DNA of 64,000 nt from Minisyncoccota bacterium (lineage in GTDB: Bacteria; Patescibacteriota; Minisyncoccia; Phycocordibacterales; SBAW01). This document shows positions 1 to 64,000 of the stretch, in pieces. The notes below the pieces were generated by a model. It had not been told where the DNA came from and made no database searches. It saw only the letters and a list, made by a program, of their open reading frames with translations. The stretch covers positions 144,417 to 208,416 of the forward strand of contig DASZWM010000006.1 in assembly GCA_035546615.1 (NCBI GenBank), in the 5' to 3' direction. Each line of letters starts with the position of its first letter. Within the stretch, counting starts at the first letter, position 1. The position numbers and the translations under genes were made by a program.

Positions 1-116
1 GTACTCCTCGGCCTGGCCTTTATCCCAAGCCGCGAGGTCGTCTTCGTCTACGGCACGCATGCGTACCTCCCTTCGTTTCTCCTGCGGGCAACTATACAGC
101 ATTTTCGGGAACTCTT

Positions 117-734
117 CTAGCTGCGCGAGCTAAGCGCGCTGGCGATAGTGTCCGGGTCGGCGTATTCTATCTCGCTGCCGGTCGAGAGGCCGCGGCCGAG
201 GCTTGAGAGCCTGAAGTTGAACCCTTGGCTCATGGGGCGAAGCTTCTCGCTCAGAAGCTGGCGGGTATGGTCGCCCTCGGTCGTGGCGGAGAGGCCCAAA
301 ATAAGTTCGGTCAAAACCAGGTCGCTGCCGTCCCGCTCTACCCGTGCTACCAGCTCGCGCATGCGGATGTGGCTTTGGGGCTCCTCGGCCGCCAGCGGCA
401 CGGTGCCGCCCAGCACGAAGTACACGCCCTTGAAGCCGCTTCTCTCAACGTTGTCGATATCCGCGTCCTTTTCGACGACGAACAGTATCCCTTTCTCGCG
501 CCTGGAGTTGCCGCAGATATTGCAGAGGACGGTGTCGTCGGCGCTTTTGACAGACCAGCGGAAACACTCCGAGCACTGAAAGGTGTTGGCGCCCAGCTTG
601 CCCAAGTCCTGCGCGAGCGCCGCGCGAAAGGCGCCCGGCTGAACCAGGAGGAACTGCACGAACCGCCGCGCCTGCCGGGGCCCTATGCCGGGAAAGCGCT
701 CGAATGCCTGGGTTAGCCGGTCTATCGGGTTCAC
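117..734 (-). CDS. recR: Recombination protein RecR
   Basis: 205-aa ORF. N-terminal HhH with GIGPRQA motif, C4 zinc finger (CSEC...CNIC) and a C-terminal Toprim-like region, as in RecR. Confidence 0.85.
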   Translation of the reverse strand: MNPIDRLTQAFERFPGIGPRQARRFVQFLLVQPGAFRAALAQDLGKLGANTFQCSECFRWSVKSADDTVLCNICGNSRREKGILFVVEKDADIDNVERSGFKGVYFVLGGTVPLAAEEPQSHIRMRELVARVERDGSDLVLTELILGLSATTEGDHTRQLLSEKLRPMSQGFNFRLSSLGRGLSTGSEIEYADPDTIASALSSRS

Positions 735-749
735 CCTTCTATTTTACAG

Positions 750-2162
750 CTAAAAGTCGTGTTTGGCTTCCTCGAAAACGCCGAAGTCGGTCTTTGAAAG
801 CGATTCGAAGTTGGCGTGCTTGTCGTTGAACATGAGCTCCACCTTGCCCACGGGGCCGTTGCGGTGTTTTTCTATCAGAATCTCAGCGATGCCGGTCGGC
901 TCGGCGCCGTCCCCGCGCTGCTGCTTGTCTTCGCGGTGGATGAACATCACCACGTCGGCATCCTGCTCGATGGAGCCGGAGTCGCGCAGGTCCGAGAGTC
1001 TGGGCTTGCCGCCGCGCTGCTCCACCGCGCGGGAAAGCTGCGAGAGCGCAAGCACCGGCACGTCGAGCTCGCGGGCGAGTATTTTGAGCGAGCGGGAAAT
1101 TTCCGTTATCTGCTGGACCATTGAGTCCGACGCGCGCGTAGTGGTGGGCATCATGAGCTGGAGATAGTCCACGACCAGGAGCCCGAGGCCGTTTTCGCGC
1201 TTGAGGCGCCGCGCCACCGCGCGCATCTTGAGGATATTGTTGCCCGCCTGGTCGTCTATGAAAATCGGGGCGGAGGAGAGGCGGTCGTACGCGTCACGGA
1301 TGCGCTCAAAATCCTCGCTGTTCTCCTTTATGCGGCCGACGCGCCAGTCCCACGCGCTTACGCGCGCCTCCGAGGCTATCATGCGGTCCACGAGCTGCTG
1401 GGCGGACATCTCAAGCGAGAAGATGCCCACGGTCGTGCCGTGCTTTACCGCGGCCTGGCGGGCGATATCGAGCGCCAGCGCGGTCTTTCCGACTGACGGC
1501 CGGGCGGCGAGGATGATGAGGTCGCTTTTCTGAAGGCCGGCGAGCATGTTGTCGAGGTCAGGGAAGCCGGTGCGCACGCCCCTGATCTCGCCCTGGTGCT
1601 CCTGCAGGTGCGCGTAGTGCTCCCATGCCTTGCCGAGGCTCTCGCGCAGTGACGTGAACTTGGTGAGGCTCGGCATATCGGTCACCTCGTAGATGCGCTT
1701 CTCGGCCTTGTCGAGCGTCTCCTCAAGCTCGCCGCTTTCGTCGAAGCCAAGCTCCGCCACGAACTCGCCGGCGTCTATCAGGTTGCGCAGCATGTACTTC
1801 TTCTGCACCTGGTTGGCGTAGTGGCGGGCGTTGGATGCCGCGGGCACTTCGCTCACGAGCTCCGCGAGGTACGCGACGCCGCCGACGCCTTCAAGCTGCT
1901 TGCTGTCGGCCAGGCACGCGCGCACGCTCTCGATGTCGATGGGCTCGTTCTTGCCCCAGAGCCCGACCATCGCGCGAAAGATGATGCGGTGCTTTTCGCT
2001 GTAAAACGCGTCCGCCGAAATGATGTCCACCGACTCGGCCATGCCTTCCGGCCGCACCATAACGGCGCCCAGGAACGCGCGCTCGGTCTCTATCGTCTGC
2101 GGCGGCATGCGCAGCGGGTCTATCTTTTTCGGTTTCGGCGCCTGGGGAGGAAACTTTGCCAT
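750..2162 (-). CDS. dnaB: Replicative DNA helicase DnaB
   Basis: Walker A (ARPSVGKT) and the DnaB C-terminal RecA-like domain are present. Start trimmed to MAKFPPQ; the upstream 73 codons of the long ORF look non-coding. No intein. Confidence 0.85.
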   Translation of the reverse strand: MAKFPPQAPKPKKIDPLRMPPQTIETERAFLGAVMVRPEGMAESVDIISADAFYSEKHRIIFRAMVGLWGKNEPIDIESVRACLADSKQLEGVGGVAYLAELVSEVPAASNARHYANQVQKKYMLRNLIDAGEFVAELGFDESGELEETLDKAEKRIYEVTDMPSLTKFTSLRESLGKAWEHYAHLQEHQGEIRGVRTGFPDLDNMLAGLQKSDLIILAARPSVGKTALALDIARQAAVKHGTTVGIFSLEMSAQQLVDRMIASEARVSAWDWRVGRIKENSEDFERIRDAYDRLSSAPIFIDDQAGNNILKMRAVARRLKRENGLGLLVVDYLQLMMPTTTRASDSMVQQITEISRSLKILARELDVPVLALSQLSRAVEQRGGKPRLSDLRDSGSIEQDADVVMFIHREDKQQRGDGAEPTGIAEILIEKHRNGPVGKVELMFNDKHANFESLSKTDFGVFEEAKHDF

Positions 2163-2332
2163 GCCCTTATGGTACCCCCTTTGCCCCCGCGCAAAAAGCC
2201 GCCCGCAAGAGGCCTCACCTGTGGGTATGTGTATAGAAGGGGGATAGCCGAAAGGCCCTACCAAAACCCTGATTCGTGTGGTATATCTTCGGACAGAGGT
2301 GGGAGTGCTACCCGCGTGAGGAGCGCATGATA

Positions 2333-2827
2333 ATGAAAGCAGGACACGAGGAATCGGGAAAGCCGGAACGGATTCTGTCACCCGAACAGCTGTATCAGAC
2401 GCTATGCCGAGAGTTCGGAGCGCAAGCGCCGGTAGGCGACATGCCCGCGTTCCAGCAGGATGGGGTCTGGTTTTCGATCAATTTCCTGGATGCCGGCAGC
2501 CGGGACGTCGCAATCAAAATCCACGACTATCGTACGCGTGAATCGGTCACGCCGGAATCTGTGGCGGAGCAGGAGCACATCGACGCAATAGTCGCTGCAT
2601 TGAAGGCTGACAAGAAGGAGGCGGGGATGATATGGTTCTTCCCCGCAAACCCGGGTTCGGAGAAGCTGAAGCCTGTTCTGATGGTTGTCATGGGCCGCAG
2701 CGGCGACACCATCCGCTATGATCCGACTGCCGACGTCGCGGCGCTTCGTGACCGGGTACTCGGCCTGCTTTTGAAGAGGCGGCCGAAATGCTTTTCACAC
2801 ATGGCTGCGTTCTCGGACCTAGTCTGA
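2333..2827 (+). CDS. Hypothetical protein (164 aa)
   Basis: ORF 2276..2827. GAGGAG Shine-Dalgarno at 2318-2323 sits 9 nt before the ATG at 2333. No recognisable motif. Confidence 0.5.
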   Translation: MKAGHEESGKPERILSPEQLYQTLCREFGAQAPVGDMPAFQQDGVWFSINFLDAGSRDVAIKIHDYRTRESVTPESVAEQEHIDAIVAALKADKKEAGMIWFFPANPGSEKLKPVLMVVMGRSGDTIRYDPTADVAALRDRVLGLLLKRRPKCFSHMAAFSDLV

Positions 2828-2888
2828 TCCAGTCGTCTATAAAGGCAAACTCCAAGCTCCGCACGTCCCTTGGCTGCGGAGCTTGTTT

Positions 2889-4361
2889 TTATCTTTTCAT
2901 CAGCTGAGCGCCGCCAGCCGTGTCTTTTATATCGTAGCCGGCTTCTTCTATTTTTTTGCGCAGGTCGTCCGCTTTTGTAAAATCCTTCTCTTTCCGCGCC
3001 TCCTCGCGCTGGCGCATCAGGCTTTGCACGTCCTGCGGCAGGTCAGATTCTTCGACCACGGTCAGGCTTGCGGAGGGCCGCGTGTCGGATAGGCCGAGCC
3101 CTAATACCTTGTCGGCAAATAAGAGAGCGCTGCGCTTTGCCGCGGGGGAGACGGCCGTATCCTTCACTAGCTCCCACATTCGCGCTATAACGCGCGGCGT
3201 GTCGAGGTCGTTTGAAAGCGCTCCGTGGATGTCACGCTTGAACAGTACCACGGCCGCATCATCCGGCGCCGTCGCGGTTCCCGCTTCCAAAAACGCGCGG
3301 GTGAGCCGGTTGAGCGCCTGGTTAGCGCCTTCTATTGCTTCCCATGTGAAGTTCATCTGCGTGCGGTAATGGCCGGTCAGATACCAGTAGCGGAACGCCC
3401 GGGCGGAGAAACCGCGGTCGGTAATATTGTGGAGGTATACCGTATTGCCGAGCGACTTTGATATCTTCTTGTTCTCGATCGTGATGTGCGCGTTGTGGAG
3501 CCAGTACTGCACGTACTGCTTTCCGGTTATCGCCTCCGCCTGCGCTATCTCGTTGTTGTGGTGTATCGGAATGTGCTCGATGCCGCCGGTGTGGATGTCT
3601 ATCTGTTTGCCCAACAGCTTGAATATCATCGCCGTGCACTCGATATGCCATCCAGGGAACCCTTTGCCCCAGGGCGACGGCCACCCAAAGGTCGTACTCA
3701 GCTTCCAGAGCACGAAATCCTGAGAATTCTTCTTCTCCGCCTTTTCCTCTACCCGCGCGCCTTCCTTTTGGCCCGCAAGATTGATATGCCCCAGCTTGCC
3801 GTAGCCTGCGAACTTCGCCGTGTCGTAGTAGATGCCGTCGCTTATCTTGTACGCGTAGCCTTTCTGCTCCAGCGATTTTATAAGAGCGACCTGCTCGGGG
3901 ATATAGTCGCTCGCGCGCGGGTAGGTAACCAGGCTCGTGTTCACGCCGAGCTTGGAGATATCGTCAAAGAAAATAGCGGCGTACTTCTCGGCAAGCGCGC
4001 GCATGCCCTTCATCGTAAAGGGGAGCCCGTCGCGCTTGAGGCCGCGCACCATCTTGTCGTCGCCGTTGTTCGGGTCGTCCTCGTTGTCGCCGGTCAGGTG
4101 CCCGAAGTCGGTGATGTTCATTACCTGCTTCACCTTGTATCCCCAGAGGTTGAGCGTCCGGCGGATTGTGTCGGCCAAAATGGCGGGGACCAGGTTGCCG
4201 ATATGCATCTGGTCGTACGGCGTCGGCCCGCAGTTGTACATTTTTACCTCCCGCGGCGACAGCGGCGAGAATTCCTCAAGCGCGTTTGAAAGCGTGTTGT
4301 GGAAGCGAAGCGGCGGCAGGTCGACCGCCGGTTTTTTGCTGAAGAAGGAAAAGATGCTCAT
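2889..4361 (-). CDS. cysS: Cysteinyl-tRNA synthetase
   Basis: Class I aaRS with HIGN (HIGH-type) and KISKS (KMSKS-type) motifs. Overall CysRS-like sequence with a Cys/His zinc site. Confidence 0.85.
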   Translation of the reverse strand: MSIFSFFSKKPAVDLPPLRFHNTLSNALEEFSPLSPREVKMYNCGPTPYDQMHIGNLVPAILADTIRRTLNLWGYKVKQVMNITDFGHLTGDNEDDPNNGDDKMVRGLKRDGLPFTMKGMRALAEKYAAIFFDDISKLGVNTSLVTYPRASDYIPEQVALIKSLEQKGYAYKISDGIYYDTAKFAGYGKLGHINLAGQKEGARVEEKAEKKNSQDFVLWKLSTTFGWPSPWGKGFPGWHIECTAMIFKLLGKQIDIHTGGIEHIPIHHNNEIAQAEAITGKQYVQYWLHNAHITIENKKISKSLGNTVYLHNITDRGFSARAFRYWYLTGHYRTQMNFTWEAIEGANQALNRLTRAFLEAGTATAPDDAAVVLFKRDIHGALSNDLDTPRVIARMWELVKDTAVSPAAKRSALLFADKVLGLGLSDTRPSASLTVVEESDLPQDVQSLMRQREEARKEKDFTKADDLRKKIEEAGYDIKDTAGGAQLMKR

Positions 4362-4390
4362 GGCTGAAACCTACCAACTGCGCGGCCCTT

Positions 4391-5302
4391 TTACAACCAT
4401 CCGCGGTGGCGGAAGTACATGAATATGCTGATAGCCATAAGCCCCATGACGCCCACCACCATCCAGAAGCCGTAGGGGTTGTGCATAAGCGGCAGGTACT
4501 GAAAGCTCATGCCGAACAACTGCCCGACGAACGTCAGCGGCAGGAAGACGAACGCGGTCACGGTGAGCGTCTTCATTATCTCGTTCTGCTTGGTCGAGAG
4601 CAGGGAGTTGTTCGTTTCGCGCAGTTCCAGCAGGGAAGTGTGCAGGTTCTCAATGGTTCGCTCGACGCGCTCCTCGGTGCCGATGAGGTCGCGCAGGTAG
4701 TAGGCGAACTCCGGGCCGAACAGGCGCGTGGCGACCGGCTCAAGCGAGGTAAGCATTTCCTTATGCGGGGCGAGCGCCTCGCGGAAGTCGTGCAATACGC
4801 GGCCCATCTGGGATATCTCGATGACCATCTGGCGCTCGCGGCCGCTGAAGACGCGCTCCTCAATGTCCTGAAGCCGCTGAGACACGGTGTGCGACTCGCT
4901 TATAAGCGCCTCATACAAGGAGCGCGCCATGGAAGTAAAGAGATGCCCGCCGTGCTGGTGGGTAATGGGGCGGCCGAGCACGGTCGTTACCTCGAACGCC
5001 TGCGCGAAGGCGTGGAGCGGGTCTACGGTGCCGTAGCGCGTGGTAATAAGGAAGTTCTTCCCGATGACGAAGTCTATTTCCTGCTCCTGCCGCTGGTTCA
5101 TGCCCCGCAAGATAGGGAAGTGGAGGATAACGTAAATGATGTCGCCGCGCCGCTCCACCTTCGGCTTGAAGGAGGGCACCAGAAGCTCCTCGGCAATAAG
5201 CGGGTCGATGCCGAATTCCTGCATGAGCGCGCGCACTTCCGCCGGCGTAGGCGCGACTAAGTCTATCCAAGCAGCATGCTTCTGCCCGTAGCGGGTTAAC
5301 AT
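4391..5302 (-). CDS. corA: Magnesium/cobalt transporter CorA
   Basis: CorA cytoplasmic domain plus two C-terminal TM helices with a GMN-type motif region (YLPLMHNPYGFW). Start trimmed to M74 (MLTRYGQ). Confidence 0.75.
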   Translation of the reverse strand: MLTRYGQKHAAWIDLVAPTPAEVRALMQEFGIDPLIAEELLVPSFKPKVERRGDIIYVILHFPILRGMNQRQEQEIDFVIGKNFLITTRYGTVDPLHAFAQAFEVTTVLGRPITHQHGGHLFTSMARSLYEALISESHTVSQRLQDIEERVFSGRERQMVIEISQMGRVLHDFREALAPHKEMLTSLEPVATRLFGPEFAYYLRDLIGTEERVERTIENLHTSLLELRETNNSLLSTKQNEIMKTLTVTAFVFLPLTFVGQLFGMSFQYLPLMHNPYGFWMVVGVMGLMAISIFMYFRHRGWL

Positions 5303-5354
5303 GTGCAAATTATACCAGGGAATTTTCTTGGGCCATGACGCGCTGTGATATACT

Positions 5355-6590
5355 ATGTGCATGTCAAAGCAGAAGTTGTGGGCGCTTGGAGGCTCGGCAG
5401 TTGTTGCGCTCGCCTTTGTGGCGGGCGTATACACCGGCCTGGGCGAGCGCGTTGCCAATACCGTTTCCGCCCAGTCGGTCAATTTCCTCGAGCCGACAAA
5501 TGCGCCGGCCGATGTCGACATGCAGAAGCTCTGGAAGGCGTGGTCTCTTTTGCGCGACGATTACGTCCCGACGCACGCCTCGACCACGTACCCGACCGCC
5601 GAAGAACAGCTCTGGGGCGCCATCGGCGGCCTTACCGACAGCTTCGGCGACCCGTACACGGTTTTCCTGCCGCCGGCGGAAGCCAAGACCTTTCAGGAGG
5701 ACATCAGCGGCGCGTTCGAGGGCGTGGGCATGGAGATGGGAACTAAAGACGGCCAGCTGGTGGTCGTGGCGCCGCTTAAGGACTCTCCCGCGGAGAAGGC
5801 CGGCATTCACAGCGGCGACGCGATACTTTCAATAGACGGCAAAGACACGGGCGGCATGTCTGTGGACGACGCAATCAAGCTCATCCGCGGCAAAAAGGGC
5901 ACGGTCGTGACACTCAGCATTGGCCGCGAAGGCAGCGCGACCCCGTTTGAGGTCAAGATAACGCGCGACACCATCAGCATCCCGGTGCTCAAGAGCTACA
6001 TGCGCGAGGACGGCATCTACGAAATCGACCTGTACAGCTTCTCCGCCAACTCGGCCGACCTGTTCCGCGGCGCCCTGCGCGAGTTCATCAAGAGCGGCTC
6101 GAACAAGCTCATGTTCGACCTGCGCGGCAATCCGGGCGGCTACTTGGAAGCGGCCGTTGATATGGCGAGCTACTTCCTTCCGGTAGGCGACACGGTCGTA
6201 AGCGAGGATTTCAAGGGCAAGCGGCCGGCCAACGTGCACCGCAGCGCGGGCTACAACGTGTTCGCGGGCAAGAACCTCCATATGGCAATCCTGGTGGACC
6301 AGGGCTCCGCCTCGGCTTCGGAGATTCTTTCAGGCGCGCTCCAGCAGCACAATGTCGCCAAGCTCGTCGGCACCCGCACGTTCGGCAAGGGCTCCGTCCA
6401 GCAGCTCATGGAGCTCGGCGGCGGGGCGGAGCTCAAGATAACTATCGCTCGCTGGCTTACCCCGAATGGCTCGTCCATCTCCGACGGCGGCCTCACGCCC
6501 GACATTCTGGCGACAACCACCCCCGAGCTCATCAAGGCCGGCAAAGACGTGCAAAAGGATGCGGCAGTGAAGTGGCTTCTCTCGCAGTAA
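5355..6590 (+). CDS. ctpA: Carboxy-terminal processing protease (S41 family, PDZ domain)
   Basis: N-terminal TM anchor, PDZ domain, and S41 catalytic region (GSASASEI...TFGKGSVQ). Alternative start at ATG 5361. Divergent promoter (TATACT at 5340-5345) with a very short leader. Confidence 0.8.
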   Translation: MCMSKQKLWALGGSAVVALAFVAGVYTGLGERVANTVSAQSVNFLEPTNAPADVDMQKLWKAWSLLRDDYVPTHASTTYPTAEEQLWGAIGGLTDSFGDPYTVFLPPAEAKTFQEDISGAFEGVGMEMGTKDGQLVVVAPLKDSPAEKAGIHSGDAILSIDGKDTGGMSVDDAIKLIRGKKGTVVTLSIGREGSATPFEVKITRDTISIPVLKSYMREDGIYEIDLYSFSANSADLFRGALREFIKSGSNKLMFDLRGNPGGYLEAAVDMASYFLPVGDTVVSEDFKGKRPANVHRSAGYNVFAGKNLHMAILVDQGSASASEILSGALQQHNVAKLVGTRTFGKGSVQQLMELGGGAELKITIARWLTPNGSSISDGGLTPDILATTTPELIKAGKDVQKDAAVKWLLSQ

Positions 6591-6672
6591 CTCAGCAATT
6601 GTGTACTTCTCCCTAAGGTGATAGTGTCTTACCGGTGTTCTTAAGGCAGGACCTGACACAGGAGGAGACGCA

Positions 6673-6912
6673 ATGCCGCTTTGGATAATTATCTTGGCCG
6701 CCCTACTCGTCGTGGCGCTCATCTACCTACTGCTTGGCTACTTTACCCTTCGCATGAGGGTTGGTCTGCAGGGACAGGGACTTCCTGTGCAGGTCGGAAC
6801 CACGGTCTGGCACTTCTGGTTTTGGTGGGTAACGATCTTCTGGGTTTTACCGGCCTTCCTCGCGTACAAGCAAGGTGCTGAAGTGGTTCAAACCCAATAC
6901 AGCGTTTTTTGA
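6673..6912 (+). CDS. Small membrane protein (79 aa, 2 TM, Trp-rich)
   Basis: Strong Shine-Dalgarno (AGGAGG) 6-8 nt upstream. Hydrophobic throughout. Confidence 0.55.
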
Positions 6913-6974
6913 AGCCCGATGCTGCGCGCCCGACCAGGATTGTCGGGCGCGCATTAATTTTGTATAGTCATCGC

Positions 6975-7421
6975 ATGAAAGTAATACTGCTTAAGGACGT
7001 GCGCGGGGTGGGTGCGCACGGCGACGTAAAGCACGTAGCCGACGGCTACGCGCTTAACTTCCTCTTTCCGCACCGGATGGCGGAGGCCGCGACGGAAGAC
7101 AAGATACAGAAAATAGCCGCGCAGAAGGCGGCGCACGAGGCCGAGGCTCAGAAGGCCGAAGCCGAGCTGACGGACAAGATAATGGGCCTGCGCGGCAAGC
7201 GCGTCGCTCTTTCCGCCCGCGCCACCGAAAAGGGAGGGCTTTTCAAGGCGCTCGCGGCCAAGGACATTGCCCGCGCCATCAAGGCCGAGCACGATATCGA
7301 TATTCCCGAGGATTCCGTCTACCTTCCGGACCCCATAAAGACAGTAGGGGAGCACCAGGCGCTCCTTAAGAGCAAGACCCAGAAGGTCGAGCTCGCCGTC
7401 TCTGTAGTCGCTGCTGCCTAA
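6975..7421 (+). CDS. rplI: 50S ribosomal protein L9
   Basis: [13 protein letters not shown]... matches the L9 N-terminus. Start trimmed from ORF 6909. Confidence 0.85.
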
Positions 7422-7441
7422 TCGAACAGAGGTTCAAAATC

Positions 7442-7471
7442 AAAAGGCCCGCCTTACCGGCGGGCCTTTTG
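7442..7471. terminator. Bidirectional rho-independent terminator
   Basis: GGCCCGCC-ttacc-GGCGGGCC followed by TTTT, preceded by AAAA. Lies between convergent rplI and rpmA. Confidence 0.8.
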
Positions 7472-7485
7472 CGTATGTATTTAAA

Positions 7486-7764
7486 TTACTTGGCGATAAC
7501 GTCAACGACCGGGCGGGTGGAAGTGGTGCCGTTGAAATTCTGCTTGCGGGCGGTGCGGAAGGAGACAATGCCGCTGATCAGCGAGAAGATGGTATGGTCG
7601 CGGCCCAAGCCGACATTCTTGCCTACCATGTAGCGGGTGCCGCGCTGGCGGACGATAATGGCGCCGGGCTGGGCTGCTTCGCCGGCATAGAGCTTAACTC
7701 CCAGGAATTTTGCCTGTGAGTCGGTAAGGTTTTTCGCTGATCCGCCTGCTTTCTTATGTGCCAT
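7486..7764 (-). CDS. rpmA: 50S ribosomal protein L27
   Basis: MAHKKAGGS...GRDHT matches the L27 signature. Confidence 0.9.
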
Positions 7765-7788
7765 GGTATGGTATGTTTAAGCCCCAAC

Positions 7789-7817
7789 ATGATAGCAGAT
7801 TTAGGGAAACAAGGCAA
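7789..7817 (-). promoter_or_regulatory. Putative sigma70 promoter of rpmA (TTGCCT-17-TATCAT)
   Basis: Minus-strand -35 at 7812-7817 and -10 at 7789-7794, about 25 nt upstream of the rpmA ATG. Confidence 0.4.
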
Positions 7818-7951
7818 GCGATGGCTCGACTTCCTCCTTATACCGGCTATAGTTATCCTAGTCGGGGCAGCCTGCTTCGGCTTGGGGCGCCTTTCGGCCC
7901 TGAGCGAGCAGAAGCCCGGCCTCGTCATACACCCCGCCACGGGCCAAACCA

Positions 7952-8200
7952 ATGATGAAAACCACTAAACGCGCCGTCGTCCTCATAATCGCCATCCTCT
8001 TCCTCATACTGGGGGTAGTGGGGCTTGTCCTTCCGTTCCTGCAGGGCCTTCTATTCCTCGCGGTCGGGTTCATCCTCCTGTTCTTCCTCTTTCCGTCTCT
8101 GCGCGAGAAGACCCAGAAGCACACGGTAAAGTACCCGAAGTTCCACGCGATGATGCTCAAGGTAGAGGACTTTATCGGCCGCATCTTGGGAGACATCTAG
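7952..8200 (+). CDS. YbaN/DUF454-like small inner-membrane protein
   Basis: 82 aa, two TM segments. VVLGVVGLVLPFLQG resembles the YbaN motif. Immediately precedes the exonuclease gene. Confidence 0.6.
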   Translation: MMKTTKRAVVLIIAILFLILGVVGLVLPFLQGLLFLAVGFILLFFLFPSLREKTQKHTVKYPKFHAMMLKVEDFIGRILGDI

Positions 8201-8201
8201 T

Positions 8202-8804
8202 ATGCTTGCCGTTGACGTAGAATCCTCCGGCACGGAGGCCCACAAGCACTCCATTTTGAGCCTCGGCGCCGTCGACCTCGGCAATCCGTCCAGGCCCTTT
8301 TTCTACGAAGAGTGCCGCGCCTGGGACGGCGCCAAGCTCGAGCCCGAGGCATTTGCGGTGAACGGCTACACCGAAGCGACCGCGACCGACCCGACCAAAC
8401 AGTCCGAAGCCGACCTGGTGCATAAGTTCAAGGAATGGGCTATGCAGTCCGACGACCGCACCTTTGCGGGGCAAAACGTTTCCTTCGACCGCGATTTCCT
8501 TAAGTACGCCGCCGAGCGCGCGGGGCATACCGACTGGCCGTTCGCACACCGCACCATCGACACGCATACCCTGTGCTGGATGCACATGGTAAAGCGTGGC
8601 CTTACGCCGCCTCTGGACCCGGTAAAGAAGCGCTCCGCGCTCGATTTGGACGCCATTCTGGTCTACTGCGGCATTCCGGACGAGCCGACGCCGCACAATG
8701 CTCTCACGGGCGCCAAGTCCCATGCCGAAGTCATCTCGCGCCTGTTGTACGATAAGAAGCTCCTGCCCGATTTCGAGCAGTTCGACATACCCTGGCTCTC
8801 ATAG
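8202..8804 (+). CDS. DEDDh 3'-5' exonuclease (DnaQ-like)
   Basis: Exo I DxE (VDVESSG), Exo II and Exo III H...D (HNALTGAKSHAE) motifs are present. Confidence 0.75.
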   Translation: MLAVDVESSGTEAHKHSILSLGAVDLGNPSRPFFYEECRAWDGAKLEPEAFAVNGYTEATATDPTKQSEADLVHKFKEWAMQSDDRTFAGQNVSFDRDFLKYAAERAGHTDWPFAHRTIDTHTLCWMHMVKRGLTPPLDPVKKRSALDLDAILVYCGIPDEPTPHNALTGAKSHAEVISRLLYDKKLLPDFEQFDIPWLS

Positions 8805-9325
8805 CCGTTCTTTGGTAGGGTCAAAATAGAGCAACCGCTCTGTCAAAAAGAAGGAATATCCGATGACAGGAATAGTCGATACACGCCGCGCATGTCTAAG
8901 ATGCGGTAGCCCCATCTCATCCGCAAGCAGCCCGCTTGTTGTGCAAGAGCGAGGCTTCAGCGCAGAAGCGTGCGTGCCCGCTGCGATATGTCGCAATTCG
9001 GCCTGTGGCCAGGTCACTGCGGATCGCGCAAGTGTGGCGAACTCATCGTTGCGGTGGATGTACGGGCGCACCCCGGTCACTTTCGTTCCGGGCCCGATTT
9101 CCCGGTCTAATGAGTTTTTGCTTACTCCTACGGCCGCGCAGCTCCATCGGGCGTAAGGCTCAACGGAAACGTCACCTCCCCGTCGCGTCCAGTACAGGAT
9201 GCGACGGTTTTGCTTCGCAAACCCGCGACCCCGCCTCACAATCGCTTTAGCGATATGTTCCGGCCTTCAATTCCGGGCGCAGGCAAAGCAGTTTACCTGC
9301 TCGGCCCTCCTTCGTTAACACTCAG

Positions 9326-9396
9326 TCGGGCCGCCGGGAATTGAACCCGGTCTACATGCACCCCATGCATGTGTACTGCCGGTATACTACGGCCCG
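9326..9396 (-). tRNA. tRNA-Pro (anticodon GGG)
   Basis: Manual cloverleaf fold. Acceptor CGGGCCG/CGGCCCG; D-stem GTAT/GTAC; anticodon stem CATGC/GCATG with loop ATGGGGT (U33, GGG, G37); T-arm CCGGG-TTCAATT-CCCGG; discriminator A. CCA is not encoded. Confidence 0.8.
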
Positions 9397-9475
9397 TTTC
9401 TTCCAGTATTTACTACCATACCTCACTCTGTTAGTGTTGCGCTAGTAACGTACCTCAATAACCGGAGACTGCGCC

Positions 9476-10258
9476 ATGGCTGACAAGCCGCTTATTCCGA
9501 GTGCCGCATTCCATATCGACGAGATCAAGAAGCTCCGGGCCTCCAAGGAGGAGCGGAGGAAGACCTATGAGGCGGGTCTCGCCGAGGATCAGCAGGATAT
9601 CGACGAGCACCTCGAATACCTGCGCGATAATCTCAAAGCCGGGGATACTACTGGCGACCGCATAACCGACCATGTACTGACCCATTGGGGCGGCGACCCC
9701 GAGCGGGAAGAGTGGTATCGGGCTGCAGACGCCCGGCTCAAGGGCCACGGAGGGCAACTCGTACTGACCTTCGCGACCCAGCTGGTCGCAGAAGGTCCGT
9801 TCATCCGGCACATGGAGCACCCCGGGGCCAAACACATCATGGCCCCGCCGCGTCCGGCCAAAAAGCTGGTTACGCATTATCAGCTGGCGGTCCTGACCGG
9901 CGAGGAGCTCGTCTTGACCGATGCCTCGCCGCGCCTGCCGACCAAACAGTACATCGTCTGGTCGGTAAAAGAGGGTAACTCAAGCCCCCCGACCGTCGTC
10001 AACAGCCTCATTCCGAACGAGATGTTGCCGCTGCCGGCGAAGCCGGTATCAGGGGCGAGACCTCCCCAGTTCTCCCATCTTCTTGTCGACATCGACGACG
10101 TCGACGAAGACGTGCCGGTCGACAACCCGCTTTTTGTGGGCGACGAAGAGGTGGGCGAGCTCTTCAAGAAGAACGGCTGGCCCGAGAGCTTCTGGATACA
10201 ATGCCTCAACAAGCTGGGCCGCTACGATCTCGTAGCGCCCGACCATCAGACTGCGTAA
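9476..10258 (+). CDS. Hypothetical protein (260 aa), acidic C-terminus
   Basis: GGAGA Shine-Dalgarno upstream. No recognisable domain. Followed by a terminator. Confidence 0.55.
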   Translation: MADKPLIPSAAFHIDEIKKLRASKEERRKTYEAGLAEDQQDIDEHLEYLRDNLKAGDTTGDRITDHVLTHWGGDPEREEWYRAADARLKGHGGQLVLTFATQLVAEGPFIRHMEHPGAKHIMAPPRPAKKLVTHYQLAVLTGEELVLTDASPRLPTKQYIVWSVKEGNSSPPTVVNSLIPNEMLPLPAKPVSGARPPQFSHLLVDIDDVDEDVPVDNPLFVGDEEVGELFKKNGWPESFWIQCLNKLGRYDLVAPDHQTA

Positions 10259-10275
10259 GCGGTCTCTAACGACAA

Positions 10276-10306
10276 CCCCCGCCGGGTCATACCGACGGGG
10301 TTTTTC
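10276..10306 (+). terminator. Rho-independent terminator (CCCCG...CGGGG-TTTTT)
   Basis: Hairpin followed by a T-run, downstream of the 9476 gene. Confidence 0.6.
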
Positions 10307-10310
10307 TTTG

Positions 10311-10400
10311 CCAGCAAAAAAGAAAAACCGCGCGTCCCCGGTGCCAGGGAACGCGCGGCTCTTGCTTCGGCGTCGGTTGCCGAACTTCCGCCGAAGCGAA
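10311..10400 (-). terminator. Tandem hairpins plus T-run (terminator of the 10403..10744 gene)
   Basis: GCTTCGGCG...CGCCGAAGC and CCGCGCGTTCCC...GGGACGCGCGG hairpins, then TTTTTCTTTTTT on the minus strand. Confidence 0.65.
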
Positions 10401-10402
10401 TG

Positions 10403-10744
10403 TCATGACTCAAGCAGAGGCTCCAGCAGCACTATGCTGAACCCGTCGTCCTTGGGGACGAAGTAGTGCAGCAGATACCACTGCCCGCCGTGCTTGAAGC
10501 GGACGACGGTCCTGGGGCTCCATGCCTCGGGTCCGTCGCCAACCATGATCGTGTCCGCCCCGCACGGCTCCGGAGGAATCACGTCGCCCTTCAGGTCTAC
10601 CGCCAGCGCAATGGCGTCCGGCGCGTTCGGGCAGACGTAGCCCGTCATTTCCACTGGAGGCGGCGTCGGGGGGAGGCATGATAGCACGCCCATACCTGCC
10701 GATAGCACGGCGCCGCAGTACATGACTATCCCTGCTGTCATCAA
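10403..10744 (-). CDS. Small secreted hypothetical protein (signal peptide, 113 aa)
   Basis: N-terminal hydrophobic signal. Pro/Gly-rich mature part. Own terminator. Confidence 0.5.
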   Translation of the reverse strand: MMTAGIVMYCGAVLSAGMGVLSCLPPTPPPVEMTGYVCPNAPDAIALAVDLKGDVIPPEPCGADTIMVGDGPEAWSPRTVVRFKHGGQWYLLHYFVPKDDGFSIVLLEPLLES

Positions 10745-10918
10745 AGAACCTCCCGTACGCTCGGGCCTCCGAGCTCGTACACAAATTATAGCACCGGGTG
10801 AATCTTGAGTGAATAGAGGGCATGGAAGGTCGGCAAAACCCCTAAAAAGCTTTAAAACAAAGGCATATCGCCGTCAATTCACGCGTGTTTCAGGACCCTG
10901 TTTTTTGTCAAGGGACCC

Positions 10919-10950
10919 CTATTGACCCTATTGACAAAAGTATGCTATCA
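10919..10950 (+). promoter_or_regulatory. Putative extended -10 promoter with tandem CCTATTGAC repeat
   Basis: CCTATTGAC occurs twice in tandem (TTGAC -35 boxes). The first TTGACC lies 18 nt from TATCAT, which carries an upstream TG. Confidence 0.4.
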
Positions 10951-11031
10951 TTATCTTATCTCCGGCGTCGAACCGGAGCTTTTGTTTTCTAGGTCCCTAA
11001 CCCGTTCCCGTGCCCCGTTCCCACGCCCCTT

Positions 11032-11469
11032 ATGAACATCACTGCTAGCGTCGCTATCGCAGTCTCCGCAGCGTTCAATGTGACCCCTGCGCAGATGCCG
11101 CCCCTGCCGGCTCCGATGCCCCAGGTGCAGACCGTTAAGGAGTATGTAGAACAGTACTTTGCCGACGAGCCCATCCTTGCCGCTATCGCGTCCTGCGAGT
11201 CGCAGTACCGCCAGTTCGACAAGAACGGCGACGTTCTCAAGAACAGCGCGGGCAGCTCGGCGGTAGGTCTCTTCCAGATTATGTCGTCCATCCACTCGGA
11301 CTTCGCTGACGACAAGCTCGGCCTCGACATCAATACGCTCCAGGGTAACGCCGCCTACGCGCGCTACCTGTACGACAAGCAGGGCCTCAAGCCTTGGGAA
11401 GCGTCCAAAGCGTGCTGGTCCAAGAGCCAGGCATACAAGAATATGCAGGCTCTCGCCCTCAATAAGTAA
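11032..11469 (+). CDS. Lytic transglycosylase (SLT-domain)-like secreted protein
   Basis: Signal peptide. Catalytic-Glu motif CESQY, then GLFQIM and AAYARYLY (SLT-like E-S / GLMQ / AYN pattern). Confidence 0.6.
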   Translation: MNITASVAIAVSAAFNVTPAQMPPLPAPMPQVQTVKEYVEQYFADEPILAAIASCESQYRQFDKNGDVLKNSAGSSAVGLFQIMSSIHSDFADDKLGLDINTLQGNAAYARYLYDKQGLKPWEASKACWSKSQAYKNMQALALNK

Positions 11470-11492
11470 AACAGCATAAGTAATCTAAAACA

Positions 11493-11524
11493 AAAACCGT
11501 CCGGCTAACCCCGGGCGGTTTTTG
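11493..11524 (+). terminator. Rho-independent terminator
   Basis: CCGTCCGG-ctaacc-CCGGGCGG followed by TTTTT. Confidence 0.8.
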
Positions 11525-11698
11525 TATAGTAAGGGTCAAAAAGGAAAGGGGCCGGTCCGAAGACTGGCCCCATACATGGTAAGACGTCGAGACGTCCCGC
11601 GCCCTGAACGCTTTCAAAGCGGCCCACGCACCTTTATAGCGTACTGCATGCGGCACACAATCGCCAAGCGGGGATAGTGGATATGCTAGAATACGGGT

Positions 11699-12214
11699 AT
11701 GAAAAAGCATCTTGCCTTGTTCGCCATTGGCGCCGTGTTCCTGCTTCCTCAGCCGGCCGCCGCCGCTTCTCTTACTCAGGCGCAGGTAATCGCCATCGTG
11801 AGCCTGCTCCAGTCCTTTGGCGCGGATTCCTCCGTTATCGCCAACGTCCAGAAGTCGCTGGGGGGCACTTCCATAACCGTTTCCAATACCTGCAAATCGA
11901 ACCTGGTCGTTACGGCCGACACCGATACGGTCAATCTCAAGGTAGATAATTCCAAGGACCGCGGCAACGTGGTATTCACCCTCGATATAACCTCCTGCAA
12001 GTCCTTCACTTCAAGTGCTGTACATATGCTCTTCGACAAAAGGGAAGCGTATCTGCCTATAGACACCAGCGGCACCAAGCAAAGCGACGGCACTTGGCGC
12101 TCCACCACCGACGCTACCGCAAGCGGCTCGATGTTCCGCACGACAGGGGAGCATCTGGTCATCTTCGACTACCAAGGCCTCACCACGAGCCTCGTCATCA
12201 ACGTCAAACCGTAA
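11699..12214 (+). CDS. Secreted hypothetical protein (171 aa, signal peptide, Thr/Ser-rich)
   Basis: Canonical signal peptide with AAAAS cleavage-like site. Confidence 0.55.
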   Translation: MKKHLALFAIGAVFLLPQPAAAASLTQAQVIAIVSLLQSFGADSSVIANVQKSLGGTSITVSNTCKSNLVVTADTDTVNLKVDNSKDRGNVVFTLDITSCKSFTSSAVHMLFDKREAYLPIDTSGTKQSDGTWRSTTDATASGSMFRTTGEHLVIFDYQGLTTSLVINVKP

Positions 12215-12300
12215 TACGTTAAAATATTGACGATTCCACATATTTTGTGGTATTTTGTCCCTTGGCTAGATTTAACCAAGCGCCGAAGGACGCATAGTAA

Positions 12301-12660
12301 ATGCCGCAGATTACGCTTTGGTGCCTTCCGCATATGTCGGAAGGAAAACTGCGCGAGCTTCATAAGAGTGTCGTTGCAGCAGCGGTCAGCATCAAGGAGC
12401 TCGGACTCAAGGACGAGAACGATTTCCTGACCGTTTTTCCGGTCGATATGATGGAATACGGTCTCGGTACCGAGATCATGGTCCAGGTGTCGGAGCTCTG
12501 GGACAAGCCGGAGCGTACGCCTGAGGTCCGCAACCGCCTCGCTCAAGCGCTGGGCAAGGCGGTCAAGGAACTGTTCCCAGGTGCGCTCGTTGCAGCCCGC
12601 ATCGACCCGCCCTTCAGCCCGAAAGAACATGGATTCTGGGCGTCAAATATGCCGGAATAA
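12301..12660 (+). CDS. Hypothetical protein, possible tautomerase-superfamily fold (N-terminal Pro1)
   Basis: Starts MPQITL with a beta-alpha-beta-like pattern. Assignment is weak. Confidence 0.45.
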   Translation: MPQITLWCLPHMSEGKLRELHKSVVAAAVSIKELGLKDENDFLTVFPVDMMEYGLGTEIMVQVSELWDKPERTPEVRNRLAQALGKAVKELFPGALVAARIDPPFSPKEHGFWASNMPE

Positions 12661-12663
12661 TAC

Positions 12664-12720
12664 CGGCCGACGAATGAAAAGCCTTCCGGCGATTCACTTC
12701 GTCGGCCGGCTTTTCTTTTA
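12664..12720 (+). terminator. Rho-independent terminator (12-bp stem)
   Basis: CCGGCCGACGAA...TTCGTCGGCCGG followed by CTTTTCTTTT. Confidence 0.8.
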
Positions 12721-12856
12721 TATAAGCAGGGAAGTGGCTTCCCTCTTTGTGGCGAGAAAATAGAGTAGGTGGAAATCCCGCTTTATAATTTTAGATTATT
12801 CCCAGATCTTTGAGTTTCTAAGGTAAGAATCCCTACCTGTCTTTATCGTAGAAACC

Positions 12857-13915
12857 CTATCCGTTCTTGGCAAGCTTGTCGGTGTTGGAAGGGTTTCCCG
12901 CACCACTGTTCTTAGGGGGTTTATTGTCAGATCCTCCACCGTCACTAACTTTATCTTTTTCTTTTCCATTTTCGTTACCCGGTTTAATTATACTTGCTTT
13001 ATCTTGTTTTTGTAAAAGTTTATCAATAAAGCCTGTTATATCATCACTCCCATCATCTACGAGCATAAGATGGATAGAAAGTTTTTCCAGAGACTTCTTA
13101 TATTCTTCACTAAATGGCATCTCATCAGCTTTAATTACATTAGGTAAATAGGACTTGAGAAGGCTATAGTCTACGACGTATCCGTGGTCAGGGCAGTCGT
13201 ATGCTAGGAAATCAATAAAGTTATCGACCTTAGCTTGCTCCATCTCACTGTATTGAGTAAGAATCCGCTTAGCATACATTCTCCCAACATCTAGAGAGCG
13301 AGTCATTGTGCCGAGCTCTATTGTTTCCACTTTCTGAAGAAGGGGTTGATAGAATTTTGCAGAATAATCCAGCAACATTTCGGCAAGGGGTTTTCTCCCG
13401 ATTTTCAATATCTCCTCAGTGACTTTCTTTTTAGAACGAAGTTGGTTGAACATTTCGAGCATACCTTGTCTTGAGCGAGCCTCAATTTGTAAGAGACTGG
13501 CTTGTACATTCAAAGCGGATGACCACTGGCCTTCGGGGTCTGTGTCATCATCCTTCTTGACTTGTACGTCAATTGGTCCAAGTTCGCCGAAGTCACCAAG
13601 AACGACTCGGCTCGCGCCGAGAGTAAATATAGTGGCGGCGCTTTTTGCCCAAAACGGGATTACGACATTTACAATATCGAACTTCTCACGAAATGTTCTT
13701 ATTAACCGATAGGCATCGTCAGCTTGTCCTCCTCCAGATTGAAGGATTATATCTACTTCTGCGCTATGTGGGGTGTCTTGCAGACTCCTTCGGACTCTTA
13801 CTACATTGATGCCACCGATTCCACCAAAGTAGACAAAAGTAGGTATTTCTCCTCTTAAATTTTGCAACACTTTAACCTCGGTGAGTACTTTTGGAATATC
13901 TCTCATCTCGGACAT
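12857..13915 (-). CDS. S49/SDH-family (ClpP-class) serine protease, in an AT-rich islet
   Basis: GGIGG...LQSGGGQADDAYRLIRTF...PFWAKSAATIFTLGA resembles the serine dehydrogenase proteinase / SppA-like family. Gene GC (~40%) is far below the window average. Confidence 0.6.
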   Translation of the reverse strand: MSEMRDIPKVLTEVKVLQNLRGEIPTFVYFGGIGGINVVRVRRSLQDTPHSAEVDIILQSGGGQADDAYRLIRTFREKFDIVNVVIPFWAKSAATIFTLGASRVVLGDFGELGPIDVQVKKDDDTDPEGQWSSALNVQASLLQIEARSRQGMLEMFNQLRSKKKVTEEILKIGRKPLAEMLLDYSAKFYQPLLQKVETIELGTMTRSLDVGRMYAKRILTQYSEMEQAKVDNFIDFLAYDCPDHGYVVDYSLLKSYLPNVIKADEMPFSEEYKKSLEKLSIHLMLVDDGSDDITGFIDKLLQKQDKASIIKPGNENGKEKDKVSDGGGSDNKPPKNSGAGNPSNTDKLAKNG

Positions 13916-14357
13916 AATATCTCTGTAGAGGCGCCTTGTAAATCAACATGCGTTTTGAGAAGGGAAATGGATTATGCTGTAAAGACTTTATGATCCCGAG
14001 TTCATTGATAAACAAAAGGATTCTATCCGGGGAAGGGGTGCGGATTATTCTAGCCGAGATTCCCGGCCCTCTCTAGGTTAAAAGGTATATATAGGTCGCA
14101 AAAGGTATATTGTGCGACGTATCTACCCTTTAACTAATCCCGCACGCGGCGGGCTTCCCCATTTGATTTGCATCACTCAATTAAGTTTCCGCAGCGTATC
14201 AGTTTTTAACAATCTCCTTCCAGATCTGCGCTGTGCTTTTTCAACGAACTGGGTACTCCCCTGAACACAATAGTCGGACAGGGGAGCAAGTCCAGTTTTA
14301 AGGGGGGGGGTATAAACTCCTCCTTTGCTTCCCTGCCCCAGCTTTCCCTTATGCCTA

Positions 14358-14387
14358 TTGACATACTTTATAATGATATGTTATGAT
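14358..14387 (+). promoter_or_regulatory. Sigma70 promoter TTGACA-18-TATGAT
   Basis: Lies upstream of the AAGGAGG Shine-Dalgarno and the ATG at 14421. Confidence 0.5.
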
Positions 14388-14420
14388 ACATGAACGGAAA
14401 GTTCATTGAAGGAGGTGACT

Positions 14421-14672
14421 ATGACGGAACGTCGCAGGAACATCCCGAAGGGCAAGACGAGAGTCATCGGCTGCGATCTCTTCGATCGCAGCGATTACTT
14501 GGTCGGCGACTATCACAAGCGTGAAGACGCTTTCAAGATCGCCGACGAGAAGAACCGCGCTCGCACCGGCTCGATGGATGATGTCTATTACGTCTACGAC
14601 GACACCGGCAAGTACATTCGCGGCGAGGAAGCCGTGAAGGAGCTGACCGGCGGCCTCGGCATCAGTCCGTAG
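14421..14672 (+). CDS. Hypothetical small protein (83 aa)
   Basis: Strong Shine-Dalgarno (AAGGAGGTG). Native GC content. Followed by a terminator. Confidence 0.6.
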   Translation: MTERRRNIPKGKTRVIGCDLFDRSDYLVGDYHKREDAFKIADEKNRARTGSMDDVYYVYDDTGKYIRGEEAVKELTGGLGISP

Positions 14673-14701
14673 GTCGAAGATGGGGCGATAGCGTAGCATT
14701 A

Positions 14702-14732
14702 GGCGGGAGAGAAATCTCCCGCCTTTTCTTTT
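14702..14732 (+). terminator. Rho-independent terminator
   Basis: GGCGGGAGA-gaaa-TCTCCCGCC followed by TTTTCTTTT. Confidence 0.85.
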
Positions 14733-14818
14733 GATACGTTTTGCGACGCCGCTTCAGATAATTGAATTTGTGCGACACTTATAACCTCGCGACCCGGCTG
14801 GTACAATGACTGGTACGC

Positions 14819-15487
14819 ATGCGGTACAAAGATCAGATCCGGGCCCTTCTCTCCCCTGCGGAGCGCGCCGTCTTTAAAAAGTTAAAGACTCCAATGCTTG
14901 TACAGGACTACATTGAGGCCCTCCCCCAGAATTTTTCTTACAAGGCGGGGGACACCTGCCGCTCGGCGCGCCGGATATTGAAGGAAAAGAAGGCCTACTG
15001 CTTTGAGGGGGCGGTATTCGCCGCTGCCCTGCTCGCCTACCATGGCCGCACGCCGTGGCTCCTTGATCTCCAGACCACCAACGACGACGAGGACCACGTG
15101 CTCGCGCTCTTTAAAGAGAACGGGCTGTGGGGCGCCGTCAGCAAGACCAATCATCCGGTCCTGCGCTGGCGCGACCCGGTGTACAAAACGGTGCGCGAGC
15201 TTGCGATGAGCTTTTTCCACGAATACTTTCTGCCCGACACGGGGAAGAAGACGCTCCTTGCGTACTCCAAGCCTTTTGATCTTTCAAAATATAAGCCGGA
15301 GCTGTGGGTCACCTCAGAGAAAAGCCTGGACTGGCTGGCGGAGGACATGGACGCCTCAAAGCACTTCCCCATTGCAGACAAAATCTCGCTTAAGCGAGCG
15401 CGCAAAGCATCGAAGCTTGAGCGCAAGGCACTGATGCTCGAAGAATGGAAACCGAAAACTAATTCTTCATCCCTATCCCCTTTTTGA
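14819..15487 (+). CDS. Hypothetical protein with possible Cys-His-Asp hydrolase signature
   Basis: AYCFEGAVFAAALL (Cys), DHVLALF (His) and downstream acidic residues. Papain/transglutaminase-like fold is a guess. 3' end overlaps the convergent ABC-2 permease by 29 nt. Confidence 0.45.
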   Translation: MRYKDQIRALLSPAERAVFKKLKTPMLVQDYIEALPQNFSYKAGDTCRSARRILKEKKAYCFEGAVFAAALLAYHGRTPWLLDLQTTNDDEDHVLALFKENGLWGAVSKTNHPVLRWRDPVYKTVRELAMSFFHEYFLPDTGKKTLLAYSKPFDLSKYKPELWVTSEKSLDWLAEDMDASKHFPIADKISLKRARKASKLERKALMLEEWKPKTNSSSLSPF

Positions 15488-16232
15488 ACAGCGTGAGGAT
15501 TATGATGAGGAACGCGGCGGTGAGCGCCAGCAATATGCCGAAGGAAAGCCCGACGGGCACGTCCGACTGCCCCAGGAATCCGTAGCGGAACGCGTTGACC
15601 ATATAGAGTATGGGGTTGAAGAGCGACACGGTCTGCCAGAACGGCGGGAACTGCTCTATCGAGTAGAACACTCCCCCGAGGAACGTAAGCGGCGTCAAAA
15701 TGAACGTCGGCACGATGGAAATGGAATCGAACGTATTGGCGAACATCGCGTTGAGGAATCCGGCCAGCGAAAAGAGCACGCAGGTAAGCACGAAGGCGGC
15801 CAGCACGATGAATACGTTGTGGACAACCAGATGCGTGAAGAAGAGCGCCGTTATGAGCACCAGGACCCCGATGACGCAGCCGCGGATGATGCCGGCGGTG
15901 ACGTAGCCCGCCACTATCGTCCAGTTGGGCATCGGCGAGACCATCATTTCCTCGAGGTTCTTCTGGAACTTGGCCATGAACAGGGCGGTGGAGGTATTGC
16001 TGTAGGCGTTCATGATTATCTGCATCATCACCAGGCCCGGGACGATGAACATAATGTATGAAACGCCGTGGACGGCCGGCAGCTGGGAGCCGATGAAGGT
16101 GCCGAAGACCAGGAAGTAGAGCGACGTGGTGATGACGGACGGCAGGAACGTCTGCTGCCACAGGCGGAACATGCGCCATGAGTCCTTGCGGACGACCGTG
16201 AGATACGCGATGAATATTTTTTTAGGGGTCAT
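15459..16232 (-). CDS. ABC-2 family transporter permease
   Basis: Six TM segments. ABC-2 permease pattern. Downstream of, and almost overlapping, the ATPase gene. Confidence 0.8.
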   Translation of the reverse strand: MTPKKIFIAYLTVVRKDSWRMFRLWQQTFLPSVITTSLYFLVFGTFIGSQLPAVHGVSYIMFIVPGLVMMQIIMNAYSNTSTALFMAKFQKNLEEMMVSPMPNWTIVAGYVTAGIIRGCVIGVLVLITALFFTHLVVHNVFIVLAAFVLTCVLFSLAGFLNAMFANTFDSISIVPTFILTPLTFLGGVFYSIEQFPPFWQTVSLFNPILYMVNAFRYGFLGQSDVPVGLSFGILLALTAAFLIIILTLFKKGIGMKN

Positions 16233-16233
16233 A

Positions 16234-16983
16234 TTATATATTTTCCTTCGGGCCGTCGGAATCGATCATCGAGACGAATATGTCCTCCAGGCTCTGGTCG
16301 CCGTGGCGCTTCAAGAGCGACTCCATGCTCTCGCTTGCGAGTATCGCGCCCTTGTTGATGATGGCGATGTTGCGGCACAGGGCCTCGGCCTCCTCCAGAT
16401 AATGCGTGGTGAGGATGATGGTAGTCCCTTCTTTGTTGATGCGGCGCAGATAGTCCCACATCGAGCGGCGCAGCTCAACATCTACGCCCGCCGTCGGCTC
16501 GTCCAATATCAGGAGGCGCGGCTTGTGGATGAGCGCGCGGGCTATCATGAGCCGGCGCTTCATGCCGCCGGAGAGCTTTTGGCCCATCTGGTCCTTCTTG
16601 TCCCACAGCCCGAGCTGCTTGAAGAGCCCTTCCGCCTCCTTGAGCGCCTCGCGGCGCGGGATGCCGTAGTAGCCGGCCTGGTTGACGACGATATCGATGG
16701 CCTTCTCGAAGATGTTGAAGTTGAACTCCTGCGGCACGACGCCGATGTACGATTTCACCTTTTCCGGCTCCGCGTCTATCGAGGCGTCGAAAACCCGCAC
16801 CTCTCCCCCGCTCTTTACCACGAGGCCGGTAAGCACCCCGATAATGGTGGTCTTCCCCGCCCCGTTGGGGCCCAGAAGCGCGAAAAAGTCGCCCTCCGTC
16901 ACGGAAAGGTCTACGCCCCTGAGGGCCTGCGTGCCGCCCTTATAGGTCTTAGTGAGTCCCTTGATAGATACCGCTTCGGACAT
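16234..16983 (-). CDS. ABC transporter ATP-binding protein
   Basis: Walker A GPNGAGKTT, ABC signature LSGGMKRR, Walker B LLILDEPT. Start trimmed to MSEAVSI. Confidence 0.85.
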   Translation of the reverse strand: MSEAVSIKGLTKTYKGGTQALRGVDLSVTEGDFFALLGPNGAGKTTIIGVLTGLVVKSGGEVRVFDASIDAEPEKVKSYIGVVPQEFNFNIFEKAIDIVVNQAGYYGIPRREALKEAEGLFKQLGLWDKKDQMGQKLSGGMKRRLMIARALIHKPRLLILDEPTAGVDVELRRSMWDYLRRINKEGTTIILTTHYLEEAEALCRNIAIINKGAILASESMESLLKRHGDQSLEDIFVSMIDSDGPKENI

Positions 16984-16998
16984 GAAGTCCCAGTATAG

Positions 16999-17026
16999 CA
17001 AAAATCCCCCGGCAGGGGGATTTTTG
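16999..17026. terminator. Bidirectional terminator (perfect 11-bp stem AAAAATCCCCC/GGGGGATTTTT)
   Basis: Hairpin flanked by A- and T-runs, between the DUF378 gene end and the ABC ATPase start. Confidence 0.75.
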
Positions 17027-17049
17027 CGAGAGGATAGTCCCGAACGGGA

Positions 17050-17259
17050 TTACATCATCTTCTTCCAGTCCAGCAGCGCCCAGACGCCGGCGAGGCCGAC
17101 GAGGACATAGACTACTGCCTCAACCTGCATCCACGCCCCGAGGAGCAGGTGGACGACGTTCCAGTCCGCGCCGCCAACGAGCCAGCCGAGGCCCACAAGG
17201 CCCCAGTTAAGCGCGCCGACCACGAGAAGGAGGGTTGCGATAGGTTTAAGTGCTTTCAT
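17050..17259 (-). CDS. DUF378-family small membrane protein
   Basis: MKALKPIATLLLVVGALNWGLVG matches the DUF378 signature. Start trimmed to M22. Confidence 0.65.
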   Translation of the reverse strand: MKALKPIATLLLVVGALNWGLVGLGWLVGGADWNVVHLLLGAWMQVEAVVYVLVGLAGVWALLDWKKMM

Positions 17260-17375
17260 AGCAGTTTGTATACGGAAATAGTGAGAGTGTAGGTAAGAAT
17301 CGCGGCTCGACCGCCCGCTCACATCAGTATGAAGCTTTCAGGATGGATTGAAAGGGAGCGCTGTTGATATCTATC

Positions 17376-18647
17376 TTAAAGCGCCGGCAGGTACGACAGC
17401 GGATTGAGATACGCGTTAAGCGGCACTATGGGAATGAATGCGGTGGCTCCGCTGTTGCAGGTGTACTGCTTGAAGGTGACGGCGCTGGCGATATACACGG
17501 TCAGGTGCAGGTGCGGGCCGGTGGCGTAGCCCGTGTCGCCCGAGTAGCCGAGCAGGCTCCCCGTATCGACCCGCTGGCCCTTGGCGACGGCGATGTTCGA
17601 AAGATGCGCGTAGAGGGTCGAGAGGCCGTTGTCATGGCGCACAAGCACCCACTTGCCGTACTGGCAGTACTTCACCGCGCCCTGATTTATCTCCTGCACG
17701 GTGCCCGAAAGCGCGGCTTTGACCGGCGTGCCTATGGATGCTCCGAAGTCTACGCCGTTGTGCCCCTGCCCGCTGTAGGCGCCCGATTGCGCGAAGGCGG
17801 TGTTGCCGAAGTACTGCGTGATGCGGATGCTATCAAGCGGCCAGGCAAGTATTCCCTTCTGCGGCGCCGGCGCGCTGCCGGTGTCCGCGGGGCCCAGGCC
17901 CTGCGCGAGCTTGATGAGCGCGGCCTCGAAGCTCGCCTCTTCCGCCTGCTTCTGCGCGATAAGCGCCTGGTACGCGCTTTCCTTGCTCTTGGTCTGCTCG
18001 AGCAGGGTGCTCTGCTGGGTTTTTGCCAGCGTGAGGCCCTGCTTCTGCTGGCCGAGGTTGCTGTTGAGGCTTGATAGCTCCTTGCGCTTGCTCTCCGCCG
18101 CGCTCTTGTTCACTTCAAGATCGGTCTTCAGGCCCGCGAGCGTGTGGATATGCTCCTGCAGTCCCGTGCGCACGGCCTCAAGCGTCGCCGCGTCGTCGAA
18201 GAACGACGACAGCGTGCCGTTGCCCAGGAGCGTCATGAGGAACGGCTGGTAATCAAGCGTCTGGAGCTCGCGCAAAGAATCCGCCACCTGCGTCTGCGAT
18301 TCGGCGATGCGCTGGGCGGTGGTCTGTATGGTGCCCGAGAGCTGGCCTATCTCGCCGTCCTTCTGCTTTATCTGCGTCTGGGTCAGCGTGATGCTCTTAG
18401 TCAGCTTCTGGATATTGAGGTTGAGCGCGTTGATGGCGTTCTGGAGCGTCTGTTTCTGCTCGGTGGTTGCGTTGAGGTCTTTCTGAAGCGCGGCTATCTC
18501 GTCGCGCAGCTTGGCTATCTGGGCGTTGCTCGCGTCTATCTGCGCCTGGACTTCCTCGTTGGTATCGGCGTGGATGTAGGATATCCCCCCGCCCATGATG
18601 GCGAGCGCAAAAAATCCCGCCGCAATAGCCTTCCCAGCCTGTCGCAT
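17376..18647 (-). CDS. M23 family peptidase with N-terminal coiled-coil (EnvC-like)
   Basis: Long Gln/Leu-rich coiled-coil, then a C-terminal LytM domain (HNGVDF...GDTGYATGPHLH). Confidence 0.8.
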   Translation of the reverse strand: MRQAGKAIAAGFFALAIMGGGISYIHADTNEEVQAQIDASNAQIAKLRDEIAALQKDLNATTEQKQTLQNAINALNLNIQKLTKSITLTQTQIKQKDGEIGQLSGTIQTTAQRIAESQTQVADSLRELQTLDYQPFLMTLLGNGTLSSFFDDAATLEAVRTGLQEHIHTLAGLKTDLEVNKSAAESKRKELSSLNSNLGQQKQGLTLAKTQQSTLLEQTKSKESAYQALIAQKQAEEASFEAALIKLAQGLGPADTGSAPAPQKGILAWPLDSIRITQYFGNTAFAQSGAYSGQGHNGVDFGASIGTPVKAALSGTVQEINQGAVKYCQYGKWVLVRHDNGLSTLYAHLSNIAVAKGQRVDTGSLLGYSGDTGYATGPHLHLTVYIASAVTFKQYTCNSGATAFIPIVPLNAYLNPLSYLPAL

Positions 18648-18651
18648 CCGC

Positions 18652-19986
18652 TTATTTTACCACAGAGAGCGCTTTGGTAAGCCGGGCCAGGGTTTTTTCA
18701 CGCCCAAGCAGGCCCGCGAGCGTAAACGGATCGGGCGATTTCTCCTTTCCTGAAAGCGCTACGCGCATGGGCCAGAGCGCGGCGCTCCTTCCGACTTCGG
18801 TCGCATACGGAAATACCGCTTCCTTGACCGCTTCGGCCGTGAACGATTCGTCGCCCATGCCTGAAAGCGTCTCGATGACCTTTTCCAAATGCTTAGAAAC
18901 GTCCGCGGCCTCAGCCTTCGCTCCCTGAAGCAATAATTCTTTCGTCGGGGCGGGTTCGGTATCAAGAAAATCAAACTCATTCTTGAGCATCTCCGCCGCC
19001 TCGCCAAGCGTCTGCGCCCGGTCCTTTATCAAAGGCGCCAAAGCCGGGATATCCCGCCCTCCGGCATATTCTGGACTTCGTAAGTCCAGATATTTCTTCA
19101 GTTGGTCGGCAAAGGCTTCGTTTGACAGGCGCTTCAAGTACTCCTGGTTGAACCATTTGAGCTTTACCTCGTCGAATATGCCGCTCCCCTTCTGGATGCG
19201 CTCGAGGCTGAATGCCTGCACTAGCTCGTCCACGCTGAATAGTTCCTGCTCCCCTTCCGGGTGCCAGCCCAGGAGCGCGAGATAGTTGATGAGCGCCTCC
19301 GGAAGGTATCCTTCGTCGCGATACTGGGTCAATGCTTTGGCGCCGCGGCGCTTGGAAAGCTTGGTGCGGTCCGGCCCGAGCACCAGCGGCAAGTGCGCGT
19401 AGGTCGGAATAGGCAGGCCGAGCGCCTGCATGATAAGTATCTGGCGCGGGGTGTTGGAGATATGGTCTTCGCCGCGCACGACGTGCGTCACGCCCTCGTC
19501 GGCATCATCCACCACGACCGCGAAGTGGAACACCGGCTCGGTCTCCGAGCGCGCAATGACAAAATCGCCTAGGTCGGTCGTGTCCACGGTTATAGGCCCG
19601 CGGATAACATCGGTAAAAGTGAGTGTCGTCTTCGGATTTCGAAAGCGTATGACCTCCGCACGCTGGCCGGGCTCCTTCGGCTCTTCTTTCGATACGTACG
19701 CGAGGTCCTTGGCGATAAGCTCTTTCAAAAGCGCCTGGTGGCGCGGCGCGTTCTCGCTCTGGCGGTAGAACTTGTCGTGCTTGAGGCCAAGCCACTGAAG
19801 CGTCTCCAGAATATTGTCCTCGTACTCCTTCTTGGAGCGCTCGCGGTCGGTGTCCTCGATGCGCACGATAAACTCGCCCCCGGTCTTCTTGGCGTACAGG
19901 TACGCAAATACTGCCGTGCGGTAATTGCCGCCGTGGAGCAAGCCCGTGGGACTGGGTGCGAACCGGGTTACGACCCTCTGTGTCAT
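18652..19986 (-). CDS. gltX: Glutamyl-tRNA synthetase
   Basis: RFAPSPTGLLHGGN (HIGH-type) and KLSKR (KMSKS-type). GluRS catalytic and anticodon-binding organisation. Confidence 0.85.
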   Translation of the reverse strand: MTQRVVTRFAPSPTGLLHGGNYRTAVFAYLYAKKTGGEFIVRIEDTDRERSKKEYEDNILETLQWLGLKHDKFYRQSENAPRHQALLKELIAKDLAYVSKEEPKEPGQRAEVIRFRNPKTTLTFTDVIRGPITVDTTDLGDFVIARSETEPVFHFAVVVDDADEGVTHVVRGEDHISNTPRQILIMQALGLPIPTYAHLPLVLGPDRTKLSKRRGAKALTQYRDEGYLPEALINYLALLGWHPEGEQELFSVDELVQAFSLERIQKGSGIFDEVKLKWFNQEYLKRLSNEAFADQLKKYLDLRSPEYAGGRDIPALAPLIKDRAQTLGEAAEMLKNEFDFLDTEPAPTKELLLQGAKAEAADVSKHLEKVIETLSGMGDESFTAEAVKEAVFPYATEVGRSAALWPMRVALSGKEKSPDPFTLAGLLGREKTLARLTKALSVVK

Positions 19987-20034
19987 ACGAAGATACTACC
20001 AAAAAAAGCCTTATATAGCTTGGCAGCTACTGTA

Positions 20035-20063
20035 TTGACAAGTATAGTATTTGGGTGTATAAT
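20035..20063 (+). promoter_or_regulatory. Consensus sigma70 promoter TTGACA-17-TATAAT with extended -10 (TGTATAAT)
   Basis: Exact consensus hexamers. Near-identical cassette repeated at 63767-63795. Confidence 0.6.
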
Positions 20064-20097
20064 AGTTAGGAACGGTTCCGAAACTAAACCCTCGAAT

Positions 20098-20403
20098 ATG
20101 GAGGCTGTCTTGAACGGCAAGATATATAAGGACTCTGCTGATTTCACAACGGCCATGAAGGCGGCCGCGTGGGAAACGCAAATGATCTGGCGCGGTGCAG
20201 GCAAGCGGCGCAAGTTCAATTCTGCGGCAACCGCCGCGATACAGTTGAATCTTACCGATAGCATCGCCGTGCGCGGACTCAACGAGGAGATCGTTAAGAG
20301 CCTCCGCGCTCTTGCGTTCGATGAGCCAGACAGCGTGACGACGGACGTGGAAGTCGGTCATGCTTGGGGCGCTTATTGCCAACGCGTTCAGCAGACTGCC
20401 TGA
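20098..20403 (+). CDS. Hypothetical small protein (101 aa)
   Basis: First ATG downstream of the consensus promoter. Weak Shine-Dalgarno. Followed by a terminator. Confidence 0.45.
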   Translation: MEAVLNGKIYKDSADFTTAMKAAAWETQMIWRGAGKRRKFNSAATAAIQLNLTDSIAVRGLNEEIVKSLRALAFDEPDSVTTDVEVGHAWGAYCQRVQQTA

Positions 20404-20414
20404 ACCAGTTCGAA

Positions 20415-20462
20415 CCCCGACAGTTGTTTGCTCACGCAAACGCTGCCGGGGCTTTCGTTTTT
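20415..20462. terminator. Structured hairpin terminator between convergent genes
   Basis: CCCCG...GTTTGC-tcac-GCAAAC...CGGGG followed by CTTTCGTTTTT. Confidence 0.55.
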
Positions 20463-20466
20463 ATAC

Positions 20467-21597
20467 CTACGCTTCGTGGCTTAAGGAGATATCTATCAGC
20501 GCATTTGCTATCGTTTTTGCGGCGTCGGGGCGGCCGAAGTTCCTTGCGGCTTCGGACATGCTGTGGACGAGGTCGGGCTTGCTTAAAATGCGGTCAACTT
20601 CCGCTACCAAAAGGCCGGGCGTGAGATTATTCTGCTCCACCACCACCGCGGCGCCCGTGCGCGCGTAGGCGAAGGCATTGCGCGTTTGGTGGTCCTGCGC
20701 GGAACCCTCAAGCGGCACCAGTATGGACGGCAAGCCCCAGGCGGCTATTTCGAATATGCCGCCGGCTCCCGCGCGGGAAATGACAAGCGACGATACGCCC
20801 GCCGCCATGCGTATGGCGAGGTCGTTGAGGTACGCGAATGGCTTGTACCGCTCCGGGTACGCGGAGTTCTGAAGCGCGATGCGCGAGCGGCCCTCCACCT
20901 CGGTAAAGTTCGCCTGGCCGGTCTGGTGGAGCACCTGGTACTTCTCAACCAGATGCGGAATTGCCCCTAGCACCACCTCGTTGAGCGCCATGGCCCCTTG
21001 CGAGCCCCCAACGATGAATATGGTCGGCAGCTCCCGCTTGAGCTTGAGGAACTCGTGCGCGCCTTCGCGAAGCGGAATGAGCGCCCCCTTGCGGATGGGG
21101 TTGCCGGTGTAGGCCACTTTGTCCTTGGGGAAATACTGCGCGGCCTCCTCGAACGACACTGCTATTTTCTCAGCGAATTTGCCTGCCCAGCGGTTGACGC
21201 GGCTCGGCTCGATGTCGGTGGCATAAATAACGACCGGAATGCGGAAGAGCCTGGCGGCGAACAGGGTCGGGAACGACGCTCCCCCGCCGGTGCCGAATAC
21301 GACGTCAGGATACAAAAAGAAGATGCGGAAGACCGACTTCGTAATGCCCCACGCGGTCTTAAAGAAGTCGATGAAGTTGAGGATGGAGAAATAGCGGCGC
21401 ATCTTGCCGGCCGAAGTGGGCACGAAGGTAATGGCGTTGGCGATGAGCATCTCGCGATCAAACGGCTCGGGAGCGGCGTAGTACAGCTGCGGCTCCAGGA
21501 GCTTGCGCTCGCGCACGAGGTCGCTGATGGCCTCGGCCACCGCGATGATGGGGTAAAAGTGCCCGCCCGAGCCGCCCCCTGTAAATAAAATCTTCAT
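20467..21597 (-). CDS. murG: UDP-GlcNAc:undecaprenyl-PP-MurNAc-pentapeptide GlcNAc transferase
   Basis: MKILFTGGGSGGHFYP N-terminus and GT-B MurG layout. Confidence 0.85.
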   Translation of the reverse strand: MKILFTGGGSGGHFYPIIAVAEAISDLVRERKLLEPQLYYAAPEPFDREMLIANAITFVPTSAGKMRRYFSILNFIDFFKTAWGITKSVFRIFFLYPDVVFGTGGGASFPTLFAARLFRIPVVIYATDIEPSRVNRWAGKFAEKIAVSFEEAAQYFPKDKVAYTGNPIRKGALIPLREGAHEFLKLKRELPTIFIVGGSQGAMALNEVVLGAIPHLVEKYQVLHQTGQANFTEVEGRSRIALQNSAYPERYKPFAYLNDLAIRMAAGVSSLVISRAGAGGIFEIAAWGLPSILVPLEGSAQDHQTRNAFAYARTGAAVVVEQNNLTPGLLVAEVDRILSKPDLVHSMSEAARNFGRPDAAKTIANALIDISLSHEA

Positions 21598-21603
21598 AGT
21601 GGT

Positions 21604-22710
21604 TTAAGCCGTGTGCCGCATCCTTCTGGACACGCTTAGTATAACGCCCGCTTCGGCCAGCGCCATGGCGAGCGCCGTGCCGCCGTGGGAGACGAATATA
21701 AGCGGCACGCCGACAAGCGGCACGAGGCCAAGGGTAGAGGCGATATTAAAGAAAGACTGTCCCACCATTAGGACCACAAGTCCGACTACCAAAAGGCCGC
21801 CGAAGGGGTCCGGCGCGCGCGCGGCGATGCGCAGGCCGAGCAGGCCAAGCGTCAGAAACAGTCCCACTAAGAGGACGCTGCCGACAAAACCGAACTCCTC
21901 GCCTGCCACGGCGAATATTGAGTCGCCCACCGGCTCGGGAAGGTAGGAAAATTTCTGGATGCTTTGGCCCAGTCCTTTGCCGACAAATCCGCCCGAGCCT
22001 ACCGCAATAAGCGACTGCTGTATCTGCCAGCCCGCGCCCTTCGGGTCCTGCGACTGGTTAAGGAATGTCTCGATGCGCTCGGAGACGTGCGGGTACACCA
22101 TCGCCGCTCCGGCTATCGCGGCGACTCCTATGAGCGCGAGCAGGCCCAGATGCATGACGCGTCCTCCTGCGGCGAACAGCACGCTCACTGACGCGGCGCC
22201 TATCATGACCACGCCAGCGGTGTTCGGCTGTGCCAGAAGGATGAGCGCCGCCGGGCCCGCAATGGCCAGAAGCGGAAGGATGCCGCCCTTGATAGTTTGG
22301 ACCGCCTTCATGCGTCCGGCATACCATGCGGCGAGCATGGCGACGGTCGCAAGCTTAAGTATCTCTTCCGGCTGGAATGAGACGGGTCCCAGGTCTATCC
22401 ACCTTGAGGCGCCTTTAAGCTCTAGCCCGATGTGCGGTACGAAGGTAAGGAGCGTCAGGCCGATGGCGAATGCGAAGAAATGCGGCGTGTACGGCCGCCA
22501 AGCGCGGTAATCGAGCCGGGAAATGACGAAGCACGCGACCGAGCCGCAGATGAGGCCCAGAAGCAGCTGGCTTACCGCCACGGAAGAGAATGAAGCGCCG
22601 TTTCGCGCGAGAAGGCCGAGCGCGGCGGAAGTGAATATAAGCAGGCCGAAGGCGACTATCGCGCATAGCACGAGCAGGAACGGCGTATCGGGGGACTTTT
22701 TCGTACTCAT
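21604..22710 (-). CDS. ftsW: SEDS-family peptidoglycan glycosyltransferase FtsW/RodA
   Basis: Ten-TM SEDS pattern. Located between mraY and murG. Confidence 0.8.
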   Translation of the reverse strand: MSTKKSPDTPFLLVLCAIVAFGLLIFTSAALGLLARNGASFSSVAVSQLLLGLICGSVACFVISRLDYRAWRPYTPHFFAFAIGLTLLTFVPHIGLELKGASRWIDLGPVSFQPEEILKLATVAMLAAWYAGRMKAVQTIKGGILPLLAIAGPAALILLAQPNTAGVVMIGAASVSVLFAAGGRVMHLGLLALIGVAAIAGAAMVYPHVSERIETFLNQSQDPKGAGWQIQQSLIAVGSGGFVGKGLGQSIQKFSYLPEPVGDSIFAVAGEEFGFVGSVLLVGLFLTLGLLGLRIAARAPDPFGGLLVVGLVVLMVGQSFFNIASTLGLVPLVGVPLIFVSHGGTALAMALAEAGVILSVSRRMRHTA

Positions 22711-22716
22711 GATGAC

Positions 22717-23769
22717 CTACAGCAGCGCTATCGCCATGCCGACGATGCCGCACACGATGCCCACAACCCAGTAGCGCATGGTCACCTTGTAGGGCGGCCA
22801 GCCTATCGCCTCGAAATGGTGGTGGAGCGGCGCGACACGCAGGAGTTTGCGATGCAGGAGCTTCTTGCTTGCTATCTGGGCAAGCACCGACAGCACGGTT
22901 ACCACCAGTAAGAATGCGATAATGGGAAGCGCCAAAAGGCCGCGGCCGAGGCCGTGCAGGTCGGTAAGGAACACGATTACGACGAGCGCTAGCGTAAGCC
23001 CCATCGTGCCGGTTTCCGACATATAGAACCGGGCGGGGGGAATGTTGAACCACAAGAACGCCAGCAAGGCTCCCACGATAGCAGCGCACAGCGCCGCAAT
23101 ATTGAATTGCCCCTGAAAGAATGCGATGCCCGCGTACGCGGCGAATATGCTGCCGTACACGCCTCCCGAAAGCCCGTCGATGCCGTCTATGACCGCGCCC
23201 GCATACAAGGACAGCGCCACCAGCATAAAGAACGGGATAAACAGGATGCCGAGATCAAGCGGTCCGGAGATGAACGGGAACGAAATGGCCGACACGCCGA
23301 GCTTGGAGTAGAACCACCACGCGGAAAGGAAGGAAACGAGCGCCACGACCCCCAGGCGCATGCGAAGCGGTATCCCGCGATGCCCGCGCACCTCATAGAG
23401 GTCGTCGATAAAGCCGACCAGCGCGCCTGCCGCGAGCGCCGCCAGAGGCAGCCACGTTTCCGCGCGGCTAATGAAGGCGAAGTTGCCGAACGTGTCCGGC
23501 ATAAGCGCGGCCAGCGCGGCGAAGATTCCCGCGGTTACAAGCACGCTCCCCCACACCAGGATGCCGCCTGCGCGCGGGGTGCCGGTCTCGCGCTTCTCGT
23601 GCAGCTTGTTGAAGGTTTCTGCGGGCGTGCCGTCGAGCGACACTTTGTTCGCGCCGGCCTTCCAGAATTTATATTTGTACAGGAAATGGCTGAGGGTCGG
23701 CGTGGCCGCGATGCCCAGCACGAATGCGGCTGTCGCGGGCAAAAATATGCGCATGATGTCGAGTGTCAT
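22717..23769 (-). CDS. mraY: Phospho-N-acetylmuramoyl-pentapeptide transferase
   Basis: MraY/WecA family motifs (DDxxD-like GFIDDL, HHHFE). Confidence 0.85.
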   Translation of the reverse strand: MTLDIMRIFLPATAAFVLGIAATPTLSHFLYKYKFWKAGANKVSLDGTPAETFNKLHEKRETGTPRAGGILVWGSVLVTAGIFAALAALMPDTFGNFAFISRAETWLPLAALAAGALVGFIDDLYEVRGHRGIPLRMRLGVVALVSFLSAWWFYSKLGVSAISFPFISGPLDLGILFIPFFMLVALSLYAGAVIDGIDGLSGGVYGSIFAAYAGIAFFQGQFNIAALCAAIVGALLAFLWFNIPPARFYMSETGTMGLTLALVVIVFLTDLHGLGRGLLALPIIAFLLVVTVLSVLAQIASKKLLHRKLLRVAPLHHHFEAIGWPPYKVTMRYWVVGIVCGIVGMAIALL

Positions 23770-24677
23770 AACGAGGGTTGAGGGTGCGCTGCGGCGGCGC
23801 GGCGTGCCGCTTCTATCAAAGCCTTCACGTCCTCGAACCGCCCGTCGCGGCTGGAGCCCAGGACGGCAATGATGATGGGATGGCCGATATGGATATCGAA
23901 TGCGGCGACCAGGTTGCCGCCCGCCAGATCAGTGTACCCCGTTTTGGCGGCTATAAGCCCGGGGATGCTCTGGAGCGGTACCGACGTAGAGTCCGCCGTC
24001 AGCACGTGCTCGCCGGAGCGGATGGTTACCGACGGATTGGCTGTGGCCTCGAACAAGCCCGGATGCTCGCTCAGGAACGAGGCGACAAGCACTGCCATGT
24101 CGCGCGCCGAGCCGTACGCACCGGCGGTCTCGAGGTCCACATCAAGGCCGGTCGGATTGCTGAAATAGGTGCGGGTAAGGCCCAGCTGGGCCGCGCGGAG
24201 GTTCATGGCGGCGATGGCTCCCCCGGGCACCGCATCAGCCGCAGCGGCCATCGCGTCGTTGCTCGAAGCGACAAGGCCGAACACGAGCAGGTCGTGAATG
24301 TTCCACGTTTCGCCCGGGATAAAGCCCCAGTCCCCTTCGGGCTTGAGGTCGTCGGTCGTAATGGTTACTTGCGCGCCGGGCTTGGCAGCCGCAAGCACCG
24401 CCTCCGCCGACATGAGCTTGGTAAGGGACGCGAGCGGCAAAGGCGCATCCGCGTTCTTGGCATAGAGCATCTTCTTGTCGGTCGGATCGTACACGACGGC
24501 CGCCTTGGCGCTGATATCCACCGAATCGAGGCTCATCACGGTAGTGGCAGGCAAGGTGGGGAGGGTCGGATACAAAGGGTTCCCGCTGGCGTAGAGGCCG
24601 GTCAGCACAACGGCGCACACGAGGCTGGCGCCCGCAAGCGTATACAGTACCGCGGTGCTGTCAGGCATTTGTTTCAT
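23766..24677 (-). CDS. D-alanyl-D-alanine carboxypeptidase (serine-type, PBP5/DacB-like)
   Basis: Signal/TM anchor. SxxK (ASLTK), SGN-like and KTG (AKTGYT) motifs. 4-nt overlap with mraY. Confidence 0.75.
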   Translation of the reverse strand: MKQMPDSTAVLYTLAGASLVCAVVLTGLYASGNPLYPTLPTLPATTVMSLDSVDISAKAAVVYDPTDKKMLYAKNADAPLPLASLTKLMSAEAVLAAAKPGAQVTITTDDLKPEGDWGFIPGETWNIHDLLVFGLVASSNDAMAAAADAVPGGAIAAMNLRAAQLGLTRTYFSNPTGLDVDLETAGAYGSARDMAVLVASFLSEHPGLFEATANPSVTIRSGEHVLTADSTSVPLQSIPGLIAAKTGYTDLAGGNLVAAFDIHIGHPIIIAVLGSSRDGRFEDVKALIEAARRAAAAHPQPSL

Positions 24678-25230
24678 TGTTCTGGCTTTCTTTCAGGCGG
24701 TACGCGGCTTCAAGTTCCGCAAGCTTGCCGCGCACGATCTCGAACTCGGGCAATTCGTCGCGATGCTCCACGCCCAGCTGGGACAGAAGCTCCGTGGTCG
24801 GTTCGTAAAGCCATTGACGCGCATCCTTGGGGTTCTCTATCTTGCGGACGAGCCCGCGCATAAGGAGCGTGCGGAGCGTCTGGCTTGAATTCACGCCGCG
24901 GATGAAATCGATTTCCGAGCGCGTAAGCGGCCCGCGATAGAGTATTGCCGACAAAGCTTCCAGGCCCGCGCGGCCGATATCGCGGCTGAGCTCCTCCTTG
25001 CGGACTTCTTCGACAAGGGCCGAGGTTTCCGGCGAGGCGCGCAGCTCCAGCGTTGTTCCGTCGTCAACGCACACGATGCCGCCGCTCCTAGCCTCGCGCA
25101 GATGCCGTATCGCAAGCTCAAGCTCGTCGCTCGTACATGTAAGCTTGGCTATAAGCTCTTTACGCGCTATAGGGCCGCCAAGGGCGAACAACAGCGCCTC
25201 TATCTTGTTGGATAGTTCCTGATCATTCAT
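24661..25230 (-). CDS. scpB: Segregation and condensation protein B
   Basis: Tandem winged-helix ScpB pattern. Confidence 0.8.
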   Translation of the reverse strand: MNDQELSNKIEALLFALGGPIARKELIAKLTCTSDELELAIRHLREARSGGIVCVDDGTTLELRASPETSALVEEVRKEELSRDIGRAGLEALSAILYRGPLTRSEIDFIRGVNSSQTLRTLLMRGLVRKIENPKDARQWLYEPTTELLSQLGVEHRDELPEFEIVRGKLAELEAAYRLKESQNNETNA

Positions 25231-25939
25231 ACGTCGGTGTCGAAACCTGGTCGGATTGCAGCTGAATATCGCCGAACTCTTTCTCCTGGCTTGCCATGAT
25301 TATACCCTGCTTTACCAGCTCCAAAAGGGCCAAAAAGCCCACTATTATCTCGCCTTTTTCCCTTTTGCCGGCGAACTCGCGGAACGACAGCCGCATGGCC
25401 GAGGAGATGCGCTTGGAGAGGCTCTCTATCATGTCCTCCAGCGACATTATTTTCTTTACCTCCACTTTCGGAAGCGCGGCAAGCTGCGGGAAGCCCTGGA
25501 TGAGCACCTGCGCGGCGGCTCTGAGCGACTCTTTTGTAACGGAGTCATCCGGCAGGAACATGGGCTCCGGCGCCTGCGGCGTGCCTTCCCAGAGCATTGG
25601 GCCGTTAAACGACTGCCTGAGTCCTTTGGCGGAGTCTTTAAGCAATTGGTAAACCGCAAGGCGGTACTGAAGCTCCTTGATGTCGCGCTCCTCGTCGCCC
25701 GATAGTTCAAGATTCGGCAGAAGCGAGCGGGATTTGATGAGGAGCAGTGTAGCCGCGAGCGAAACGAACTGCGCCGTCTCGCCGACGGGTAGCGTTTCCA
25801 TCGCATTGACGCTCGCAATGTACTCGTCCGCTACTTGTGCCAAAGAAATATCGTTTATGAGGAGCTTGCGCTTCTCGATAAGCTCGAGCAACAGGTCCAG
25901 CGGACCTTCATACACGGGAGTTTTGACGTTCAGAGGCAT
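25223..25939 (-). CDS. scpA: Segregation and condensation protein A
   Basis: ScpA N-terminal motif YEGPLDLLLELI. Confidence 0.8.
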   Translation of the reverse strand: MPLNVKTPVYEGPLDLLLELIEKRKLLINDISLAQVADEYIASVNAMETLPVGETAQFVSLAATLLLIKSRSLLPNLELSGDEERDIKELQYRLAVYQLLKDSAKGLRQSFNGPMLWEGTPQAPEPMFLPDDSVTKESLRAAAQVLIQGFPQLAALPKVEVKKIMSLEDMIESLSKRISSAMRLSFREFAGKREKGEIIVGFLALLELVKQGIIMASQEKEFGDIQLQSDQVSTPTYE

Positions 25940-27165
25940 TACAGTGTGAACTGCCCGTTATCGTAGATAACTTTCTGCGTGCCGTCGGTCAGATGCGCGG
26001 TAACGCGGCGTTTCGTAGTTGTGATGATATCGGTATGCACCGAAGAATCGTTATAGCCCAGCGCCGCCGACTGCTTTTTAGTGAGTTTGCTCACGTCGCC
26101 GGTGTAGGTGTCTTCATAGGCGGAACCCAACGCGATGTGCGAATTGCCCTGCGGGCCGCCCATGTTCTCGTCGAACAGGGTCTCGGCCATGAACTTCGTG
26201 ATGCGCGAGTGGCGGCGGTCGGTCATCGAGAACTCGCCGATGCGGTCGGCACCGGGCGTGCGTATCATTTCGTGCAGGAGCTTCTGGCCGGTCTTGGCGC
26301 GGCTCTTTACGACCCTGCCGTTTTTGAACCATAGCTCGATGCCGGTTATCTTGCTGCCGTAGCGGTAGAGCGGCTGGTTGAATCGTATCCAGCCGCTGGT
26401 CCCCCGCCAGTCGGGAGAAGTGAATATCTCAAAGCTCGGAATGTTTGCGCCGCGGCCGGAAAGCCATTTGCGGCTTTCGCCCAGCGTAATCCAAAGGTCG
26501 GCGTCTTCCCCTTCTATATGCAGGCGGTCTATTTTCGGCGAGAGGTCGTTGAGCTTCTTGTTGTACTTATGGATGTCCTTATATACGTCGTTCCACTTTT
26601 TTATAGGGTCCTTCTCATCAAGAAAGCATGCCTGGATTATCTCGTGCCAGTACTCTTGTATGGAAAGCCCCGCTTCTTTGGCCATACCCTCGGTGCCATA
26701 GAGCGCGATGGACCAGGACAGCTTGCCCTGATTCTCCTTGTCGCGGCGCCAGTCCATGAACTGCTTCATGGCCTTGCCCCGGCGCATAATCTTCTTCGGA
26801 TCTACGTTCTTGAGCGCCTGAGAATCCACATCGGCCAGGATAAAAAGGATATGGTCCATCTGATCTACAAGCCCTTTAAAGTAGTGCGCCGGAAAAAAGT
26901 CGAGCTGGTGGTCCTTCGCGCGCTCAAAAAAATCGGCGCTGAAGTTGTACCGGTCGTCGCCGTTTGGCTGGTAGAGCATGATGGTGTGCCCTCCCGCCTC
27001 AAGCACCGCATTGCGCACCGCGATAAAAAGCGGACGGCATGATTCCATGCCGTTTATGCAAACCACGTCGCCTTTCTTGATTCCCCTGCCGTGGCCCAGA
27101 GCGAAATTCACCAGCACGTCCGCGTAGCGCTTTAGGACCACCGGACTAGGCGTATACCCCTTCAT
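25939..27165 (-). CDS. Aminopeptidase, M29 (AmpS/PepS) family
   Basis: M29 thermophilic metalloprotease-like sequence across its length. Confidence 0.7.
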   Translation of the reverse strand: MKGYTPSPVVLKRYADVLVNFALGHGRGIKKGDVVCINGMESCRPLFIAVRNAVLEAGGHTIMLYQPNGDDRYNFSADFFERAKDHQLDFFPAHYFKGLVDQMDHILFILADVDSQALKNVDPKKIMRRGKAMKQFMDWRRDKENQGKLSWSIALYGTEGMAKEAGLSIQEYWHEIIQACFLDEKDPIKKWNDVYKDIHKYNKKLNDLSPKIDRLHIEGEDADLWITLGESRKWLSGRGANIPSFEIFTSPDWRGTSGWIRFNQPLYRYGSKITGIELWFKNGRVVKSRAKTGQKLLHEMIRTPGADRIGEFSMTDRRHSRITKFMAETLFDENMGGPQGNSHIALGSAYEDTYTGDVSKLTKKQSAALGYNDSSVHTDIITTTKRRVTAHLTDGTQKVIYDNGQFTL

Positions 27166-27197
27166 ATGGGCCCATTTTAGCGCAAATACAGGCTATT

Positions 27198-27812
27198 TTA
27201 AAGGCTCTTGATGTCCTTAACTATCTCCGGAAACTGCTCTTGATTCTGGTGTTTCCTGTCTTCGAATATTCGAACGGTAGCGTTGGGAAGCAAGTTACGA
27301 TACTTCTCAAGCTCGTCGATATTTACGATAGGATCATCTTTACTGTGGTATAGGAATATCTTTCCGGCTTGTTTTTCGAATTTCTCAAGAGAGCTGGGCA
27401 GGACGAATTCGCTTACGACCCTCTGAGTCTCTCCTTTTCCGCGCATCTCAAATGGAGCTGCGACTAGAAATACTCCATTTATCTTTTTTGGGAACTCCTC
27501 TTCGGACAAGTATCTCGCCAAGAATATGCCTCCAAGCGAATGGCCTACCAATATAACTCCATGTTCTATGAAAGGAATGAATCTTTCGAACCATATCTTC
27601 CACTCCGGATATCGGGCATTTTCCTTATTGGGCATGCCGGGATATATAACCTCGTATTCATCGCCAAGGCTCTGAGGAAGCCTGCTTTTCCAGTCCCCAC
27701 CGCCTTTGAACTTATCGATATAAATCGGCTTAGTCTTGAGATTGTTAAGAAAATCCTCGTAAGTTGGAAAAGCAGAACTGCCACCATGTATGACTACAAC
27801 TTGTTTTTTCAT
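27198..27812 (-). CDS. Alpha/beta-fold serine hydrolase (YdeN/RBBP9-like)
   Basis: GHSLGG nucleophile elbow with downstream Asp/His. AT-rich gene. Confidence 0.65.
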   Translation of the reverse strand: MKKQVVVIHGGSSAFPTYEDFLNNLKTKPIYIDKFKGGGDWKSRLPQSLGDEYEVIYPGMPNKENARYPEWKIWFERFIPFIEHGVILVGHSLGGIFLARYLSEEEFPKKINGVFLVAAPFEMRGKGETQRVVSEFVLPSSLEKFEKQAGKIFLYHSKDDPIVNIDELEKYRNLLPNATVRIFEDRKHQNQEQFPEIVKDIKSL

Positions 27813-29074
27813 TATAGTATCTTATTAGCTGCGTCTAATCCTGTTGCTAAGGCTGCTTCGACAGTGGCTGCCTCTCTACCTTGATATAACGCTTCGCCTG
27901 CGAAAAATATCTTGTTATCTATTGGCTCCAAAAGTTCCGTTTTTGCTGCCGCGGTAGACGGCTTTGCGTAACTATAAGCGCCTTTTGCATAGGGGTCAGC
28001 AGACCAATTTATCACGCGAAAGTGCTTAAGCTCGCTTTGCAGCATTTCTTTCGAAACTTTCAAGATGGTTGCAAGCGTATCAAGAGAGCGACTTACCACT
28101 ATTTCGTCGCTTAACCCTTCGAATTCCTTAACCTTAGGGCCCGCAAGCCAGCCGGTAAGCATTGGAATCTCTTCCGGGTACTGCGTCCACCATGCCCCGA
28201 ACTCCTCGTTAGTAAGCAGCAATATCATCTTGCTCAGATCATGTTCATTCGCCTGTGCCCACCAGCGAGATTTGAACTTCAAGAGCACTTTTATTACGCC
28301 GCCAAATCCGATGTTTTGTGCTGCCTGGATCTTTTCCGGCTGCTCCGGCGTAAAGGAAATATTTGGCAAAATCGAAGTCGGCACGGTTACAAGGACTTTC
28401 TGGGCCTCAAATATTTTTCCATCAGAGCACGTTATTTTTATAGTGTCGGTCGATGTATCTATTCCCTGTACTACAGTATGCAACTGTATCTCTACTCCAA
28501 GTCTTTTGCACTCATTTTGTAAAAACTTCACAAGCGCTCCATACCCCTCCTTCAATTTTGCCTGCTCTCCCATGCCTTCGCTCATCCACTCGTCGCGCAG
28601 CATGTACATGCTTACTTCCGCCGGGTCGGCTGCGTCGTACCCTTCAGCCATCCGCGTTACCGCATTGCGTAGACCTTCGTATTTTTCTTCCAAAAAATGC
28701 GTATCCAGGAATTTGGCAAGCGGCATATCTTCCTCAAGGACTTTTAACTTCTCCTGCAGTGCGTCCATATCGGGAACGATAAAGGGAGCCTGCGAAAGTT
28801 CGCCGTTGCGGGCATTCCAAATTTCTCCATCGCGCACTAATACCGTTAGCCCAGCGTCTTGTGCGAGAGCCCTGGTAACAGGAGTAGCTCCGTGTATAAA
28901 CTCTGCACCGGCTTCTGCAGGAAAGCCGAATTCATCGGCAGGTAAAGTGTAAATGCGCCCTCCGACGCGATCGCGCGCTTCCAGAATAGTCACTTTCTTT
29001 CCGGCCTTCGCGAGCTCTCGCGCAGCCATAAGTCCCGCAGCTCCGGCGCCTACAATAATTACCCCAGTATCCAT
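27812..29074 (-). CDS. Flavin-containing amine oxidase / FAD-dependent oxidoreductase
   Basis: N-terminal GAGAAG Rossmann motif and amine-oxidase-like body. AT-rich gene. Confidence 0.7.
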   Translation of the reverse strand: MDTGVIIVGAGAAGLMAARELAKAGKKVTILEARDRVGGRIYTLPADEFGFPAEAGAEFIHGATPVTRALAQDAGLTVLVRDGEIWNARNGELSQAPFIVPDMDALQEKLKVLEEDMPLAKFLDTHFLEEKYEGLRNAVTRMAEGYDAADPAEVSMYMLRDEWMSEGMGEQAKLKEGYGALVKFLQNECKRLGVEIQLHTVVQGIDTSTDTIKITCSDGKIFEAQKVLVTVPTSILPNISFTPEQPEKIQAAQNIGFGGVIKVLLKFKSRWWAQANEHDLSKMILLLTNEEFGAWWTQYPEEIPMLTGWLAGPKVKEFEGLSDEIVVSRSLDTLATILKVSKEMLQSELKHFRVINWSADPYAKGAYSYAKPSTAAAKTELLEPIDNKIFFAGEALYQGREAATVEAALATGLDAANKIL

Positions 29075-29105
29075 GTTCTAGATAAGTTTGAAAAAACTTA
29101 GGACT

Positions 29106-29480
29106 CTAGATTTTTTTAACAGTAAAGTAAGAACTAGCGACAGTCTTCTCACCAATGAGAATTTCTACATCGTAGCGACCTTCTTTCTCAACGGGGAACC
29201 CTTGAAGTCTATGTATAAATTGATGACGAAAGTTTTTTGGTTCAAAAGTTGTTGAATCCCTTCCAATTTCTTTTCCTTCACAGGAGATCCTAAATGATTC
29301 CATATATTGCTTATTTTGTTGGTCAGCCGGTATTTCAATATTGACAACAATGCACATACTGCTATGTATTGCAGGAAAGCCAGGTACATTTATAGAATCA
29401 AACACACCTCTGATATTTAATTTTTTGTCGTTCTCAGAAATTTCGGCCGAATCACACAAAAGAATGAAATTTGGTTTCAT
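29106..29480 (-). CDS. Hypothetical protein (124 aa)
   Basis: AT-rich. No recognisable motif. Confidence 0.45.
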   Translation of the reverse strand: MKPNFILLCDSAEISENDKKLNIRGVFDSINVPGFPAIHSSMCIVVNIEIPADQQNKQYMESFRISCEGKEIGRDSTTFEPKNFRHQFIHRLQGFPVEKEGRYDVEILIGEKTVASSYFTVKKI

Positions 29481-29519
29481 AAAAACTATTTTAGCATGTA
29501 AAAAAATATTTGTCTAATT

Positions 29520-30965
29520 TCATTTTATTTCCTTTTCTGTGGAACTATTCTCAGTCTCAAAAGAATTAGAAGAAGAAGGCAAGGTAAAGTCTTTCGTAGT
29601 TTGCGTTACCCCTAACTCATTGTAATCAATCTCTGGATTTGAGTTAATACGTTGATCAATCCGGTTCATATCGCGTGGGAAGGCGGACGCTTCTTTAACG
29701 TTCGCGAGGTTAAGCATTTTCATCGTGAGGCGCTCGAGCCCGGTTGAGCAGCCGCCGTGCGGCGGCATACCGTACTTGAAGGCCTGGAGATAGAAGGCGA
29801 ACTTCGCTGTGTCCATACCGCGCAATTTCATCTTCTCGATCAATTCATCGTAGTTATGGATGCGCTGCGAGCCGGAGTTGATCTCGAGCCCGCGGAAGAG
29901 GAGGTCGAAGCTACGGCTAAACTCCGGGTCCTCCGGGTCGGGGTAGGTGTAGAACGCGCGCTTCTTGGTCGGGAAGTGCGTAATAAAGATAAAGTCGGAG
30001 CTGAGCTTCTCCTTGGCGTATTGGCAGATCTGGCGCTCGTGCTCGGGCTCAAGGTCGAGCTCTCCTACTGCCTTGCCGCCGAACTCTTTCTCGATTATTT
30101 CTTGTGCTTCGCGCAAGGTGAAGGTTGGGAATGGTCCCTGCGGCAGCAGCGCCGGCTCCACCTTGAAGCGCTTCAGCGCGTCGATATGCTTCTCAGCAAC
30201 AGTCGTCGATATAGTTCGTATCACCTTCTCGAGCATCGCCATCACGTCCTTGTGCGAATCGACGAAGCCCATTTCGAACTCAAGCTGCGTCAGCTCGGCC
30301 AAATGCCGCGTCGTTGCGCTTTTCTCGGCGCGGAAGGTCTTGGCTACGGTCATCGAGCGCTCGAACGGCCCGACCATTATCTGCTTATAGAGCTGGCCGC
30401 TGGTCGCCAAGTACGCCTGCTTGCCGTAGTAGTCTTCTATCTTGAATACCGCCGCGCCTCCTTCGGCGTCGCCGCCCACCAGGACCGGCGCTTGGAATTC
30501 GGTAAAGCCTTCATCGCGCAATGCGTTCCTGAACGCGTTGACGATGGTTGCCTGCACGGTAAAGATGTCGCGCGTGCGCTCGATGCGCAGCGTGAGCGGC
30601 AGATTGTCGAAATGCGTGTCGATATTGAGCTCCGCGTCCATCGCAAACGGCAGCGAGTGCGCTTCCGAAAGCACTTTTATGCCCGTAATTTCAAGCTCGA
30701 TGTTGCCGTTGGGGACGTCGCGGCGCATCTTCTCCGGCCGCTCGTTCACCTTGCCCTCGATGCGCACGACCCACTCTTGCTTTAGCTTCTGCGCCACCTC
30801 AAGCACCTCCGGCTTGCCGAATACGACGCCCTGTACCTTGCCGGAGCGGTCGCGGAAGTCGAAAAAGGCCATCTTGCCCTGGTTGCGCGCGACATCCACC
30901 CAGCCGCCGATGGATACGGTTTCTCCGATATGCTTGCTCAAATCTCCAATTAAAGTCCGTTCCAT
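29520..30965 (-). CDS. aspS: Aspartyl (or asparaginyl) tRNA synthetase, class IIb, with unusual AT-rich C-terminal extension
   Basis: N-terminal OB fold. Motif 2 FRAE, motif 3 GGCSTGLERL. AspRS type 2 versus AsnRS cannot be resolved by eye. The last ~50 codons are Ser/Asn/Glu-rich and encoded by AT-rich DNA. Start trimmed to MERTLIG. Confidence 0.75.
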   Translation of the reverse strand: MERTLIGDLSKHIGETVSIGGWVDVARNQGKMAFFDFRDRSGKVQGVVFGKPEVLEVAQKLKQEWVVRIEGKVNERPEKMRRDVPNGNIELEITGIKVLSEAHSLPFAMDAELNIDTHFDNLPLTLRIERTRDIFTVQATIVNAFRNALRDEGFTEFQAPVLVGGDAEGGAAVFKIEDYYGKQAYLATSGQLYKQIMVGPFERSMTVAKTFRAEKSATTRHLAELTQLEFEMGFVDSHKDVMAMLEKVIRTISTTVAEKHIDALKRFKVEPALLPQGPFPTFTLREAQEIIEKEFGGKAVGELDLEPEHERQICQYAKEKLSSDFIFITHFPTKKRAFYTYPDPEDPEFSRSFDLLFRGLEINSGSQRIHNYDELIEKMKLRGMDTAKFAFYLQAFKYGMPPHGGCSTGLERLTMKMLNLANVKEASAFPRDMNRIDQRINSNPEIDYNELGVTQTTKDFTLPSSSNSFETENSSTEKEIK

Positions 30966-31002
30966 ATGTATTTTGTGTTTTTGCAAAAAGCTAAAATGAT
31001 TT

Positions 31003-31944
31003 TTATAGAGCCACGCCGACTTTTTGCCTGACATCCGCCATCTTAGCCGATGCTATCGCGCGGGCCTTTTCGGCTCCTTCGCGCAGGATCTGCTTAACCT
31101 GCTCGTCGGTTATATTTGCGCGCCTTTCCCGCATAGGGTCAATCGCAGCCTCTATGTCTTCCACAAGCGCGTCTTTCAGAACTTTGTAGCTGCCCTTATT
31201 CGCCGCATACAAGCTTTCAAGCTCGCTTTCGCTCTTAAAGAGCTTATGGATCGCGTACACATGCTCGGGGCGCTCGCCAGAGGAGTCGGTCACGATGCTC
31301 ATGACCGCTTTCGATATCTCGTCTTTGGTGCCGAAGAGTGGAATGGTGTTCTTATAGCTCTTGCTCATTTTCTGACCGTCGGTGCCGGGCACAGTGGCAA
31401 CCTCTTCGGAGATCTTTTCTTGCGGTTCTTTGAACGTTTGTCCGTATGCATTATTGAACTTGCTCGCCGCCTCGCGAGCGTATTCAACATGCTGGCGCTG
31501 GTCGGCCCCTACCGGCACGATATCGGTATCATACAGAAGGATATCGGCAGCCATAAGCATTGGGTACGTAAAAAGGCCCGCGTTCGCCTCGAGTCCTTTC
31601 GCTACCTTGTCCTTATATGAGTGCGCCTGCATCAAAAATGGCACGGTAACCAAACAATCAAATATCCACGCCAGTTCTGTGTGCTCCTGCACATCTGACT
31701 GCTTGAATATGATAGCCTTGCTCGGATCTACTCCTGCAGCGACATAGTTCTTTACCACATCAATAATGTTCTGCTTCAGCACCGCCGGGTCTTTAAGGCT
31801 CGTGAGCGCGTGGTAATCAACGACCATGAGGAAGCTTTCGTACTGCTCGTATTCGCTCACAAAGGGCTTGAGCGCGCCGAAATAGTTGCCGATATGCAAG
31901 GTGCCGGAAGGCTGAAGGCCCGTCAAAAGCCGCTTTTTTGCCAT
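31003..31944 (-). CDS. trpS: Tryptophanyl-tRNA synthetase
   Basis: HIGN and KMSKS motifs. Class Ic TrpRS-sized (313 aa). Confidence 0.85.
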   Translation of the reverse strand: MAKKRLLTGLQPSGTLHIGNYFGALKPFVSEYEQYESFLMVVDYHALTSLKDPAVLKQNIIDVVKNYVAAGVDPSKAIIFKQSDVQEHTELAWIFDCLVTVPFLMQAHSYKDKVAKGLEANAGLFTYPMLMAADILLYDTDIVPVGADQRQHVEYAREAASKFNNAYGQTFKEPQEKISEEVATVPGTDGQKMSKSYKNTIPLFGTKDEISKAVMSIVTDSSGERPEHVYAIHKLFKSESELESLYAANKGSYKVLKDALVEDIEAAIDPMRERRANITDEQVKQILREGAEKARAIASAKMADVRQKVGVAL

Positions 31945-31995
31945 ATGGCACTTAGTGTATCAGAAAATCCTTCCCTACCAAGGCTATTTCTATAC

Positions 31996-32024
31996 TTGAC
32001 TTTCTACTTAAATAGGAGTATAAT
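31996..32024 (+). promoter_or_regulatory. Sigma70 promoter TTGACT-17-TATAAT, ATG 5 nt downstream (leaderless-type)
   Basis: Consensus hexamers. -10 ends at 32024, ATG at 32029. Confidence 0.5.
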
Positions 32025-32028
32025 TAAC

Positions 32029-32427
32029 ATGAAACTGAACATTGGAGTACTAAAGATGCCAAAGTCAGAGAAGCCCAACGGTCTTACCGTCCTCCAGCGT
32101 TTTGTGACGGAGGAGATTTTCAAGGTCAGCGCAGAGATCGCCAAGAGATCACAGCAGACGGGAGTGAAGTCCCACACAGCTGCCTTTACTGCCGTCTTTG
32201 GGAAGCGTCTTGCGGTGCTTGATGCAATCTTGCTGGTGGTGAACCACCACCAGCACCGCCACAAAGGCTTATCGGAGAAGACTCGCCTCAATCTGATTCA
32301 GGCGGCAGAGACTTCTTTGTGGTCCTCCTCTCTTTCTGCAGACGGCGAGGAGGTGTCGCGCTATGTACCTCCCATGATGGAAGAAGACAAGATGCGCGAG
32401 TTGTTCCGTCTGATCCGTGCTGCCTAA
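32029..32427 (+). CDS. Hypothetical protein (132 aa)
   Basis: ATG immediately after the promoter. No recognisable motif. Confidence 0.45.
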   Translation: MKLNIGVLKMPKSEKPNGLTVLQRFVTEEIFKVSAEIAKRSQQTGVKSHTAAFTAVFGKRLAVLDAILLVVNHHQHRHKGLSEKTRLNLIQAAETSLWSSSLSADGEEVSRYVPPMMEEDKMRELFRLIRAA

Positions 32428-32618
32428 CCCGCCCGCAGAAGCCGTTCCGGCTCTGTCGGGCGGTTTCTGTTTATATGACAACTAGAGTCATAGATAATTT
32501 AGTTGTCGTCACAACTAAATTTCTGCCGACCCCGCCTCAGCTATTTTGCTTGCTGGCAAAATATGCTTCCGGCCCGTGTAAGTGCAGCAAAAAGTAAAGC
32601 AGTTTACTTTTTTCAGCC

Positions 32619-33701
32619 TTACACGCCTTCTTCCTTGAGTTTCTCTATCAGTCCTTTAGCTGTTTTGGAGAGTTTTTGTGGCAGGATTATTTTAACGCGC
32701 ACTATTAAATCGCCGCGCTTGCCCCGGCCCATAACTACGCCGCGGCCCTTTACCGAAATAGTCTCGCCATGCGTGATGCCGGGTGGAATAGAGAGGGCCT
32801 CTTCCCCGTCGAGTGTTTGAATTTTATATTCTGCACCCAAAAGCGCGTCGGAAAGCTTTACCGAAAGGTCGGTCATGATATGCGCGCCTTCTTTCTTAAA
32901 GCGCGGATCGGGGCTGACGTGCACTTTTACGTACAGGTCGCCTGAGGCTCCGCCCGCCACCGCCTCCCCCGAGCCGGTAAGGCGTATCATCTCGCCGCCC
33001 TCAATGCCCGCGGGCACGACTATCTCTATCTCTTCCTGCTTCTTGTAGACGCCTTCGCCGCGGCAGGTGTGGCATTTTTCCTTCGGAACTTTGCCGGTGC
33101 CGTGGCATTGCGGACAGACCCGCGTCATCGAGATGGAACCGAAGAACGAGTTGTTGGTCTCGTGGATCTTGCCCGCGCCGTTGCACTTGTTGCAGGTCTC
33201 GAGCTTGGTGCCCGGCTCGGCGCCGGAGCCGCCGCAGGTCTCGCATTGCGCGGTCTTGGCAAGAAGCACGCGGCGGGTCGTGCCGAATACGGACTCCTTA
33301 AAGGAGATCTCTAAATCTATGGAAATGTCGCGGCCGCGGCGCTGGCGCGTGCCGCCGCCCTGAAAGAGGTCGCTGAATACGTCGCTAAAGTCGAAGCCTC
33401 CCATGCCGCCGTTGAATGCGTCCTGGAATTGCGAGAAGTCGAAGCCCTGTCCGCCGCCGAAACCGCCCTGGTTGGGATTGCCGCCGCTGAACGTGCGGCC
33501 GTAGGAATCGTACTCGGCGCGCTTCTTTTCGTCGGAAAGTATTGAGTATGCTTCGGAAACCTCTTTGAATTTGTCGGAATCACCGGAGCTTTTGTCCGGG
33601 TGGAATTTATGCGCGAGCTTGTGGAACGCTTTCTTTATCTCATCCTTGGTGGCCTTTTTATCGACTCCCAGGATCTCGTAATAGTCGCGGTTCCCTGCCA
33701 T
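32619..33701 (-). CDS. dnaJ: Chaperone DnaJ
   Basis: J-domain with HPD, G/F region, four CxxCxGxG zinc-finger repeats. Confidence 0.9.
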   Translation of the reverse strand: MAGNRDYYEILGVDKKATKDEIKKAFHKLAHKFHPDKSSGDSDKFKEVSEAYSILSDEKKRAEYDSYGRTFSGGNPNQGGFGGGQGFDFSQFQDAFNGGMGGFDFSDVFSDLFQGGGTRQRRGRDISIDLEISFKESVFGTTRRVLLAKTAQCETCGGSGAEPGTKLETCNKCNGAGKIHETNNSFFGSISMTRVCPQCHGTGKVPKEKCHTCRGEGVYKKQEEIEIVVPAGIEGGEMIRLTGSGEAVAGGASGDLYVKVHVSPDPRFKKEGAHIMTDLSVKLSDALLGAEYKIQTLDGEEALSIPPGITHGETISVKGRGVVMGRGKRGDLIVRVKIILPQKLSKTAKGLIEKLKEEGV

Positions 33702-33719
33702 AATTCCATTATTCTACCG

Positions 33720-35564
33720 CTATTTTTCGTCTTCCGCAAGCTCCTCCTCTTCCGGGGCTTCCTTCAAAGCTGCCTCGGCATCATCATCAATTATGAAACC
33801 GCCCGCCTGTATGCTCCAGAGCTTATGGTACAAACCTTTCTGCTGCAGAAGCTCCTCGTGCGTGCCTGACGCCACGACTTTGCCGTTTTCAAGTACGACG
33901 ATGCGGTCCATTTTCATGATAGTGCTGAGGCGGTGCGCGATAACGATGACGGTCTTGCCGCGCATAAGCACCTCAAGCGCGTCCTGAATGAGCGCTTCCG
34001 ACTCGGAGTCGAGGCTCGAAGTCGCTTCGTCGAGCACCAGTATCGGTGCATCCTTCAGTATTGCGCGAGCAATAGCAACGCGTTGGCGTTCGCCGCCTGA
34101 AAGCTTGATGCCCCGCTCGCCCACGAATGTGTTATAGCCTTCCGGCAGATGCGCGATGAACTCGTGGCAATGCGCTTTGCGCGCCGCCTCGATGACTTCC
34201 TCGTCAGAAGCGTCGCGGCGGCCGTAGCGGATGTTCTCCATAAGCGTCCGGTGGAAAAGAATCGGCTCCTGCGGGACGAAGGAAATAGCGTCGCGCAGGC
34301 TCTCTTGCGTGACATCCGCGATGTTCTGGCCGTCCACTTCTATAGACCCGCCCTTAAGATCGTACAGGCGCAGCAAGAGCTTCGTGATGGTCGTTTTCCC
34401 CGCTCCGGAGGGCCCGACAAGCGCGATCTTCTCCCGCGGCGCGATGCTAAGCGTGAAATCCTCCAATATGCTGCGGTTGTCGTGGAAGCGGAACTGGACA
34501 TTCCTGAAAGAGACCTGTCCCTCCGCAACCTTCAGCGCCTGCGCGCCCTTTTTGTCCCGGATCTCATGCGGCGTTATGAGGATCTCCACCATTTCGCTGG
34601 CGTCCGCGAACGCATCGTAGAAGCGCCGGAGCTCGCGGTTGATGCCCACCAGGCGGTCGAACGTGGTCAGAAGGTACGATTGGATAAGCACGAAGTCGCC
34701 GATGGTGAGAAGCCCTTCCTGCCACAGCAGAACGCCGCCGTAGAGAAGGCCTATCTCGATGACGGTCATAAAGAGCCCGATGCCGGCCCAGATCCAGTCG
34801 TCCGTCATCCAGGAGCGCAGGCTCGCCTTGCGCCATGCGTCTATCGCCTCGCCGTAGCGCTTATTCTCGTACGACTTGCCGGAAAACAAATCGATAGTCG
34901 CCTGGTTGGAGACCGCGTCCGCCAAGGCTGCCGTAGTGCGCGTCTCCGCCTCGGAGCGGGCGATGCGGACAGGCTGGCGCAGGTGCGCGACGAACACCTG
35001 GAACGTTATAAAGCAGACAGCCCATACGGCAAGCGCGATGCCCAGCATGTGGCTGCGCATGAACAGAACCGTTACCGCGCCGGCCACGAACAGGAAGGTG
35101 GGAAAGAACGATATGACCACGTTGTCGAACAGCATTTCGAAGGAGCGCACGTACTTGCTCAGCTTATGCGTGAGCGAGCCCGCGAAGTGGGAAACGAAGA
35201 AATTGTAGGAGTGCCCGATAAGGTAGGAGAAGGACGACGAATACAGGCTGGTCATCACCTTCGCGGTGAAATAATTATTGCTCTGTCCCTGCACGCGCCT
35301 GGCCGCCCACTCGCCCAGATAGATGAGGGTTACGATGGCGAGTATGCCGCCCAGCGTATGCACGGTTTGGGCGTCCGGATGCGGGGTGGTGGCCAGTATG
35401 TTGAAGAAGTTGCGCAGGTACCAGGGCGCCGCCAGGCTTGCGAGCTGGATGCCGACGCCGCCCAGGATGATAAGCGATAGAAGCCCGGGGTATGCCCTGA
35501 CTTCCGTAAAATACGCGCGGAACACCGCGCCGGCTTTCGCCCGCTTTTTCTCCTGTTTCGGCAT
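33720..35564 (-). CDS. ABC exporter, fused permease/ATPase (MsbA-like)
   Basis: Six-TM domain plus NBD (Walker A GPSGAGKTT, LSGGERQR, Walker B). Embedded in the dnaK operon. Confidence 0.8.
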   Translation of the reverse strand: MPKQEKKRAKAGAVFRAYFTEVRAYPGLLSLIILGGVGIQLASLAAPWYLRNFFNILATTPHPDAQTVHTLGGILAIVTLIYLGEWAARRVQGQSNNYFTAKVMTSLYSSSFSYLIGHSYNFFVSHFAGSLTHKLSKYVRSFEMLFDNVVISFFPTFLFVAGAVTVLFMRSHMLGIALAVWAVCFITFQVFVAHLRQPVRIARSEAETRTTAALADAVSNQATIDLFSGKSYENKRYGEAIDAWRKASLRSWMTDDWIWAGIGLFMTVIEIGLLYGGVLLWQEGLLTIGDFVLIQSYLLTTFDRLVGINRELRRFYDAFADASEMVEILITPHEIRDKKGAQALKVAEGQVSFRNVQFRFHDNRSILEDFTLSIAPREKIALVGPSGAGKTTITKLLLRLYDLKGGSIEVDGQNIADVTQESLRDAISFVPQEPILFHRTLMENIRYGRRDASDEEVIEAARKAHCHEFIAHLPEGYNTFVGERGIKLSGGERQRVAIARAILKDAPILVLDEATSSLDSESEALIQDALEVLMRGKTVIVIAHRLSTIMKMDRIVVLENGKVVASGTHEELLQQKGLYHKLWSIQAGGFIIDDDAEAALKEAPEEEELAEDEK

Positions 35565-35587
35565 GTTTTCTACAGTAGCACGAACCT

Positions 35588-37498
35588 TTACTTGGCCTCC
35601 GGATTATCGTTGGGGGCTGATTGTGAGCCTGCTTCGCCCGGCGGAGGCGTTTGACCGTCCTGGGGAGCGGATTGAGAGCCTGCGGCCTTCTGCACCGCTT
35701 CGTAAACCTTCGAGAGTTCCTTTGAAAGCTCCTCGGCGGCCGATTTGAGCGCGGCTGCGTCGTCGCTTCCCTTCTTGCCCTCAACTGCGGCGATTTTCTC
35801 GTTTATAGAAGCCTCGAGCTCCGCCGGAACCTTGCCCTTGTTGTCGGCAAGCGCCTTTTTGGCGCCGTAGACCAGCTGTTCGGCCTGGTTGCGGGCTTCG
35901 GCTATCTCCATTTTCTGCTTGTCGCTGGCGGCATTGGCCTCCGCGTCCTTCTTCATGCGCTCAATATCGGCGTCGGAAAGGCCCGAGCGGGCTTCGATGC
36001 GAATGGTCTGCTCCTTGCCGGTCGCCTTGTCCTTTGCCTTGACCGAAAGGATGCCGTTTGCGTCCACGTCGAAGGTGACCTCTATTTGCGGCAGGCCCCG
36101 GGGCGCCGGCGGAATGCCGTCAAGCACGAACTGGCCAAGCGACTTGTTGTCGGATGCCATGGCGCGCTCGCCCTGGGTGATGTGTATCTCTACGGACGTC
36201 TGGTTGTCGGCTGCGGTCGAGAAGGTCTGCGATTTGCTGGTCGGAATAGTGGTATTGCGCTCAATAAGCTTGGTTGACACGCCGCCCATGGTCTCGATGC
36301 CGAGGGAAAGCGGAATAACGTCCAAGAGGAGCACGTCCTTCACTTCGCCACCCAAGATGCCGCCCTGGATGGCGGCGCCTATTGCCACCACTTCGTCGGG
36401 GTTGACCGACATATTCGCCTTGCGGCCGAAGAACTTCTCTACCGCCGCCTGGAGCGCCGGCATCCGGGTCTGGCCGCCCACCAGAATGACCTCGTTGATA
36501 TCGCCGACCTTAAAGGGAGAGGCTTCCATGGCGCGCTTGGTTATGGCCATAGCGCGGTCGACGAACTCCGCGGCGAGCTCCTCGAGCTTCGCGCGGGTCA
36601 TCTTGATAAGCAGGTGGCGCGGGCCCGAAGCGTCGGAGGTGAGGAACGGGATGTTTACCTCGGTCTCAACGGCCGTTGAAAGCTCGATCTTGGCCTTTTC
36701 CGCCGCCTCGTCGAGGCGCTGGCGCGCGAGCGGGTCATTGCGCACGTCGATGCCGGACTCCTTCTGGAACTCGGTCGCGAGGAAGTCGATTATCTTCTGG
36801 TCGATATCCTTGCCGCCCAGGTGCGCATCGCCGTCGGTGGACTTAACCTCGATGGCGCCCTCGCCCTCGGTGGACATGCCGACCTCGAGGATGGAGATGT
36901 CGAAGGTGCCGCCGCCGAAGTCGAACACCGCTATCTTTTCGTCCTTTTTCTTGTTGAATCCGTACGCGAGCGCGGCCGCGGTCGGCTCGTTGATGATGCG
37001 CTTTACGTCCAGGCCCGCTATTTTGCCGGCGTCCTTGGTCGCCTGACGCTGGGAGTCGTTGAAGTATGCCGGAACGGTGATGACCGCTTCGGTAATAGGC
37101 TCGCCGAGGCGCTTTTCAGCGTCCGCCTTGAGCTTGGCGAGGATCATCGCCGAAACCGCTTCAGGCGTGTACCATTGGTCGCCCATCTGCACCTCTATGC
37201 CGCCGCTTGAGGTCTTGCGCATCTCGTAGGGCACCGCGCCTTTGTCCTTCTGAACCGCCGGCTCGTCGAACGTGTGGCCGATGAAGCGCTTTATCTGATA
37301 GACCGTGTTCTTGGGGTTGGTAACTCCCTGGCGGCGGGCGATGAGGCCCACCAGGCGCTCGCCGGTCTTGCTGGTTGCCACGACCGAGGGCATAGTGCGC
37401 GCCCCTTCCGAAGTTTCAAGAATGGTCGCTTCGCCGCCCTTCATCACCGCCATTGCGGAGTTAGTGGTGCCCAGGTCTATGCCGAGAATTTTTGCCAT
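35588..37498 (-). CDS. dnaK: Chaperone DnaK (Hsp70)
   Basis: [10 protein letters not shown] and DLGGGTFD motifs. Full Hsp70. Confidence 0.95.
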
Positions 37499-37525
37499 AG
37501 TATTTTATAGATTAATTGCTAAATT

Positions 37526-38038
37526 TTAAGATTGTTTGTAGCTGCCTACCGACACTTGCGCCGGTCTGATGACGAAATCACCAATACTATATCCGGAGCG
37601 TTCTACCGAGACAATAGTGTGCTCTTTTTCTGCCGAATCCACCGCGACTTCGCGCAGCGCCTCGTGCTTGTGCGGGTCAAATTTCTCGCCCGCGGCGCCA
37701 TATTGCTCTATGCCCATGCGCTTAAGGGTGCCGAGGAGCTGCTTGTAGAGCACTTCAAGCTCCTTTGAGGCCCCATGCTTGGCTGACATCTCGAACGAGT
37801 CGAGTACCGGGATAAGCTCCTCCGCAAGGCCGGCCTTCGTGCGCTCCTGCATGTACTGGCGCTGCGTAGCCTCATCCTTTTTGTAGTTGGCGAGGTCCGC
37901 CTGCGAGCGCTGCCAGCCCTCAAGGTTGGTCTTTGCTTCCTCTTCTGCCTTCGAGGCGCGGTCGCGGAGCTTCTTTATCGCCCCTGCGGGATTTTCCGCG
38001 TCTTCTTCCGGCACGAACTCATCGTCGATGTCGGACAT
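37526..38038 (-). CDS. grpE: Nucleotide exchange factor GrpE
   Basis: GrpE coiled-coil plus C-terminal beta domain. Confidence 0.85.
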   Translation of the reverse strand: MSDIDDEFVPEEDAENPAGAIKKLRDRASKAEEEAKTNLEGWQRSQADLANYKKDEATQRQYMQERTKAGLAEELIPVLDSFEMSAKHGASKELEVLYKQLLGTLKRMGIEQYGAAGEKFDPHKHEALREVAVDSAEKEHTIVSVERSGYSIGDFVIRPAQVSVGSYKQS

Positions 38039-38047
38039 AGTGAAAAC

Positions 38048-38076
38048 ATTATACTCAAAATTTGAGATTGGTCAAG
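38048..38076 (-). promoter_or_regulatory. Sigma70 promoter of grpE (TTGACC-17-TATAAT) with internal CTCAAAATTTGAG dyad
   Basis: Minus-strand -35 at 38071-38076 and -10 at 38048-38053, ~9-nt leader. Near-palindrome in the spacer may be a repressor site. Confidence 0.5.
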
Positions 38077-38105
38077 AAAAAACCGGCTTTCGCCGGCTTT
38101 TCTTG
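38076..38105 (-). terminator. Rho-independent terminator downstream of rpsI
   Basis: GCCGGC-gaaa-GCCGGT followed by TTTTTT on the minus strand. Confidence 0.75.
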
Positions 38106-38331
38106 AAGTATAGTTAGCGCTTGCGGCCACATGTCGAGTTTAGCCGTCGCTAAACTCGCACGCGGTCAGGCGTCGTTTTCTGCTGAAAACGCGCACGACC
38201 CTGGCTCGCGCCGTCGCGCTCCGCCTCTGAATCCTTCAGGTGTTCGGATTCAGCCCGCCTCGCCATTTTGCAAGTGCAAAATATGGCTCCGGCCGTCTCG
38301 CGTTTAATAAAAGCAAAACTGATTGCTTTTA

Positions 38332-38745
38332 TTAGCGCTTCGACCACTGCTTGCGCTTGCGGGCTTTTCTGAGGCCGAACTTGCGGCGCTCTTTAGCGCG
38401 AGGGTCGCGCTTGAGGAAGCCCTCCTTCTTGAGGACGCCGCGCAGGTCGGCCTGATAGTCGACGAGCGCGCGGGAAATAGCATGGCGTACCGCGATAGCC
38501 TGCCCCGCGATGCCGCCGCCGCGGACAACGATGGTAACCGCGAACTGAACCGGCAAATTTACCTTGAGGAACGGCTCCATAGCCGCTATGCGAAGGGCTT
38601 CGGTATCAAAATACTTGTTCGCGTCCATGTTGTTTATGGAAACGATGGTGCGCGGGCCCGGCGTAAGGCGGGCGCGGGCGATAGCCGTCTTGCGGCGGCC
38701 GATGGTCTCTATATAGCGGTCTGTTTCTTTGGGTTTGGTTGCCAT
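38332..38745 (-). CDS. rpsI: 30S ribosomal protein S9
   Basis: GRRKTAIARARL ... C-terminal KRKQWSKR. Confidence 0.9.
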   Translation of the reverse strand: MATKPKETDRYIETIGRRKTAIARARLTPGPRTIVSINNMDANKYFDTEALRIAAMEPFLKVNLPVQFAVTIVVRGGGIAGQAIAVRHAISRALVDYQADLRGVLKKEGFLKRDPRAKERRKFGLRKARKRKQWSKR

Positions 38746-38747
38746 AA

Positions 38748-39089
38748 CTATTTTTGTATCGTAAGCAGCTTGATGCGCTTCGCCTGCAGCTTGTTCTTGG
38801 GGAGCATGCCCAGCACCGCGCGGCGGATGGCTTCTCCATGGCCGCGGCGCGCCGTGAGCATACTATAGTTCTCGAACTTTTGCCCGCCCGGATAGCCGGA
38901 GTAGCGGACGTACTCCTTCTGGAGTTCCTTGGCGCCGGAGATCTTTATCTTGGAAGCGTTCGTGACGGTTACCTCCTCGCCCATGACGGCGTTCTTGGCG
39001 AAGGTCGGCTTGTGCTTGCCGAGCATGACCTTTGCCGCCTCCGAGGCGACACGGCCGAGCGTCTTATTTGTTGCGTCGATGGTAATCAT
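38748..39089 (-). CDS. rplM: 50S ribosomal protein L13 (short form)
   Basis: L13-like sequence, 113 aa. Confidence 0.75.
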   Translation of the reverse strand: MITIDATNKTLGRVASEAAKVMLGKHKPTFAKNAVMGEEVTVTNASKIKISGAKELQKEYVRYSGYPGGQKFENYSMLTARRGHGEAIRRAVLGMLPKNKLQAKRIKLLTIQK

Positions 39090-39122
39090 ATTATGAATTC
39101 ACTTTTTGATTGATCGAGTTTG

Positions 39123-39470
39123 CTACACAAACTCGATTAGCGCCATTGGGGATGCGTCGCCCTTGCGCGGCACCATCTTGACGATGCGGGTGTATCCGCC
39201 CGCGCGTTCCTTGTAATTCTGTGCCGTCTTGATGAGCTTGTTGGCGGTTTTAATGTCGCCGAGCTGCGCCACCAGCAGGCGGCGGCTGGCGACGCTGTCG
39301 GTCTTGCCGCGGGTGAGCATTTTCTCAACGAGCGGGCGGATCTCCTTGGCCTTGGCCTCGGTGGTAGTGATGCGGCCGCGGATGACGAGCGAGCGGGCAA
39401 GGGACTTAAGCAGCGCCTCACGTGGGCCCTTCATGCGTCCGAATTTTCTGTTGTTGTTGCCGTGTCTCAT
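39123..39470 (-). CDS. rplQ: 50S ribosomal protein L17
   Basis: MRHGNNNRKFGR matches the L17 N-terminus. Confidence 0.9.
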   Translation of the reverse strand: MRHGNNNRKFGRMKGPREALLKSLARSLVIRGRITTTEAKAKEIRPLVEKMLTRGKTDSVASRRLLVAQLGDIKTANKLIKTAQNYKERAGGYTRIVKMVPRKGDASPMALIEFV

Positions 39471-39492
39471 GGGTTTAGTACTTCAGGTCGGA

Positions 39493-40452
39493 CTACTTAA
39501 GGATGATACCGAAGTTCGCAAGCGCGCGCTTGACCTCCTGTATAGCTTTCGGGCCCATGCCCTCTATCTCAAGCAGGTCATCCTCCTTCTTGCGGGCGAG
39601 GCCTCCGACAGTGCGGATGTTCGCCTTTTCGAGCGCGGAAATAGTGCGGCTGGAGAGCTCGAGGTCCTCGATGCGGGTCTTCATGACCTCGGCCGAGCTG
39701 TCGGGGCTGAGAGCGGCGTCAGCTGCGGCCGCCTGAGGTGCAGCCTCCGGAGCCTCTTCCTCGCGGAAGCCGACAATGGACTTGAGCTGGGTGATCATTA
39801 TTTCGATGGACTGCTCGAGCGCTGCGCGCGGGGCGACGGTGCCGTCGGTCTCGATGGAGATGCGGAGGCGGTTGAAGTCGGTGCGGTCGCCGACACGCAT
39901 GTTCTCCACCTCGTAGTTCACGCGGCGGATGGGGCTGAAAATAGCATCGACGGAGATCTCCCCTATCTCGACGCGCTCCTTCTTAAGCGCCTCGCGCGGC
40001 ACGTAGCCCAGGCCGCGCTCGATGTGGAACTCCGCCTCTATGGAAGCGTCCTTGGAGGTAAGCTCGCAGATATAGGAATCAGGATTGAGGAGGCGCACCT
40101 GGCCGGGAACCTGGAGGTCCGCGCCGGTCACCTTCTTGGCGCCCTTTGCGGAAAGCGTAACCACCTGCGCCTCGCCGCCGATTATCTCGAAGCGGAGCTT
40201 CTTGAGGTTGAGCAAAAGAGTGACGACATCCTCCTTCACGCCGTCCATGGTGGAGAACTCGTGCTCGACGCCCTCTATCTTAACGGAAGTAACCGCCGCG
40301 CCGGGGAGCGAAGAAAGGATGATGCGGCGCAAGGAATTGCCAAGCGTGTGGCCGTAGCCCGGGTAGAGGCCGTCTATCTCGTAGACGCCGGACTGGTCCT
40401 CCTCGTTAACGACGCGAGGCTTCGACGGCAATGTGATTGAATACTCCATCAT
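39493..40452 (-). CDS. rpoA: DNA-directed RNA polymerase alpha subunit
   Basis: N-terminal dimerisation domain plus C-terminal domain. Sits in the ribosomal cluster. Confidence 0.9.
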   Translation of the reverse strand: MMEYSITLPSKPRVVNEEDQSGVYEIDGLYPGYGHTLGNSLRRIILSSLPGAAVTSVKIEGVEHEFSTMDGVKEDVVTLLLNLKKLRFEIIGGEAQVVTLSAKGAKKVTGADLQVPGQVRLLNPDSYICELTSKDASIEAEFHIERGLGYVPREALKKERVEIGEISVDAIFSPIRRVNYEVENMRVGDRTDFNRLRISIETDGTVAPRAALEQSIEIMITQLKSIVGFREEEAPEAAPQAAAADAALSPDSSAEVMKTRIEDLELSSRTISALEKANIRTVGGLARKKEDDLLEIEGMGPKAIQEVKRALANFGIILK

Positions 40453-40505
40453 AAAATTATTTTTAAAATTAATTCTTTTTAATTGTGTCTCGTAAACTCG
40501 ACGTC

Positions 40506-41120
40506 TTAACGGCTGTAGAACTGGATAACCACTCCGGCGTTGAACGGAAGCTCGGTTTCAGAAAGGGTGGGCTCGGCCTTTACGGTAACGCCAAAGCCGT
40601 CTTCGGACGGGGCGAGCCAGTTCGGAAGCTTCGTTTCGGCGGCGGCCTCGGCGCGGTTCGCGAAAAGCGGGCTCTGGCGGCTCTCCTGGCGCACCGCGAT
40701 GACCTCGCCCGGAGCGACCTTATATGAAGGGATGTTCACGCGGCGGCCGTTCACCGTCACATGGCCGTGGCCCACCAGCTGGCGGGCGGCGCGGCGGGTC
40801 TTTACCAGGCCGGCGCGGAAGACCGTGTTGTCGAGGCGCGCCTCAAGGCGCGAAAGGAGCGCGAGGGATGAATCCTTGCCGTGCTTCTCCATAGCCTCGC
40901 TCGCGTAGCGGTAGAACTGCGACTCGGTGAGCCCGTAGGTAAACCGGGCCTTCTGCTTCTCGAGAAGCTGGGCGCCGTAGTCGGAGCCGCCGCCGCGCTT
41001 GCCGCGGGAAATTTTCCGCGGTGCGCGGGCCTCGGCAAGCTGGTATTTCTGCGTCTGGCACTTCTCGAAGACCGATGCTCCAAGGCGCTTGCAGATCTTA
41101 TATTTTGGTCCAATCAACAT
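40506..41120 (-). CDS. rpsD: 30S ribosomal protein S4
   Basis: GPKYKICKRLG zinc-ribbon-like N-terminus plus S4 domain. Start trimmed to MLIGPK. Confidence 0.85.
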   Translation of the reverse strand: MLIGPKYKICKRLGASVFEKCQTQKYQLAEARAPRKISRGKRGGGSDYGAQLLEKQKARFTYGLTESQFYRYASEAMEKHGKDSSLALLSRLEARLDNTVFRAGLVKTRRAARQLVGHGHVTVNGRRVNIPSYKVAPGEVIAVRQESRQSPLFANRAEAAAETKLPNWLAPSEDGFGVTVKAEPTLSETELPFNAGVVIQFYSR

Positions 41121-41178
41121 AAATTTATTTATGTTCAATTAAAAGAGGCATAGTAAAAAGGGTCATACAAATGATGGA

Positions 41179-41610
41179 TTACACGCGGCGGGGCTTGGGC
41201 GGGCGCGGGCCGTTGTGCGGCACCGGCGTGCGGTCCTGGATGGAAGAAATATGGATACCCTTGCTCGTGAAAGCGCGGATGGAGGACTCGCGGCCGGCTC
41301 CGACGCCCTTCACCACAACCGAAACCTCGCGCAGGCCCATGAGCGCCGCCTTATCGGCCAGGAGCTCCCCTACCTTGGCGGCCGCGAACGGGGTGCCCTT
41401 CTTGGCGCCCGCAAAGCCCAAAGAGCCGCTTGAGGACCACAACACGACGTTGCCGGACGGGTCCGCCACGGAGATCTTGGTGTTGTTATAGGTGGCCTCC
41501 ACCATAAGGATGCCGGTATCGAGCTTGCGCTTGGATGCGCGCGAGGAAGAACCCCGGTTTTCGCCCGACCCCGCCTCACCCCCCTTTTTGACTATTCGTT
41601 TCTTACCCAT
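41179..41610 (-). CDS. rpsK: 30S ribosomal protein S11
   Basis: S11 signature (VVKGVGAGRESSIRA). Confidence 0.9.
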   Translation of the reverse strand: MGKKRIVKKGGEAGSGENRGSSSRASKRKLDTGILMVEATYNNTKISVADPSGNVVLWSSSGSLGFAGAKKGTPFAAAKVGELLADKAALMGLREVSVVVKGVGAGRESSIRAFTSKGIHISSIQDRTPVPHNGPRPPKPRRV

Positions 41611-41639
41611 AGGTATAGTCTGCTAGATTACAATATATT

Positions 41640-42020
41640 TTATGTCTTTTCAACCTTGCGGCGGCCGGAACCCATGGTCTTGCGGACATTGCCGCGGACG
41701 GTGCGGGAGTTGGTCTTGGTGCGCTGGCCGCGAACCGGCAGTTTCTTGCCGTGGCGAAGGCCGCGGTACGCGCCGATATCCTTGAGGCGCTTGATATTGC
41801 CGGCCACTTCGCGCTTGAGGTCGCCCTCGAGCTTGAAGGATTCGACGATGCGGCGGATGTCGTTCTCGTCATCCGGCGTGAGGTCCGCGATCTTCTTCAT
41901 CGGGTCCACCTTCGCGTCTTTGCAAATTTGGGCGGCGCGAGGCTGGCCGATACCGTACAAAGTGGTCAGGCCGTAGACGAGGCGCTTGTTATTGGGAAGT
42001 GTGATGCCGGTTATACGCAT
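41640..42020 (-). CDS. rpsM: 30S ribosomal protein S13
   Basis: MRITGITLP N-terminus. Confidence 0.9.
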   Translation of the reverse strand: MRITGITLPNNKRLVYGLTTLYGIGQPRAAQICKDAKVDPMKKIADLTPDDENDIRRIVESFKLEGDLKREVAGNIKRLKDIGAYRGLRHGKKLPVRGQRTKTNSRTVRGNVRKTMGSGRRKVEKT

Positions 42021-42032
42021 AAAATATCTTCG

Positions 42033-42146
42033 CTAGCCCTGCTTTTGCTTGTGGCGCGGGTTGCTGCAGGTAACGTAAATGCGGCCCTTGCGGCGGACCA
42101 GCTTGCAATTCGCGCAGCGCTTTTTGATGGATGCTTTTATCTTCAT
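42033..42146 (-). CDS. rpmJ: 50S ribosomal protein L36
   Basis: Not in the supplied ORF track. Manual translation gives [37 protein letters not shown] (37 aa). Confidence 0.85.
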
Positions 42147-42150
42147 TGCG

Positions 42151-42360
42151 TTACATTCTCCTGGTGATCCTGCCCTTTCCCCCGTAGGGGTCAAGCTTGA
42201 CCGTCACCTTGTCGCCTACCAGGACCTTTATCCGGTGAAGGCGCATTTTGCCGGCCAGGTACGCAAGAATAGTTTCGCCCCCATCAAGGTTGACCTTGAA
42301 GAGGGTGTTTGGGAGCGCTTCTTCGACTACTCCCCCTACTTCCTTATCCGACGTATCCAT
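42151..42360 (-). CDS. infA: Translation initiation factor IF-1
   Basis: S1-like OB fold, 69 aa. Confidence 0.85.
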
Positions 42361-42425
42361 TAGCGACAGCGTTTTCTATAGTAACAAGTAGGCCCGCGGA
42401 TGTCAATTTAGCCCTGAGCGGAGCC

Positions 42426-43727
42426 CTACTTTTGGGTGCCGGAAACCACGGTTATCTTGTCCGGATCGGCCGGGAAGCTCCCCTGCCAGAACGGACGGAC
42501 CTTCGCCTCGGCGCGGCTAATGGCCGGCGCGAACGACTCAACTATGGCCTGGAAGGTGTCTTTTTTCTTGCCTACCAGCGCCGCTTTGAGGCCCGCCTGG
42601 TCGTACTGCCATACGAGGGTCGGGCTGCCGCCGAGCGTTATCGTAATATCCGCTCCCGGTTTCGTAGTGGTCGCGGCCGCAAGCGTCAGCTGGGAAACGT
42701 CCGCAAACGCGACCGGTTCGCCGTTGTAGGCGGACACTGAAGCGCGCGCGACAGCGGCGGCGAGCGCATCCACCTTCACTATGGCGCCCGTCATCGTTGC
42801 CGATTGCGCAAGAGTGGCGTTATTGGCGCCCGCGGGCGTCTGCGATGTATTGCTGAAGGTCAGCTGGAGGCTTCCGGGAATGACGACGTAGTCTGCGGGG
42901 ATCTGGGAGGTAAGCGAGGACTGAGCCGCCTGGCTCAAGCCCTGCTTGAGCGTGTCGGTGCCGCGGGCAAGATCGGCAGACGCGACGGACGGCTCCGGCC
43001 CGACATATCCGCCGGAAATCGCCGAGGCCTGGGCATAGAACTTGTCGTAGCGCGGGTCGCTCTTGAAGCCGGGGATAGTGAAGCGCGTCTCGCCGCGATT
43101 GTACGCCTCGCCAGGCGAGTCCGCGTAGACGGTGGCGGTGGCCGAGCCGGGGGTAATAGTGCCGTCTGCGGCCTTCGTGCCGCCCGGTACCACGACGGAA
43201 TCATGAATGCGGTAGATCTTGCCGTCCGGAGCCTCGAAGCGCGTATTGGCGATAAGGCGCTGGACATCGGTTCCCGCGGCATTGTAGATGGTGATGACGC
43301 CGGAGGCGCTGCGCGACACCTGCTTGGTGCCCGAGGCCGTAACGGTGGTGCTTGCCGAGCGCGTAACGGTCATCGTCTCGTAGCCGAGCTCGCCGCCCGC
43401 GGGATGCAGTTTTGCGGTAAGGGTAGCGGGCGGTGTTACCGGTTCCTGCTTCGGATACACGGTAACGGTCGCCCCCGCGAAAAGGGTCGAAAGGAGGAGG
43501 CCGGCCAGAGCGCACACCACGACGACCGCGGCTGCGATTATCACGAACAGGCGGCGGTTGCCCCGCGGGTGGCGGCGTATCATAGCAGGGCGTTCTTGGG
43601 GCATAGGGGTATCGATTTCGTCGTCCATATCCTGCGCGGGCGCGGCGCCGGTTTCGTGCCGGCGGCGCGAGGGAGATACCGGGATGTTTCGGATAGAACG
43701 TCGCTCCGGGGGCACCATGTCGCGCAT
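42426..43727 (-). CDS. Hypothetical membrane-anchored protein (433 aa, single TM, Thr/Ser/Ala-rich ectodomain)
   Basis: Basic cytoplasmic N-terminus, one TM helix, low-complexity extracellular region. Confidence 0.5.
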   Translation of the reverse strand: MRDMVPPERRSIRNIPVSPSRRRHETGAAPAQDMDDEIDTPMPQERPAMIRRHPRGNRRLFVIIAAAVVVVCALAGLLLSTLFAGATVTVYPKQEPVTPPATLTAKLHPAGGELGYETMTVTRSASTTVTASGTKQVSRSASGVITIYNAAGTDVQRLIANTRFEAPDGKIYRIHDSVVVPGGTKAADGTITPGSATATVYADSPGEAYNRGETRFTIPGFKSDPRYDKFYAQASAISGGYVGPEPSVASADLARGTDTLKQGLSQAAQSSLTSQIPADYVVIPGSLQLTFSNTSQTPAGANNATLAQSATMTGAIVKVDALAAAVARASVSAYNGEPVAFADVSQLTLAAATTTKPGADITITLGGSPTLVWQYDQAGLKAALVGKKKDTFQAIVESFAPAISRAEAKVRPFWQGSFPADPDKITVVSGTQK

Positions 43728-43773
43728 ACGTATAAGTAATTATACCGTAAATTTTTTGCCCGCCTAGGGCTTA

Positions 43774-44748
43774 TCAGGCGTAGCGTGACTTATCCACAAA
43801 AAGGGCCTCCAGCATAAGGGGCAAGTCAGGCCGCGCCCCGTGCCCGCCCATGAACGGCTGCGCGTGCCCAGTACGCACCGCGCGCACGCTGGCCCCGTCC
43901 TGAAAGAGTTCCGAAAGCGAGTCGTTGTCGCCGAGCGCGCGGGCGAACCACGTCTCGGAAAGCTGGGGCGCCAAAACGAATACGCTCTGCGCCGGAGCGA
44001 CCCTGAGAAGCGGCTTGGCGACATCCGCGAACTCTTCCGCAAAATGGGCGGCCGCGTGGCGCAGCGGCTCCGGGGCCGGATGGCCACTGGCCCCGCGGCC
44101 TTCAAGGCTCAGATACGAGCGGGCCTCCTCCGGGCTCATGCCGCCGTGGGATATGAGCGTCCGCAGCAGCGTGTGGAGGCCCAGCGGCAGGGTCGCGCGG
44201 GCCTTCAGGGAGTTGTCGGCGACAAGCAGGAGCTCTGTCGCCTCCCCGCTCACGATGCATATAAGCGCCGGCCCTTCATCGGGAAAAAACGACAGCGCTC
44301 CGTGCAAGGCGGCGGCGCCGTATGGGTGCAGGCTCAGCTTCTGCTCGCCCAAAGTCGCCCGCGCCGCCGAGCGCAGCGTATCGCGCATATGCGGCATGAA
44401 GGTCGGGGTTCCCGCAAGTTCTATAGAGGCCCACGGGACGGAAAAGAACCCGGCAATATGGGCTACCTCGCCCTCGGTGCCGAGCGTTTCGTGCAGGCGC
44501 ATGCGGGACGAAACCTCGCTTATGTGCGCGAGAGCTTCCTCAAGCGCCTTTTCCGTCTGGCGCGCCAGCAGCGCCGGATTATGGGTGCGCGACAGCGGCA
44601 AGAGGACGCGCTTTTCGGCGAACAGGCGCGGCGCCTCGCCGGGTGCAAGGCGCACGAGCGCCGCGGCAACGCTGCCGTTCTCGATATCGGCTATCGCGAC
44701 GGTCTTGCCTGCGCGTTTTTTCTTCCCGAACATAAAATAAGTATACAC
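43774..44748 (-). CDS. Hypothetical protein (324 aa); possible actin-like ATPase fold (FtsA/PilM-like)
   Basis: N-terminal VAIADIENGSVAAALV resembles the phosphate-1 motif of actin-like ATPases. Low confidence. Confidence 0.4.
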   Translation of the reverse strand: MYTYFMFGKKKRAGKTVAIADIENGSVAAALVRLAPGEAPRLFAEKRVLLPLSRTHNPALLARQTEKALEEALAHISEVSSRMRLHETLGTEGEVAHIAGFFSVPWASIELAGTPTFMPHMRDTLRSAARATLGEQKLSLHPYGAAALHGALSFFPDEGPALICIVSGEATELLLVADNSLKARATLPLGLHTLLRTLISHGGMSPEEARSYLSLEGRGASGHPAPEPLRHAAAHFAEEFADVAKPLLRVAPAQSVFVLAPQLSETWFARALGDNDSLSELFQDGASVRAVRTGHAQPFMGGHGARPDLPLMLEALFVDKSRYA

Positions 44749-44879
44749 CCTGTCGGCGCGCGCGTTTTTTATAGTATGAAAAGCAAAAGGGCACCTGACG
44801 GTGGGTATTGCAGAATCATTTCTGATCGCGCGTGCACCACCAGGTGCCCGGATAGGTTACGGAATATCAGCCGTTTCGA

Positions 44880-45290
44880 CTACGTCGCCTGCTTCCTGTC
44901 CCGGCTGAGCCGGTCAAAGAAGACGCTCCCATCCTCGACGAAATTCGCGAGGAAGACGATCAGCGCGATAACGAACGCGCTGACGAAGGGATTGGTAAGC
45001 CCGTTTCCGACCGTGAGGTCGACCATGCCGGCGTAGAGGCCAAGCAGGAGGATCTCGGCATAGGTGACCAGCCGAAGCGCGATTCCGCCGACGGATGTTG
45101 CAGCCTGCGAGTTACCCCGCACGACCCTGACACCCAGAACGACGAGACCGGCGACGATGAGCACCAGACCGATACCGAATTGGACCGACCATTCCTGATA
45201 GCCCGGAATCGCCCGACCCAGAGGGTAGAACGAGAGGGCGATGAGGAGAGCGGCGACGTTGTAAAATACGAGCTTGCCTTGGTTTGGCAT
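44880..45290 (-). CDS. Hypothetical membrane protein (136 aa, 4 TM)
   Basis: Start trimmed to MPNQGK (GGAAAGG Shine-Dalgarno upstream). Promoter/operator dyad upstream. Confidence 0.5.
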   Translation of the reverse strand: MPNQGKLVFYNVAALLIALSFYPLGRAIPGYQEWSVQFGIGLVLIVAGLVVLGVRVVRGNSQAATSVGGIALRLVTYAEILLLGLYAGMVDLTVGNGLTNPFVSAFVIALIVFLANFVEDGSVFFDRLSRDRKQAT

Positions 45291-45431
45291 TTTCGTAAAA
45301 CCTTTCCTTACCAGAGTTACGTTACTTGGAACGAACAAACAACCGTTCCATATACTATTATATCATATATGCCTGTCTGATGTCAAGAACCTAAAAAAAG
45401 AGCTGTGCAGCTAGTTACCGTAGCGTAGCGC

Positions 45432-45472
45432 AAAAAAGAAAGCGTCCGGCAATGGATTGCCGGACGCTTTGG
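45432..45472 (-). terminator. Rho-independent terminator (15-bp stem)
   Basis: AAAGCGTCCGGCAAT-gg-ATTGCCGGACGCTTT followed by TTTTTT on the minus strand. Confidence 0.8.
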
Positions 45473-45475
45473 TAC

Positions 45476-45742
45476 TTAGGCTTTCTTCTTCTGTTTTTCT
45501 TCGAGTTTCCTCAAGATGTGCTCGACGAGGTGATCCGGTTGCTGTCTTGCTGTCGCCGCAACCGCTTTTGCCCATGCCGCAACGGGCTTATCTTTCCGGG
45601 TTTTTCTTTGCGCCGCGGCACGTTTTGCCATCTCCATGAAACGCTCAAGGGTAGCCTGGGGGTCCTGGACACCGCCGCTTCCCGACGTCATCATGTCGAA
45701 CTCATACGGGCCTATCGGCCCCAGACAGTCGCCATAGCGCAT
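45476..45742 (-). CDS. Hypothetical small basic protein (88 aa)
   Basis: GGGAGA Shine-Dalgarno before the MRYGD start. Lys-rich C-terminus. Confidence 0.45.
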   Translation of the reverse strand: MRYGDCLGPIGPYEFDMMTSGSGGVQDPQATLERFMEMAKRAAAQRKTRKDKPVAAWAKAVAATARQQPDHLVEHILRKLEEKQKKKA

Positions 45743-45803
45743 ACATCTTCTCCCGGGCAATGTGAGGGTTCAGTCCTTCTGCAACGGTAACAGAAACAGC
45801 CGC

Positions 45804-47681
45804 TTATTCAAGCACCGCTTTTATGCGGCGGACACCCGCGGAAACGGCTTCTTCTTTGAGTATCTTGAATGTTCCCGACTCTGAAAGTTGCCCCGTATGC
45901 TCTACATGCGGCCCGCCGCAGAACTCTATCGAAAACGCGTGGTCGAGCGGGCCAATGGAATACACTGAAACGCGCTCCGGATATTTGGCGCCGAACTCGT
46001 GCTCGGCGCCGAGCTTCTCCGCCTCTTCCTTCGGCATCTCAGTGCGAACGACCTGCATATCCTCTTTTATTTTCTCGTTCACGATGCGCTCCACCTCTTT
46101 TTTCTGCTCGTCGGTCATCTTAGCGCCCCAGTTAAAGTCGATGCGGAGGCGCTCCTGCGTGATGTTGCTGCCGCGCTGATGGACCTCGGGGCCAAGCACG
46201 GTCTGAAGCGCTTTGAGGAGGAGGTGGTGCGCGGTGTGAAGCCGCGTCGTCTTCTCGCTGGTGTCAGCCAGGCCGCCCTTAAACTTTTGTTCTGATCCGG
46301 CACGGGAAAGGTCCTGATGCTGGCGCAAAAGTTCTTTGAAGCCTTCGGTATCTATCTGCTTGATGCCCTTCTCCCCCGCTTCTTCAAGTATGAGCTCAAG
46401 CGGAAAGCCATAGGTCGTAACAAGCTGGAACGCGTCCTGCGCCGAAAGGTTGCCGTGGCCGGCGAAGCGCTCGAGCTCGCGCATGCCACGGGCGAGCGTG
46501 GTGCGGAACCGGGCCTCCTCGTCGGCAATAGCTTTCTCGATGCGCTCGCGCTGTTCGCCTACTTCCGGGTAGCTGTCCTGATACATATCGGCGACCGCGC
46601 CGACTATCTGGAAGAGGGCGCCCTCATGCAGGCCGAGCTTATCGGCATAGCGCACCGAGCGGCGCAGAAGGCGGCGGACGAAATATCCCTGGTCGGTATT
46701 GGACGGCTGGACTCCCGCGGCGATAAGAAATACCGCGGCCTTGGTATGGTCGGCCACGATGCGGAACGCTTTTGTCTCTTGCGGATTCTGACCGTAGGCT
46801 TTGCCCGTTGCGCCCGCGAGGAAATGGACGATAGACGCATGCGCGGCGATAAAAATGTCGTTGACGTCGCGTTTGGCCATCGCGATGCGCTCAAGGCCGC
46901 CGCCGAAATCCACGTTCTGCTTCGGGAGAAGCGCGAAGGAGCCGTCCTCTTTCTTTATATATTGCATAAAGACCGAGTTCCCTATCTCAAGGAAGCGGCC
47001 GCAATCGCAGTTAGGATGGCATTCCGGGCCGAATTTGGTGTCATGCGGCGTGCCGAAGTCATAAAATACTTCCGAGTCAGGTCCGCCCGGCTCGCCCGCA
47101 GGCATCTTGTCCGGAGTGCCTGCTCGGGACCACCAGTTCTTCTTTGCGTCGTAGTAAAAGATGCGGCCGCCTTGCATGCCGACCTGGTAGCCGTTCTCTT
47201 CAGAGCCTATCTCAACTACTTTCGCTTCAATGCCTTTGTCGCCAAAGAGCTTCTTCCAAATCTCCGCTGATTCGGTATCGCGCGGAACATTATTTTTTTC
47301 ATCACCCAGGAAGGCCGTTACATACAGCTTCTGCGGGTCGAGCCCGACGACGCCGGTCAGGAACTCGAAGAAGAACGGCAATTGCTCATCCTTAAAATAA
47401 TCGCCGAGGCTCCAGTTGCCGAGCATCTCGAAGAAGGTCGTGTGGCGGTTGTCGCCTATCTCCTCTATATCGCCGGAACGGAAGCACTTCTGCGAGTCTA
47501 CAAGCCGCGTACCCGCCGGATGGTTCTTGCCGAGCAAGTACGGAACGAGCGGCTGCATGCCTGAACCGGTAAAGAGCGTGGTCGGATCGTTCTCGGGCAC
47601 CAAAGAAGAGCTCGGGATGACCGTGTGCCCTTTTGACTTGAAGAATTCAAGGTATTTCGACCGCAACTCGTTGAGCTCCAT
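45804..47681 (-). CDS. alaS: Alanyl-tRNA synthetase, short form lacking the C-Ala domain
   Basis: Class II AlaRS catalytic core plus editing domain (HxxxH ... CGGPHV). 625 aa, versus ~870 typical. Confidence 0.85.
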   Translation of the reverse strand: MELNELRSKYLEFFKSKGHTVIPSSSLVPENDPTTLFTGSGMQPLVPYLLGKNHPAGTRLVDSQKCFRSGDIEEIGDNRHTTFFEMLGNWSLGDYFKDEQLPFFFEFLTGVVGLDPQKLYVTAFLGDEKNNVPRDTESAEIWKKLFGDKGIEAKVVEIGSEENGYQVGMQGGRIFYYDAKKNWWSRAGTPDKMPAGEPGGPDSEVFYDFGTPHDTKFGPECHPNCDCGRFLEIGNSVFMQYIKKEDGSFALLPKQNVDFGGGLERIAMAKRDVNDIFIAAHASIVHFLAGATGKAYGQNPQETKAFRIVADHTKAAVFLIAAGVQPSNTDQGYFVRRLLRRSVRYADKLGLHEGALFQIVGAVADMYQDSYPEVGEQRERIEKAIADEEARFRTTLARGMRELERFAGHGNLSAQDAFQLVTTYGFPLELILEEAGEKGIKQIDTEGFKELLRQHQDLSRAGSEQKFKGGLADTSEKTTRLHTAHHLLLKALQTVLGPEVHQRGSNITQERLRIDFNWGAKMTDEQKKEVERIVNEKIKEDMQVVRTEMPKEEAEKLGAEHEFGAKYPERVSVYSIGPLDHAFSIEFCGGPHVEHTGQLSESGTFKILKEEAVSAGVRRIKAVLE

Positions 47682-47700
47682 AGCTTTCTATTATATAGAC

Positions 47701-49470
47701 TTATTTCGAAACGGCCTTCTCAAGCGCCACAACGTCCCGCTCTATTCCCTTGAGGCCTTCGAGGAATACATCGGGCTTGTAGAGATCGAGGCCGCAGGCT
47801 GCGAAAATATCTTCCGGCGAAGCGCTTCCGCCGGCGCATAGGAACGTGTCGACGTTTTTGATAAACGTCGGGTCTTTGCGGACCTTTTCTAAAAGCGCGC
47901 GGGAAATAAGAAGGCCGTACGCGTAGGAATATACATAGAAGAAACGGCGGATATGCCCCCATGCGACAAAAAAATATCCGTCGTCCGGGGTAAGAGCGAC
48001 CGCCTCGCCCAAATACGCCGCCATGTGCTTGTTCATAAGCGCGGCAATGCCTTCTTTCGGCAAAAGGCCTTTGGCGCGGATGGTGTTGTGGAGCTCGGTC
48101 TCGAAGTTGAAGCACGCTATCTGGCGGAACACTGTTGAGACATCGTCCTGCGCACGGTCATGCAGGGCAATAAGCTTCTCATTCTCCGGGAGCATATCTG
48201 CCAGCGCTTCGAATGCCGCGCGCTCGAAGAACGTGCTGGCGACCTCGGCGGTCGAGATGGTGTGGCCCTGGTACAGCGGCCGCTGCGTTTTGCTGCGCTC
48301 CGCGTGCACCGCGTGGCCCATTTCGTGCGCGAGCGTCAAAAGCGAATGCGCGTCGTCCACATGGTTGAGAAGCACCAATGTCGGCGTACCGATGGTACTT
48401 GAGCAGTAGGCGCCGGAGGTCTTCCCCTTCTTCGGGTATACGTCTACCTGGCCGTTCTGAAGCAGGCGGTCAAAAATGGCGGCGTAGGCCGGGTCGAGCT
48501 TGCTGAAAGTCTCGCGCACGACCTTTGCGGCGTCGGCAAAAGGTATCTTCTTCTTTATATCGCCCACCGACGCCGTGCGGTCGGCGTAGGAGAGCTTCTT
48601 CTCCTTCATCATCTTCGCCTTCGCGCGGTAGAAGCGCTGCGCGATGCCGAAATTCTTGGTAACCACGTCAACGAGCGTAAGAATACTCTTGCGGTCGTTC
48701 TCGTAGCCGATGATGGTCGCGTCGTACGGCTCCTTGAAGCCGCGCAGCTCGTCGCCTATTTTCTTGCGCGCCACTATCGCGTTAAGCTCGCTTTCCGCCA
48801 TCTGCGCCGCGGATTTGTACGCCGTATTTACGATCGTATACAGCGCGCGGCGCTTAGGCGTCGGCAAGGCCTTAAGGAGCTCCTGGGCCGAGTTGAGCGG
48901 CATTTCCTTCCCTTCCCAGACGACCGATTTGGTATTAAGGATGTTATCGACCGCCTGTATCCACCGGCCGAACGAGACATCGGAAAGAAGCGACATGAGC
49001 TTCTCTTCAGGCTCGGAAAGATTGTACTTCGCGTTCTCGAACAAGCGCTCAAGCCAATAACGGAATCCGCTCAGCTCTTTGGCGGCAACGAACTTCTTTT
49101 GCGCAGGCGCCGGAACTTTTGCAAGCTCCAGCTCGAAGAAGAGCAGGCTGTTTCCGCGCTTGGTAAACCGCTCGTCCAGCACGTTCATGAGCGCCTCGGC
49201 CTCTTTGTCGTCGCTGTCGAGCTCTTTGCGGTAGTTGGCGTACAAAAGCGGCGCGGAGGATGCGGCGACCATAAGATTTTCGTACGACTCAAGCGCCTTA
49301 GCGAGCGCCTTCGGGTCCGTGAGCCACTTCTTATTTCTGGAATATTCGCGCGCGAAAGCGGTCACTGCCTTGTCGCCCGCCTCGACATCGCGCATCAGCC
49401 GGGGGTCCTTGAGCGACTTGTAGAAAAGCCGGTTAAGTTCCCACTGGGTCTTCAATTTCATGCTACGCAC
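47701..49470 (-). CDS. pepF: Oligoendopeptidase F (M3B family)
   Basis: HEMGH zinc motif and M3-family layout. Confidence 0.8.
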   Translation of the reverse strand: MRSMKLKTQWELNRLFYKSLKDPRLMRDVEAGDKAVTAFAREYSRNKKWLTDPKALAKALESYENLMVAASSAPLLYANYRKELDSDDKEAEALMNVLDERFTKRGNSLLFFELELAKVPAPAQKKFVAAKELSGFRYWLERLFENAKYNLSEPEEKLMSLLSDVSFGRWIQAVDNILNTKSVVWEGKEMPLNSAQELLKALPTPKRRALYTIVNTAYKSAAQMAESELNAIVARKKIGDELRGFKEPYDATIIGYENDRKSILTLVDVVTKNFGIAQRFYRAKAKMMKEKKLSYADRTASVGDIKKKIPFADAAKVVRETFSKLDPAYAAIFDRLLQNGQVDVYPKKGKTSGAYCSSTIGTPTLVLLNHVDDAHSLLTLAHEMGHAVHAERSKTQRPLYQGHTISTAEVASTFFERAAFEALADMLPENEKLIALHDRAQDDVSTVFRQIACFNFETELHNTIRAKGLLPKEGIAALMNKHMAAYLGEAVALTPDDGYFFVAWGHIRRFFYVYSYAYGLLISRALLEKVRKDPTFIKNVDTFLCAGGSASPEDIFAACGLDLYKPDVFLEGLKGIERDVVALEKAVSK

Positions 49471-49488
49471 AATAGCTTAAAAACGCCT

Positions 49489-50157
49489 CTACAGCCAGTC
49501 GATGGGCTTCTCGCCATGCTCTTGTAAATACGCGTTCGCTTTTGAAAAGGGCTTTGAGCCGAAGAAGCCGTTCGCTGCGGAAAACGGCGACGGATGCGCC
49601 GATTCAATGACCAAATGCTTGCTGCGCTCGATGGAGGTACCCTTCTGCCGCGCGTAATTTCCCCAGAGAATAAAAACAAGATGCTCGCGCTCGCTTGAGA
49701 GCGCTTGTATCGCCGCGTCGGTAAACTGCTCCCAACCCTTCCCTTGATGCGAGCCGGCCAAGCCTCCGCGCACGGTGAGCGTTGCATTAAGGAGCAGCAC
49801 GCCTTGCTTAGCCCACCGGCTCAGGTCGCCGCTCGTATGCACTAAGGGTTTGCCGAGATCGCTTTCTATTTCCTTAAAAATATTCTGGAGGGAGGGGGGC
49901 GGGCGCACCCCTTCCTCTACCGCAAAAGAAAGGCCATTAGCCTGCTTCGCACCATGATACGGGTCTTGCCCGAGTATGACAACCTTCACTTCATTGAACG
50001 GCGTCAGCTCGAACGCGCGGAATATGTTCTTGGGCGGAGGATAAATAGTTCCGCTTACATATTCCTTCTTTACAAAGGCAGTAAGCTCTTCAAAATACGG
50101 CTTTCCGAACTCCGCTTCCAAATGCTTTTTCCAGGAAGCCTCGATCTTTACGTCCAT
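49489..50157 (-). CDS. ung: Uracil-DNA glycosylase (family 1)
   Basis: GQDPYH water-activating motif and C-terminal HPSPLS motif. Start trimmed to MDVKIE. Confidence 0.85.
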   Translation of the reverse strand: MDVKIEASWKKHLEAEFGKPYFEELTAFVKKEYVSGTIYPPPKNIFRAFELTPFNEVKVVILGQDPYHGAKQANGLSFAVEEGVRPPPSLQNIFKEIESDLGKPLVHTSGDLSRWAKQGVLLLNATLTVRGGLAGSHQGKGWEQFTDAAIQALSSEREHLVFILWGNYARQKGTSIERSKHLVIESAHPSPFSAANGFFGSKPFSKANAYLQEHGEKPIDWL

Positions 50158-50219
50158 GCCGCCAGTATACAAAATCGACCGCAAAAATTCGCGGTCGATT
50201 CAGCATTCTGGTTTTCCTT

Positions 50220-50540
50220 TTACCAACAGGCGGCATGCCCCGACCAGTTCACGTTGCACGTAAGCCTGTTCTTGGACGGGTCCTTGAGAAAGGCCACCGC
50301 CTCCCGGGCGTTGGTATCGCTCCAGGCCTTCTGGCCGCTGCAGTCCAGCTGCGTCGAAATAGAAGTAGCGGTGCCGGATACCCCGGTTACCGTGCAGGCC
50401 GCCTCATGTTGAGACTCAAGAAGCCTGATTGCCGGAGACTGCGAAAAGAACGCCGCCGCGATGCACAGGAGTATTCCTGCCAATATCCAAGGAACAGTTC
50501 TTTCCCGCCGGACTTGGGGATCTACGAACGAAGGGGACAT
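50220..50540 (-). CDS. Hypothetical Cys-rich secreted/membrane protein (106 aa)
   Basis: One TM/signal segment. Six Cys. Confidence 0.4.
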   Translation of the reverse strand: MSPSFVDPQVRRERTVPWILAGILLCIAAAFFSQSPAIRLLESQHEAACTVTGVSGTATSISTQLDCSGQKAWSDTNAREAVAFLKDPSKNRLTCNVNWSGHAACW

Positions 50541-50571
50541 GTGGCACCTTTCTTTGGTTGGTCCAGTCCTA

Positions 50572-50877
50572 CTATATGATAGCTCCCTCTTTTTTCAAAA
50601 GAGCGCGCTTCGCTTTTTCTCCGCCGCGGTTGTAGTTCCCTATTGTGCCGTCGGCACGGATGACGCGGTGGCACGGAATTTTGGGGTCGAAATTCTTCGA
50701 CATCCAGTAGCCCACCGCGCGCGCGGCTCCTGCGTTGCCGGCCTTCTTGGCGACCATAGCATAGGTCATGACCTGACCCTTTGGAATTTTGGCGACTACG
50801 GCGCGTACCTTCTTCGCGAACGGGGAATACTGCACGTCGTCTTTAGAAGAGCTGCGGTGTGGTTTGTTCTTCTTCAT
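50572..50877 (-). CDS. ogt: Stand-alone methylated-DNA-protein-cysteine methyltransferase domain
   Basis: Active-site PCHRV and HTH; only 101 aa, with no N-terminal domain. Overlaps the upstream nuclease gene by 35 nt. Confidence 0.75.
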   Translation of the reverse strand: MKKNKPHRSSSKDDVQYSPFAKKVRAVVAKIPKGQVMTYAMVAKKAGNAGAARAVGYWMSKNFDPKIPCHRVIRADGTIGNYNRGGEKAKRALLKKEGAII

Positions 50878-51700
50878 GGCCTTTTTCTTTTTTTGCTAAT
50901 TTCTTTGGTTCCGGCACAGCGGGTTTTTCCTTTTCCGCATTCTGCGCCGCCCATAAGGCCTTTCCTGCTGATTCGCGGTAGCGGCAGTAATCGCAGTCCG
51001 CTCCCGCCGGAGGTATCTCGCCGCTGTCCAGACACTTCTTGAGCGCGAGCAGCGTCCCTTCTACCCAGTCAGTTGACCCTTTGTACGGCACGAGCGTCAG
51101 CTCGAAGTCGAGCTTGCCGTCGAAGGCCTCCCGGTCCTTGGTCGCGTTGGCATAGAACCAGTAGCCCATATCGGACACCTTGAAGCCGTTCTGGCGCAGG
51201 AGCCATTGATATACCTCAAGCTGGCGCTTGTAGCCCTTGTGCCACTCCTCGTCGAGGCTCTCGATGCGGCCGTCCTTGCTGGTAGCCTTGTAGTCGATGA
51301 CGATGAGCTCGCCGTCGGGGGTTACCCAGATGTCATCAACGCCGCCGCGCACAAGCAACCCCGTTTCCTTATGGAGCCACTGCACCCCGTGCCTGAGGGC
51401 GTCGCGCCATTCGTCCATTTTTTCGTGCGCGAGCGGGACGGCGTCGAGGCCGTAGGCTTTCGCGAGCGGATGCTGAGTGCCCTTCGCGCGATGCGCGTCC
51501 AGCTCCTTCTTAAGGAGCGCGTCGACCGCCGAGTTGAGGTTGAACGGGAATCCCGGCGGCCTGGCGACGCCGAGCTTGTTGTCCAGATAGAAGCACCGCT
51601 GGCAATCCAAAAAGAGATCTATTTTGGAGCGCGACAGCGTCCACTTGGGGCCGCCGTAGTTGTAGTCGGGCTTGCGATTGGGCTTATAGTATTGGCTCAC
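50843..51700 (-). CDS. PD-(D/E)XK nuclease with predicted Fe-S cluster (Cas4/AddB-like)
   Basis: DDIW...IDYK (D-ExK), QxxxY (RQLEVY), N-terminal CxxC and C-terminal CxxC. Confidence 0.65.
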   Translation of the reverse strand: MSQYYKPNRKPDYNYGGPKWTLSRSKIDLFLDCQRCFYLDNKLGVARPPGFPFNLNSAVDALLKKELDAHRAKGTQHPLAKAYGLDAVPLAHEKMDEWRDALRHGVQWLHKETGLLVRGGVDDIWVTPDGELIVIDYKATSKDGRIESLDEEWHKGYKRQLEVYQWLLRQNGFKVSDMGYWFYANATKDREAFDGKLDFELTLVPYKGSTDWVEGTLLALKKCLDSGEIPPAGADCDYCRYRESAGKALWAAQNAEKEKPAVPEPKKLAKKEKGHEEEQTTPQLF

Positions 51701-51728
51701 TGAGCCATTCTACACCATGGGCCCGAGG

Positions 51729-52214
51729 TCAGTCTAAGGTCGTCCCGTATTTTGCGCGTATCGAGTTTTCCACGCGCAGGAACAGCGTGAATATCGCGAG
51801 CGCGAGCACGGTCGCAACGAGGGCGAGAAGGTAGAACCCGAATCCGCATGCCATGCCGACGCCCGCGGCGACCCAGATGCCTGTAGCGGTCGTCAGTTCA
51901 ACCGGATGGTCGCCCCGCAGCAGGCTCAATCCCGAGCCGATGAAGCCGATGCCGATGATGACCGAGCCGGCCAACTGGAGCGGGTTGACGCCCGGAAAGA
52001 GCGCGCCGAGCTGGAGGCTTGCAAGCGTGCCGAGTATCGCGAACAGGCATGAGCCGAGGCTCACCAGCGCGTAGGTGCGCATCCCCGCGTGCTTGCCCGC
52101 AACCGAGCGTTCAAGCCCCAGCATCGCGCCGAGGAAAGCGGAAATGACAAGCGCCCAGACGAAATCAATTTCGGTTACGGGAAGCGGCCATGCGTGAATG
52201 AGCGATGCGGTCAT
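51729..52214 (-). CDS. mgtC: MgtC/SapB family membrane protein
   Basis: GLERSVAGKHAGMRT matches the MgtC motif. Four TM segments. Confidence 0.75.
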   Translation of the reverse strand: MTASLIHAWPLPVTEIDFVWALVISAFLGAMLGLERSVAGKHAGMRTYALVSLGSCLFAILGTLASLQLGALFPGVNPLQLAGSVIIGIGFIGSGLSLLRGDHPVELTTATGIWVAAGVGMACGFGFYLLALVATVLALAIFTLFLRVENSIRAKYGTTLD

Positions 52215-52218
52215 GCGA

Positions 52219-52965
52219 TTAGCGGGTCTTGAAGGTGTACCAGACGACTTTGCCGTCAGCCCCCGTCACTTGCTTGTCGCCGTGGAGCGAGAAGACGCGG
52301 TCGTTGCCGGTGTCTGCGCTTTCGCCCACAAGATAGGTCTGATTAGGCTGGGTCGCGCGAAGAAGGCTGACGGTGCCCGCCTTGCCGTTTTGCTCGGGGA
52401 AGAAAAGGGTGGCGCCAAGCGCGCGGCCGGGAGCGCCGTTGAGGGACTCATACACGACTACCCACGTAGGAGCGGAAACGGTGGCGCTGGTTATCGCGAC
52501 GGTAAGCCCCGCGTTCTGCGGAGAGGCCACGGTAAGGGAACCGGTGCCCGAAGCCATGGTCGGTACGCCGGTCATGTCGGTGCCGTTCGTATCAGTGTTA
52601 ACACCGGTTTCGGTAGAAGTTGCGACGGTACCGGTTGCGCCGTTATTGGAGCCGCCCCACAGCGACCACGCGACGATAAGGAGGATGACCACTACTACCG
52701 CGCCCGCGAGCATGCCCATGCGCTTGGACGAGGCGGGATCAGACGGCTGGTTCTTTGATGCGGAAGGCGATGATTGCTTGTTCTGCTGCATCGGCGCAGA
52801 GGACTTCTGATTGTTTGCCGCGCCGCCGGTCGGCATGAGCGACGGCGTGCTTGCAGCACCCGCTGCCGGCTGCGACCATGACAATCCCGCCGGCTTCTGA
52901 TTCTGGCCGGACGCGCTACCGCCCTGCCCTGAGTTCGAGTTCTGACCCGGAGTATTCGTTTGCAT
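52219..52965 (-). CDS. Hypothetical membrane-anchored protein, low-complexity N-terminus, globular C-terminal domain
   Basis: Gln/Ser/Pro-rich N-terminus, one TM, Thr-rich linker. Confidence 0.45.
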   Translation of the reverse strand: MQTNTPGQNSNSGQGGSASGQNQKPAGLSWSQPAAGAASTPSLMPTGGAANNQKSSAPMQQNKQSSPSASKNQPSDPASSKRMGMLAGAVVVVILLIVAWSLWGGSNNGATGTVATSTETGVNTDTNGTDMTGVPTMASGTGSLTVASPQNAGLTVAITSATVSAPTWVVVYESLNGAPGRALGATLFFPEQNGKAGTVSLLRATQPNQTYLVGESADTGNDRVFSLHGDKQVTGADGKVVWYTFKTR

Positions 52966-53024
52966 ACAGTGTGTTATCGATCAAGAAAATTAATAAAGGT
53001 TAGACCTGTTTCCCAGTACCCTTA

Positions 53025-53843
53025 TCATATACCGACTCCCGGGACGCACAATGCGCCCACTTCCTCAAGCACCTGGTCCGCGCGCGGGCCGGTTATGCCC
53101 GCCCGCGCAAGGACGTCGGTATTGTCGGGAAGCCCCTTGCACAGGACCATGCGCTCGCTCAACAGAGCCGTTTTTTCGTGAGCGCTTAGGGTGGTAAGCG
53201 CGGTTACCGGATAGAGCCCGGCCTTTTCTATCCGGTCATGGAGGTTATTCCCCTGGGGATAATCCCAGCTGAGGAGCTCGAGGCCCGCGCAGGCGGCGTA
53301 CTGCTCGGCCTTGGAGGTGAATTTGGTGTTGGTAACGACCAGGCCTCTGCCCTTTCCGATATCGTCTATGCGCGCCTTCACGTACAGCACCGTCTTGAGG
53401 TCGGTCTTGAATCCGGCCGCGTTGTGGAACTTCGCTTCCGCATACATGGTCTCGCCGCCCTTCGTCATGACCACGTCCACCTCGTGGTCGACGCAGTGCC
53501 CCTGTATCATCTGGTCCACTTTCGTCTCCCAGCCCTCGACGCGGTACAGCTCCGCTATGAAAGATTCGAACGGGAATCCGGACGGGCCGAAATCGAGCAC
53601 CGCCCGCTTCAGGCTGTAGCGCGCGGCCACGGCATGGCGATGCTCGCGCAGGCGCGCGAACGCGCGGGAATATATTTCCTGCGTAGAGATGCCGCTCCAG
53701 AGCTCTTTTTTGACGCTCCCGAGTATCTGCGAGGCGGCGTCCTCCTTGGCGCCCGCGCGGGTAAGCGACGCTATCAATTTGCGCGGATCAAACGGCTCCT
53801 GGGTCCCGTCCGCCTTAACGACTAGTATTTCTTCTTTCGGCAT
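53025..53843 (-). CDS. ATP-cone domain protein fused to Mrr-like (PD-(D/E)XK) restriction-endonuclease domain
   Basis: N-terminal ATP-cone (ILVVKADGTQEPFDPRKL...). Core DHEVDVV...YAEAK resembles the Mrr catalytic domain. Confidence 0.6.
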   Translation of the reverse strand: MPKEEILVVKADGTQEPFDPRKLIASLTRAGAKEDAASQILGSVKKELWSGISTQEIYSRAFARLREHRHAVAARYSLKRAVLDFGPSGFPFESFIAELYRVEGWETKVDQMIQGHCVDHEVDVVMTKGGETMYAEAKFHNAAGFKTDLKTVLYVKARIDDIGKGRGLVVTNTKFTSKAEQYAACAGLELLSWDYPQGNNLHDRIEKAGLYPVTALTTLSAHEKTALLSERMVLCKGLPDNTDVLARAGITGPRADQVLEEVGALCVPGVGI

Positions 53844-53845
53844 AG

Positions 53846-54940
53846 TTATGCGGTAAGTGTAGCATTTGTTATGACCCCGCCTCCAAGGCAGCGCTCCCCG
53901 CGATACAGCACCAGCGACTGGCCCTGCGGCATGTAATGGGGTTCGTCGATGGTTACTTCCTTTCCGCCTTCAGCGAGCATCGCCGGCATCAGCGCCTGGC
54001 GATAGCGGTAGCGCGCCTCGCATGCGCCCTCGCCTCTTTCGCCGATCCAGTTGGCGTGCTCCAGGGCGACGATGGTCTTGCGCATGCCCTGCGGGAATTT
54101 CTCGGCCGAGACGGTTATCGTATTCTTTTTCGCGTCCTTGCCGATGACGTAGCGCGCCTCTTCGTGAGGAACGTCGTGATACAGCGAGAAACCGTGCCGC
54201 TGGCCGAGCGTATACAGCGCCGCTCCGCGATGCTCGCCGATGACCGCGCCGTGTTCGTCAAGCACGCTGCCCGGCTCCGGCGCCGCTTCGCGCTCCAGCA
54301 TGTCTTCTATTGATATGTCGCCGAGGAAACATAACCCCTGACTGTCGGGGCGCCTGGCATTAGGGAGGCCGAACTTCTTCGCGAGCGAGCGCACAGCCGG
54401 CTTTTCCATGGAACCCACGGGAAACAGCGTGCGACGCAATGCCTCCTGCCGCACCGCCCATAAAAAATAGCTTTGGTCCTTGTTCTTATCGGCTCCCATA
54501 TAGAGAAGCCCTTCGCGAGCCTGCGCGTAGTGGCCGGTCGCCACAACATCGGCGCCGCGGGACATGCAGAAGTCGTAAAAGGCGCCGAACTTTATCTTCT
54601 CGTTGCACAAGGTGTCGGGGTTGGGCGTGTTCCCCTTCTTGAACTCGCCAATGGACGGAAGGAACACCTCGCGCTCGTACTCCTTCGACAGGTCCACCTC
54701 GATGAACGGAATGTTGAGATGCGCGGCAACCCGCATGGCTTCTATGCGGTCGCGCGCGGCCGGGCACGGGTAGCCGGGGATCTGTATCTTTATGAAAACG
54801 CCCGTCACATCCCGGCCTTCGCGCTTGAGGAGCGCGGCGGAAACGGCGGAGTCGACTCCGCCGGAAAGGCCCACGAATACTTTCTTATTACTGGGCGGTG
54901 GTGCTTGCCGTCGTAGTAGCGGCCGTAGTAGTTGAAACAT
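53846..54940 (-). CDS. mnmA: tRNA-specific 2-thiouridylase MnmA
   Basis: PP-loop SGGVDS and MnmA catalytic Cys. N-terminal 53 nt overlap the upstream gene, so the true start may be later or non-ATG. Confidence 0.8.
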   Translation of the reverse strand: MFQLLRPLLRRQAPPPSNKKVFVGLSGGVDSAVSAALLKREGRDVTGVFIKIQIPGYPCPAARDRIEAMRVAAHLNIPFIEVDLSKEYEREVFLPSIGEFKKGNTPNPDTLCNEKIKFGAFYDFCMSRGADVVATGHYAQAREGLLYMGADKNKDQSYFLWAVRQEALRRTLFPVGSMEKPAVRSLAKKFGLPNARRPDSQGLCFLGDISIEDMLEREAAPEPGSVLDEHGAVIGEHRGAALYTLGQRHGFSLYHDVPHEEARYVIGKDAKKNTITVSAEKFPQGMRKTIVALEHANWIGERGEGACEARYRYRQALMPAMLAEGGKEVTIDEPHYMPQGQSLVLYRGERCLGGGVITNATLTA

Positions 54941-55472
54941 CAGGGGTCGGCACTATATCGATAGGAGCGGGCTCGACCGGCGCGGGCTCGTACACCGGCG
55001 TCGGCTCCGGCATGCTGAGGCCGAGCATTCCCAGGACAAGGTTTGGCTGGAAGTAGAACAAGGCGCCGAGCCCCGCTATGAGAACCACGAGAAGGATGAG
55101 GAGCATGTACAAAAGCCCGTGGCCTTTCTTTGCGGCGACCCGCGCGGTGCTGAGCTCGGAGGCGGCCATGACGGGCCGGGGCTGCATGGCGGGCGCGGTG
55201 GGCGAGCCGAATTGCCCGCCCATAGGCTGGAGCGGCGGGACATTCGGATTGGGCTGCATCGGAGGCGTAATAACGCGCGGCGCCACCGGGCCCGGGGTTG
55301 CGGGAGGAGGGGGCGGCGGAGGCGGGGTCTGCACCCCATCTATCGCCATGAACGCTTCGGCGACGTCCTGCTGGGTCCAGCCACCTTGCGCGAGCGCCTG
55401 GGTTATCGCTTCTTTTGAAAGTCCGGAGGCGCGCTGCGCGCGGACATAATCGAGGAGCTGCGGATTTATCAT
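54888..55472 (-). CDS. Hypothetical Pro-rich membrane protein
   Basis: Small N-terminal helical domain, poly-Pro, one TM, Thr-rich tail. Confidence 0.45.
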   Translation of the reverse strand: MINPQLLDYVRAQRASGLSKEAITQALAQGGWTQQDVAEAFMAIDGVQTPPPPPPPPATPGPVAPRVITPPMQPNPNVPPLQPMGGQFGSPTAPAMQPRPVMAASELSTARVAAKKGHGLLYMLLILLVVLIAGLGALFYFQPNLVLGMLGLSMPEPTPVYEPAPVEPAPIDIVPTPDVSTTTAATTTASTTAQ

Positions 55473-55481
55473 GGGTTTATT

Positions 55482-56480
55482 CTACCTCAGGTATTTCTGC
55501 TTTGCAGCCAGGTGCTGTGAATAGGTGGCGCTGTAGTACATGTTGCCGCTCGAGTCCGACAGATAGTACAGGTAGCTGGTCTCGATCGGCGTGACCGCGG
55601 CCAGTATGGCGTCCAGGCTCGGGTTGGCGATGGGCCCGGGCGGGAGCCCTTTATTAGTGTAGGTGTTGTAGGGCGAGTCCGTCTTAAGGTCGGTCTTCGT
55701 GAGCGTGTACGAGTTCTTGCCGATGATGTACGGGAATACGGCGTCCACCTGGAGCGGCATGCCGAGCTTGATGCGCTTCCAGAGAATGCCGGCAATGACG
55801 CGGCGGTCATACGTCTCAGGCGCTTCGCGCTCCAAAAGCGATGCCATCACGACAACGTCCGATAAAGGCTTTCCGAACGCGTCCAGCTGCTTCTGGATGC
55901 TCGCTATATGGGTGGCGAAATTGTTGGCGAACGCGCCAAGTATCGCGTGTGCGTCCTGCCCGGGCATGAAGAAGTACGTGTCGGGGAACAAGTAGCCTTC
56001 TTTGCCGCGCGCTTCGCGCATGAACGCGGCCAGGTCGAAGCCGGGGATGCTTTTCTGCAGCTGGGCGCCGATATCCTCCACCGTCGCGCCCTCAAGCACG
56101 CGCACGCGCGCGGGCTCCACCTCGAAGTCCCCCGCCCCCAGCCTCCGCGCGACCGACCATACGTTCTCCTTGTCGGGGAAAAAGTATTCCCCCGCTATCA
56201 CATGGTGCTGGGTGCCGGCGGTGCGCACGAGCCCCTGGAACATCCACTCGGAGCGGATGATGCCGCGGGTCTTGAGAATGTCGGCGGCCTCAGCCAAGGT
56301 CGATCCGGACGGGATATTCACGTACGCGCCGGTCGGGAACTGGAACGGCGCCGCTAAGAAAGCGAAGTATATGAGCAGAATGACGGCCGCGGTCCCGCCC
56401 GCCCAGCGCACGGGATAGCGCCGCATGCTGCGTCGCATGCGGTAGAAGATGTTCAGGAAAAAATTCTTGATGGATCGCAT
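55482..56480 (-). CDS. mltG: Endolytic murein transglycosylase MltG (YceG family)
   Basis: TM anchor plus YceG-like domain. Start trimmed to MRSIKNF. Confidence 0.75.
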   Translation of the reverse strand: MRSIKNFFLNIFYRMRRSMRRYPVRWAGGTAAVILLIYFAFLAAPFQFPTGAYVNIPSGSTLAEAADILKTRGIIRSEWMFQGLVRTAGTQHHVIAGEYFFPDKENVWSVARRLGAGDFEVEPARVRVLEGATVEDIGAQLQKSIPGFDLAAFMREARGKEGYLFPDTYFFMPGQDAHAILGAFANNFATHIASIQKQLDAFGKPLSDVVVMASLLEREAPETYDRRVIAGILWKRIKLGMPLQVDAVFPYIIGKNSYTLTKTDLKTDSPYNTYTNKGLPPGPIANPSLDAILAAVTPIETSYLYYLSDSSGNMYYSATYSQHLAAKQKYLR

Positions 56481-56490
56481 AGGAGCTGTA

Positions 56491-57891
56491 TCAGCGGGCC
56501 GAAGAGGCGCGTATGCCGGTCGGCAGGTTCGCCGGAGCTTCCGAGCGCTTGGAAGCCACGCGCTCAAGCCCCGGCGGCGCGGTCTTGGAGTTCGGGAAAT
56601 GCCATAGGGTAGCGAGCTCTTCGGTGTTCATGAATACCGGCACCTGGTCGTACGGCACGTAAAAATATGCGCGGTTCTTGTAGAACTCATAGGTCTGCTT
56701 CTTTATGTAGCGCTTGCGGATATCGTGAAAGTCCTGCCACGGGTAGTCGAATATCGCCATCCCGCGGGTCGGGTTTATCTGGTTGTAGTCGTTTGAGCGC
56801 ACCGGGTCAAACAAGCGCACGAGCGAGCCGATATTGACCGGATTGAACCGCCCTTTCTTGGAAATATACACGCCGCGCATGCCGCACTCGAACGTGAGCT
56901 TGCCCATGGCTTTCTCTATCGCCTCCACCCGGCGGCGCTCCGACTCGGTCAAAAGCGTGAGCCCGCGCGCCTGCGCCTGCGCCTGCTTTTCGGGGTCCTC
57001 GCCGACCAGCTTCTTGGCGCGCTCCCCCGCCACTTTGACCATCTTGTCTATCTCGGCCTTGCCGCCGTCCTTGTAGTGATCGTGCTTGTAGTCGTAGAAC
57101 CCGAACCATTCGTCTTTCTTGCGGGCCTTCATGATTATCTGGAGCCATAAGTACTCGCCTTCGCCCACATGCGAGAAATATTCCAGGATATTCGTTATCG
57201 GGTCCACCTGAATCTCGGGCGTATCCGGATTCTTGTCGAGCGCGTAATCCACGTAGGTCTTTATCGGCACCGCGCCGGCCTGCGCCTTGGAGTATTCGGT
57301 GCCCCACAGGTCGTAGTCGTCCAGGTTGAAGTTGACCTTTGCGGCGTAATCTTCCGCAAGCGTTATTTTCGCCTCGGGGTACTGGCCGTACAGGCGCGCT
57401 TCGATGACGTTGCGCCAGCTCTGGCGCGTGTGGATGTAATAGCTCACGCGGCCCTCGTTGGATGCGATCTCCAGCGCCCATACTGGCCGGAACTGGCCCT
57501 TCCAGATGCGCGCGATGAAGGTGCTTTCGCCGCCGGAGTTCCACAGGGTGGTCAGGAAGAGCTCCATCGAGAGCGGGGATTTTTCCACTTCGGGCGGCAG
57601 CTGCACTTCAAGCAGGATATGCTCCTGCGAGAACCAGAACTGGAAGCGGATGTATTCGATCCAGCTCGTCCAGAAGAAGCTCACGATGAAGAGGGGCACC
57701 CACACCGGCGAAATGGCGGCGGTCGCAAGCGCCGCCGCCTTGACCGCGGCCGGGTCCACCGACAGCGCGGCTACGAGGAAGATGACGAACGCGACGGGCG
57801 CCACGACCAGAGCCTCGATATGGTAGCCCGCCAATCCGATCTTCAGGCTGTCGTCATTGCCGAACTTATGCGACCACTCGTGGAACAGCAT
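56491..57891 (-). CDS. Hypothetical membrane protein (466 aa), unknown family
   Basis: N-terminal TM segments followed by a large soluble domain. No motif recognised. Confidence 0.5.
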   Translation of the reverse strand: MLFHEWSHKFGNDDSLKIGLAGYHIEALVVAPVAFVIFLVAALSVDPAAVKAAALATAAISPVWVPLFIVSFFWTSWIEYIRFQFWFSQEHILLEVQLPPEVEKSPLSMELFLTTLWNSGGESTFIARIWKGQFRPVWALEIASNEGRVSYYIHTRQSWRNVIEARLYGQYPEAKITLAEDYAAKVNFNLDDYDLWGTEYSKAQAGAVPIKTYVDYALDKNPDTPEIQVDPITNILEYFSHVGEGEYLWLQIIMKARKKDEWFGFYDYKHDHYKDGGKAEIDKMVKVAGERAKKLVGEDPEKQAQAQARGLTLLTESERRRVEAIEKAMGKLTFECGMRGVYISKKGRFNPVNIGSLVRLFDPVRSNDYNQINPTRGMAIFDYPWQDFHDIRKRYIKKQTYEFYKNRAYFYVPYDQVPVFMNTEELATLWHFPNSKTAPPGLERVASKRSEAPANLPTGIRASSAR

Positions 57892-57929
57892 GTACCACCA
57901 TTGTAGAATAGTTTGTATACTATACCTAT

Positions 57930-58295
57930 ATGCCGGTGTTAATTGAGGGCGTCATCTCCAACCCCTACACCCTGGTCGTGGTCGCGCTCAGTTTGGCCGG
58001 CGCGTTCGCGTTCATCACCTTTCTGCGCGGGACGCTGAGCGGGCTCAAGCAGCTGACGACCATAAACGAGAACGCCGAGGAGCTCGAGCATTTCCGCACG
58101 TACGCCATCTGGGGCGTCGCGCTTATGGCGTTCTGGTTCGCGCTCTGGGAAACGATACGGGTCGTGCTGGCCTTCGTACAGGGCGAGCCTATGCCGCCCG
58201 GGCTTTGGGTAGCCGCGATATTCGCGGCGGGCACGGTTATCTATCTTTTGAAATTAGCGTTCGGAAAAGGGGGCGGAGGCGGCGGGCATCATTAG
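57930..58295 (+). CDS. Hypothetical membrane protein (121 aa, Gly-rich C-terminus)
   Basis: Four hydrophobic segments. Followed by a terminator. Confidence 0.45.
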   Translation: MPVLIEGVISNPYTLVVVALSLAGAFAFITFLRGTLSGLKQLTTINENAEELEHFRTYAIWGVALMAFWFALWETIRVVLAFVQGEPMPPGLWVAAIFAAGTVIYLLKLAFGKGGGGGGHH

Positions 58296-58302
58296 GCAAA
58301 AC

Positions 58303-58330
58303 AAAAAAGCCCCTAACCGGGGCTTTTTTG
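58303..58330. terminator. Bidirectional rho-independent terminator
   Basis: AAAAAAGCCCC-taacc-GGGGCTTTTTT. Confidence 0.85.
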
Positions 58331-58343
58331 CTGCTGTGAAATA

Positions 58344-59387
58344 TTATTTTACCAGGATGAACTTGTTGTCCTTGCCGCGCTTGAAATATTTCTGGTTCTG
58401 GAGGTTCACTGCGACGGTGCCCGGCTTCACATGGCGCTCCTTGAGCACCTTCTCGATTATCTGATCCTTGGTCAAGGGGCCCTGCTCGCGCAGGATATTG
58501 CGGATGACGTCGCGCACGACGCCGGAGGCATAGCCCCACTCCTTGAGCGCGTACATGCCGCGGCCAACGAGCACGAAGCGGTCGTCCTTGATGAGTTCGT
58601 TGTGGGTCGTCGCTACGTGCGCGGCGCGATTGAACATTTTTTCGATGAGCTGCGATACTTCGCGGAAGTGAAGCGGCGAGCCGTGCTTCTTAACGGCAAG
58701 GTACGCATAGTCGCGCACGCCCTTGGTCTTTACGTTCGGAGACGCGGAGTGGCCCCACTCGCCCAGCGGGTTCTTGCCGATGCGCTTGGAGATGGAGAGC
58801 CAGCGGCGCAGGACCTCGTCGTTGCGGTGCTTGTCGTTGATGTCCTGGAGCTCCTTGAGGAAGCGGTCGATCATCTCGCCTTCCGGGATGAGGTCCTCGT
58901 CGGAAAGGCCCTCGTACAGGCGCTTCAGCGCGCCCTCTACCTTGTCGGCCAGGCCCGGGTCCACGTACCAGCAGCGCTCTACTTCGTCATCCTCCTTGCG
59001 GTATTTGAACGGGTCGCCGAGCACGAGCAAAAAGTAAATGTGGTTCTGGAGGCCCTGGTCCTTCGTTATGAAATCAAGCAGGTCCTGCTCGCAGACGATG
59101 CCGCCGAGGGAATCCACAATGCGCTCAAGCTCGTGGAATGCGGCATTTGCCTCGGCAAAAGAAGGAGATTTCTTAAGTGCGGCAAGGGCGTGGTTCTCTA
59201 TCTGGCGGACGCGCTCGCGGGTAATGCCCCAGCGCTTGCCGATCGCCTCAAGCGTGACCTTCTCGGTATTGGTGCCGAGGCCGAAGCGGGCCTCAAGGAC
59301 GGTGCGGGAACGCTCAGGGAGCGTCGTGAGGAGTTTCTTAACTATCGCCTTGGGCTTAAAGCCCGTTTTGTCCCCTGTTTGTGGCAT
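58344..59387 (-). CDS. Sigma-70 region-4-like HTH domain protein with large C-terminal domain of unknown function
   Basis: N-terminal LPERSRTVLEARFGL...TLEAIGKRWGITRERVRQIENHAL matches sigma70 region 4. No regions 2 or 3. Confidence 0.55.
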   Translation of the reverse strand: MPQTGDKTGFKPKAIVKKLLTTLPERSRTVLEARFGLGTNTEKVTLEAIGKRWGITRERVRQIENHALAALKKSPSFAEANAAFHELERIVDSLGGIVCEQDLLDFITKDQGLQNHIYFLLVLGDPFKYRKEDDEVERCWYVDPGLADKVEGALKRLYEGLSDEDLIPEGEMIDRFLKELQDINDKHRNDEVLRRWLSISKRIGKNPLGEWGHSASPNVKTKGVRDYAYLAVKKHGSPLHFREVSQLIEKMFNRAAHVATTHNELIKDDRFVLVGRGMYALKEWGYASGVVRDVIRNILREQGPLTKDQIIEKVLKERHVKPGTVAVNLQNQKYFKRGKDNKFILVK

Positions 59388-59450
59388 ATATGTGTGTTCT
59401 AATATATCACACTCTAAAATCCTGTCAAACCCGGCCCTGCCGCAAAGAAG

Positions 59451-62300
59451 TTAGTGCACCACGAAACTTATGACCTTACCAGGAACATACACCGCCTTTA
59501 CCTCCTTGCCAAGGGCGAGCCATTTAGCCACCCCGGCCTCGCCGCGGGCTGCCGCTAGAGCCTCTTCCTCCCCCGCCGAAGCGGGGATATCCACAGTGGC
59601 ACGCAGCTTCCCGTTCACTTGGACCGCAATTTTAGCGGTAGCGGAGACTATTTTTGCAGCATCGAATCGGGGCCACGGAATTTCATGTATCGCAGCGCTT
59701 TCGCCCATTCCCTCCCACAGCTCGGATGCAATGTGCGGCGCAAGCGGATACAGCATCTGCAAAAATATTTTGTATGCCTCTCGGGGAACCGAAGGAAGTT
59801 CGGCAAGCGCGTTGAGCAATATCATCAAGCTCGAAATGGCGGTATTCATTTTAAGCCCGTCGAGATCTTCCCCGACTTTCTTGATGGTCTGATGCAAAAG
59901 CGTCTCCGTCTTCGCATCAAGCGCCCCATCGCCTACCTCAAGCTTCCACACGCGCTCCAGGAACCGGCGCGTGCCGATGATATTCTGCGAACTCCACGGC
60001 TTGTGCGTTTCAAGCGGGCCCATGAACATCTCGTAGAGCCGCAACGTGTCGGCGCCGTACGTTTCCGTGATGTCCATCGGGTTTACCACGTTGCCGAACG
60101 ACTTGCTCATCTTGCGGCCGTCCTCCCCGCCGATAAGCCCCTGGTGCCGAAGCTTGAGGAACGGCTCAGTGAAATCAATAAGCCCATGCTTTTGAAGCGC
60201 TTTGGTGATGAAGCGCGAGTACAAGAGGTGCAGCACCGTATGCTCGGCGCCGCCGACGTACAAGTCTACCGGCAGCCACTTCTGTATAGCCTCAGGACTC
60301 GCAAACGCTGTTTCGTTATGCGGGTCGCCAAAACGGAAATAGTACCAAGAAGAACATACAAAAGTATCCATCGTGTCTATTTCGGGCTTCCAGCCTTTTC
60401 CGAATATCTTTTCCGTGCGCTCAAGCAATTCTTTCGACTGTCCGAGCGGCGAGGTGCCCTTGGGGCTGAACTCGACGTCGGTGGGCAGCATCCACGGCAG
60501 ATGTTCCTCCGGAATGGGATGCGGCTTGCCTTCCGGGTCATAGACCACGGGTATAGGCGCGCCCCAATACCGCTGGCGGGAAATAAGCCAGTCGCGCAGG
60601 CGGTAGGTCGTGACCCACTTGCCGCCGACGAAGTCGGTTATCTTCTTCTTGGCTTCTTCAGATTCAAGGCGAGTAAATTTGCCGGAGTTCGAGAGCGTAC
60701 CGTAACCGGTATAGATATCCTGCTCGCCCAAGAGCCAGCGCAGCGCATGCAAGTGCGTATCCGGGGTCAGGAACTTCTTAAGCTCGTCAGCGGTAAGCCA
60801 AAGCACTTCATGTATTGCCTGCTCGTTTTGGGCGACTTCCGCGCGCGCGTCGCTCTGGAGCTCCAGATATACGACGTGCGCGTGCGCGTTTCGATTGGTC
60901 TTCTTCGGCACATGGTAGAACTTCCCGTGCACGACGCCGAAATCCCGCACGAATTTAGCATCCGTATAGCCGACTTCTTCGGCAAGCTCGGCCTTGGCTG
61001 CCGTCTCGGGAGTCTGACCCGGCTCGATACCGCCGGTTATGAACGTGCCCCAGGCGACCTGCTTCCACTTGAGCGCGATATATTTGTCTTCCTGCCAATG
61101 CTTAACAATGGCGATTATCGCTTCGCGATGGTCGAACGGCTCGCCTTCGCGGATTTTCCCCGGTTCTGTCCCCTGCTCATAGGTCGGCTCAATAACTTCT
61201 TTGATCGGAATATTGAATTTCTTCGCGAACTGATAGTCGCGCTCGTCGTGGGCAGGCACGGCCATGATGGCTCCGGTGCCGTAGCCGCCCAGCACATAGT
61301 CGGCCACATATATCGGAATCTCTTCCTTGTTCGCGGGGTTGATAGCTTTCACTCCCTTCAGTTCTACGCCTGTCTTGTCCTTCTGTTCTTCCTGACGCTC
61401 CAAGTCAGTTTTATTCTTTGCAGCGGCAACGTATGTTTCCACTTCCTCTTTATTTTCCAGATTTTCCGCGAGGGACGCTACCAAAGCATGCTCCGGCGCC
61501 AGCACCAGATACGTCGCGCCGAACAAAGTATCCGGCCGAGTAGTGAATACCGTAATTCTGGACTTCGTAAGTCCAGATACTTCAAAATCTATCTCCGCGC
61601 CCTCAGAGCGGCCAATCCAGTTGCGCTGCGCTATCTTGGTAGACTCCGGCCAGTCGACCTGGTCAAGGTCGTTTGCAAGCGCGTCGGAGAATTCGGTGAT
61701 CTTGAAGAACCACTGCGCGAGATCCTTCTGGATGACCTTCGTGCCGCACCGCACGCACACGCCCTTTTCGCCCGTCTCGCTTACCGTCTGCTCGTTGGCG
61801 AGCACCGTCTGGTCCTTGGGGCACCAGTTCACCTTGGCCATGCGCTTTTCGGCCAGGCCATTGTTGTATAGAAAGAGGAAGAACCACTGCGTCCATTTGT
61901 AGTACTCGGGCGTGTGCGTGCCTATCTCGCGCGACCAGTCATATGAGAGGCCCAGGCTCTTTATCTGCGCGCGGAATGCGTTTATAGACTCTTCAGTCGT
62001 CTTAACGGGCGGAACGCCGGTCTTGATGGCGTAGTTCTCCGCCGGCAGGCCAAACGCGTCCCAGCCCATCGGGTGCAGCACGTTGAACCCCTGCATACGC
62101 TTGAAGCGGCTATAGATGTCGGTGGCGGTGTAGCCCTCGACATGGCCAACATGAAGTCCTGCGCCCGAAGGGTACGGGAACATATCGAGCACGTACAATT
62201 TTTCCTTTTTGGAGTCTTCGTCAGCCTTGAACGCCTGGGATTCTTCCCAGCGCTTCTGCCACTTCTTTTCTACAGCCTTGTGGTCGTACTTGCCAGCCAT
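59451..62300 (-). CDS. leuS: Leucyl-tRNA synthetase with inserted Nudix-like domain
   Basis: HVGH (HIGH-type), CP1 editing domain (TTRPDT), YRLRDW, KMSKS. ~150 extra residues sit between the CP1 end and YRLRDW. Confidence 0.9.
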   Translation of the reverse strand: MAGKYDHKAVEKKWQKRWEESQAFKADEDSKKEKLYVLDMFPYPSGAGLHVGHVEGYTATDIYSRFKRMQGFNVLHPMGWDAFGLPAENYAIKTGVPPVKTTEESINAFRAQIKSLGLSYDWSREIGTHTPEYYKWTQWFFLFLYNNGLAEKRMAKVNWCPKDQTVLANEQTVSETGEKGVCVRCGTKVIQKDLAQWFFKITEFSDALANDLDQVDWPESTKIAQRNWIGRSEGAEIDFEVSGLTKSRITVFTTRPDTLFGATYLVLAPEHALVASLAENLENKEEVETYVAAAKNKTDLERQEEQKDKTGVELKGVKAINPANKEEIPIYVADYVLGGYGTGAIMAVPAHDERDYQFAKKFNIPIKEVIEPTYEQGTEPGKIREGEPFDHREAIIAIVKHWQEDKYIALKWKQVAWGTFITGGIEPGQTPETAAKAELAEEVGYTDAKFVRDFGVVHGKFYHVPKKTNRNAHAHVVYLELQSDARAEVAQNEQAIHEVLWLTADELKKFLTPDTHLHALRWLLGEQDIYTGYGTLSNSGKFTRLESEEAKKKITDFVGGKWVTTYRLRDWLISRQRYWGAPIPVVYDPEGKPHPIPEEHLPWMLPTDVEFSPKGTSPLGQSKELLERTEKIFGKGWKPEIDTMDTFVCSSWYYFRFGDPHNETAFASPEAIQKWLPVDLYVGGAEHTVLHLLYSRFITKALQKHGLIDFTEPFLKLRHQGLIGGEDGRKMSKSFGNVVNPMDITETYGADTLRLYEMFMGPLETHKPWSSQNIIGTRRFLERVWKLEVGDGALDAKTETLLHQTIKKVGEDLDGLKMNTAISSLMILLNALAELPSVPREAYKIFLQMLYPLAPHIASELWEGMGESAAIHEIPWPRFDAAKIVSATAKIAVQVNGKLRATVDIPASAGEEEALAAARGEAGVAKWLALGKEVKAVYVPGKVISFVVH
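60729..61220 (-). other. Nudix-fold insertion within leuS
   Basis: GGIEPGQTPETAAKAELAEEVGY aligns to the Nudix box GX5EX7REUXEEXGU, with Glu->Gln and Arg->Ala substitutions. Confidence 0.6.
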
Positions 62301-62337
62301 GTGCTATACAAAGTACCACACAATTCTTAAAAGAAAA

Positions 62338-62763
62338 CTACCGAACCGTGCCGAAGTATATTTGGTTAGTTTTCTGCGCATCAATGCAATGCTGGTCGCC
62401 CACAATGAGAGGACTCGGTAATGATTTTTGCGAATACCAACTCCATTTCTCACATGAACTATACTGCGTGACTATAGGTTCTCCGGACTTCCATTCTGCG
62501 ATAACCCCAATATCTAAATAATGTGAACCTTCCCAGCTAAGCACGTTCTGAAATGCAACGACTTTAGGATTTTGGATTTCGATGCCGGCTTCCTCACGGG
62601 CCTTACGTATAGCGCACTCCTCTAGTGACTCGCCGAACTGCAAGCGGCCACCGGGACCGGCATATTCTTGCTTCCCATCACCGCGGACGCGCTTACCGAA
62701 AAGGATTTCTCCGTTTTTGTATATAACTACTCCGACAACCACCTGCGGCTGCGGTTTCTCCAT
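62338..62763 (-). CDS. Nudix hydrolase
   Basis: Canonical Nudix box GPGGRLQFGESLEECAIRKAREEAGI. AT-richer than its neighbours. Confidence 0.8.
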   Translation of the reverse strand: MEKPQPQVVVGVVIYKNGEILFGKRVRGDGKQEYAGPGGRLQFGESLEECAIRKAREEAGIEIQNPKVVAFQNVLSWEGSHYLDIGVIAEWKSGEPIVTQYSSCEKWSWYSQKSLPSPLIVGDQHCIDAQKTNQIYFGTVR

Positions 62764-62765
62764 AT

Positions 62766-63728
62766 CTATTGCGCCGCCTTATTGAACGGCGGGAAGAAGT
62801 CCGGGTCTATCGAGCGCACGAAGCAGGTGCGGCCCGCGCCGTGGTCCCAATCCGCATCGCCTACTACTCCGTATGCGCGCGGAGCGGCCGTCGGGCGGGC
62901 GGATATGCCGGTGGCGACCGTATTCTCTTTGTTCGGCGCCGCGAATGTCGCGCATAGCTCAAAGCCGAGGTCCGCGTCTTTTATATATTCGTACTCCATG
63001 CCGGTTTCCGGGTCCTTAGGGATGTCGAAGTACAGCGTCGGGTCCTCAAGCTGGGCCAGCACGCTCGGAAGCATCTGCTTCTGCTGGTAGAAAGACAGCA
63101 CTTGCGACTGGATGTTCTGCAGGTCCTGCACGCGCTGGTTGTCGAGCCGCATCACGCGCGCTTCCCAAGGAGTTCCGATGATAAAGAAGCCTGCGGCAAT
63201 GGAAAGGACGATAAGTACAAGCACGCTCCACCCCACCGAGCGGGCGCGCGCCGGATATTTGACCCAGAAGCCCCAGATGTCGGCTAGGAAGTGCATGAAG
63301 CCGCCGCCCGCGACCAATAGCACCACAAGCACCTTCAGGATAAAGCGTACGGTAATGTCCTGGCCGGATAGGAAGTAGTAGATGAACGTGATGAGGTCGC
63401 CCGCGATAGTGAGCCCCGCGATGAAAACCGTCAGGTACAGCGCCCAGCGGCGCACCCACACGTCGCTGCGCGAAGGATCCTCGGCAATGTCGCGGCGTAT
63501 GGCGCGCATGAGTATCAGGAACGCCGGAAAGAGCACGATGAGCGATGCGATCTCAAACGAGACTGAGCCTTGGTACGGGTCCCACGTGTAATAGCTCAGC
63601 GCGTCCGGAAACGCGTAGTTGATGTAATCGATAAGGAGACGGATGAACGCGATGGCGCTGCCGTAAAGCATAAGCATGGCACCGGCCCACAAAAAGAAAT
63701 CCTTCGGCGTCGCTTTTGGTGTTTGCAT
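62766..63728 (-). CDS. Hypothetical polytopic membrane protein (320 aa)
   Basis: ~7 TM segments plus a C-terminal soluble domain. Confidence 0.5.
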   Translation of the reverse strand: MQTPKATPKDFFLWAGAMLMLYGSAIAFIRLLIDYINYAFPDALSYYTWDPYQGSVSFEIASLIVLFPAFLILMRAIRRDIAEDPSRSDVWVRRWALYLTVFIAGLTIAGDLITFIYYFLSGQDITVRFILKVLVVLLVAGGGFMHFLADIWGFWVKYPARARSVGWSVLVLIVLSIAAGFFIIGTPWEARVMRLDNQRVQDLQNIQSQVLSFYQQKQMLPSVLAQLEDPTLYFDIPKDPETGMEYEYIKDADLGFELCATFAAPNKENTVATGISARPTAAPRAYGVVGDADWDHGAGRTCFVRSIDPDFFPPFNKAAQ

Positions 63729-63766
63729 GGCTCAAGTATAAGCCCTTTTAGCGCTGTGGATATGGA

Positions 63767-63795
63767 TTGACAAATATATTATTTGGGTGTATAAT
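63767..63795 (+). promoter_or_regulatory. Consensus sigma70 promoter TTGACA-17-TGTATAAT (second copy of the cassette)
   Basis: 31 of 33 positions identical to the cassette at 20035. Confidence 0.6.
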
Positions 63796-63831
63796 AGATA
63801 CTGTGCTTAACGTTCATTGAGGAGGTTGACT

Positions 63832-64000
63832 ATGGCCGCACAGGTCATTGATTCCAATTCGACTTCGCACGCGGGAGAGAAGGAGCCTTCGGCCTTCGTC
63901 TACTACCTCTCATTGGCGGTGGCAGGCGGGGTGGGACTTTCGCTCGGCGCGTACGCGGTAGGTGTTCGCTTGATCGAGCTCGGCTTCGACAAGTGGCTCG
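63832..64000 (+). CDS. Hypothetical membrane protein (5' partial, continues past the window)
   Basis: GAGGAGG Shine-Dalgarno 7 nt upstream. Hydrophobic. Confidence 0.5.
   Translation, partial: MAAQVIDSNSTSHAGEKEPSAFVYYLSLAVAGGVGLSLGAYAVGVRLIELGFDKWL

What the first reader, a model, noticed from the sequence alone, without database searches (positions are those of the whole stretch)
8805..9325. About 520 bp ORF-free, GC-rich, hairpin-dense region abutting the 3' end of tRNA-Pro
Between the exonuclease stop (8804) and the tRNA-Pro 3' end (9326) no frame has protein-like composition. The track ORFs are all low-complexity Arg/Cys/Ser-rich. The DNA is rich in local dyads: AGAGC-aacc-GCTCT, CCGCAT…ATGCGG, GCGA-tatg-TCGC, CCGGG-cccgattt-CCCGG. 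At 9262-9285 there is an inverted partial copy of the tRNA T-arm/acceptor (CCGGCC-TTCAATT-CCGGGCG, compared with tRNA CCGGG-TTCAATT-CCCGGCGG). Candidates: a divergent RNase P RNA or other structured ncRNA (a GAAAGTGACCGGGG segment loosely resembles the P4 region), or a decayed integration scar at the tRNA 3' end, where att sites duplicate tRNA 3' segments. I could not match the tmRNA, SRP or canonical RNase P consensus by eye.
Basis: seen in the sequence. Interest (0 to 1): 0.55.

Follow-up and report, generated by a model that had tools for sequence, protein, structure and literature searches.

The report
Hidden small gene plus tRNA-flanking repeat
The supposedly gene-free 520 bases hold a small conserved cysteine-rich protein gene and its terminator, followed by a 100-base copy of a structured repeat that in these tiny bacteria sits at the 3' ends of tRNA and other genes and carries a mirror-image copy of its neighbour's end.

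Summary
The region is not ORF-free. Window 8863-9156 (+) encodes a 97-aa CxxC...CxxxxC protein. A syntenic relative has it at 76% identity, with differences concentrated at third codon positions (14/12/33), and three 35-38% homologues share its cysteine and WMYGRxPV motifs. Its terminator hairpin (9180-9207) is conserved with a compensatory change.

Only 9225-9325, next to the tRNA-Pro(GGG) 3' end, is non-coding. It is one copy of a repeat family that matches no Rfam family. There are three copies in this window: after tRNA-Pro, dnaJ and rpsI. Other Patescibacteria carry copies after tRNA-Pro, tRNA-Met and tRNA-Arg.

Two hairpins covary (14 of 14 pairs). Complete copies are flanked by 20-22 nt direct repeats of the tRNA 3' end. 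Relatives show empty sites.

No RNase P, tmRNA, SRP or 6S signal was found. GC equals the window mean, and whole-region folding is only marginally better than shuffles.

Best reading: a small accessory gene plus a decayed copy of a recombinase-less miniature insertion element that regenerates the 3' end of its target. The "integration scar" idea is partly right. The insertion mechanism is inferred, not shown.

The parts
8805..8862 (+). Spacer between the exonuclease stop and the small gene. It is AT-richer (GC 0.45), has GAAGGA (8850-8855) 7 nt before the ATG as a likely ribosome-binding site, and carries an unexplained dyad AGAGC-AACC-GCTCT at 8828-8841.
   Evidence: Read from the sequence. 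GC. The stretch just before the ATG, including the ribosome-binding site, is conserved in L124.
8863..9156 (+). Gene for a 97-aa cysteine-rich small protein with CxxC...CxxxxCG...WMYGRxPVxxVxGP motifs, probably a zinc ribbon. No Pfam family matches it.
   Evidence: P0001 is 76% identical, E 4.6e-39. P0003-5 are 35-38% identical and keep the same Cys and MYGR motifs. L124 is syntenic. Codon-position differences are 14/12/33, with 22 synonymous and 23 non-synonymous codon changes. No Pfam family. The overlapping 146-aa minus-strand ORF has no homologue.
9180..9211 (+). Intrinsic-terminator-like hairpin of the small gene: CCGTCGC...GCGACGG followed by TTTT.
   Evidence: Found by the terminator scan. 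It is conserved in L124 as CCGCCGC...GCGGCGG, one compensatory pair, also followed by a T-rich run.
9225..9239 (-). Conserved block GUGAGGCGGGGUCGC of the repeat element, read on the minus strand. Homology to L124 ends here and homology to the element family begins.
9240..9254 (-). Element hairpin hp1' (AUCGC-UAAA-GCGAU).
   Evidence: All 5 pairs show changes on both sides across 6 copies.
9255..9278 (-). Element core GCCCGGAAUUGAAGGCCGGAACAU. Its 3' half GCCGGAACAU is constant in all copies.
9279..9300 (-). Element hairpin hp2' (GCAGGUAAA-CUGC-UUUGCCUGC). Its U.G pair would be a C-A mismatch on the plus strand.
   Evidence: All 9 pairs show changes on both sides and 100% are paired..
9302..9307 (-). 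GGGCCG, the remnant of the inverted complement (X*) of the tRNA-Pro acceptor 3' strand. It is 11 nt long in L020 and L093.
   Evidence: cognate-specific complementarity matrix..
9308..9325 (-). Spacer between X* and the tRNA 3' end. It occupies the place of the terminator hairpin E of complete copies and is decayed here. Its UGAGUG start is shared with L048.
9326..9396 (-). tRNA-Pro (GGG), with no encoded CCA. It is the gene whose 3' end the element abuts.
32487..32625 (-). Second copy of the element, immediately after the dnaJ stop codon. The stop-codon region CGUGUAAG pairs with CUUACACG on the far side of hp2'.
   Evidence: R1 32.7 bits, R2 59.1 bits. Sequence, dnaJ. Relatives L131 and L132 have only 19-42 nt here.
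38114..38340 (-). Third, longer copy, between rpsI and grpE. A 12-bp hairpin includes the rpsI stop codon. A 9-13 nt direct repeat (AAGCGCTAA / CCGCAAGCGCTAA) lies at the two ends.
   Evidence: R2 19.3 bits. The motif scan finds exactly these 3 copies, and 0 of 100 shuffles reach 3.. An orthologous copy sits in L130 (28.7 bits). Empty sites occur in L131 and L132.

Best explanation
The 521 bases are a composite of two things.

(1) 8863-9156 is a real, compositionally atypical accessory gene for a 97-aa zinc-ribbon-like protein. It has its own ribosome-binding site and a terminator at 9180-9211. It lies in a lineage-variable spacer between the RNase T-like exonuclease gene and tRNA-Pro.

(2) 9225-9325 is a decayed copy of a 130-200 nt structured repeat element. 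Read on the strand of the upstream gene, the order of a complete copy is:
- gene 3' end (X)
- hairpin(s)
- inverted complement of X (X*)
- constant GCCGGAACAU
- hairpin hp1'
- GUGAGGCGGGGUCG
- hairpin B'
- ...GUGAC
- a direct repeat of X

Most likely the element is a non-autonomous miniature insertion element. It enters at the 3' end of a gene (at tRNAs, from T-loop position C56 to a few bases past the end), duplicates or replaces about 21 nt so that the gene end is regenerated, and is then carried in the upstream gene's 3' trailer, where X pairs with X* in a long hairpin.

The order X-hairpin-X*-body-X is what one strand exchange would produce between the target and a circular element whose attachment site is a folded X:X* hairpin, as with CTX phage or integron attC sites.

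Shown: the gene, the family, the covarying hairpins, the cognate complementarity, the direct repeats, and occupied versus empty sites.
Inferred: mobility, the recombination mechanism, and transcription.

The window copy has lost its direct repeat and most of X*, so it is probably an immobile relic.
For: Gene:
- Homologues and synteny.
- Third-position excess 14/12/33.
- Conserved Cys and MYGR motifs at 31-36% identity.
- Conserved terminator with a compensatory pair.

Element family:
- Model R1, built from window, L020 and L093, finds held-out L109 at 56.6 bits, a second window copy at 32.7 bits and L016 at 25.4 bits.
- R2 finds a third window copy and an orthologous copy in L130.
- The motif occurs 3 times in the window against 0.38 expected by chance.

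Structure:
- 14 of 14 pairs of hp2' and hp1' change on both sides, 94.6% of cells are paired, and 0 of 500 shuffles reach this.

Target duplication:
- L020 21/21, L016 21/22 and L093 20/21 (0 of 1000 shuffles each); L109 13/15 (8 of 1000).

Cognate inverted complement:
- Matrix: 11 nt for tRNA-Pro in L020 and tRNA-Met in L093, 8 nt for tRNA-Arg in L109.
- The core follows the T-loop A/G variant in the window and the CCCUCC T-stem in L016.
- At rpsI, the stop codon UAA (window) or UAG (L130) pairs with UUA or CUA, a compensatory change.

Insertion polymorphism:
- tRNA-Pro lies 0-95 nt after the exonuclease gene in L001, L073, L034, L003, L009 and L017.
- The rpsI-grpE and dnaJ-trpS spacers are 19-76 nt in L131 and L132.

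No known RNA family matches.
Against: - The window copy has no direct repeat (887 of 1000 shuffles score as well) and only 6 nt of X*. Its status as an insertion rests on homology and on absence from relatives.
- No recombinase or transposase lies in or beside any copy; neighbours are housekeeping genes.
- No autonomous relative was found in viral contigs, phages or plasmids.
- Only eight copies are known.
- The window and L130 copies at rpsI are 44/45 identical over the constant part although GrpE is only 79% identical. That points to selection for a function, perhaps as RNA, rather than a purely selfish relic.
- How X* would be re-matched to each new target is not explained by any known mechanism.
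- The codon-usage score and GC3 of the 97-aa gene look non-coding. The case for the gene rests on comparative evidence from few homologues: four in 5.8 billion proteins.
Confidence: 0.6

Rival explanations
1. The tRNA-proximal element is mainly a functional RNA module, a 3'-trailer or 3'-UTR structure co-transcribed with the upstream gene. It would seal the gene's 3' end in a long X:X* hairpin to terminate, process or stabilise the transcript, or to regulate tRNA maturation. Its spread and the direct repeats would be secondary.
For: - It always lies on the strand of the upstream gene and directly after its end.
- Two U.G pairs are allowed only on that strand.
- The strong terminator of the rpsI-grpE spacer lies downstream of the element, so the element should be transcribed.
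- Orthologous copies are 44/45 identical in the constant part despite 79% GrpE identity, and a compensatory change keeps the stop codon paired.
Against: - A pure RNA role does not explain the 20-22 nt direct repeats of the target at the far end.
- It does not explain the empty sites in relatives.
- No expression data are available, and no Rfam family matches.
- This reading is compatible with the main explanation rather than exclusive of it.
Confidence: 0.2
2. The element is an ordinary scar of a large tRNA-integrating prophage or island: attL and attR arms left after internal deletion.
For: It lies at the tRNA 3' end, with direct repeats of the tRNA 3' segment starting in the T-loop. The exonuclease-tRNA-Pro spacer is a variable hotspot carrying different small genes in different lineages.
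Against: - Independent copies at tRNA-Pro, tRNA-Met and tRNA-Arg share the same end-to-end organisation and size, 150-205 nt. Random deletions would not give that.
- Copies also sit after dnaJ and rpsI.
- No integrase remnant is present in any locus.
- No match in phage, plasmid or viral collections.
Confidence: 0.12
3. The region is a divergent RNase P RNA, tmRNA, SRP RNA, 6S RNA or another known ncRNA.
Against: No hit at gathering thresholds in the window or in four related loci, and nothing relevant at E<=10. ARAGORN finds no tmRNA. 56% of the region is coding.
Confidence: 0.01
4. The 97-aa ORF is not translated, and its conservation in L124 reflects conserved non-coding DNA.
For: The codon-usage score is negative (-0.34) and GC3 is 0.60 against 0.74 in the window's genes. 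No Pfam family matches. The structure model is weak, pLDDT 60.
Against: Differences by codon position are 14/12/33 and half of the differing codons are synonymous. Homologues at 31-36% identity in unrelated genomic contexts keep the four cysteines and the WMYGRxPV motif.
Confidence: 0.07

Closest known systems
Cis-mobilizable elements (CIMEs) and other integrase-less derivatives of tRNA-integrating elements (own knowledge: Pavlovic et al. 2004; Bellanger et al.)
   Same: A non-coding unit at the 3' end of a tRNA gene, flanked by direct repeats of the tRNA 3' segment, with the tRNA regenerated and no recombinase of its own.
   Different: - It is only 130-200 nt, against kilobases for CIMEs.
- It is also found after protein-coding genes.
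- It contains an inverted complement of the target.
- No parental integrase-bearing element is known.
Bacterial MITE-like repeats transcribed into structured RNA (Correia/CREE, ERIC, RUP, BOX; own knowledge)
   Same: Small, multi-copy, non-coding and intergenic. It forms conserved hairpins, is often co-transcribed with neighbours, and shows occupied and empty sites.
   Different: MITEs have constant terminal inverted repeats and a short target duplication of fixed length. Here the inverted repeat is derived from each target, and the duplication is 9-22 nt and regenerates the gene end.
Folded single-strand attachment sites: CTX phage attP(+) and integron attC (own knowledge)
   Same: An imperfect palindrome whose two arms pair to mimic a duplex recombination site. 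The integrated order X-loop-X*-body-X is what a single strand exchange with such a hairpin would give. Structure is conserved more than sequence.
   Different: The targets are gene 3' ends rather than dif or attI. There is no GTTRRRY core. The duplication is far longer. No recombinase has been identified, and nothing has been tested experimentally.
IS110-family bridge RNA (Durrant et al. 2024, PMC11208160)
   Same: An RNA-sized unit of about 150-180 nt in which two target-complementary segments are separated by a hairpin, and in which the complementary segments covary with the target.
   Different: - Bridge RNA guides pair with opposite DNA strands; here both pair with the same strand.
- Bridge RNAs lie next to a DEDD recombinase gene; none is present here.
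- IS110 insertion leaves only a 2-nt core repeat.
- No second (donor) loop was identified.
Small zinc-ribbon proteins (for the 97-aa gene)
   Same: CxxC ... CxxxxC spacing, small size, and an all-beta prediction.
   Different: No Pfam, zinc-ribbon or Ogr/Delta model reaches significance. The WMYGRxPVxxVxGP motif is specific to this tiny family.

Membership tests
Bacterial RNase P RNA (Rfam RNaseP_bact_a/b) | Covariance-model match including the P4 helix and conserved core | tested here: not met
   No match at gathering threshold or at E<=10 on either strand. The supposed P4-like segment lies inside the coding sequence 8863-9156.
tmRNA / SRP RNA / 6S RNA | Covariance-model or ARAGORN match | tested here: not met
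   ARAGORN finds no tmRNA. Rfam gives only an 18.8-bit permuted-tmRNA hit (gathering score 47) over the tRNA T-arm.
Integration scar / att site of a tRNA-targeting integrative element | Lies at the 3' end of a tRNA gene and is absent from close relatives | tested here: met
   The element abuts the tRNA-Pro 3' end. L001, L073, L009, L017 and others have the tRNA 0-95 nt after the exonuclease gene.
Integration scar / att site of a tRNA-targeting integrative element | Direct repeat of the tRNA 3' segment at the far end of the insert | tested here: inconclusive
   Absent in the window copy. Present in homologous copies: L020 21/21, L016 21/22, L093 20/21, L109 13/15.
Integration scar / att site of a tRNA-targeting integrative element | Integrase gene, or its remnant, within or beside the insert | tested here: not met
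   The inserts are 150-205 nt with no ORF family. Neighbours are housekeeping genes. The distal 342 nt of the window region is the small gene, not a recombinase remnant.
MITE | Small, non-coding, several copies per genome | tested here: met
   Three copies in 64 kb.
MITE | Terminal inverted repeats with the same sequence in all copies | tested here: not met
   The inverted repeat (X*/core against X) differs with the target gene.
MITE | Target-site duplication of fixed short length | tested here: inconclusive
   20-22 nt at tRNAs and 9-13 nt at rpsI. None detectable at dnaJ or in window copy 1.
IS110 bridge RNA | Adjacent DEDD/Tnp recombinase gene; guides pairing with opposite strands of the target | tested here: not met
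   No adjacent ORF of that kind. Both complementary segments match the same strand. Criteria taken from PMC11208160.
Integron attC / CTX-type folded attachment site | Imperfect palindrome containing a target-identical arm | tested here: met
   X and X* flank a hairpin in every copy: a 26-bp perfect palindrome in L020, and 12-15 bp including the stop codon at rpsI.
Integron attC / CTX-type folded attachment site | Cognate tyrosine recombinase (IntI or XerCD) acting on the folded strand; conserved crossover core | not testable with these tools
   No recombinase was linked to the element. The window's other genes were not screened for one. No GTTRRRY core was seen by eye.
Structured RNA (generic) | Helices supported by compensatory changes | tested here: met
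   hp2' 9/9 and hp1' 5/5 pairs have changes on both sides. The slid controls give 36-47% paired against 94.6% for the structure. The alignment was fitted to the model, and DNA palindromes would give the same pattern.
Protein-coding gene (97-aa ORF) | Homologues with a purifying-selection signature | tested here: met

The most novel reading that the evidence does not exclude
The repeat is a new kind of recombinase-less mobile unit that finds the 3' end of a gene through a built-in complementary segment. This segment is split by a hairpin at tRNA targets. The unit would act either as a folded single-strand attachment site that mimics the target duplex, or as a guide RNA for a recombinase encoded elsewhere. 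It rebuilds the gene end when it inserts. The complementary segment is reset for each new target (tRNA-Pro, tRNA-Met, tRNA-Arg, rpsI, dnaJ).
Probability: 0.2. Interest if true: 0.8.

Novelty: new variant of a known kind. Interest (0 to 1): 0.5.

Why it matters
For annotation, the case shows that a compositionally odd, cysteine-rich small gene can pass for non-coding DNA both by eye and by codon statistics, and that only comparative evidence revealed it.

For biology, Patescibacteria have tiny, compact genomes with few recognised mobile elements. A 130-200 nt element that sits at gene 3' ends, restores the end it interrupts and keeps a complement of that end paired by compensatory change would be a compact case of target-matched insertion. 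If the complement acts as a guide or a folded attachment site, it would add a programmable-looking integration system from an under-studied phylum.

It also explains why the tRNA-Pro flank is a rearrangement hotspot in this clade.

Tried and rejected
- **Known RNA families.** Rfam at gathering and at E<=10 on the region, and at gathering on L020, L016, L093 and L109, gave only tRNAs.
- **Whole-region folding.** It is only marginally better than shuffles.
- **Codon-usage and GC3 scan.** It called all frames non-coding. That was wrong for the 97-aa gene, so this test is not reliable for atypical genes.
- **The 146-aa minus-strand ORF.** No homologue.
- **'Older decayed element copies' at 9010-9146.** My by-eye idea (GGTCACTG; GTTCCGGGCCCGATTTCCCGG) got no support from nhmmer or from local alignment against shuffles. 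That stretch is coding.
- **A decayed direct repeat at 9147-9172.** Not significant, and it overlaps the gene's stop codon.
- **Other collections.** Phage and plasmid collections gave no match. Viral contigs gave 0 hits and then 1 chance hit.
- **Metagenome pattern scan.** Of 44 loci, only L093 and L109 are real. L103, L100 and L081 (about 22 bits, no tRNA nearby) were judged chance.
- **Loose motif in the loci.** Six extra matches lack the hairpins and fit the chance expectation.
- **IS110 bridge RNA.** Defining features not met.
- **Link between the small protein and the element.** Its homologues lie in housekeeping contexts without a tRNA or an element.
- **Structure prediction of the small protein.** pLDDT 60, too weak for a fold search.
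- **Look-up of the window's own exonuclease and 97-aa proteins.** Not on record.

Full report
**Setting**

The window comes from a Candidatus Paceibacterota (Patescibacteria) genome. Neighbouring genes have their best relatives in Adlerbacteria-, Kaiserbacteria- and Paceibacterota-labelled MAGs, and the window's own GrpE is on record under that name. tRNA-Pro(GGG) lies at 9326-9396 on the minus strand, so its 3' end faces the region in question. An RNase T-like exonuclease gene ends at 8804.

**Checking the observation**

- GC is 0.578 against a window mean of 0.576, so the region is not GC-rich.
- Folding of all 521 nt gives z = -1.6 on either strand, so it is not notably hairpin-dense.
- Rfam finds nothing but the tRNA, even at E<=10.
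- The inverted T-arm-like copy is real: 14 nt, 93% complementary, and only 6 of 500 shuffles score as well.

**The hidden gene**

My first tests seemed to confirm that the region was non-coding. The ORFs had no Pfam hit, negative codon-usage scores and GC3 near 0.60, against 0.74 in the window's genes. An exhaustive HMMER search with the 97-aa plus-strand ORF (8863-9156) overturned this.

- It found a 91-aa protein at 76% identity (E 4.6e-39) and three proteins of 89-137 aa at 35-38% identity. All share CLxCG, CxxxxCGxV and WMYGRxPVxxVxGP.
- The 76% homologue lies in a syntenic locus, L124, with the order L9, L27, two small ORFs, exonuclease, this gene, tRNA-Pro.
- Differences between the two genes fall 14/12/33 on codon positions 1/2/3. 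Of the differing codons, 22 are synonymous and 23 are not.
- Upstream there is a GAAGGA ribosome-binding site.
- Downstream there is a terminator-like hairpin, 9180-9207 plus TTTT. L124 keeps it with a T-A to C-G compensatory change.
- The overlapping 146-aa minus-strand ORF has no homologue.

So 8863-9156 is a real gene. It has atypical composition and belongs to a very rare family: four homologues among 5.8 billion proteins. No Pfam family matches. Its homologues sit among housekeeping genes, without tRNAs or the repeat described next.

**The tRNA-proximal 100 nt**

Among 78 related loci, the closest relatives have tRNA-Pro 0-95 nt after the exonuclease gene. Only L020 shares DNA with the region, and only next to the tRNA. 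Homology with L124 stops at 9224.

In L020 the shared segment lies between two exact copies of the last 21 nt of the tRNA. A metagenome pattern scan brought in two more homologues, one next to the 3' end of a tRNA-Met (L093) and one next to a tRNA-Arg (L109).

A covariance model built from window, L020 and L093 found:

| Hit | Position | Score |
|---|---|---|
| L109 (held out of the model) | 3' of tRNA-Arg | 56.6 bits |
| Second window copy | 32530-32611 (-) | 32.7 bits |
| L016 | directly 3' of its tRNA-Pro | 25.4 bits |

. A second model added a third window copy near 38253-38330. A loose motif, GCCGGA-N2-4-AT-N12-34-GAGGC, hits exactly these three places in the window, and 0 of 100 shuffles reach three hits. 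No Rfam family matches any copy.

**Anatomy of the element**

Read on the strand of the upstream gene, a complete copy runs:

1. the gene's 3' end (X);
2. at tRNAs, a terminator-like hairpin E;
3. X*, an inverted complement of the acceptor 3' strand;
4. hairpin hp2' (9 bp, loop CUGC);
5. a segment complementary to the T-loop and T-stem 3' strand;
6. the constant GCCGGAACAU;
7. hairpin hp1';
8. GUGAGGCGGGGUCG;
9. hairpin B';
10. ...GUGAC;
11. a direct repeat of X.

hp2' and hp1' show changes on both sides in 14 of 14 pairs, with 94.6% of cells paired. No shuffle or slid control comes close. Two U.G pairs fit only the strand of the upstream gene.

The complementarity is specific to each element's own tRNA. 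The runs are 11 nt in L020 (Pro) and L093 (Met) and 8 nt in L109 (Arg). The T-loop-matching segment follows the A variant of the window's tRNA and the CCCUCC T-stem of L016.

Direct repeats score as follows:

| Copy | Direct repeat | Shuffles scoring as well |
|---|---|---|
| L020 | 21/21 | 0 of 1000 |
| L016 | 21/22 | 0 of 1000 |
| L093 | 20/21 | 0 of 1000 |
| L109 | 13/15 | 8 of 1000 |
| Window | none | 887 of 1000 |

The window copy keeps hp1', the core, hp2' and 6 nt of X*. It has lost E and any direct repeat, so it is a decayed member.

**Copies after protein-coding genes**

Window copy 2 follows dnaJ and copy 3 follows rpsI. In both, the stop-codon region pairs with a segment just beyond hp2':

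- dnaJ: CGUGUAAG with CUUACACG;
- rpsI: UAAUAAAAGCAA with UUGCUUUUAUUA.

Copy 3 has a 9-13 nt direct repeat that includes the stop codon.

Relatives L131 and L132 have only 71-76 nt between rpsI and grpE and 19-42 nt after dnaJ. These are empty sites. L130, whose GrpE is 79% identical, has an orthologous copy after rpsI (28.7 bits). That copy is 44/45 identical to the window over the constant part and ends in GUGAC followed by GCUCUAGUA. Its stop codon is UAG, paired with CUA, where the window has UAA paired with UUA, a compensatory change.

**Interpretation**

Occupied and empty sites, duplication of the target, and a shared interior at five different targets all point to an insertion element. 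Its defined size and its organisation argue against random remnants of large islands. So do the absence of any recombinase and the absence of matches in phage, plasmid and viral collections.

The order X-hairpin-X*-body-X is what a single strand exchange would give between the target and a circular element whose attachment site is a folded X:X* hairpin. This is the logic of CTX phage attP and integron attC (own knowledge). This step is inference.

The strong conservation between orthologous copies, and the compensatory change at the stop codon, show that the X:X* hairpin is under selection. The element therefore probably also works as an RNA or DNA structure at the end of the upstream gene. 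I could not tell which.

IS110 bridge RNAs resemble it in size and in having two guides split by a hairpin, but their defining features are not met.

**Verdict**

The finding as stated, an ORF-free structured region that might be RNase P RNA, is wrong for most of its length. The "inverted T-arm copy" turns out to be a conserved design feature of a repeat family that I could not find in Rfam or in the literature searched.

My confidence by claim:

| Claim | Confidence |
|---|---|
| The 97-aa ORF is a gene | about 0.9 |
| 9225-9325 belongs to the repeat family | about 0.95 |
| The element is, or was, mobile by target-regenerating insertion | about 0.55 |
| The folded-hairpin or guide mechanism | about 0.2 |

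Noticed in passing
L001-L073 loci, position about 6600-6770 in each (window equivalent 9326-9396): The tRNA-Pro(GGG) gene next to the exonuclease gene is on the minus strand in some relatives (L001, L003, L009, L017, L034, L054, window) and on the plus strand in others (L073, L004, L011, L013, L016, L048, L053). Little more than the tRNA itself is inverted.
   Followed up: partly
L124:6277-6583: The relative that shares the 97-aa gene has a different, complete tRNA-Pro(GGG) at 6416-6488. On its 3' side is a pseudo-copy of its 3' part (GTCGGGGTGCCGA...CCGGGCTACATG). On its 5' side, 17 nt away, is a remnant of the 5' half of the window-type tRNA-Pro. This looks like a tRNA gene replacement at this hotspot.
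   Followed up: partly
L048:6708-6750; L003 and L034, 55-70 nt 3' of their tRNA-Pro: Very short inserts at the tRNA-Pro 3' end are flanked by a direct repeat of the tRNA end. In L048, 22 nt starting UGAGUG and ending GUGAC, like the ends of the element, are followed by a 19/21 repeat. L003 and L034 have GGCGGCCCGA-like repeats. These may be internally deleted elements.
   Followed up: no
L070:6582-6998; L020:6673-6972; window 8863-9156: The exonuclease-tRNA-Pro spacer carries a different small gene in different lineages: a PNPOx-like 138-aa gene in L070, a 99-aa ORF without a Pfam hit in L020, and the 97-aa zinc-ribbon-like gene in the window and L124. The side of the tRNA away from the exonuclease (window 9423-10904) is also variable.
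   Followed up: partly
window 32487-32625 and 38114-38340: The two other element copies bracket the grpE-dnaK-ABC transporter-dnaJ cluster, one between rpsI and grpE and one after dnaJ. Both have the orientation of those genes.
   Followed up: partly
L130:3560-4270: The rpsI-grpE spacer of this relative is 906 nt. Beyond the element copy there are about 700 nt that the source called no gene in. They were not examined for RNA families or ORFs.
   Followed up: no
window 8863-9156: The 97-aa gene has GC3 0.60 and a negative codon-usage score, against 0.74 and +0.5 for the window's genes. It may have been acquired horizontally. Composition-based coding tests missed it.
   Followed up: yes
window 9476-10258: The 260-aa ORF on the 5' side of the tRNA, away from the exonuclease, has native codon usage but no Pfam family.
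   Followed up: no

Follow-up and report, generated by a model that had tools for sequence, protein, structure and literature searches.

Proteases of the PF01972/NF047768 group ('SDH family Clp fold serine proteinase', formerly DUF114 and 'serine dehydrogenase proteinase') turn up frequently in metagenomes as well as in giant viruses, prophages and CPR bacteria, and a search of the literature on PF01972, SDH_sah, DUF114 and ClpP-like defence returned no functional study of any member and no role for the group. Two better described systems offer points of comparison. NfeD (1510-N of Pyrococcus, PDB 2deo) is a membrane-bound protease with a Ser-Lys dyad and a full-size stomatin as its partner. 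Reverse-order type II toxin–antitoxin modules (i.e. the higBA, mqsRA and hicAB type) carry the larger enzyme gene first and the small gene second. Since few defence or toxin–antitoxin systems have been recognised in the tiny genomes of CPR bacteria, a protease module that is mobile among these organisms would be worth attention.

The locus described here lies in a 64-kb window (i.e. the whole stretch of DNA that was analysed, 64,000 nucleotides). Our main reading, to which we assign a probability of about 0.7, is that a self-contained piece of ~1.35 kb (about 12721-14072) was recently imported into an Adlerbacteria-like Paceibacterota host, and that it consists of a Clp-fold protease gene and an overlapping 57-codon gene, hereafter S. 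The features of its left edge and coding part are as follows:

12663..12720, no strand assigned: G+C-rich hairpin with 12-nt perfect arms (12663-12709/12673-12718)
12796..12969, minus strand: small open reading frame (ORF) S, 57 aa, basic, in the +1 frame and overlapping the protease ORF over its final 113 nt
12857..13915, minus strand: SDH-type (PF01972) Clp-fold serine protease, a 352-aa ORF with a PF01972 SDH_protease match
12987..13016, minus strand: promoter-like site TTTACA-18-TATAAT (11/12), inside the protease coding region and 17 nt 5' of the S start
13914..13942, minus strand: promoter-like site TTTACA-17-TATTAT, whose -10 hexamer ends 7 nt before the ATG at 13906

The stretch 12721-14420 has the lowest GC of the 64-kb window (0.43 vs 0.58). 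The drop in GC reported in the preliminary description for 12725-14400 is borne out by a sliding profile, which stays at 0.37-0.48 per 300-nt window over ~12700-14400, and by the lowest 1.7-kb window, which starts at 12701 (GC 0.427; mean 0.575, sd 0.042, z = -3.5). In the profile, the left boundary of the low-GC DNA coincides with the hairpin at 12663..12720, which had already been seen as a left-hand terminator and is present with perfect arms. This hairpin terminates the native 119-aa gene that converges on the islet, and it probably ends the transcripts of the cassette as well.

The best homologues of the protease (79%, 73% and 59% identity) are found in contigs of 31-40% GC and match the GC of their own hosts; those at 73-79% identity lie in Paceibacterota DNA of 38-40% GC. 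The protease ORF of the window has a GC of 0.422 and a third-position GC of 0.384, and the ORFs of the window have a mean third-position GC of 0.69. The neighbours of the islet (SLT...222-aa/ABC-2/ABC) are syntenic with the Adlerbacteria-like loci L008-L010, in which the protease is absent and the DNA between the syntenic neighbours differs from genome to genome. The flanking proteins are only ~57-67% identical to those of the nearest syntenic genomes, among which no true empty site was seen; the 119-aa flanking gene is not on record as a route to such a site. A tblastn search of the window for neighbour genes of the homologous loci L001, L003 and L004 revealed no remnants. The horizontal acquisition proposed earlier is thus well supported by these comparisons: the closest homologues sit in GC-matched low-GC genomes, and the gene is missing from the syntenic variable region of the relatives. 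An ancestral AT-rich housekeeping gene that was never transferred would explain an intact ORF and nothing else, and it is contradicted by the third-position GC (0.38 vs ~0.69), by the absence of the gene from the relatives' syntenic loci, and by the occurrence of its nearest relatives in unrelated low-GC genomes with differing contexts. We regard it as extremely improbable.

At the edges of the islet two assembled Logan contigs (L171 and L007) break off, which was considered as a sign of insertion polymorphism. This was rejected because the contigs of the sample are ~1.5-1.8 kb everywhere.

We also compared the neighbourhoods of the homologous loci. The Pfam families around homologues are heterogeneous, and the largest neighbour cluster comprises 6 of the 81 loci in a census made without a background control. 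An integrase lies 1.3 kb from the protease in L003, proteins of the Bro-N/PDC-S13-like, GmrSD_N-HNH and EcoRI_methylase types occur at 3-6 kb in L001, and a helicase/nuclease/HNH block adjoins the protease gene in L004. Distant homologues occupy classical moron slots of temperate phages. This suggests an accessory or mobile setting of protease loci. The wider family is present in some phages, and weak matches to the head-maturation protease models NF045542 (22.7 bits) and phrog_26628 (E = 0.002) could point to a prophage remnant, i.e. the head-maturation (prohead) protease of a decayed phage. However, the NF045542 score is far below its cutoff of 120, the PHROG families that match best have no assigned function, and no capsid, portal or terminase gene stands beside the protease gene here or in homologous loci. 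Moreover, among 2.9 million viral contigs a relative is present in only 3, and the phage copies are not in the head module. A prohead origin is therefore very unlikely.

The protease matches PF01972 with 33.1 bits (gathering cutoff 31.3, E = 3.9e-08) over residues 40-120 only, and all close homologues carry a precomputed PF01972 match. Its match to NCBIfam NF047768 (Clp_like_SDH) is partial and stays at 40.2 bits, short of the equivalog cutoff of 250; the protein belongs to the same superfamily as NF047768 without being that equivalog. Because of this restricted alignment and low score, we place it in a divergent subfamily of ~330-360 aa with a helical C-terminal half of its own. The protein has a ClpP/crotonase fold, with an ordered core (residues 1-307) followed by a disordered tail (residues 308-352); the tail is overprinted by S and poorly conserved there. 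The motifs SxGG, KS(92)AAT, GPxD(116) and CPDH(244)GY are invariant across 28 sequences, and S92, D116 and H244 are intact and occur in the order Ser-Asp-His in all 28 (28/28), which suggests that they are the catalytic residues. The start codon is more likely the ATG at 13906 (giving 349 aa), as in all close homologues. Reading the sequence by eye, we saw no obvious hydrophobic N-terminus that could serve as a membrane anchor or signal peptide, and we propose a cytoplasmic or soluble enzyme with this Ser-Asp-His order.

The earlier family assignment of the protein holds: it has an SDH-type Clp fold, no Peptidase_S49 match was found in Pfam at E <= 0.01, and the protein is not a standard SppA. 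When the protease and three flanking genes were compared with PADLOC-DB v2.0.0, no defence family matched at E <= 0.01.

The protease had been described as the only gene of the islet, with no partner visible. Both statements turned out to be wrong, for the conserved S ORF overlaps the protease 3' end. S is found at this position in 22 of 22 loci, equal to 15 of 15 distinct proteases in the clade of at least 47% identity, and all matches of a hidden Markov model (HMM) built from 11 S sequences adjoin a protease, with none elsewhere among 12,040 six-frame segments. In the S of the window the conserved core reads KLVTVEDLTINPLRTVVRETL...LPRTD, and the C-terminus is ...IWE. In the S frame, substitutions at the three codon positions amount to 0.47/0.35/0.63. 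Amino-acid identity is 48.5% in the S frame vs 20.8% in the protease frame, and the latter is interrupted by stops in 5 of 13 sequences. These codon-position and frame-identity tests favour S as the coding frame.

The beginning of the S frame falls within the protease ORF, in the A-rich GAAAATGGAAAAGAAAAAGAT, and in every case the ordered protease core is followed directly, on its 3' side, by the conserved motif. Both observations would also fit a +1 frameshift in the A-rich tail, by which the S motif would become the alternative C-terminus of a protease isoform and S would not be a separate gene. Nevertheless, every S copy has its own ATG, a promoter-like site stands ahead of it, and the protease frame of L095 and L100 ends no later than the S start, which makes protease and S clearly distinct genes there; public data list them as such. 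There is accordingly little to recommend a frameshift, and we give it only a slight chance. As for expression of S as a gene in its own right, TATAAT occurs 11-15 nt ahead of the S ATG in the window and in L001, L003, L004, L091 and L093, and we infer that the site at 12987..13016 drives S. The protease has a promoter-like site of its own, and the spacing of -10 hexamer, 7 nt and ATG is shared with L001, L003 and L004. Because the -10 hexamer ends exactly 7 nt before the ATG, the protease mRNA is probably leaderless, transcribed from a putative promoter that abuts the start codon.

S combines a conserved N-terminal/central motif with 15-25 hypervariable C-terminal residues, and some copies contain Cys pairs (such as L092 and L093). 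It is predicted to be mostly disordered; because the single-sequence AF2 model has low confidence (pLDDT 61), this label is a weak one. A conserved leader with a variable core, Cys pairs and a protease that always adjoins S would also be expected of a RiPP or bacteriocin-like pair, in which S is the precursor and the protease its leader peptidase. Yet the neighbourhoods show no recurrent gene for a modification enzyme, exporter or immunity protein, and reading the two protein sequences by eye reveals no signal peptide or membrane segment in either. A second small-ORF family lies 3' of the protease gene in 17 of the 27 homologues that have 35-45% identity; its members are conserved at both ends, and this also speaks against such a pair. 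We consider the pair unlikely. The link between this second family and the S family is weak (hhalign E 0.038, probability 1.4%), and no S-like ORF was found beside the ~25-30%-identity homologues in enterobacterial and Burkholderia prophages.

Profile searches of S against Pfam, NCBIfam, PHROGs and PDB gave no family or structure match, a word-index search of 5.8 billion proteins gave no candidates, and phmmer against 1.84 billion representatives gave 0 matches at E <= 0.001. Since exact look-up finds more distant members on record as 'hypothetical protein', the null results in the two large protein sets reflect the short length and divergence of S. In the gene tables of the closest loci S was left uncalled, and the S sequence of the window is missing from the protein collections. 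S thus reveals a systematic annotation gap, in which callers skip the partner ORF in the closest loci.

The other end of the islet consists of a long non-coding stretch (13916-14400) and an 83-aa gene, with the following features:

13943..14072, no strand assigned: low-GC non-coding DNA, ~130 bp, GC 0.44, with no similarity to any fetched locus and no Rfam match
14073..14122, no strand assigned: dyad/direct-repeat element with two copies of AAAAGGTATAT, the dyad GTCGCA-N12-TGCGAC and the core GTATATTGTGCGAC
14257..14310, no strand assigned: hairpin CTCCCCTG-N13-CAGGGGAG with a G9 run, located 3' of the dyad element and ahead of the 83-aa gene's promoter on the plus strand
14358..14387, plus strand: strong sigma-70-like promoter TTGACA-18-TATGAT with TG (11/12), 5' of the 83-aa gene and followed by a GGAGG ribosome-binding site
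14421..14672, plus strand: 83-aa gene, GC 0.583, 73 homologues, native

The elements first reported are present: the dyad at 14095-14118, the direct repeat at 14080 and 14100, the hairpin at 14257-14285 and the G9 run at 14302-14310. The native GC of the 83-aa gene is borne out as well. The direct repeat has 3 matches in the window at <=1 mismatch vs 0.43 expected. At the syntenic position, L008, L009 and L010 match the dyad element with 85-100% identity over 26-48 nt. Each of these loci has a single copy of its 14-mer core, and the rest of the 1.7 Mb of fetched loci has none. Because it is conserved at this site in relatives that have no protease, the element is native and lies outside the cassette. 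The 83-aa gene, also outside the cassette, belongs to a small-protein family of Paceibacterota and Komeilibacteria metagenome bins; in L175, TTGACG-17-TATGAT precedes a 71%-identical homologue.

The unusual length claimed for the region upstream of the protease stands in one respect: at ~500 nt the intergenic gap is among the longest of the window, where the median is ~58 nt in a crude gene call. The gap is a divergent promoter region whose rightmost ~350 nt look native. The 485-bp stretch is a composite of (i) the protease promoter, (ii) ~130 bp at 13943..14072, the only non-coding part that may belong to the imported piece, and (iii) ~350 bp of native regulatory DNA with the dyad element and the 83-aa promoter. 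The GC of 14073-14420 (0.445) is as low as that of the islet, and it is solely by the conserved element and the promoter that this part looks native. What seemed a mysterious non-coding stretch is thus largely native regulatory DNA.

The same evidence bears on the earlier suggestion that the stretch encodes an RNA component, which would make the protease a solitary protein with an RNA partner. The stretch is long and folds better than its shuffles (z = -3.0), but the opposite strand does so equally (z = -2.8). Equal values on both strands are what DNA-level inverted repeats give, and hence indicate no strand-specific RNA fold. An Rfam scan yielded no match even at E <= 10. Comparison with the upstream regions of homologous proteases, including those at 73-79% identity, revealed no DNA similarity outside the coding region. 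Furthermore, the dyad and direct repeat are present in relatives without the protease, the right end of the stretch is the promoter of the 83-aa gene, and a protein partner, S, exists. An RNA partner is thus highly improbable.

Many PF01972 proteases are accompanied by a small gene, often unannotated and sometimes overprinted, which suggests a two-component logic of protease and cognate peptide. In the module that we propose, the first gene encodes the Clp-fold SDH-type protease, probably transcribed leaderless from the promoter at its start codon, and the second encodes S, a basic and probably disordered 57-aa protein that overprints the protease tail and has its own promoter-like site. S could then be a dedicated partner of the protease, either a substrate or a pseudo-substrate inhibitor, whose supply sets protease activity; we put this forward tentatively. 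The pair might behave as a reverse-order toxin–antitoxin, abortive-infection or other conflict module that spreads horizontally. That protease and overprinted S form a widespread, unrecognised two-gene conflict module in CPR bacteria and apparently Bacteroidota, with a disordered partner that gates or mediates the protease, is more speculative still. Such a reading would have callers miss S because it lies inside the protease ORF.

Compared with known systems, the protease shares SxGG, KSAAT, GPxD, CPDHGY, the Ser-Asp-His order and the Clp/crotonase fold with PF01972/NF047768 proteins, and differs from them by an alignment confined to residues 40-120 and an NF047768 score of 40 bits against a cutoff of 250. 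It differs from SppA/S49 proteases (PDB 4kwb and 3bez) in having no Peptidase_S49 Pfam match and, by eye, no membrane anchor. Identity to ClpP (S14) is 7-16%, an extra helical domain of ~170 aa is present, the conserved residues follow the order Ser-Asp-His, and no Clp ATPase partner occurs among the called neighbours. Unlike in type II toxin–antitoxin modules, neither member of the pair carries a known toxin or antitoxin domain, nor was a DNA-binding fold detected for S; the order of the larger enzyme gene and the small gene, their overlap, the promoter-like site inside the first gene and the mobile, patchy distribution nonetheless resemble reverse-order modules, a likeness of layout only. 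In contrast to the NfeD–stomatin operon, the protease here appears soluble and conserves Ser, Asp and His, and its candidate partner is a 57-aa peptide-like protein, unrelated to stomatin and encoded in an overlapping frame.

GC content falls from ~0.58 to 0.37–0.48 between ~12700 and ~14400 (300-nt windows), and over the whole 64 kb GC is lowest in the 1.7-kb window from 12701 (0.427; mean 0.575, sd 0.042, z = −3.5), in agreement with the AT-rich islet of the preliminary description (12725–14400). The terminator hairpin named there as the left bound was found, and the gene for an 83-aa protein to the right (14421..14672, plus strand) does have native GC (0.583). The protease ORF has a GC of 0.422 and a GC3 of 0.384 (mean GC3 of the window's ORFs: 0.69). 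The features concerned are:

12663–12674 and 12698–12709: left boundary hairpin, 12-bp perfect arms
12796..12969, minus strand: S, a small ORF of 57 aa that overlaps the protease ORF over the final 113 nt of the latter
17 nt upstream of the S ATG, within the protease gene: promoter-like site TTTACA-18-TATAAT (11/12)
12857..13915, minus strand: protease ORF

The sole RNA gene detected in the window, tRNA-Pro(GGG) (9325–9396, minus strand), is 3.3 kb to the left of the islet; with native genes between the two, it is apparently not the insertion site. A second low-GC island (27198–29480, minus strand) holds three co-directional genes (GC 0.35–0.49, GC3 0.29–0.49), i.e. a 204-aa alpha/beta hydrolase, a 420-aa ORF and a 124-aa DUF6941 protein, and resembles a further imported block.

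The protease belongs to a known, uncharacterised family, of which it is a divergent member. It exceeds the Pfam threshold for PF01972 (ClpP-like SDH-type serine proteinase; 33.1 bits vs 31.3) and partially matches NCBIfam NF047768 (40 bits; cutoff 250). The Pfam search gave no S49/SppA match, and the SDH part of the proposed S49/SDH assignment holds; PADLOC gave no match for the protease. A database search returned 254 homologues, with named sources in Paceibacterota, Saccharibacteria and Bacteroidota (e.g. Chitinophaga and Arcticibacter); their fullest annotation is 'SDH family Clp fold serine proteinase', and the literature searched yielded no functional study of the PF01972 protease family. 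Residues S60-x-G62-G63, K91-S92 (WAKSAAT), D116 (GPID) and H244 (CPDHGY) are invariant in a 28-sequence alignment, and the window's protease has every one of them. Close homologues begin with M(R/K)DVP, which matches ATG 13906 and a 349-aa product rather than the 352 aa of the ORF.

Protein similarity and synteny place the host among Adlerbacteria-like Paceibacterota. A protein identical to the 83-aa neighbour is known from a 'Candidatus Paceibacterota' bin, and the 222-aa neighbour shares 57–58% identity with proteins from Adlerbacteria and Parcubacteria bins. The block comprising SLT and the 222-aa, ABC-2 permease and ABC ATPase genes is syntenic in three Adlerbacteria-like loci (L008–L010), which represent relatives more distant than genus level; the SLT-to-222-aa interval holds different DNA in each and the protease in none, and none of them shows an empty site. 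Contigs of 31–40% GC carry the nearest homologues of the protease (79%, 73% and 59% identity), whose own GC (0.36–0.44) is close to that of their surroundings. The gene thus has the composition of low-GC Patescibacteria in a 58% GC genome, the signature of recent import. Together with the absence from L008–L010, this bears out the earlier suggestion of a horizontally acquired cassette.

A neighbour census over 81 homologous loci reveals no recurrent large gene (the biggest neighbour cluster spans 6 loci); small co-directional ORFs recur at the protease 3′ end. Three-frame translation of these 3′ regions reveals a conserved peptide in frame +1 to the protease (window, KLVTVEDLTINPLRTVVRETL..LPRTD; L001, KLVTVEDLTINPFRVLARKIL..LPRTD; L004, KLLTVEEQVLDPIKTMAREVL..VPRTD). 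An HMM of 11 S sequences, searched against 12,040 six-frame segments, places S at the protease 3′ end in 22/22 loci, i.e. beside all 15 distinct proteases of at least 45% identity, and has no match elsewhere among these segments. Over a 21-codon core, pairwise differences per site in the S frame are 0.47/0.35/0.63 at codon positions 1/2/3, identity at the amino-acid level reaches 48.5% in the S frame vs 20.8% in the protease frame, and stop codons interrupt the protease frame in 5 of 13 sequences; S is therefore the frame under selection. The protease 'tail' over S is for the most part a read-through by-product, which fits its disorder and weak conservation. Every S has its own ATG, and a TATAAT hexamer is similarly placed before it in L001, L003, L004, L091 and L093. 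In the gene tables of the closest loci S was passed over by the gene callers, the window's S was not found in the protein collections searched, and S members whose overlap is short have entries as 'hypothetical protein'. Family and solved-structure searches gave no match for S, and its single-sequence AF2 model is of low confidence and mostly coil. The view of the protease as the islet's only gene, with no visible partner, thus does not stand: the new element here is a conserved, overprinted small partner gene.

Proteases of 35–45% identity have a different 60–72-aa downstream ORF family (...NDPETKMRIGIKE...NAPLSIEEKILLS) in 17 of 27 cases, directly 3′ of the protease (L109, L117, L119, L120, L123–L128, L135 and others). 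It has the same motif register as S, with a statistically weak alignment (E = 0.038). A third group (RDAVETAI...) follows proteases of ~32–35% identity, often with an ATGA overlap.

The protease–S pair is the sole conserved unit, and its surroundings vary. An integrase lies 1.3 kb from the protease in L003, and a helicase/PD-(D/E)XK/HNH/DnaA-like block adjoins it in L004. L001, a Paceibacterota contig with a 73%-identical protease, carries a defence-type cluster (1338–4947) 3–6 kb away, with an EcoRI-type methylase (EcoRI_methylase), a Bro-N protein resembling PADLOC candidate PDC-S13 (E = 1.5e-110) and a GmrSD_N-HNH protein. Of the homologous loci, one is itself an IMG/VR contig; a relative was found on only 3 of 2.9 million viral contigs. 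Distant PF01972-type homologues (25–29% identity) occupy moron-type/hotspot slots of temperate phages: adjoining the integrase in a P2-like Burkholderia phage (L173), between Q and holin in an E. coli phage-plasmid (L174) and beside an ImmA/XRE pair in a Klebsiella phage (L172). These are annotated 'SppA protein', 'serine protease' or 'hypothetical protein', and no S-like ORF was found beside them. Taken together, the variable surroundings, mobile or defence-type neighbours and phage moron slots amount to a mobile accessory module.

The 485-bp stretch between the protease and the 83-aa gene (13916–14400) is composite:

13914–13942, minus strand: promoter-like site of the protease, TTTACA-17-TATTAT, its −10 hexamer ending exactly 7 nt before ATG 13906
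13943–14072: ~130-bp segment with no match to any fetched locus
14073–14122 (core 14105–14118): dyad and direct-repeat element, GTCGCA-N12-TGCGAC with AAAAGGTATAT twice and core 14-mer GTATATTGTGCGAC
14123–14340: hairpins, including CTCCCCTG/CAGGGGAG, and the G9 run
14358–14387, plus strand: strong promoter of the 83-aa gene, TTGACA-18-TATGAT, then a GGAGG site

The dyad, twofold repeat, hairpin and G9 run reported earlier are each present. The 7-nt spacing to the protease ATG recurs in L001 (~7940–8003), L003 (~1860–1922) and L004 (~7960–8003), and no Shine–Dalgarno sequence is evident by eye in the four divergent loci (the window and these three); this conserved layout suggests a leaderless protease mRNA. 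L008 (8698–8734), L009 (2935–2982) and L010 (348–373) each have one site that matches the dyad element at 85–100% identity over 26–48 nt. Each genome thus has one copy of the element, in the same syntenic position upstream of the 222-aa block and surrounded by DNA that otherwise varies (L008 and L010 are 94% identical over 52 nt), and the core 14-mer has no further copy in 1.7 Mb of fetched loci. Since these genomes lack the protease, the element is native lineage DNA, and the imported piece therefore ends at 14072 or before. The element may be an operator or recombination site. The 83-aa gene lies between copies of TGCGAC, the additional ones being at 14742–14747 and 14771–14776; 14095–14108 and 14734–14747 are complementary at 13/14 positions, and TTGTGCGAC is repeated at 14110 and 14768; TGCGAC/GTCGCA hexamers number five in 830 nt (~0.4 expected), and the relatives have the single element only.

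Segment 14123–14340 is most simply native. A similar promoter precedes a 71%-identical homologue of the 83-aa gene (L175, 4249–4500), and gaps upstream of its relatives measure 320–545 nt. The family (~77–83 aa, without Pfam domain) has 73 homologues, the named ones from Paceibacterota and Komeilibacteria bins. The suggestion that the stretch encodes an RNA component does not hold: it has no Rfam match at E ≤ 10, the dyad is native to relatives without the protease, and folding z-scores are equally low on both strands (−3.0 and −2.8), a sign of inverted repeats in the DNA and not of a strand-specific RNA.

In brief, the descriptive model, a two-gene cassette of imported origin next to non-coding DNA that is mostly native, is well supported (probability about 0.7–0.85). 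The preferred reading of the pair's role, of fairly low probability and going by layout alone, is that S may be the protease's cognate partner, either a substrate or a pseudo-substrate inhibitor. For an orphan protease family the pair is a clear and testable lead, its role being proposed from layout, and the overprinted S exposes an annotation blind spot. The small gene's own promoter-like site within the upstream enzyme gene resembles reverse-order toxin–antitoxin modules, and the pairing of a Clp-fold protease with a substrate, which for S is a proposal only, recalls the NfeD–stomatin operon.

What the first reader, a model, noticed from the sequence alone, without database searches (positions are those of the whole stretch)
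20035..20063. Duplicated 33-bp consensus promoter cassette (second copy at 63767-63795)
TTGACAAGTATAGTATTTGGGTGTATAATAG at 20035 and TTGACAAATATATTATTTGGGTGTATAATAG at 63767 are identical at 31 of 33 positions. This includes 15 of 17 spacer positions and an extended -10 TGTATAAT. Spacer conservation well beyond the hexamers suggests either recent duplication of a regulatory cassette or a shared operator/UP-like element recognised by a common regulator. Both copies drive small unrelated plus-strand genes divergent from minus-strand genes. Exact E. coli-consensus promoters are also notable in a 60% GC genome.
Basis: seen in the sequence. Interest (0 to 1): 0.5.

Follow-up and report, generated by a model that had tools for sequence, protein, structure and literature searches.

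The report
Two near-identical full-consensus promoters
Two 35-38 bp stretches 44 kb apart in this Paceibacterota (candidate phyla radiation, CPR) genome are almost identical textbook housekeeping promoters, each in front of a tiny orphan gene, and the same promoter design recurs in over 100 other genomes and many phages, so it is a favoured strong-promoter form rather than a private oddity.

Summary
Shuffled sequence gives no such pair. They are the only two perfect TTGACA-N17-TATAAT sites in the window. Both lie in 37-38% GC divergent intergenic regions. Each points at a small orphan gene: a 101-aa weakly HTH-like protein and a 62-aa single-helix membrane protein.

The flanks of the two copies are not significantly similar. 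There are no mobile-element ends, no Rfam family and no dyad symmetry.

The 3' half with the -35 (TTGACA-N8-ATTTGGGTGTATAAT) is not private. It occurs at 112 places in species-representative genomes, about 60% labelled Patescibacteria and 26% Clostridia-type. It also occurs in 58 viral contigs, against 0, 1 and 0 for three shuffled-spacer controls. It is tied to 17-bp spacing.

Copies within one genome share more of the variable spacer half than copies from different genomes (p = 7e-5). Related genomes (L175, L034) share extra flank with one copy each.

Best reading: a lineage-favoured, all-consensus housekeeping-sigma promoter module, re-used in front of fast-evolving small genes. The "extended -10" label is off by one base. 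A shared operator has no support. Modest interest.

The parts
20031..20068 (+). Cassette copy 1: whole conserved block TGTATTGACAAGTATAGTATTTGGGTGTATAATAGTTA
   Evidence: the repeat finder family D10, 38 nt at 89% identity. Identity counts.
20035..20040 (+). Copy 1 -35 hexamer TTGACA
20041..20057 (+). Copy 1 17-nt spacer AGTATAGTATTTGGGTG. Its 3' 9 nt, ATTTGGGTG, is the widely recurrent module.
20058..20063 (+). Copy 1 -10 hexamer TATAAT. TG lies at -14/-13, so this is not a canonical TGn extended -10. The transcription start is inferred near 20068-20070.
   Evidence: 12/12 hexamer matches, no TG before the second hexamer. The start site is an inference.
20020..20048 (+). Overlapping second promoter-like site TTGGCA-N17-TATAGT, 15 bp upstream. 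It has no equivalent at copy 2.
   Evidence: 10/12
20098..20403 (+). Gene driven by copy 1: a 101-aa orphan (NCBI hypothetical VHD55_03600) with weak HTH-type hits and no Shine-Dalgarno sequence. It lies antisense inside the conserved murG-gltX junction.
   Evidence: only itself among 5.8e9 proteins; Pfam E 0.0018, below cutoff; PHROG HTH, E 3.5e-4; GC by codon position 0.58/0.47/0.67; junction.
18652..19986 (-). gltX, the divergent neighbour of copy 1. Only 48 nt separate its ATG from the cassette -35.
63763..63800 (+). Cassette copy 2: TGGATTGACAAATATATTATTTGGGTGTATAATAGATA, with -35 at 63767-63772, spacer at 63773-63789 and -10 at 63790-63795
   Evidence: The same sequence appears in the independent Logan assembly L258.
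63820..63826 (+). Shine-Dalgarno GAGGAGG of the copy-2 gene, 5 nt before the ATG
   Evidence: read directly from the sequence
63832..64000 (+). Gene driven by copy 2: a 62-aa orphan with one predicted membrane helix. It is cut by the window end; the full ORF would end at about 64020.
   Evidence: P0002, L258. No Pfam, PHROG or PADLOC hit.
62766..63728 (-). DUF5671 membrane protein, the divergent neighbour of copy 2 and first gene of the DUF5671-NUDIX-leuS run. 38 nt separate its ATG from the cassette -35.

Best explanation
Each copy is a strong promoter for the housekeeping sigma factor: a perfect -35 TTGACA, the optimal 17-bp spacer and a perfect -10 TATAAT. Each transcribes a small orphan gene away from a minus-strand operon.

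The two copies are alike beyond the hexamers for two reasons.

(a) Both belong to a widespread class of all-consensus promoters whose -10-proximal spacer reads ATTTGGGTG (-21 to -13). That class is common in Patescibacteria. It also occurs in Clostridia-type genomes and in many phage promoter families. I infer that RNA polymerase holoenzyme itself favours it, through spacer geometry or contacts upstream of the -10, rather than a separate regulator.

(b) Within this high-GC Paceibacterota lineage the remaining spacer half (A[A/G]TATA[G/T]T) and a few flanking bases are also shared. This probably reflects re-use by copying or recombination of one promoter module in front of newly arisen or inserted, fast-evolving small genes.

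Shown: the sequence features, their position and orientation, the recurrence elsewhere, and the lock to 17-bp spacing. Inferred: transcription from these sites, the role of the spacer in strength, and copying as the origin of the pair.
For: Promoter anatomy and placement:
- Both copies match the hexamers 12/12 at 17-bp spacing and are the only such sites in the window.
- They lie in 37-38% GC intergenic DNA within a 58% GC window.
- They point at ORFs 35 and 37 nt downstream of the -10. The second ORF has a GAGGAGG Shine-Dalgarno sequence.

Membership of a wider class:
- TTGACA-N8-ATTTGGGTGTATAAT has 112 genomic hits. By record title, 67 are Patescibacteria-type and 29 Clostridia-type.
- The genes downstream of those hits are diverse.
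- Viral contigs give 58 hits in at least 12 distinct families, against 0, 1 and 0 for three composition-matched shuffles of the 9-mer that keep the terminal TG.
- 16-bp spacing gives 6 hits and 18-bp spacing gives 0.
- Of 88 distinct contexts of the bare 15-mer, 18 have a perfect -35 at 17 bp. Chance would give 0.02.

Perfect consensus promoters are otherwise rare in relatives. There are 2 in 682 kb, and one of them reads CATTTGGTTT at the same place.

Lineage-level re-use:
- Within-genome pairs share 4.7 of the 8 variable spacer bases, against 2.9 for between-genome pairs (p = 7e-5).
- L066 carries copy 2's exact 29-mer, and L034 carries copy 1's with one change.
- L175, a relative chosen through gltX, has TTGACAAATATGTAGTTTGGGTGTACACT before an 83-aa ORF.
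- Copy 1's upstream flank matches L175's (p = 0.0025). Copy 2's leader matches L034's (p = 0.0005).

Copy 1 with its orphan gene occupies a junction that is 150 nt or shorter in most relatives.

No Rfam family lies in either region.
Against: - There are no transcript data, so promoter activity and start sites are predictions.
- Copy 1's ORF has no Shine-Dalgarno sequence, weaker codon-position GC bias than the neighbouring genes and no homologues. The transcript could therefore be non-coding, or antisense to murG. No terminator is predicted.
- No RNA polymerase contact known to me explains G-17 G-16 G-15 T-14 G-13, and the canonical TGn is absent.
- GGTG is not a dominant 4-mer before TATAAT in CPR DNA generally, so this is a subclass and not the CPR consensus.
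- The background rate of consensus promoters in Patescibacteria is estimated from under 1 Mb, and the shuffled-spacer controls could be run only on the viral collection.
- Within-genome similarity fits copying, but it would also fit lineage-specific selection.
Confidence: 0.65

Rival explanations
1. A private, recent intragenomic duplication: one promoter was copied to a second locus by illegitimate or short-homology recombination. The spacer identity is then simply shared ancestry with no functional meaning.
For: - Identity is 34/38, including 6/8 of the variable spacer half.
- Other CPR genomes hold pairs with identical 29-mers: L014/L018 and L003/L033.
- Within-genome pairs are more alike than between-genome pairs (p = 7e-5).
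- A second short repeat, 28/29 identical, also links the gltX and leuS neighbourhoods. This hints at exchange between the two loci.
Against: - The flanks of the two copies are not similar (p = 0.19 and 0.12).
- The block ends just outside the hexamers, which is where selection on a promoter would end it.
- The 3' 15-mer plus -35 is shared with over 100 unrelated genomes and with phages.
- Copy 2's exact 29-mer sits in another genome (L066) before an unrelated gene.
- The best 50-nt identity is 74%, below the threshold used to define propagated promoters.
Confidence: 0.2
2. The conserved spacer is an operator. A DNA-binding protein, possibly the weakly HTH-like 101-aa product of the copy-1 gene, binds between the hexamers of both promoters and co-regulates the two small genes.
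For: - The spacer is conserved at 15/17 positions.
- The copy-1 product has weak HTH-type hits (Pfam NUMOD-like E 0.0018; PHROG 4629 E 3.5e-4).
- Phage repressors classically bind within promoter spacers (my own knowledge).
Against: - The cassette has no dyad or direct-repeat symmetry typical of HTH operators (read directly from the sequence).
- TTTGGGTG outside promoters occurs at near-random frequency (32 and 36 observed against 24 and 21 expected).
- The motif is phase-locked to a perfect -35 at 17 bp.
- The putative regulator is an orphan with no homologue in 5.8e9 proteins, yet the motif occurs in over 100 other genomes.
Confidence: 0.07
3. The cassettes are the promoters of moron-like or mobile gene cassettes of phage origin (promoter plus small ORF) that landed at two places in the genome.
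For: - Copy 1 plus its orphan lies antisense within the otherwise tight mraY-ftsW-murG-gltX run. The gap is 150 nt or shorter in about 45 of about 70 relatives.
- Other relatives carry different small antisense ORFs with consensus promoters at the same junction: L230, L239, L238 and L224.
- The motif is abundant in phage contigs, some with three identical copies.
- The copy-1 product has a PHROG HTH hit.
Against: - There are no integrase, attachment-site repeats, inverted repeats or target duplications.
- No terminator is predicted.
- The GC content of the ORFs (about 57%) matches the host, not the 29-47% GC phage contigs.
- The two ORFs share nothing, and neither has a homologue in phage or defence libraries above threshold.
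Confidence: 0.08

Closest known systems
Bacterial housekeeping (sigma-70 / sigma-A) consensus promoters: TTGACA-17 bp-TATAAT
   Same: Both hexamers are perfect, the spacing is the optimal 17 bp, the sites are intergenic, and they point towards a downstream ORF.
   Different: Natural promoters rarely match all 12 positions. Here two do so within 64 kb and also share 15/17 spacer bases. The shared spacer module ATTTGGGTG is not a described promoter element as far as I could find.
Extended -10 (TGn) and Gram-positive '-16 region' (TRTGn) promoters
   Same: There is a G/T-rich, TG-containing stretch directly upstream of the -10. It is preceded by a T-run and is enriched in Firmicutes-type and CPR genomes.
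   Different: The register is shifted by one base, with TG at -14/-13 instead of -15/-14. The recurrent unit is 9 nt long and includes GGG at -17 to -15. Those bases are not part of the described element.
Phage early-promoter families (multiple near-identical strong host-polymerase promoters in one genome, such as the early promoters of T5, T7 and SPO1; from my own knowledge)
   Same: Within a genome there are near-identical copies that span the spacer and sit in front of unrelated small genes. IMG/VR contigs L125, L134, L145 and L150 carry 2-3 copies of TTGACATTAAATGGATTTGGGTGTATAAT plus a leader, 262-298 bp apart.
   Different: The window copies are 44 kb apart among core cellular genes (gltX, murG, leuS). 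They share no leader, and no phage genes are nearby.
Putative mobile promoters ('promoter propagation', Matus-Garcia et al. 2012, PMC3488235)
   Same: Homologous upstream sequence lies before non-homologous coding sequences in one genome, as a two-member family. That was the commonest family size in the study.
   Different: The definition requires at least 80% identity over 50-100 nt. This pair reaches 74% over its best 50 nt, and the conserved block is only 35-38 nt.
Morons (autonomous promoter-ORF-terminator units inserted in prophages; from my own knowledge)
   Same: A strong promoter plus a small orphan ORF sits as a lineage-specific insert between conserved genes.
   Different: There is no prophage context and no predicted terminator.

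Membership tests
Sigma-70/sigma-A housekeeping promoter | -35 hexamer close to TTGACA and -10 hexamer close to TATAAT, with A at position 2 and T at position 6 of the -10 | tested here: met
   12/12 hexamer matches in both copies
Sigma-70/sigma-A housekeeping promoter | Spacer of 17 +/- 1 bp | tested here: met
   The spacer is 17 bp in both copies. In viral contigs the module occurs 58 times at 17 bp, 6 times at 16 bp and 0 times at 18 bp.
Sigma-70/sigma-A housekeeping promoter | Lies upstream of a gene and points towards it, in non-coding DNA | tested here: met
   Both are in AT-rich divergent intergenic regions. The ORFs start 35 and 37 nt after the -10.
Sigma-70/sigma-A housekeeping promoter | A primary transcript 5' end 6-8 nt downstream of the -10 | not testable with these tools
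   No RNA data are available for this organism.
Extended -10 (TGn) promoter | T at -15 and G at -14, one base upstream of the -10 hexamer | tested here: not met
   The sequence is GGGTG|TATAAT, so TG is at -14/-13. The scan reports no TG before the second hexamer.
UP element | A/T-rich tract at about -40 to -60, conserved between copies | tested here: not met
   The 48-nt upstream flanks of the two copies are not significantly similar (p = 0.19). Only copy 1 has an A7 run, and it lies further upstream.
Putative mobile promoter (PMP) | At least 80% identity over 50-100 nt between upstream regions in one genome | tested here: not met
   The best 50-nt ungapped window is 37/50 = 74%.
Putative mobile promoter (PMP) | The downstream coding sequences are not homologous | tested here: met
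   P0001 (101 aa, soluble) and P0002 (62 aa, one membrane helix) show no similarity to each other, and each has no homologue.
Transcription-factor operator | Dyad or direct-repeat symmetry, and occurrence independent of promoter phase | tested here: not met
   There is no symmetry in the 38-mer. TTTGGGTG away from TATAAT occurs at near-random frequency. The 15-mer is coupled to a perfect -35 at exactly 17 bp.
MITE / IS end / REP-type repeat | A repeat longer than the promoter, with terminal inverted repeats or target duplications, in many copies | tested here: not met
   There are only two copies in 64 kb, the block is 38 nt, and the flanks are unrelated.
Known RNA family (riboswitch, leader or sRNA) downstream | A match to an Rfam covariance model | tested here: not met
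   The only Rfam hit in the window is tRNA-Pro at 9326-9396.

The most novel reading that the evidence does not exclude
ATTTGGGTG at -21 to -13 is a previously undescribed core-promoter element. It would be recognised by housekeeping RNA polymerase holoenzyme, through sigma region 3 or the beta-prime zipper or through spacer shape. Together with perfect hexamers it would give near-maximal strength. It would have been selected convergently in Patescibacteria, Clostridia and many phages. In this Paceibacterota lineage the whole 35-38 bp unit would act as a portable promoter that is repeatedly recruited to express newly born small proteins.
Probability: 0.2. Interest if true: 0.55.

Novelty: new member of a known kind. 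Interest (0 to 1): 0.3.

Why it matters
Almost nothing is known experimentally about promoters in the candidate phyla radiation. A compact 29-38 bp sequence that is very probably a strong constitutive promoter, and that recurs across many Patescibacteria, would be a practical part for the emerging genetics of these organisms. It would also be a useful landmark for annotating their highly expressed small orphan genes. If the recurrent spacer module proves to add strength by itself, it would extend the list of core-promoter elements. If not, this is simply a nice example of two optimal promoters, and it is ordinary.

Tried and rejected
Fetching the source genome. Exact-protein look-ups for GltX, the DUF5671 protein and the 101-aa ORF found nothing. 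Only the 62-aa ORF led to a 934-nt contig. A genome-wide count in the source organism was therefore not possible.

Conservation at the orthologous locus. None of 80 gltX loci has the cassette upstream of gltX. The nearest available relatives share only 69-82% GltX identity.

Is GGTG before TATAAT a general CPR feature? No. It occurs at 5 of 385 TATAAT sites and is not the top 4-mer. A position weight matrix from 56 other near-consensus sites shows only mild preferences: T at -20 to -18, G at -16 and G at -13.

Literature. Searches for Patescibacteria promoters or transcription start sites, and for the literal motif, returned nothing relevant.

Identifying the large phage family that uses the motif. 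There were only weak hits, to Sinorhizobium and Agrobacterium T4-like phages. BLAST of the 31-mer against GenBank phages gave 87% matches in Staphylococcus Kayvirus-type phages. One IMG/VR hit (L116) has the same length as phage phiSA_BS2.

A minus-strand partner promoter for gltX or the DUF5671 gene. TTGTCA, the reverse complement of TGACAA, is a possible back-to-back -35. The matching -10 candidates (TATATA, TAAAAG) are weak, so I did not pursue this.

Chance was rejected by shuffles.

Assembly artefact or vector contamination was rejected. An independent Logan assembly reproduces copy 2 with its native flanks.

Full report
**The observation**

- The two sequences are at the stated coordinates.
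The -35-to-(-10) 29-mers match at 27/29, and the 17-nt spacers at 15/17.
- The longest ungapped block is 20031-20068 vs 63763-63800, at 34/38.
- Dinucleotide-preserving shuffles never produce a match to the 31-mer at up to 3 mismatches.
- These are the only perfect TTGACA-N17-TATAAT sites in the window. Ten sites have up to 2 hexamer mismatches, against 1.8 expected.
- The 48-nt flanks on either side of the two copies are not significantly alike (p = 0.19 and 0.12; alignment A1).

**Context**

- The window comes from a roughly 58% GC member of the candidate phyla radiation (CPR). It carries a DUF5671 protein, a DUF378 protein and an mraY-ftsW-murG-gltX run.
- The copy-1 ORF is identical to NCBI hypothetical protein VHD55_03600 of a Candidatus Paceibacterota MAG.
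- Both cassettes lie in 37-38% GC divergent intergenic regions.
- Copy 1 points at ORF 20098-20403, which encodes 101 aa.
  - The ORF has no Shine-Dalgarno sequence.
  - Its codon-position GC is 0.58/0.47/0.67. That fits coding, but less clearly than the neighbouring genes.
  - It has no homologue other than itself among 5.8e9 proteins.
  - It has weak HTH-type hits.
- Copy 2 points at an ORF starting at 63832, preceded by GAGGAGG.
  - An independent 934-nt assembly (L258) is identical over the region and shows a 62-aa protein with one hydrophobic helix. This protein is also an orphan.
- No Rfam family lies in either region. No terminator-like site was found.

**Is it a private duplication?**

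I scanned one genome per species for TTGACA-N8-ATTTGGGTGTATAAT. That is the -35, eight free bases, the shared 3' spacer half and the -10.

- The scan gave 112 places.
- By record title, 67 are Patescibacteria-type, 29 are Clostridia/Eubacteriales-type and 3 are Anaerolineae. The rest are mixed or unclassified.
- The free 8 bases vary between hits. A is preferred at the first two positions (0.73, 0.74).
- The downstream genes are diverse: argininosuccinate synthase, a type III glutamine synthetase-like protein, HrcA, DnaB and many hypotheticals.
- In the CPR hits the downstream ORFs, called crudely, are short. The median is 145 aa, 17 of 60 are 100 aa or shorter, and 15 of 60 have an N-terminal hydrophobic segment. 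The median in the Firmicutes-type hits is 282 aa.

**Is the recurrence more than chance?**

- An unbiased sample of 80 relatives, chosen through GltX (682 kb), contains only 2 perfect consensus promoters. One of them reads CATTTGGTTT at the corresponding place.
- In viral contigs the real pattern occurs in 58 stretches, which fall into at least 12 distinct sequence families.
- Three composition-matched shuffles of the 9-mer, all keeping the terminal TG, gave 0, 1 and 0 stretches.
- Moving the module to a 16-bp spacer gives 6 hits, and to an 18-bp spacer gives 0.
- Among 88 distinct contexts of the bare 15-mer in a truncated scan, 18 have a perfect TTGACA exactly 17 bp upstream of the -10. Three more have one mismatch. 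The rest look random.
- The 8-mer TTTGGGTG away from TATAAT occurs at about background frequency, and in coding-like contexts.
- ATTTGGGTG therefore behaves as part of an all-consensus promoter, not as a free-standing binding site.
- GGTG is not the commonest 4-mer before TATAAT in CPR DNA. This is a subclass of promoters, not the phylum-wide consensus.

**Evidence for copying or lineage-specific constraint**

- Eight genomes in the scan hold two or three hits.
- Within-genome pairs share 4.7 of the 8 free spacer bases. Between-genome pairs share 2.9 (permutation p = 7e-5). Two within-genome pairs are identical over all 29 nt.
- The window pair shares 6/8, which has a background probability of 0.03.
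- High-GC relatives carry very similar cassettes.
  - L066 has copy 2's exact 29-mer before an unrelated 205-aa gene.
  - L034 has copy 1's 29-mer with one change, before a 31-aa hydrophobic ORF.
  - L175 was fetched only because of gltX. It has TTGACAAATATGTAGTTTGGGTGTACACT before an 83-aa ORF, divergent from murG.
- Copy 1's upstream flank resembles L175's (p = 0.0025). Copy 2's leader resembles L034's (p = 0.0005). The two window copies do not resemble each other in either flank.
- This mosaic pattern suggests a promoter, or promoter-plus-leader, module that is shuffled in front of changing small genes.

**The copy-1 locus**

- murG is followed directly by gltX in most relatives. The gap is 150 nt or less in about 45 of about 70 loci.
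- In the window the gap is 480 nt. It holds the cassette and the orphan ORF on the opposite strand.
- Other relatives have different small genes at this junction. Several are antisense with perfect or near-perfect consensus promoters: L230, L239, L238 and L224.
- The junction is therefore a recurrent landing place for small, strongly promoted genes.

**Comparison with known elements**

- The hexamers and their spacing meet every sequence criterion for a sigma-70/sigma-A promoter.
- The canonical extended -10 is not present. TG lies at -14/-13.
- The pair fails the published criterion for "putative mobile promoters", which is at least 80% identity over 50-100 nt. Here the best 50 nt reach 74%.
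- There is no dyad symmetry. The repeat does not extend beyond the 38-nt block, it has no terminal inverted repeats, and it has only two copies in the window.
- Phage early-promoter families are the closest analogy for near-identical promoters within one genome. Some IMG/VR contigs carry three identical copies with leaders, 262-298 bp apart.
- I found no paper describing the motif or CPR promoters in the library searched.

**Verdict**

- The finding is real, and it is a pair of very probable strong housekeeping promoters.
- The spacer identity is best explained in two parts. First, both copies belong to a widespread, apparently polymerase-favoured all-consensus promoter form. Second, there is lineage-level re-use of the module.
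- A purely private recent duplication, a shared operator and a mobile element are each less likely.
- The mechanism by which ATTTGGGTG would help RNA polymerase is inferred, not shown.
- Interest is modest. This is a known kind of element, with a possibly new and testable spacer module, and with practical value for CPR genetics.

Noticed in passing
window 19068-19096 and 61555-61583: A 29-nt repeat, 28/29 identical, containing a perfect palindrome (CTGGACTT-CGT-AAGTCCAG). It lies inside the coding sequences of gltX and leuS and is read in different frames (KYLDLRSPEY vs EVSGLTKSRI). Shuffles give 0 matches. It is absent from all fetched loci, including 80 gltX orthologues, and from viral contigs. 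Like the promoter pair, it links the gltX and leuS neighbourhoods, but at a different offset (42487 vs 43732). It is unexplained.
   Followed up: partly
window 59451-62300 (-): The leucyl-tRNA synthetase (949 aa) carries an embedded NUDIX domain (Pfam PF00293, residues 416-522, E 1.9e-12) right after a shortened editing domain. A separate NUDIX gene lies next door at 62338-62763.
   Followed up: partly
window 19987-20466; loci L230, L239, L238, L224, L226, L249, L175: The murG-gltX junction is tight in most relatives but is a recurrent insertion site. Different lineages hold different small genes there, several of them antisense with perfect or near-perfect consensus promoters. Others hold an ArsR-like gene or a roughly 168-aa membrane protein.
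   Followed up: partly
window 10931-10990 (+): A promoter-like site (TTGACA-N17-TCTTAT) is followed immediately by a hairpin, CTCCGG-cgtcgaa-CCGGAG, and then TTTTGTTTT. A promoter therefore directly abuts a terminator-like site upstream of the gene at about 10993.
   Followed up: no
window 20020-20048 (+): A second promoter-like site, TTGGCA-N17-TATAGT, overlaps copy 1 and is shifted 15 bp upstream. Its -10 is formed by the variable half of the cassette spacer. Copy 2 has no equivalent.
   Followed up: no
window about 12.6-14.4 kb and 27-30 kb: Two low-GC islands (0.42-0.49, against 0.58 for the window). The first holds a 352-aa protein. The second holds an alpha/beta-hydrolase-like gene, an FAD amine-oxidase-like gene and a 124-aa ORF. 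These labels are my reading of the ORF translations; no family search was run on them. They may be horizontally acquired.
   Followed up: no
L125, L134, L145, L150 (IMG/VR contigs): Phage contigs with two or three identical copies of TTGACATTAAATGGATTTGGGTGTATAAT plus a conserved leader, 262-298 bp apart, each before a different small ORF. They belong to a large uncultured phage family with only weak similarity to Sinorhizobium and Agrobacterium T4-like phages.
   Followed up: partly
L175 568-596 (-): A relative's version of the cassette with a degraded -10 (TACACT) but an intact -35 and spacer. It is divergent from murG and drives an 83-aa ORF with a GAGGAGG Shine-Dalgarno sequence. Its upstream flank resembles that of window copy 1.
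   Followed up: partly
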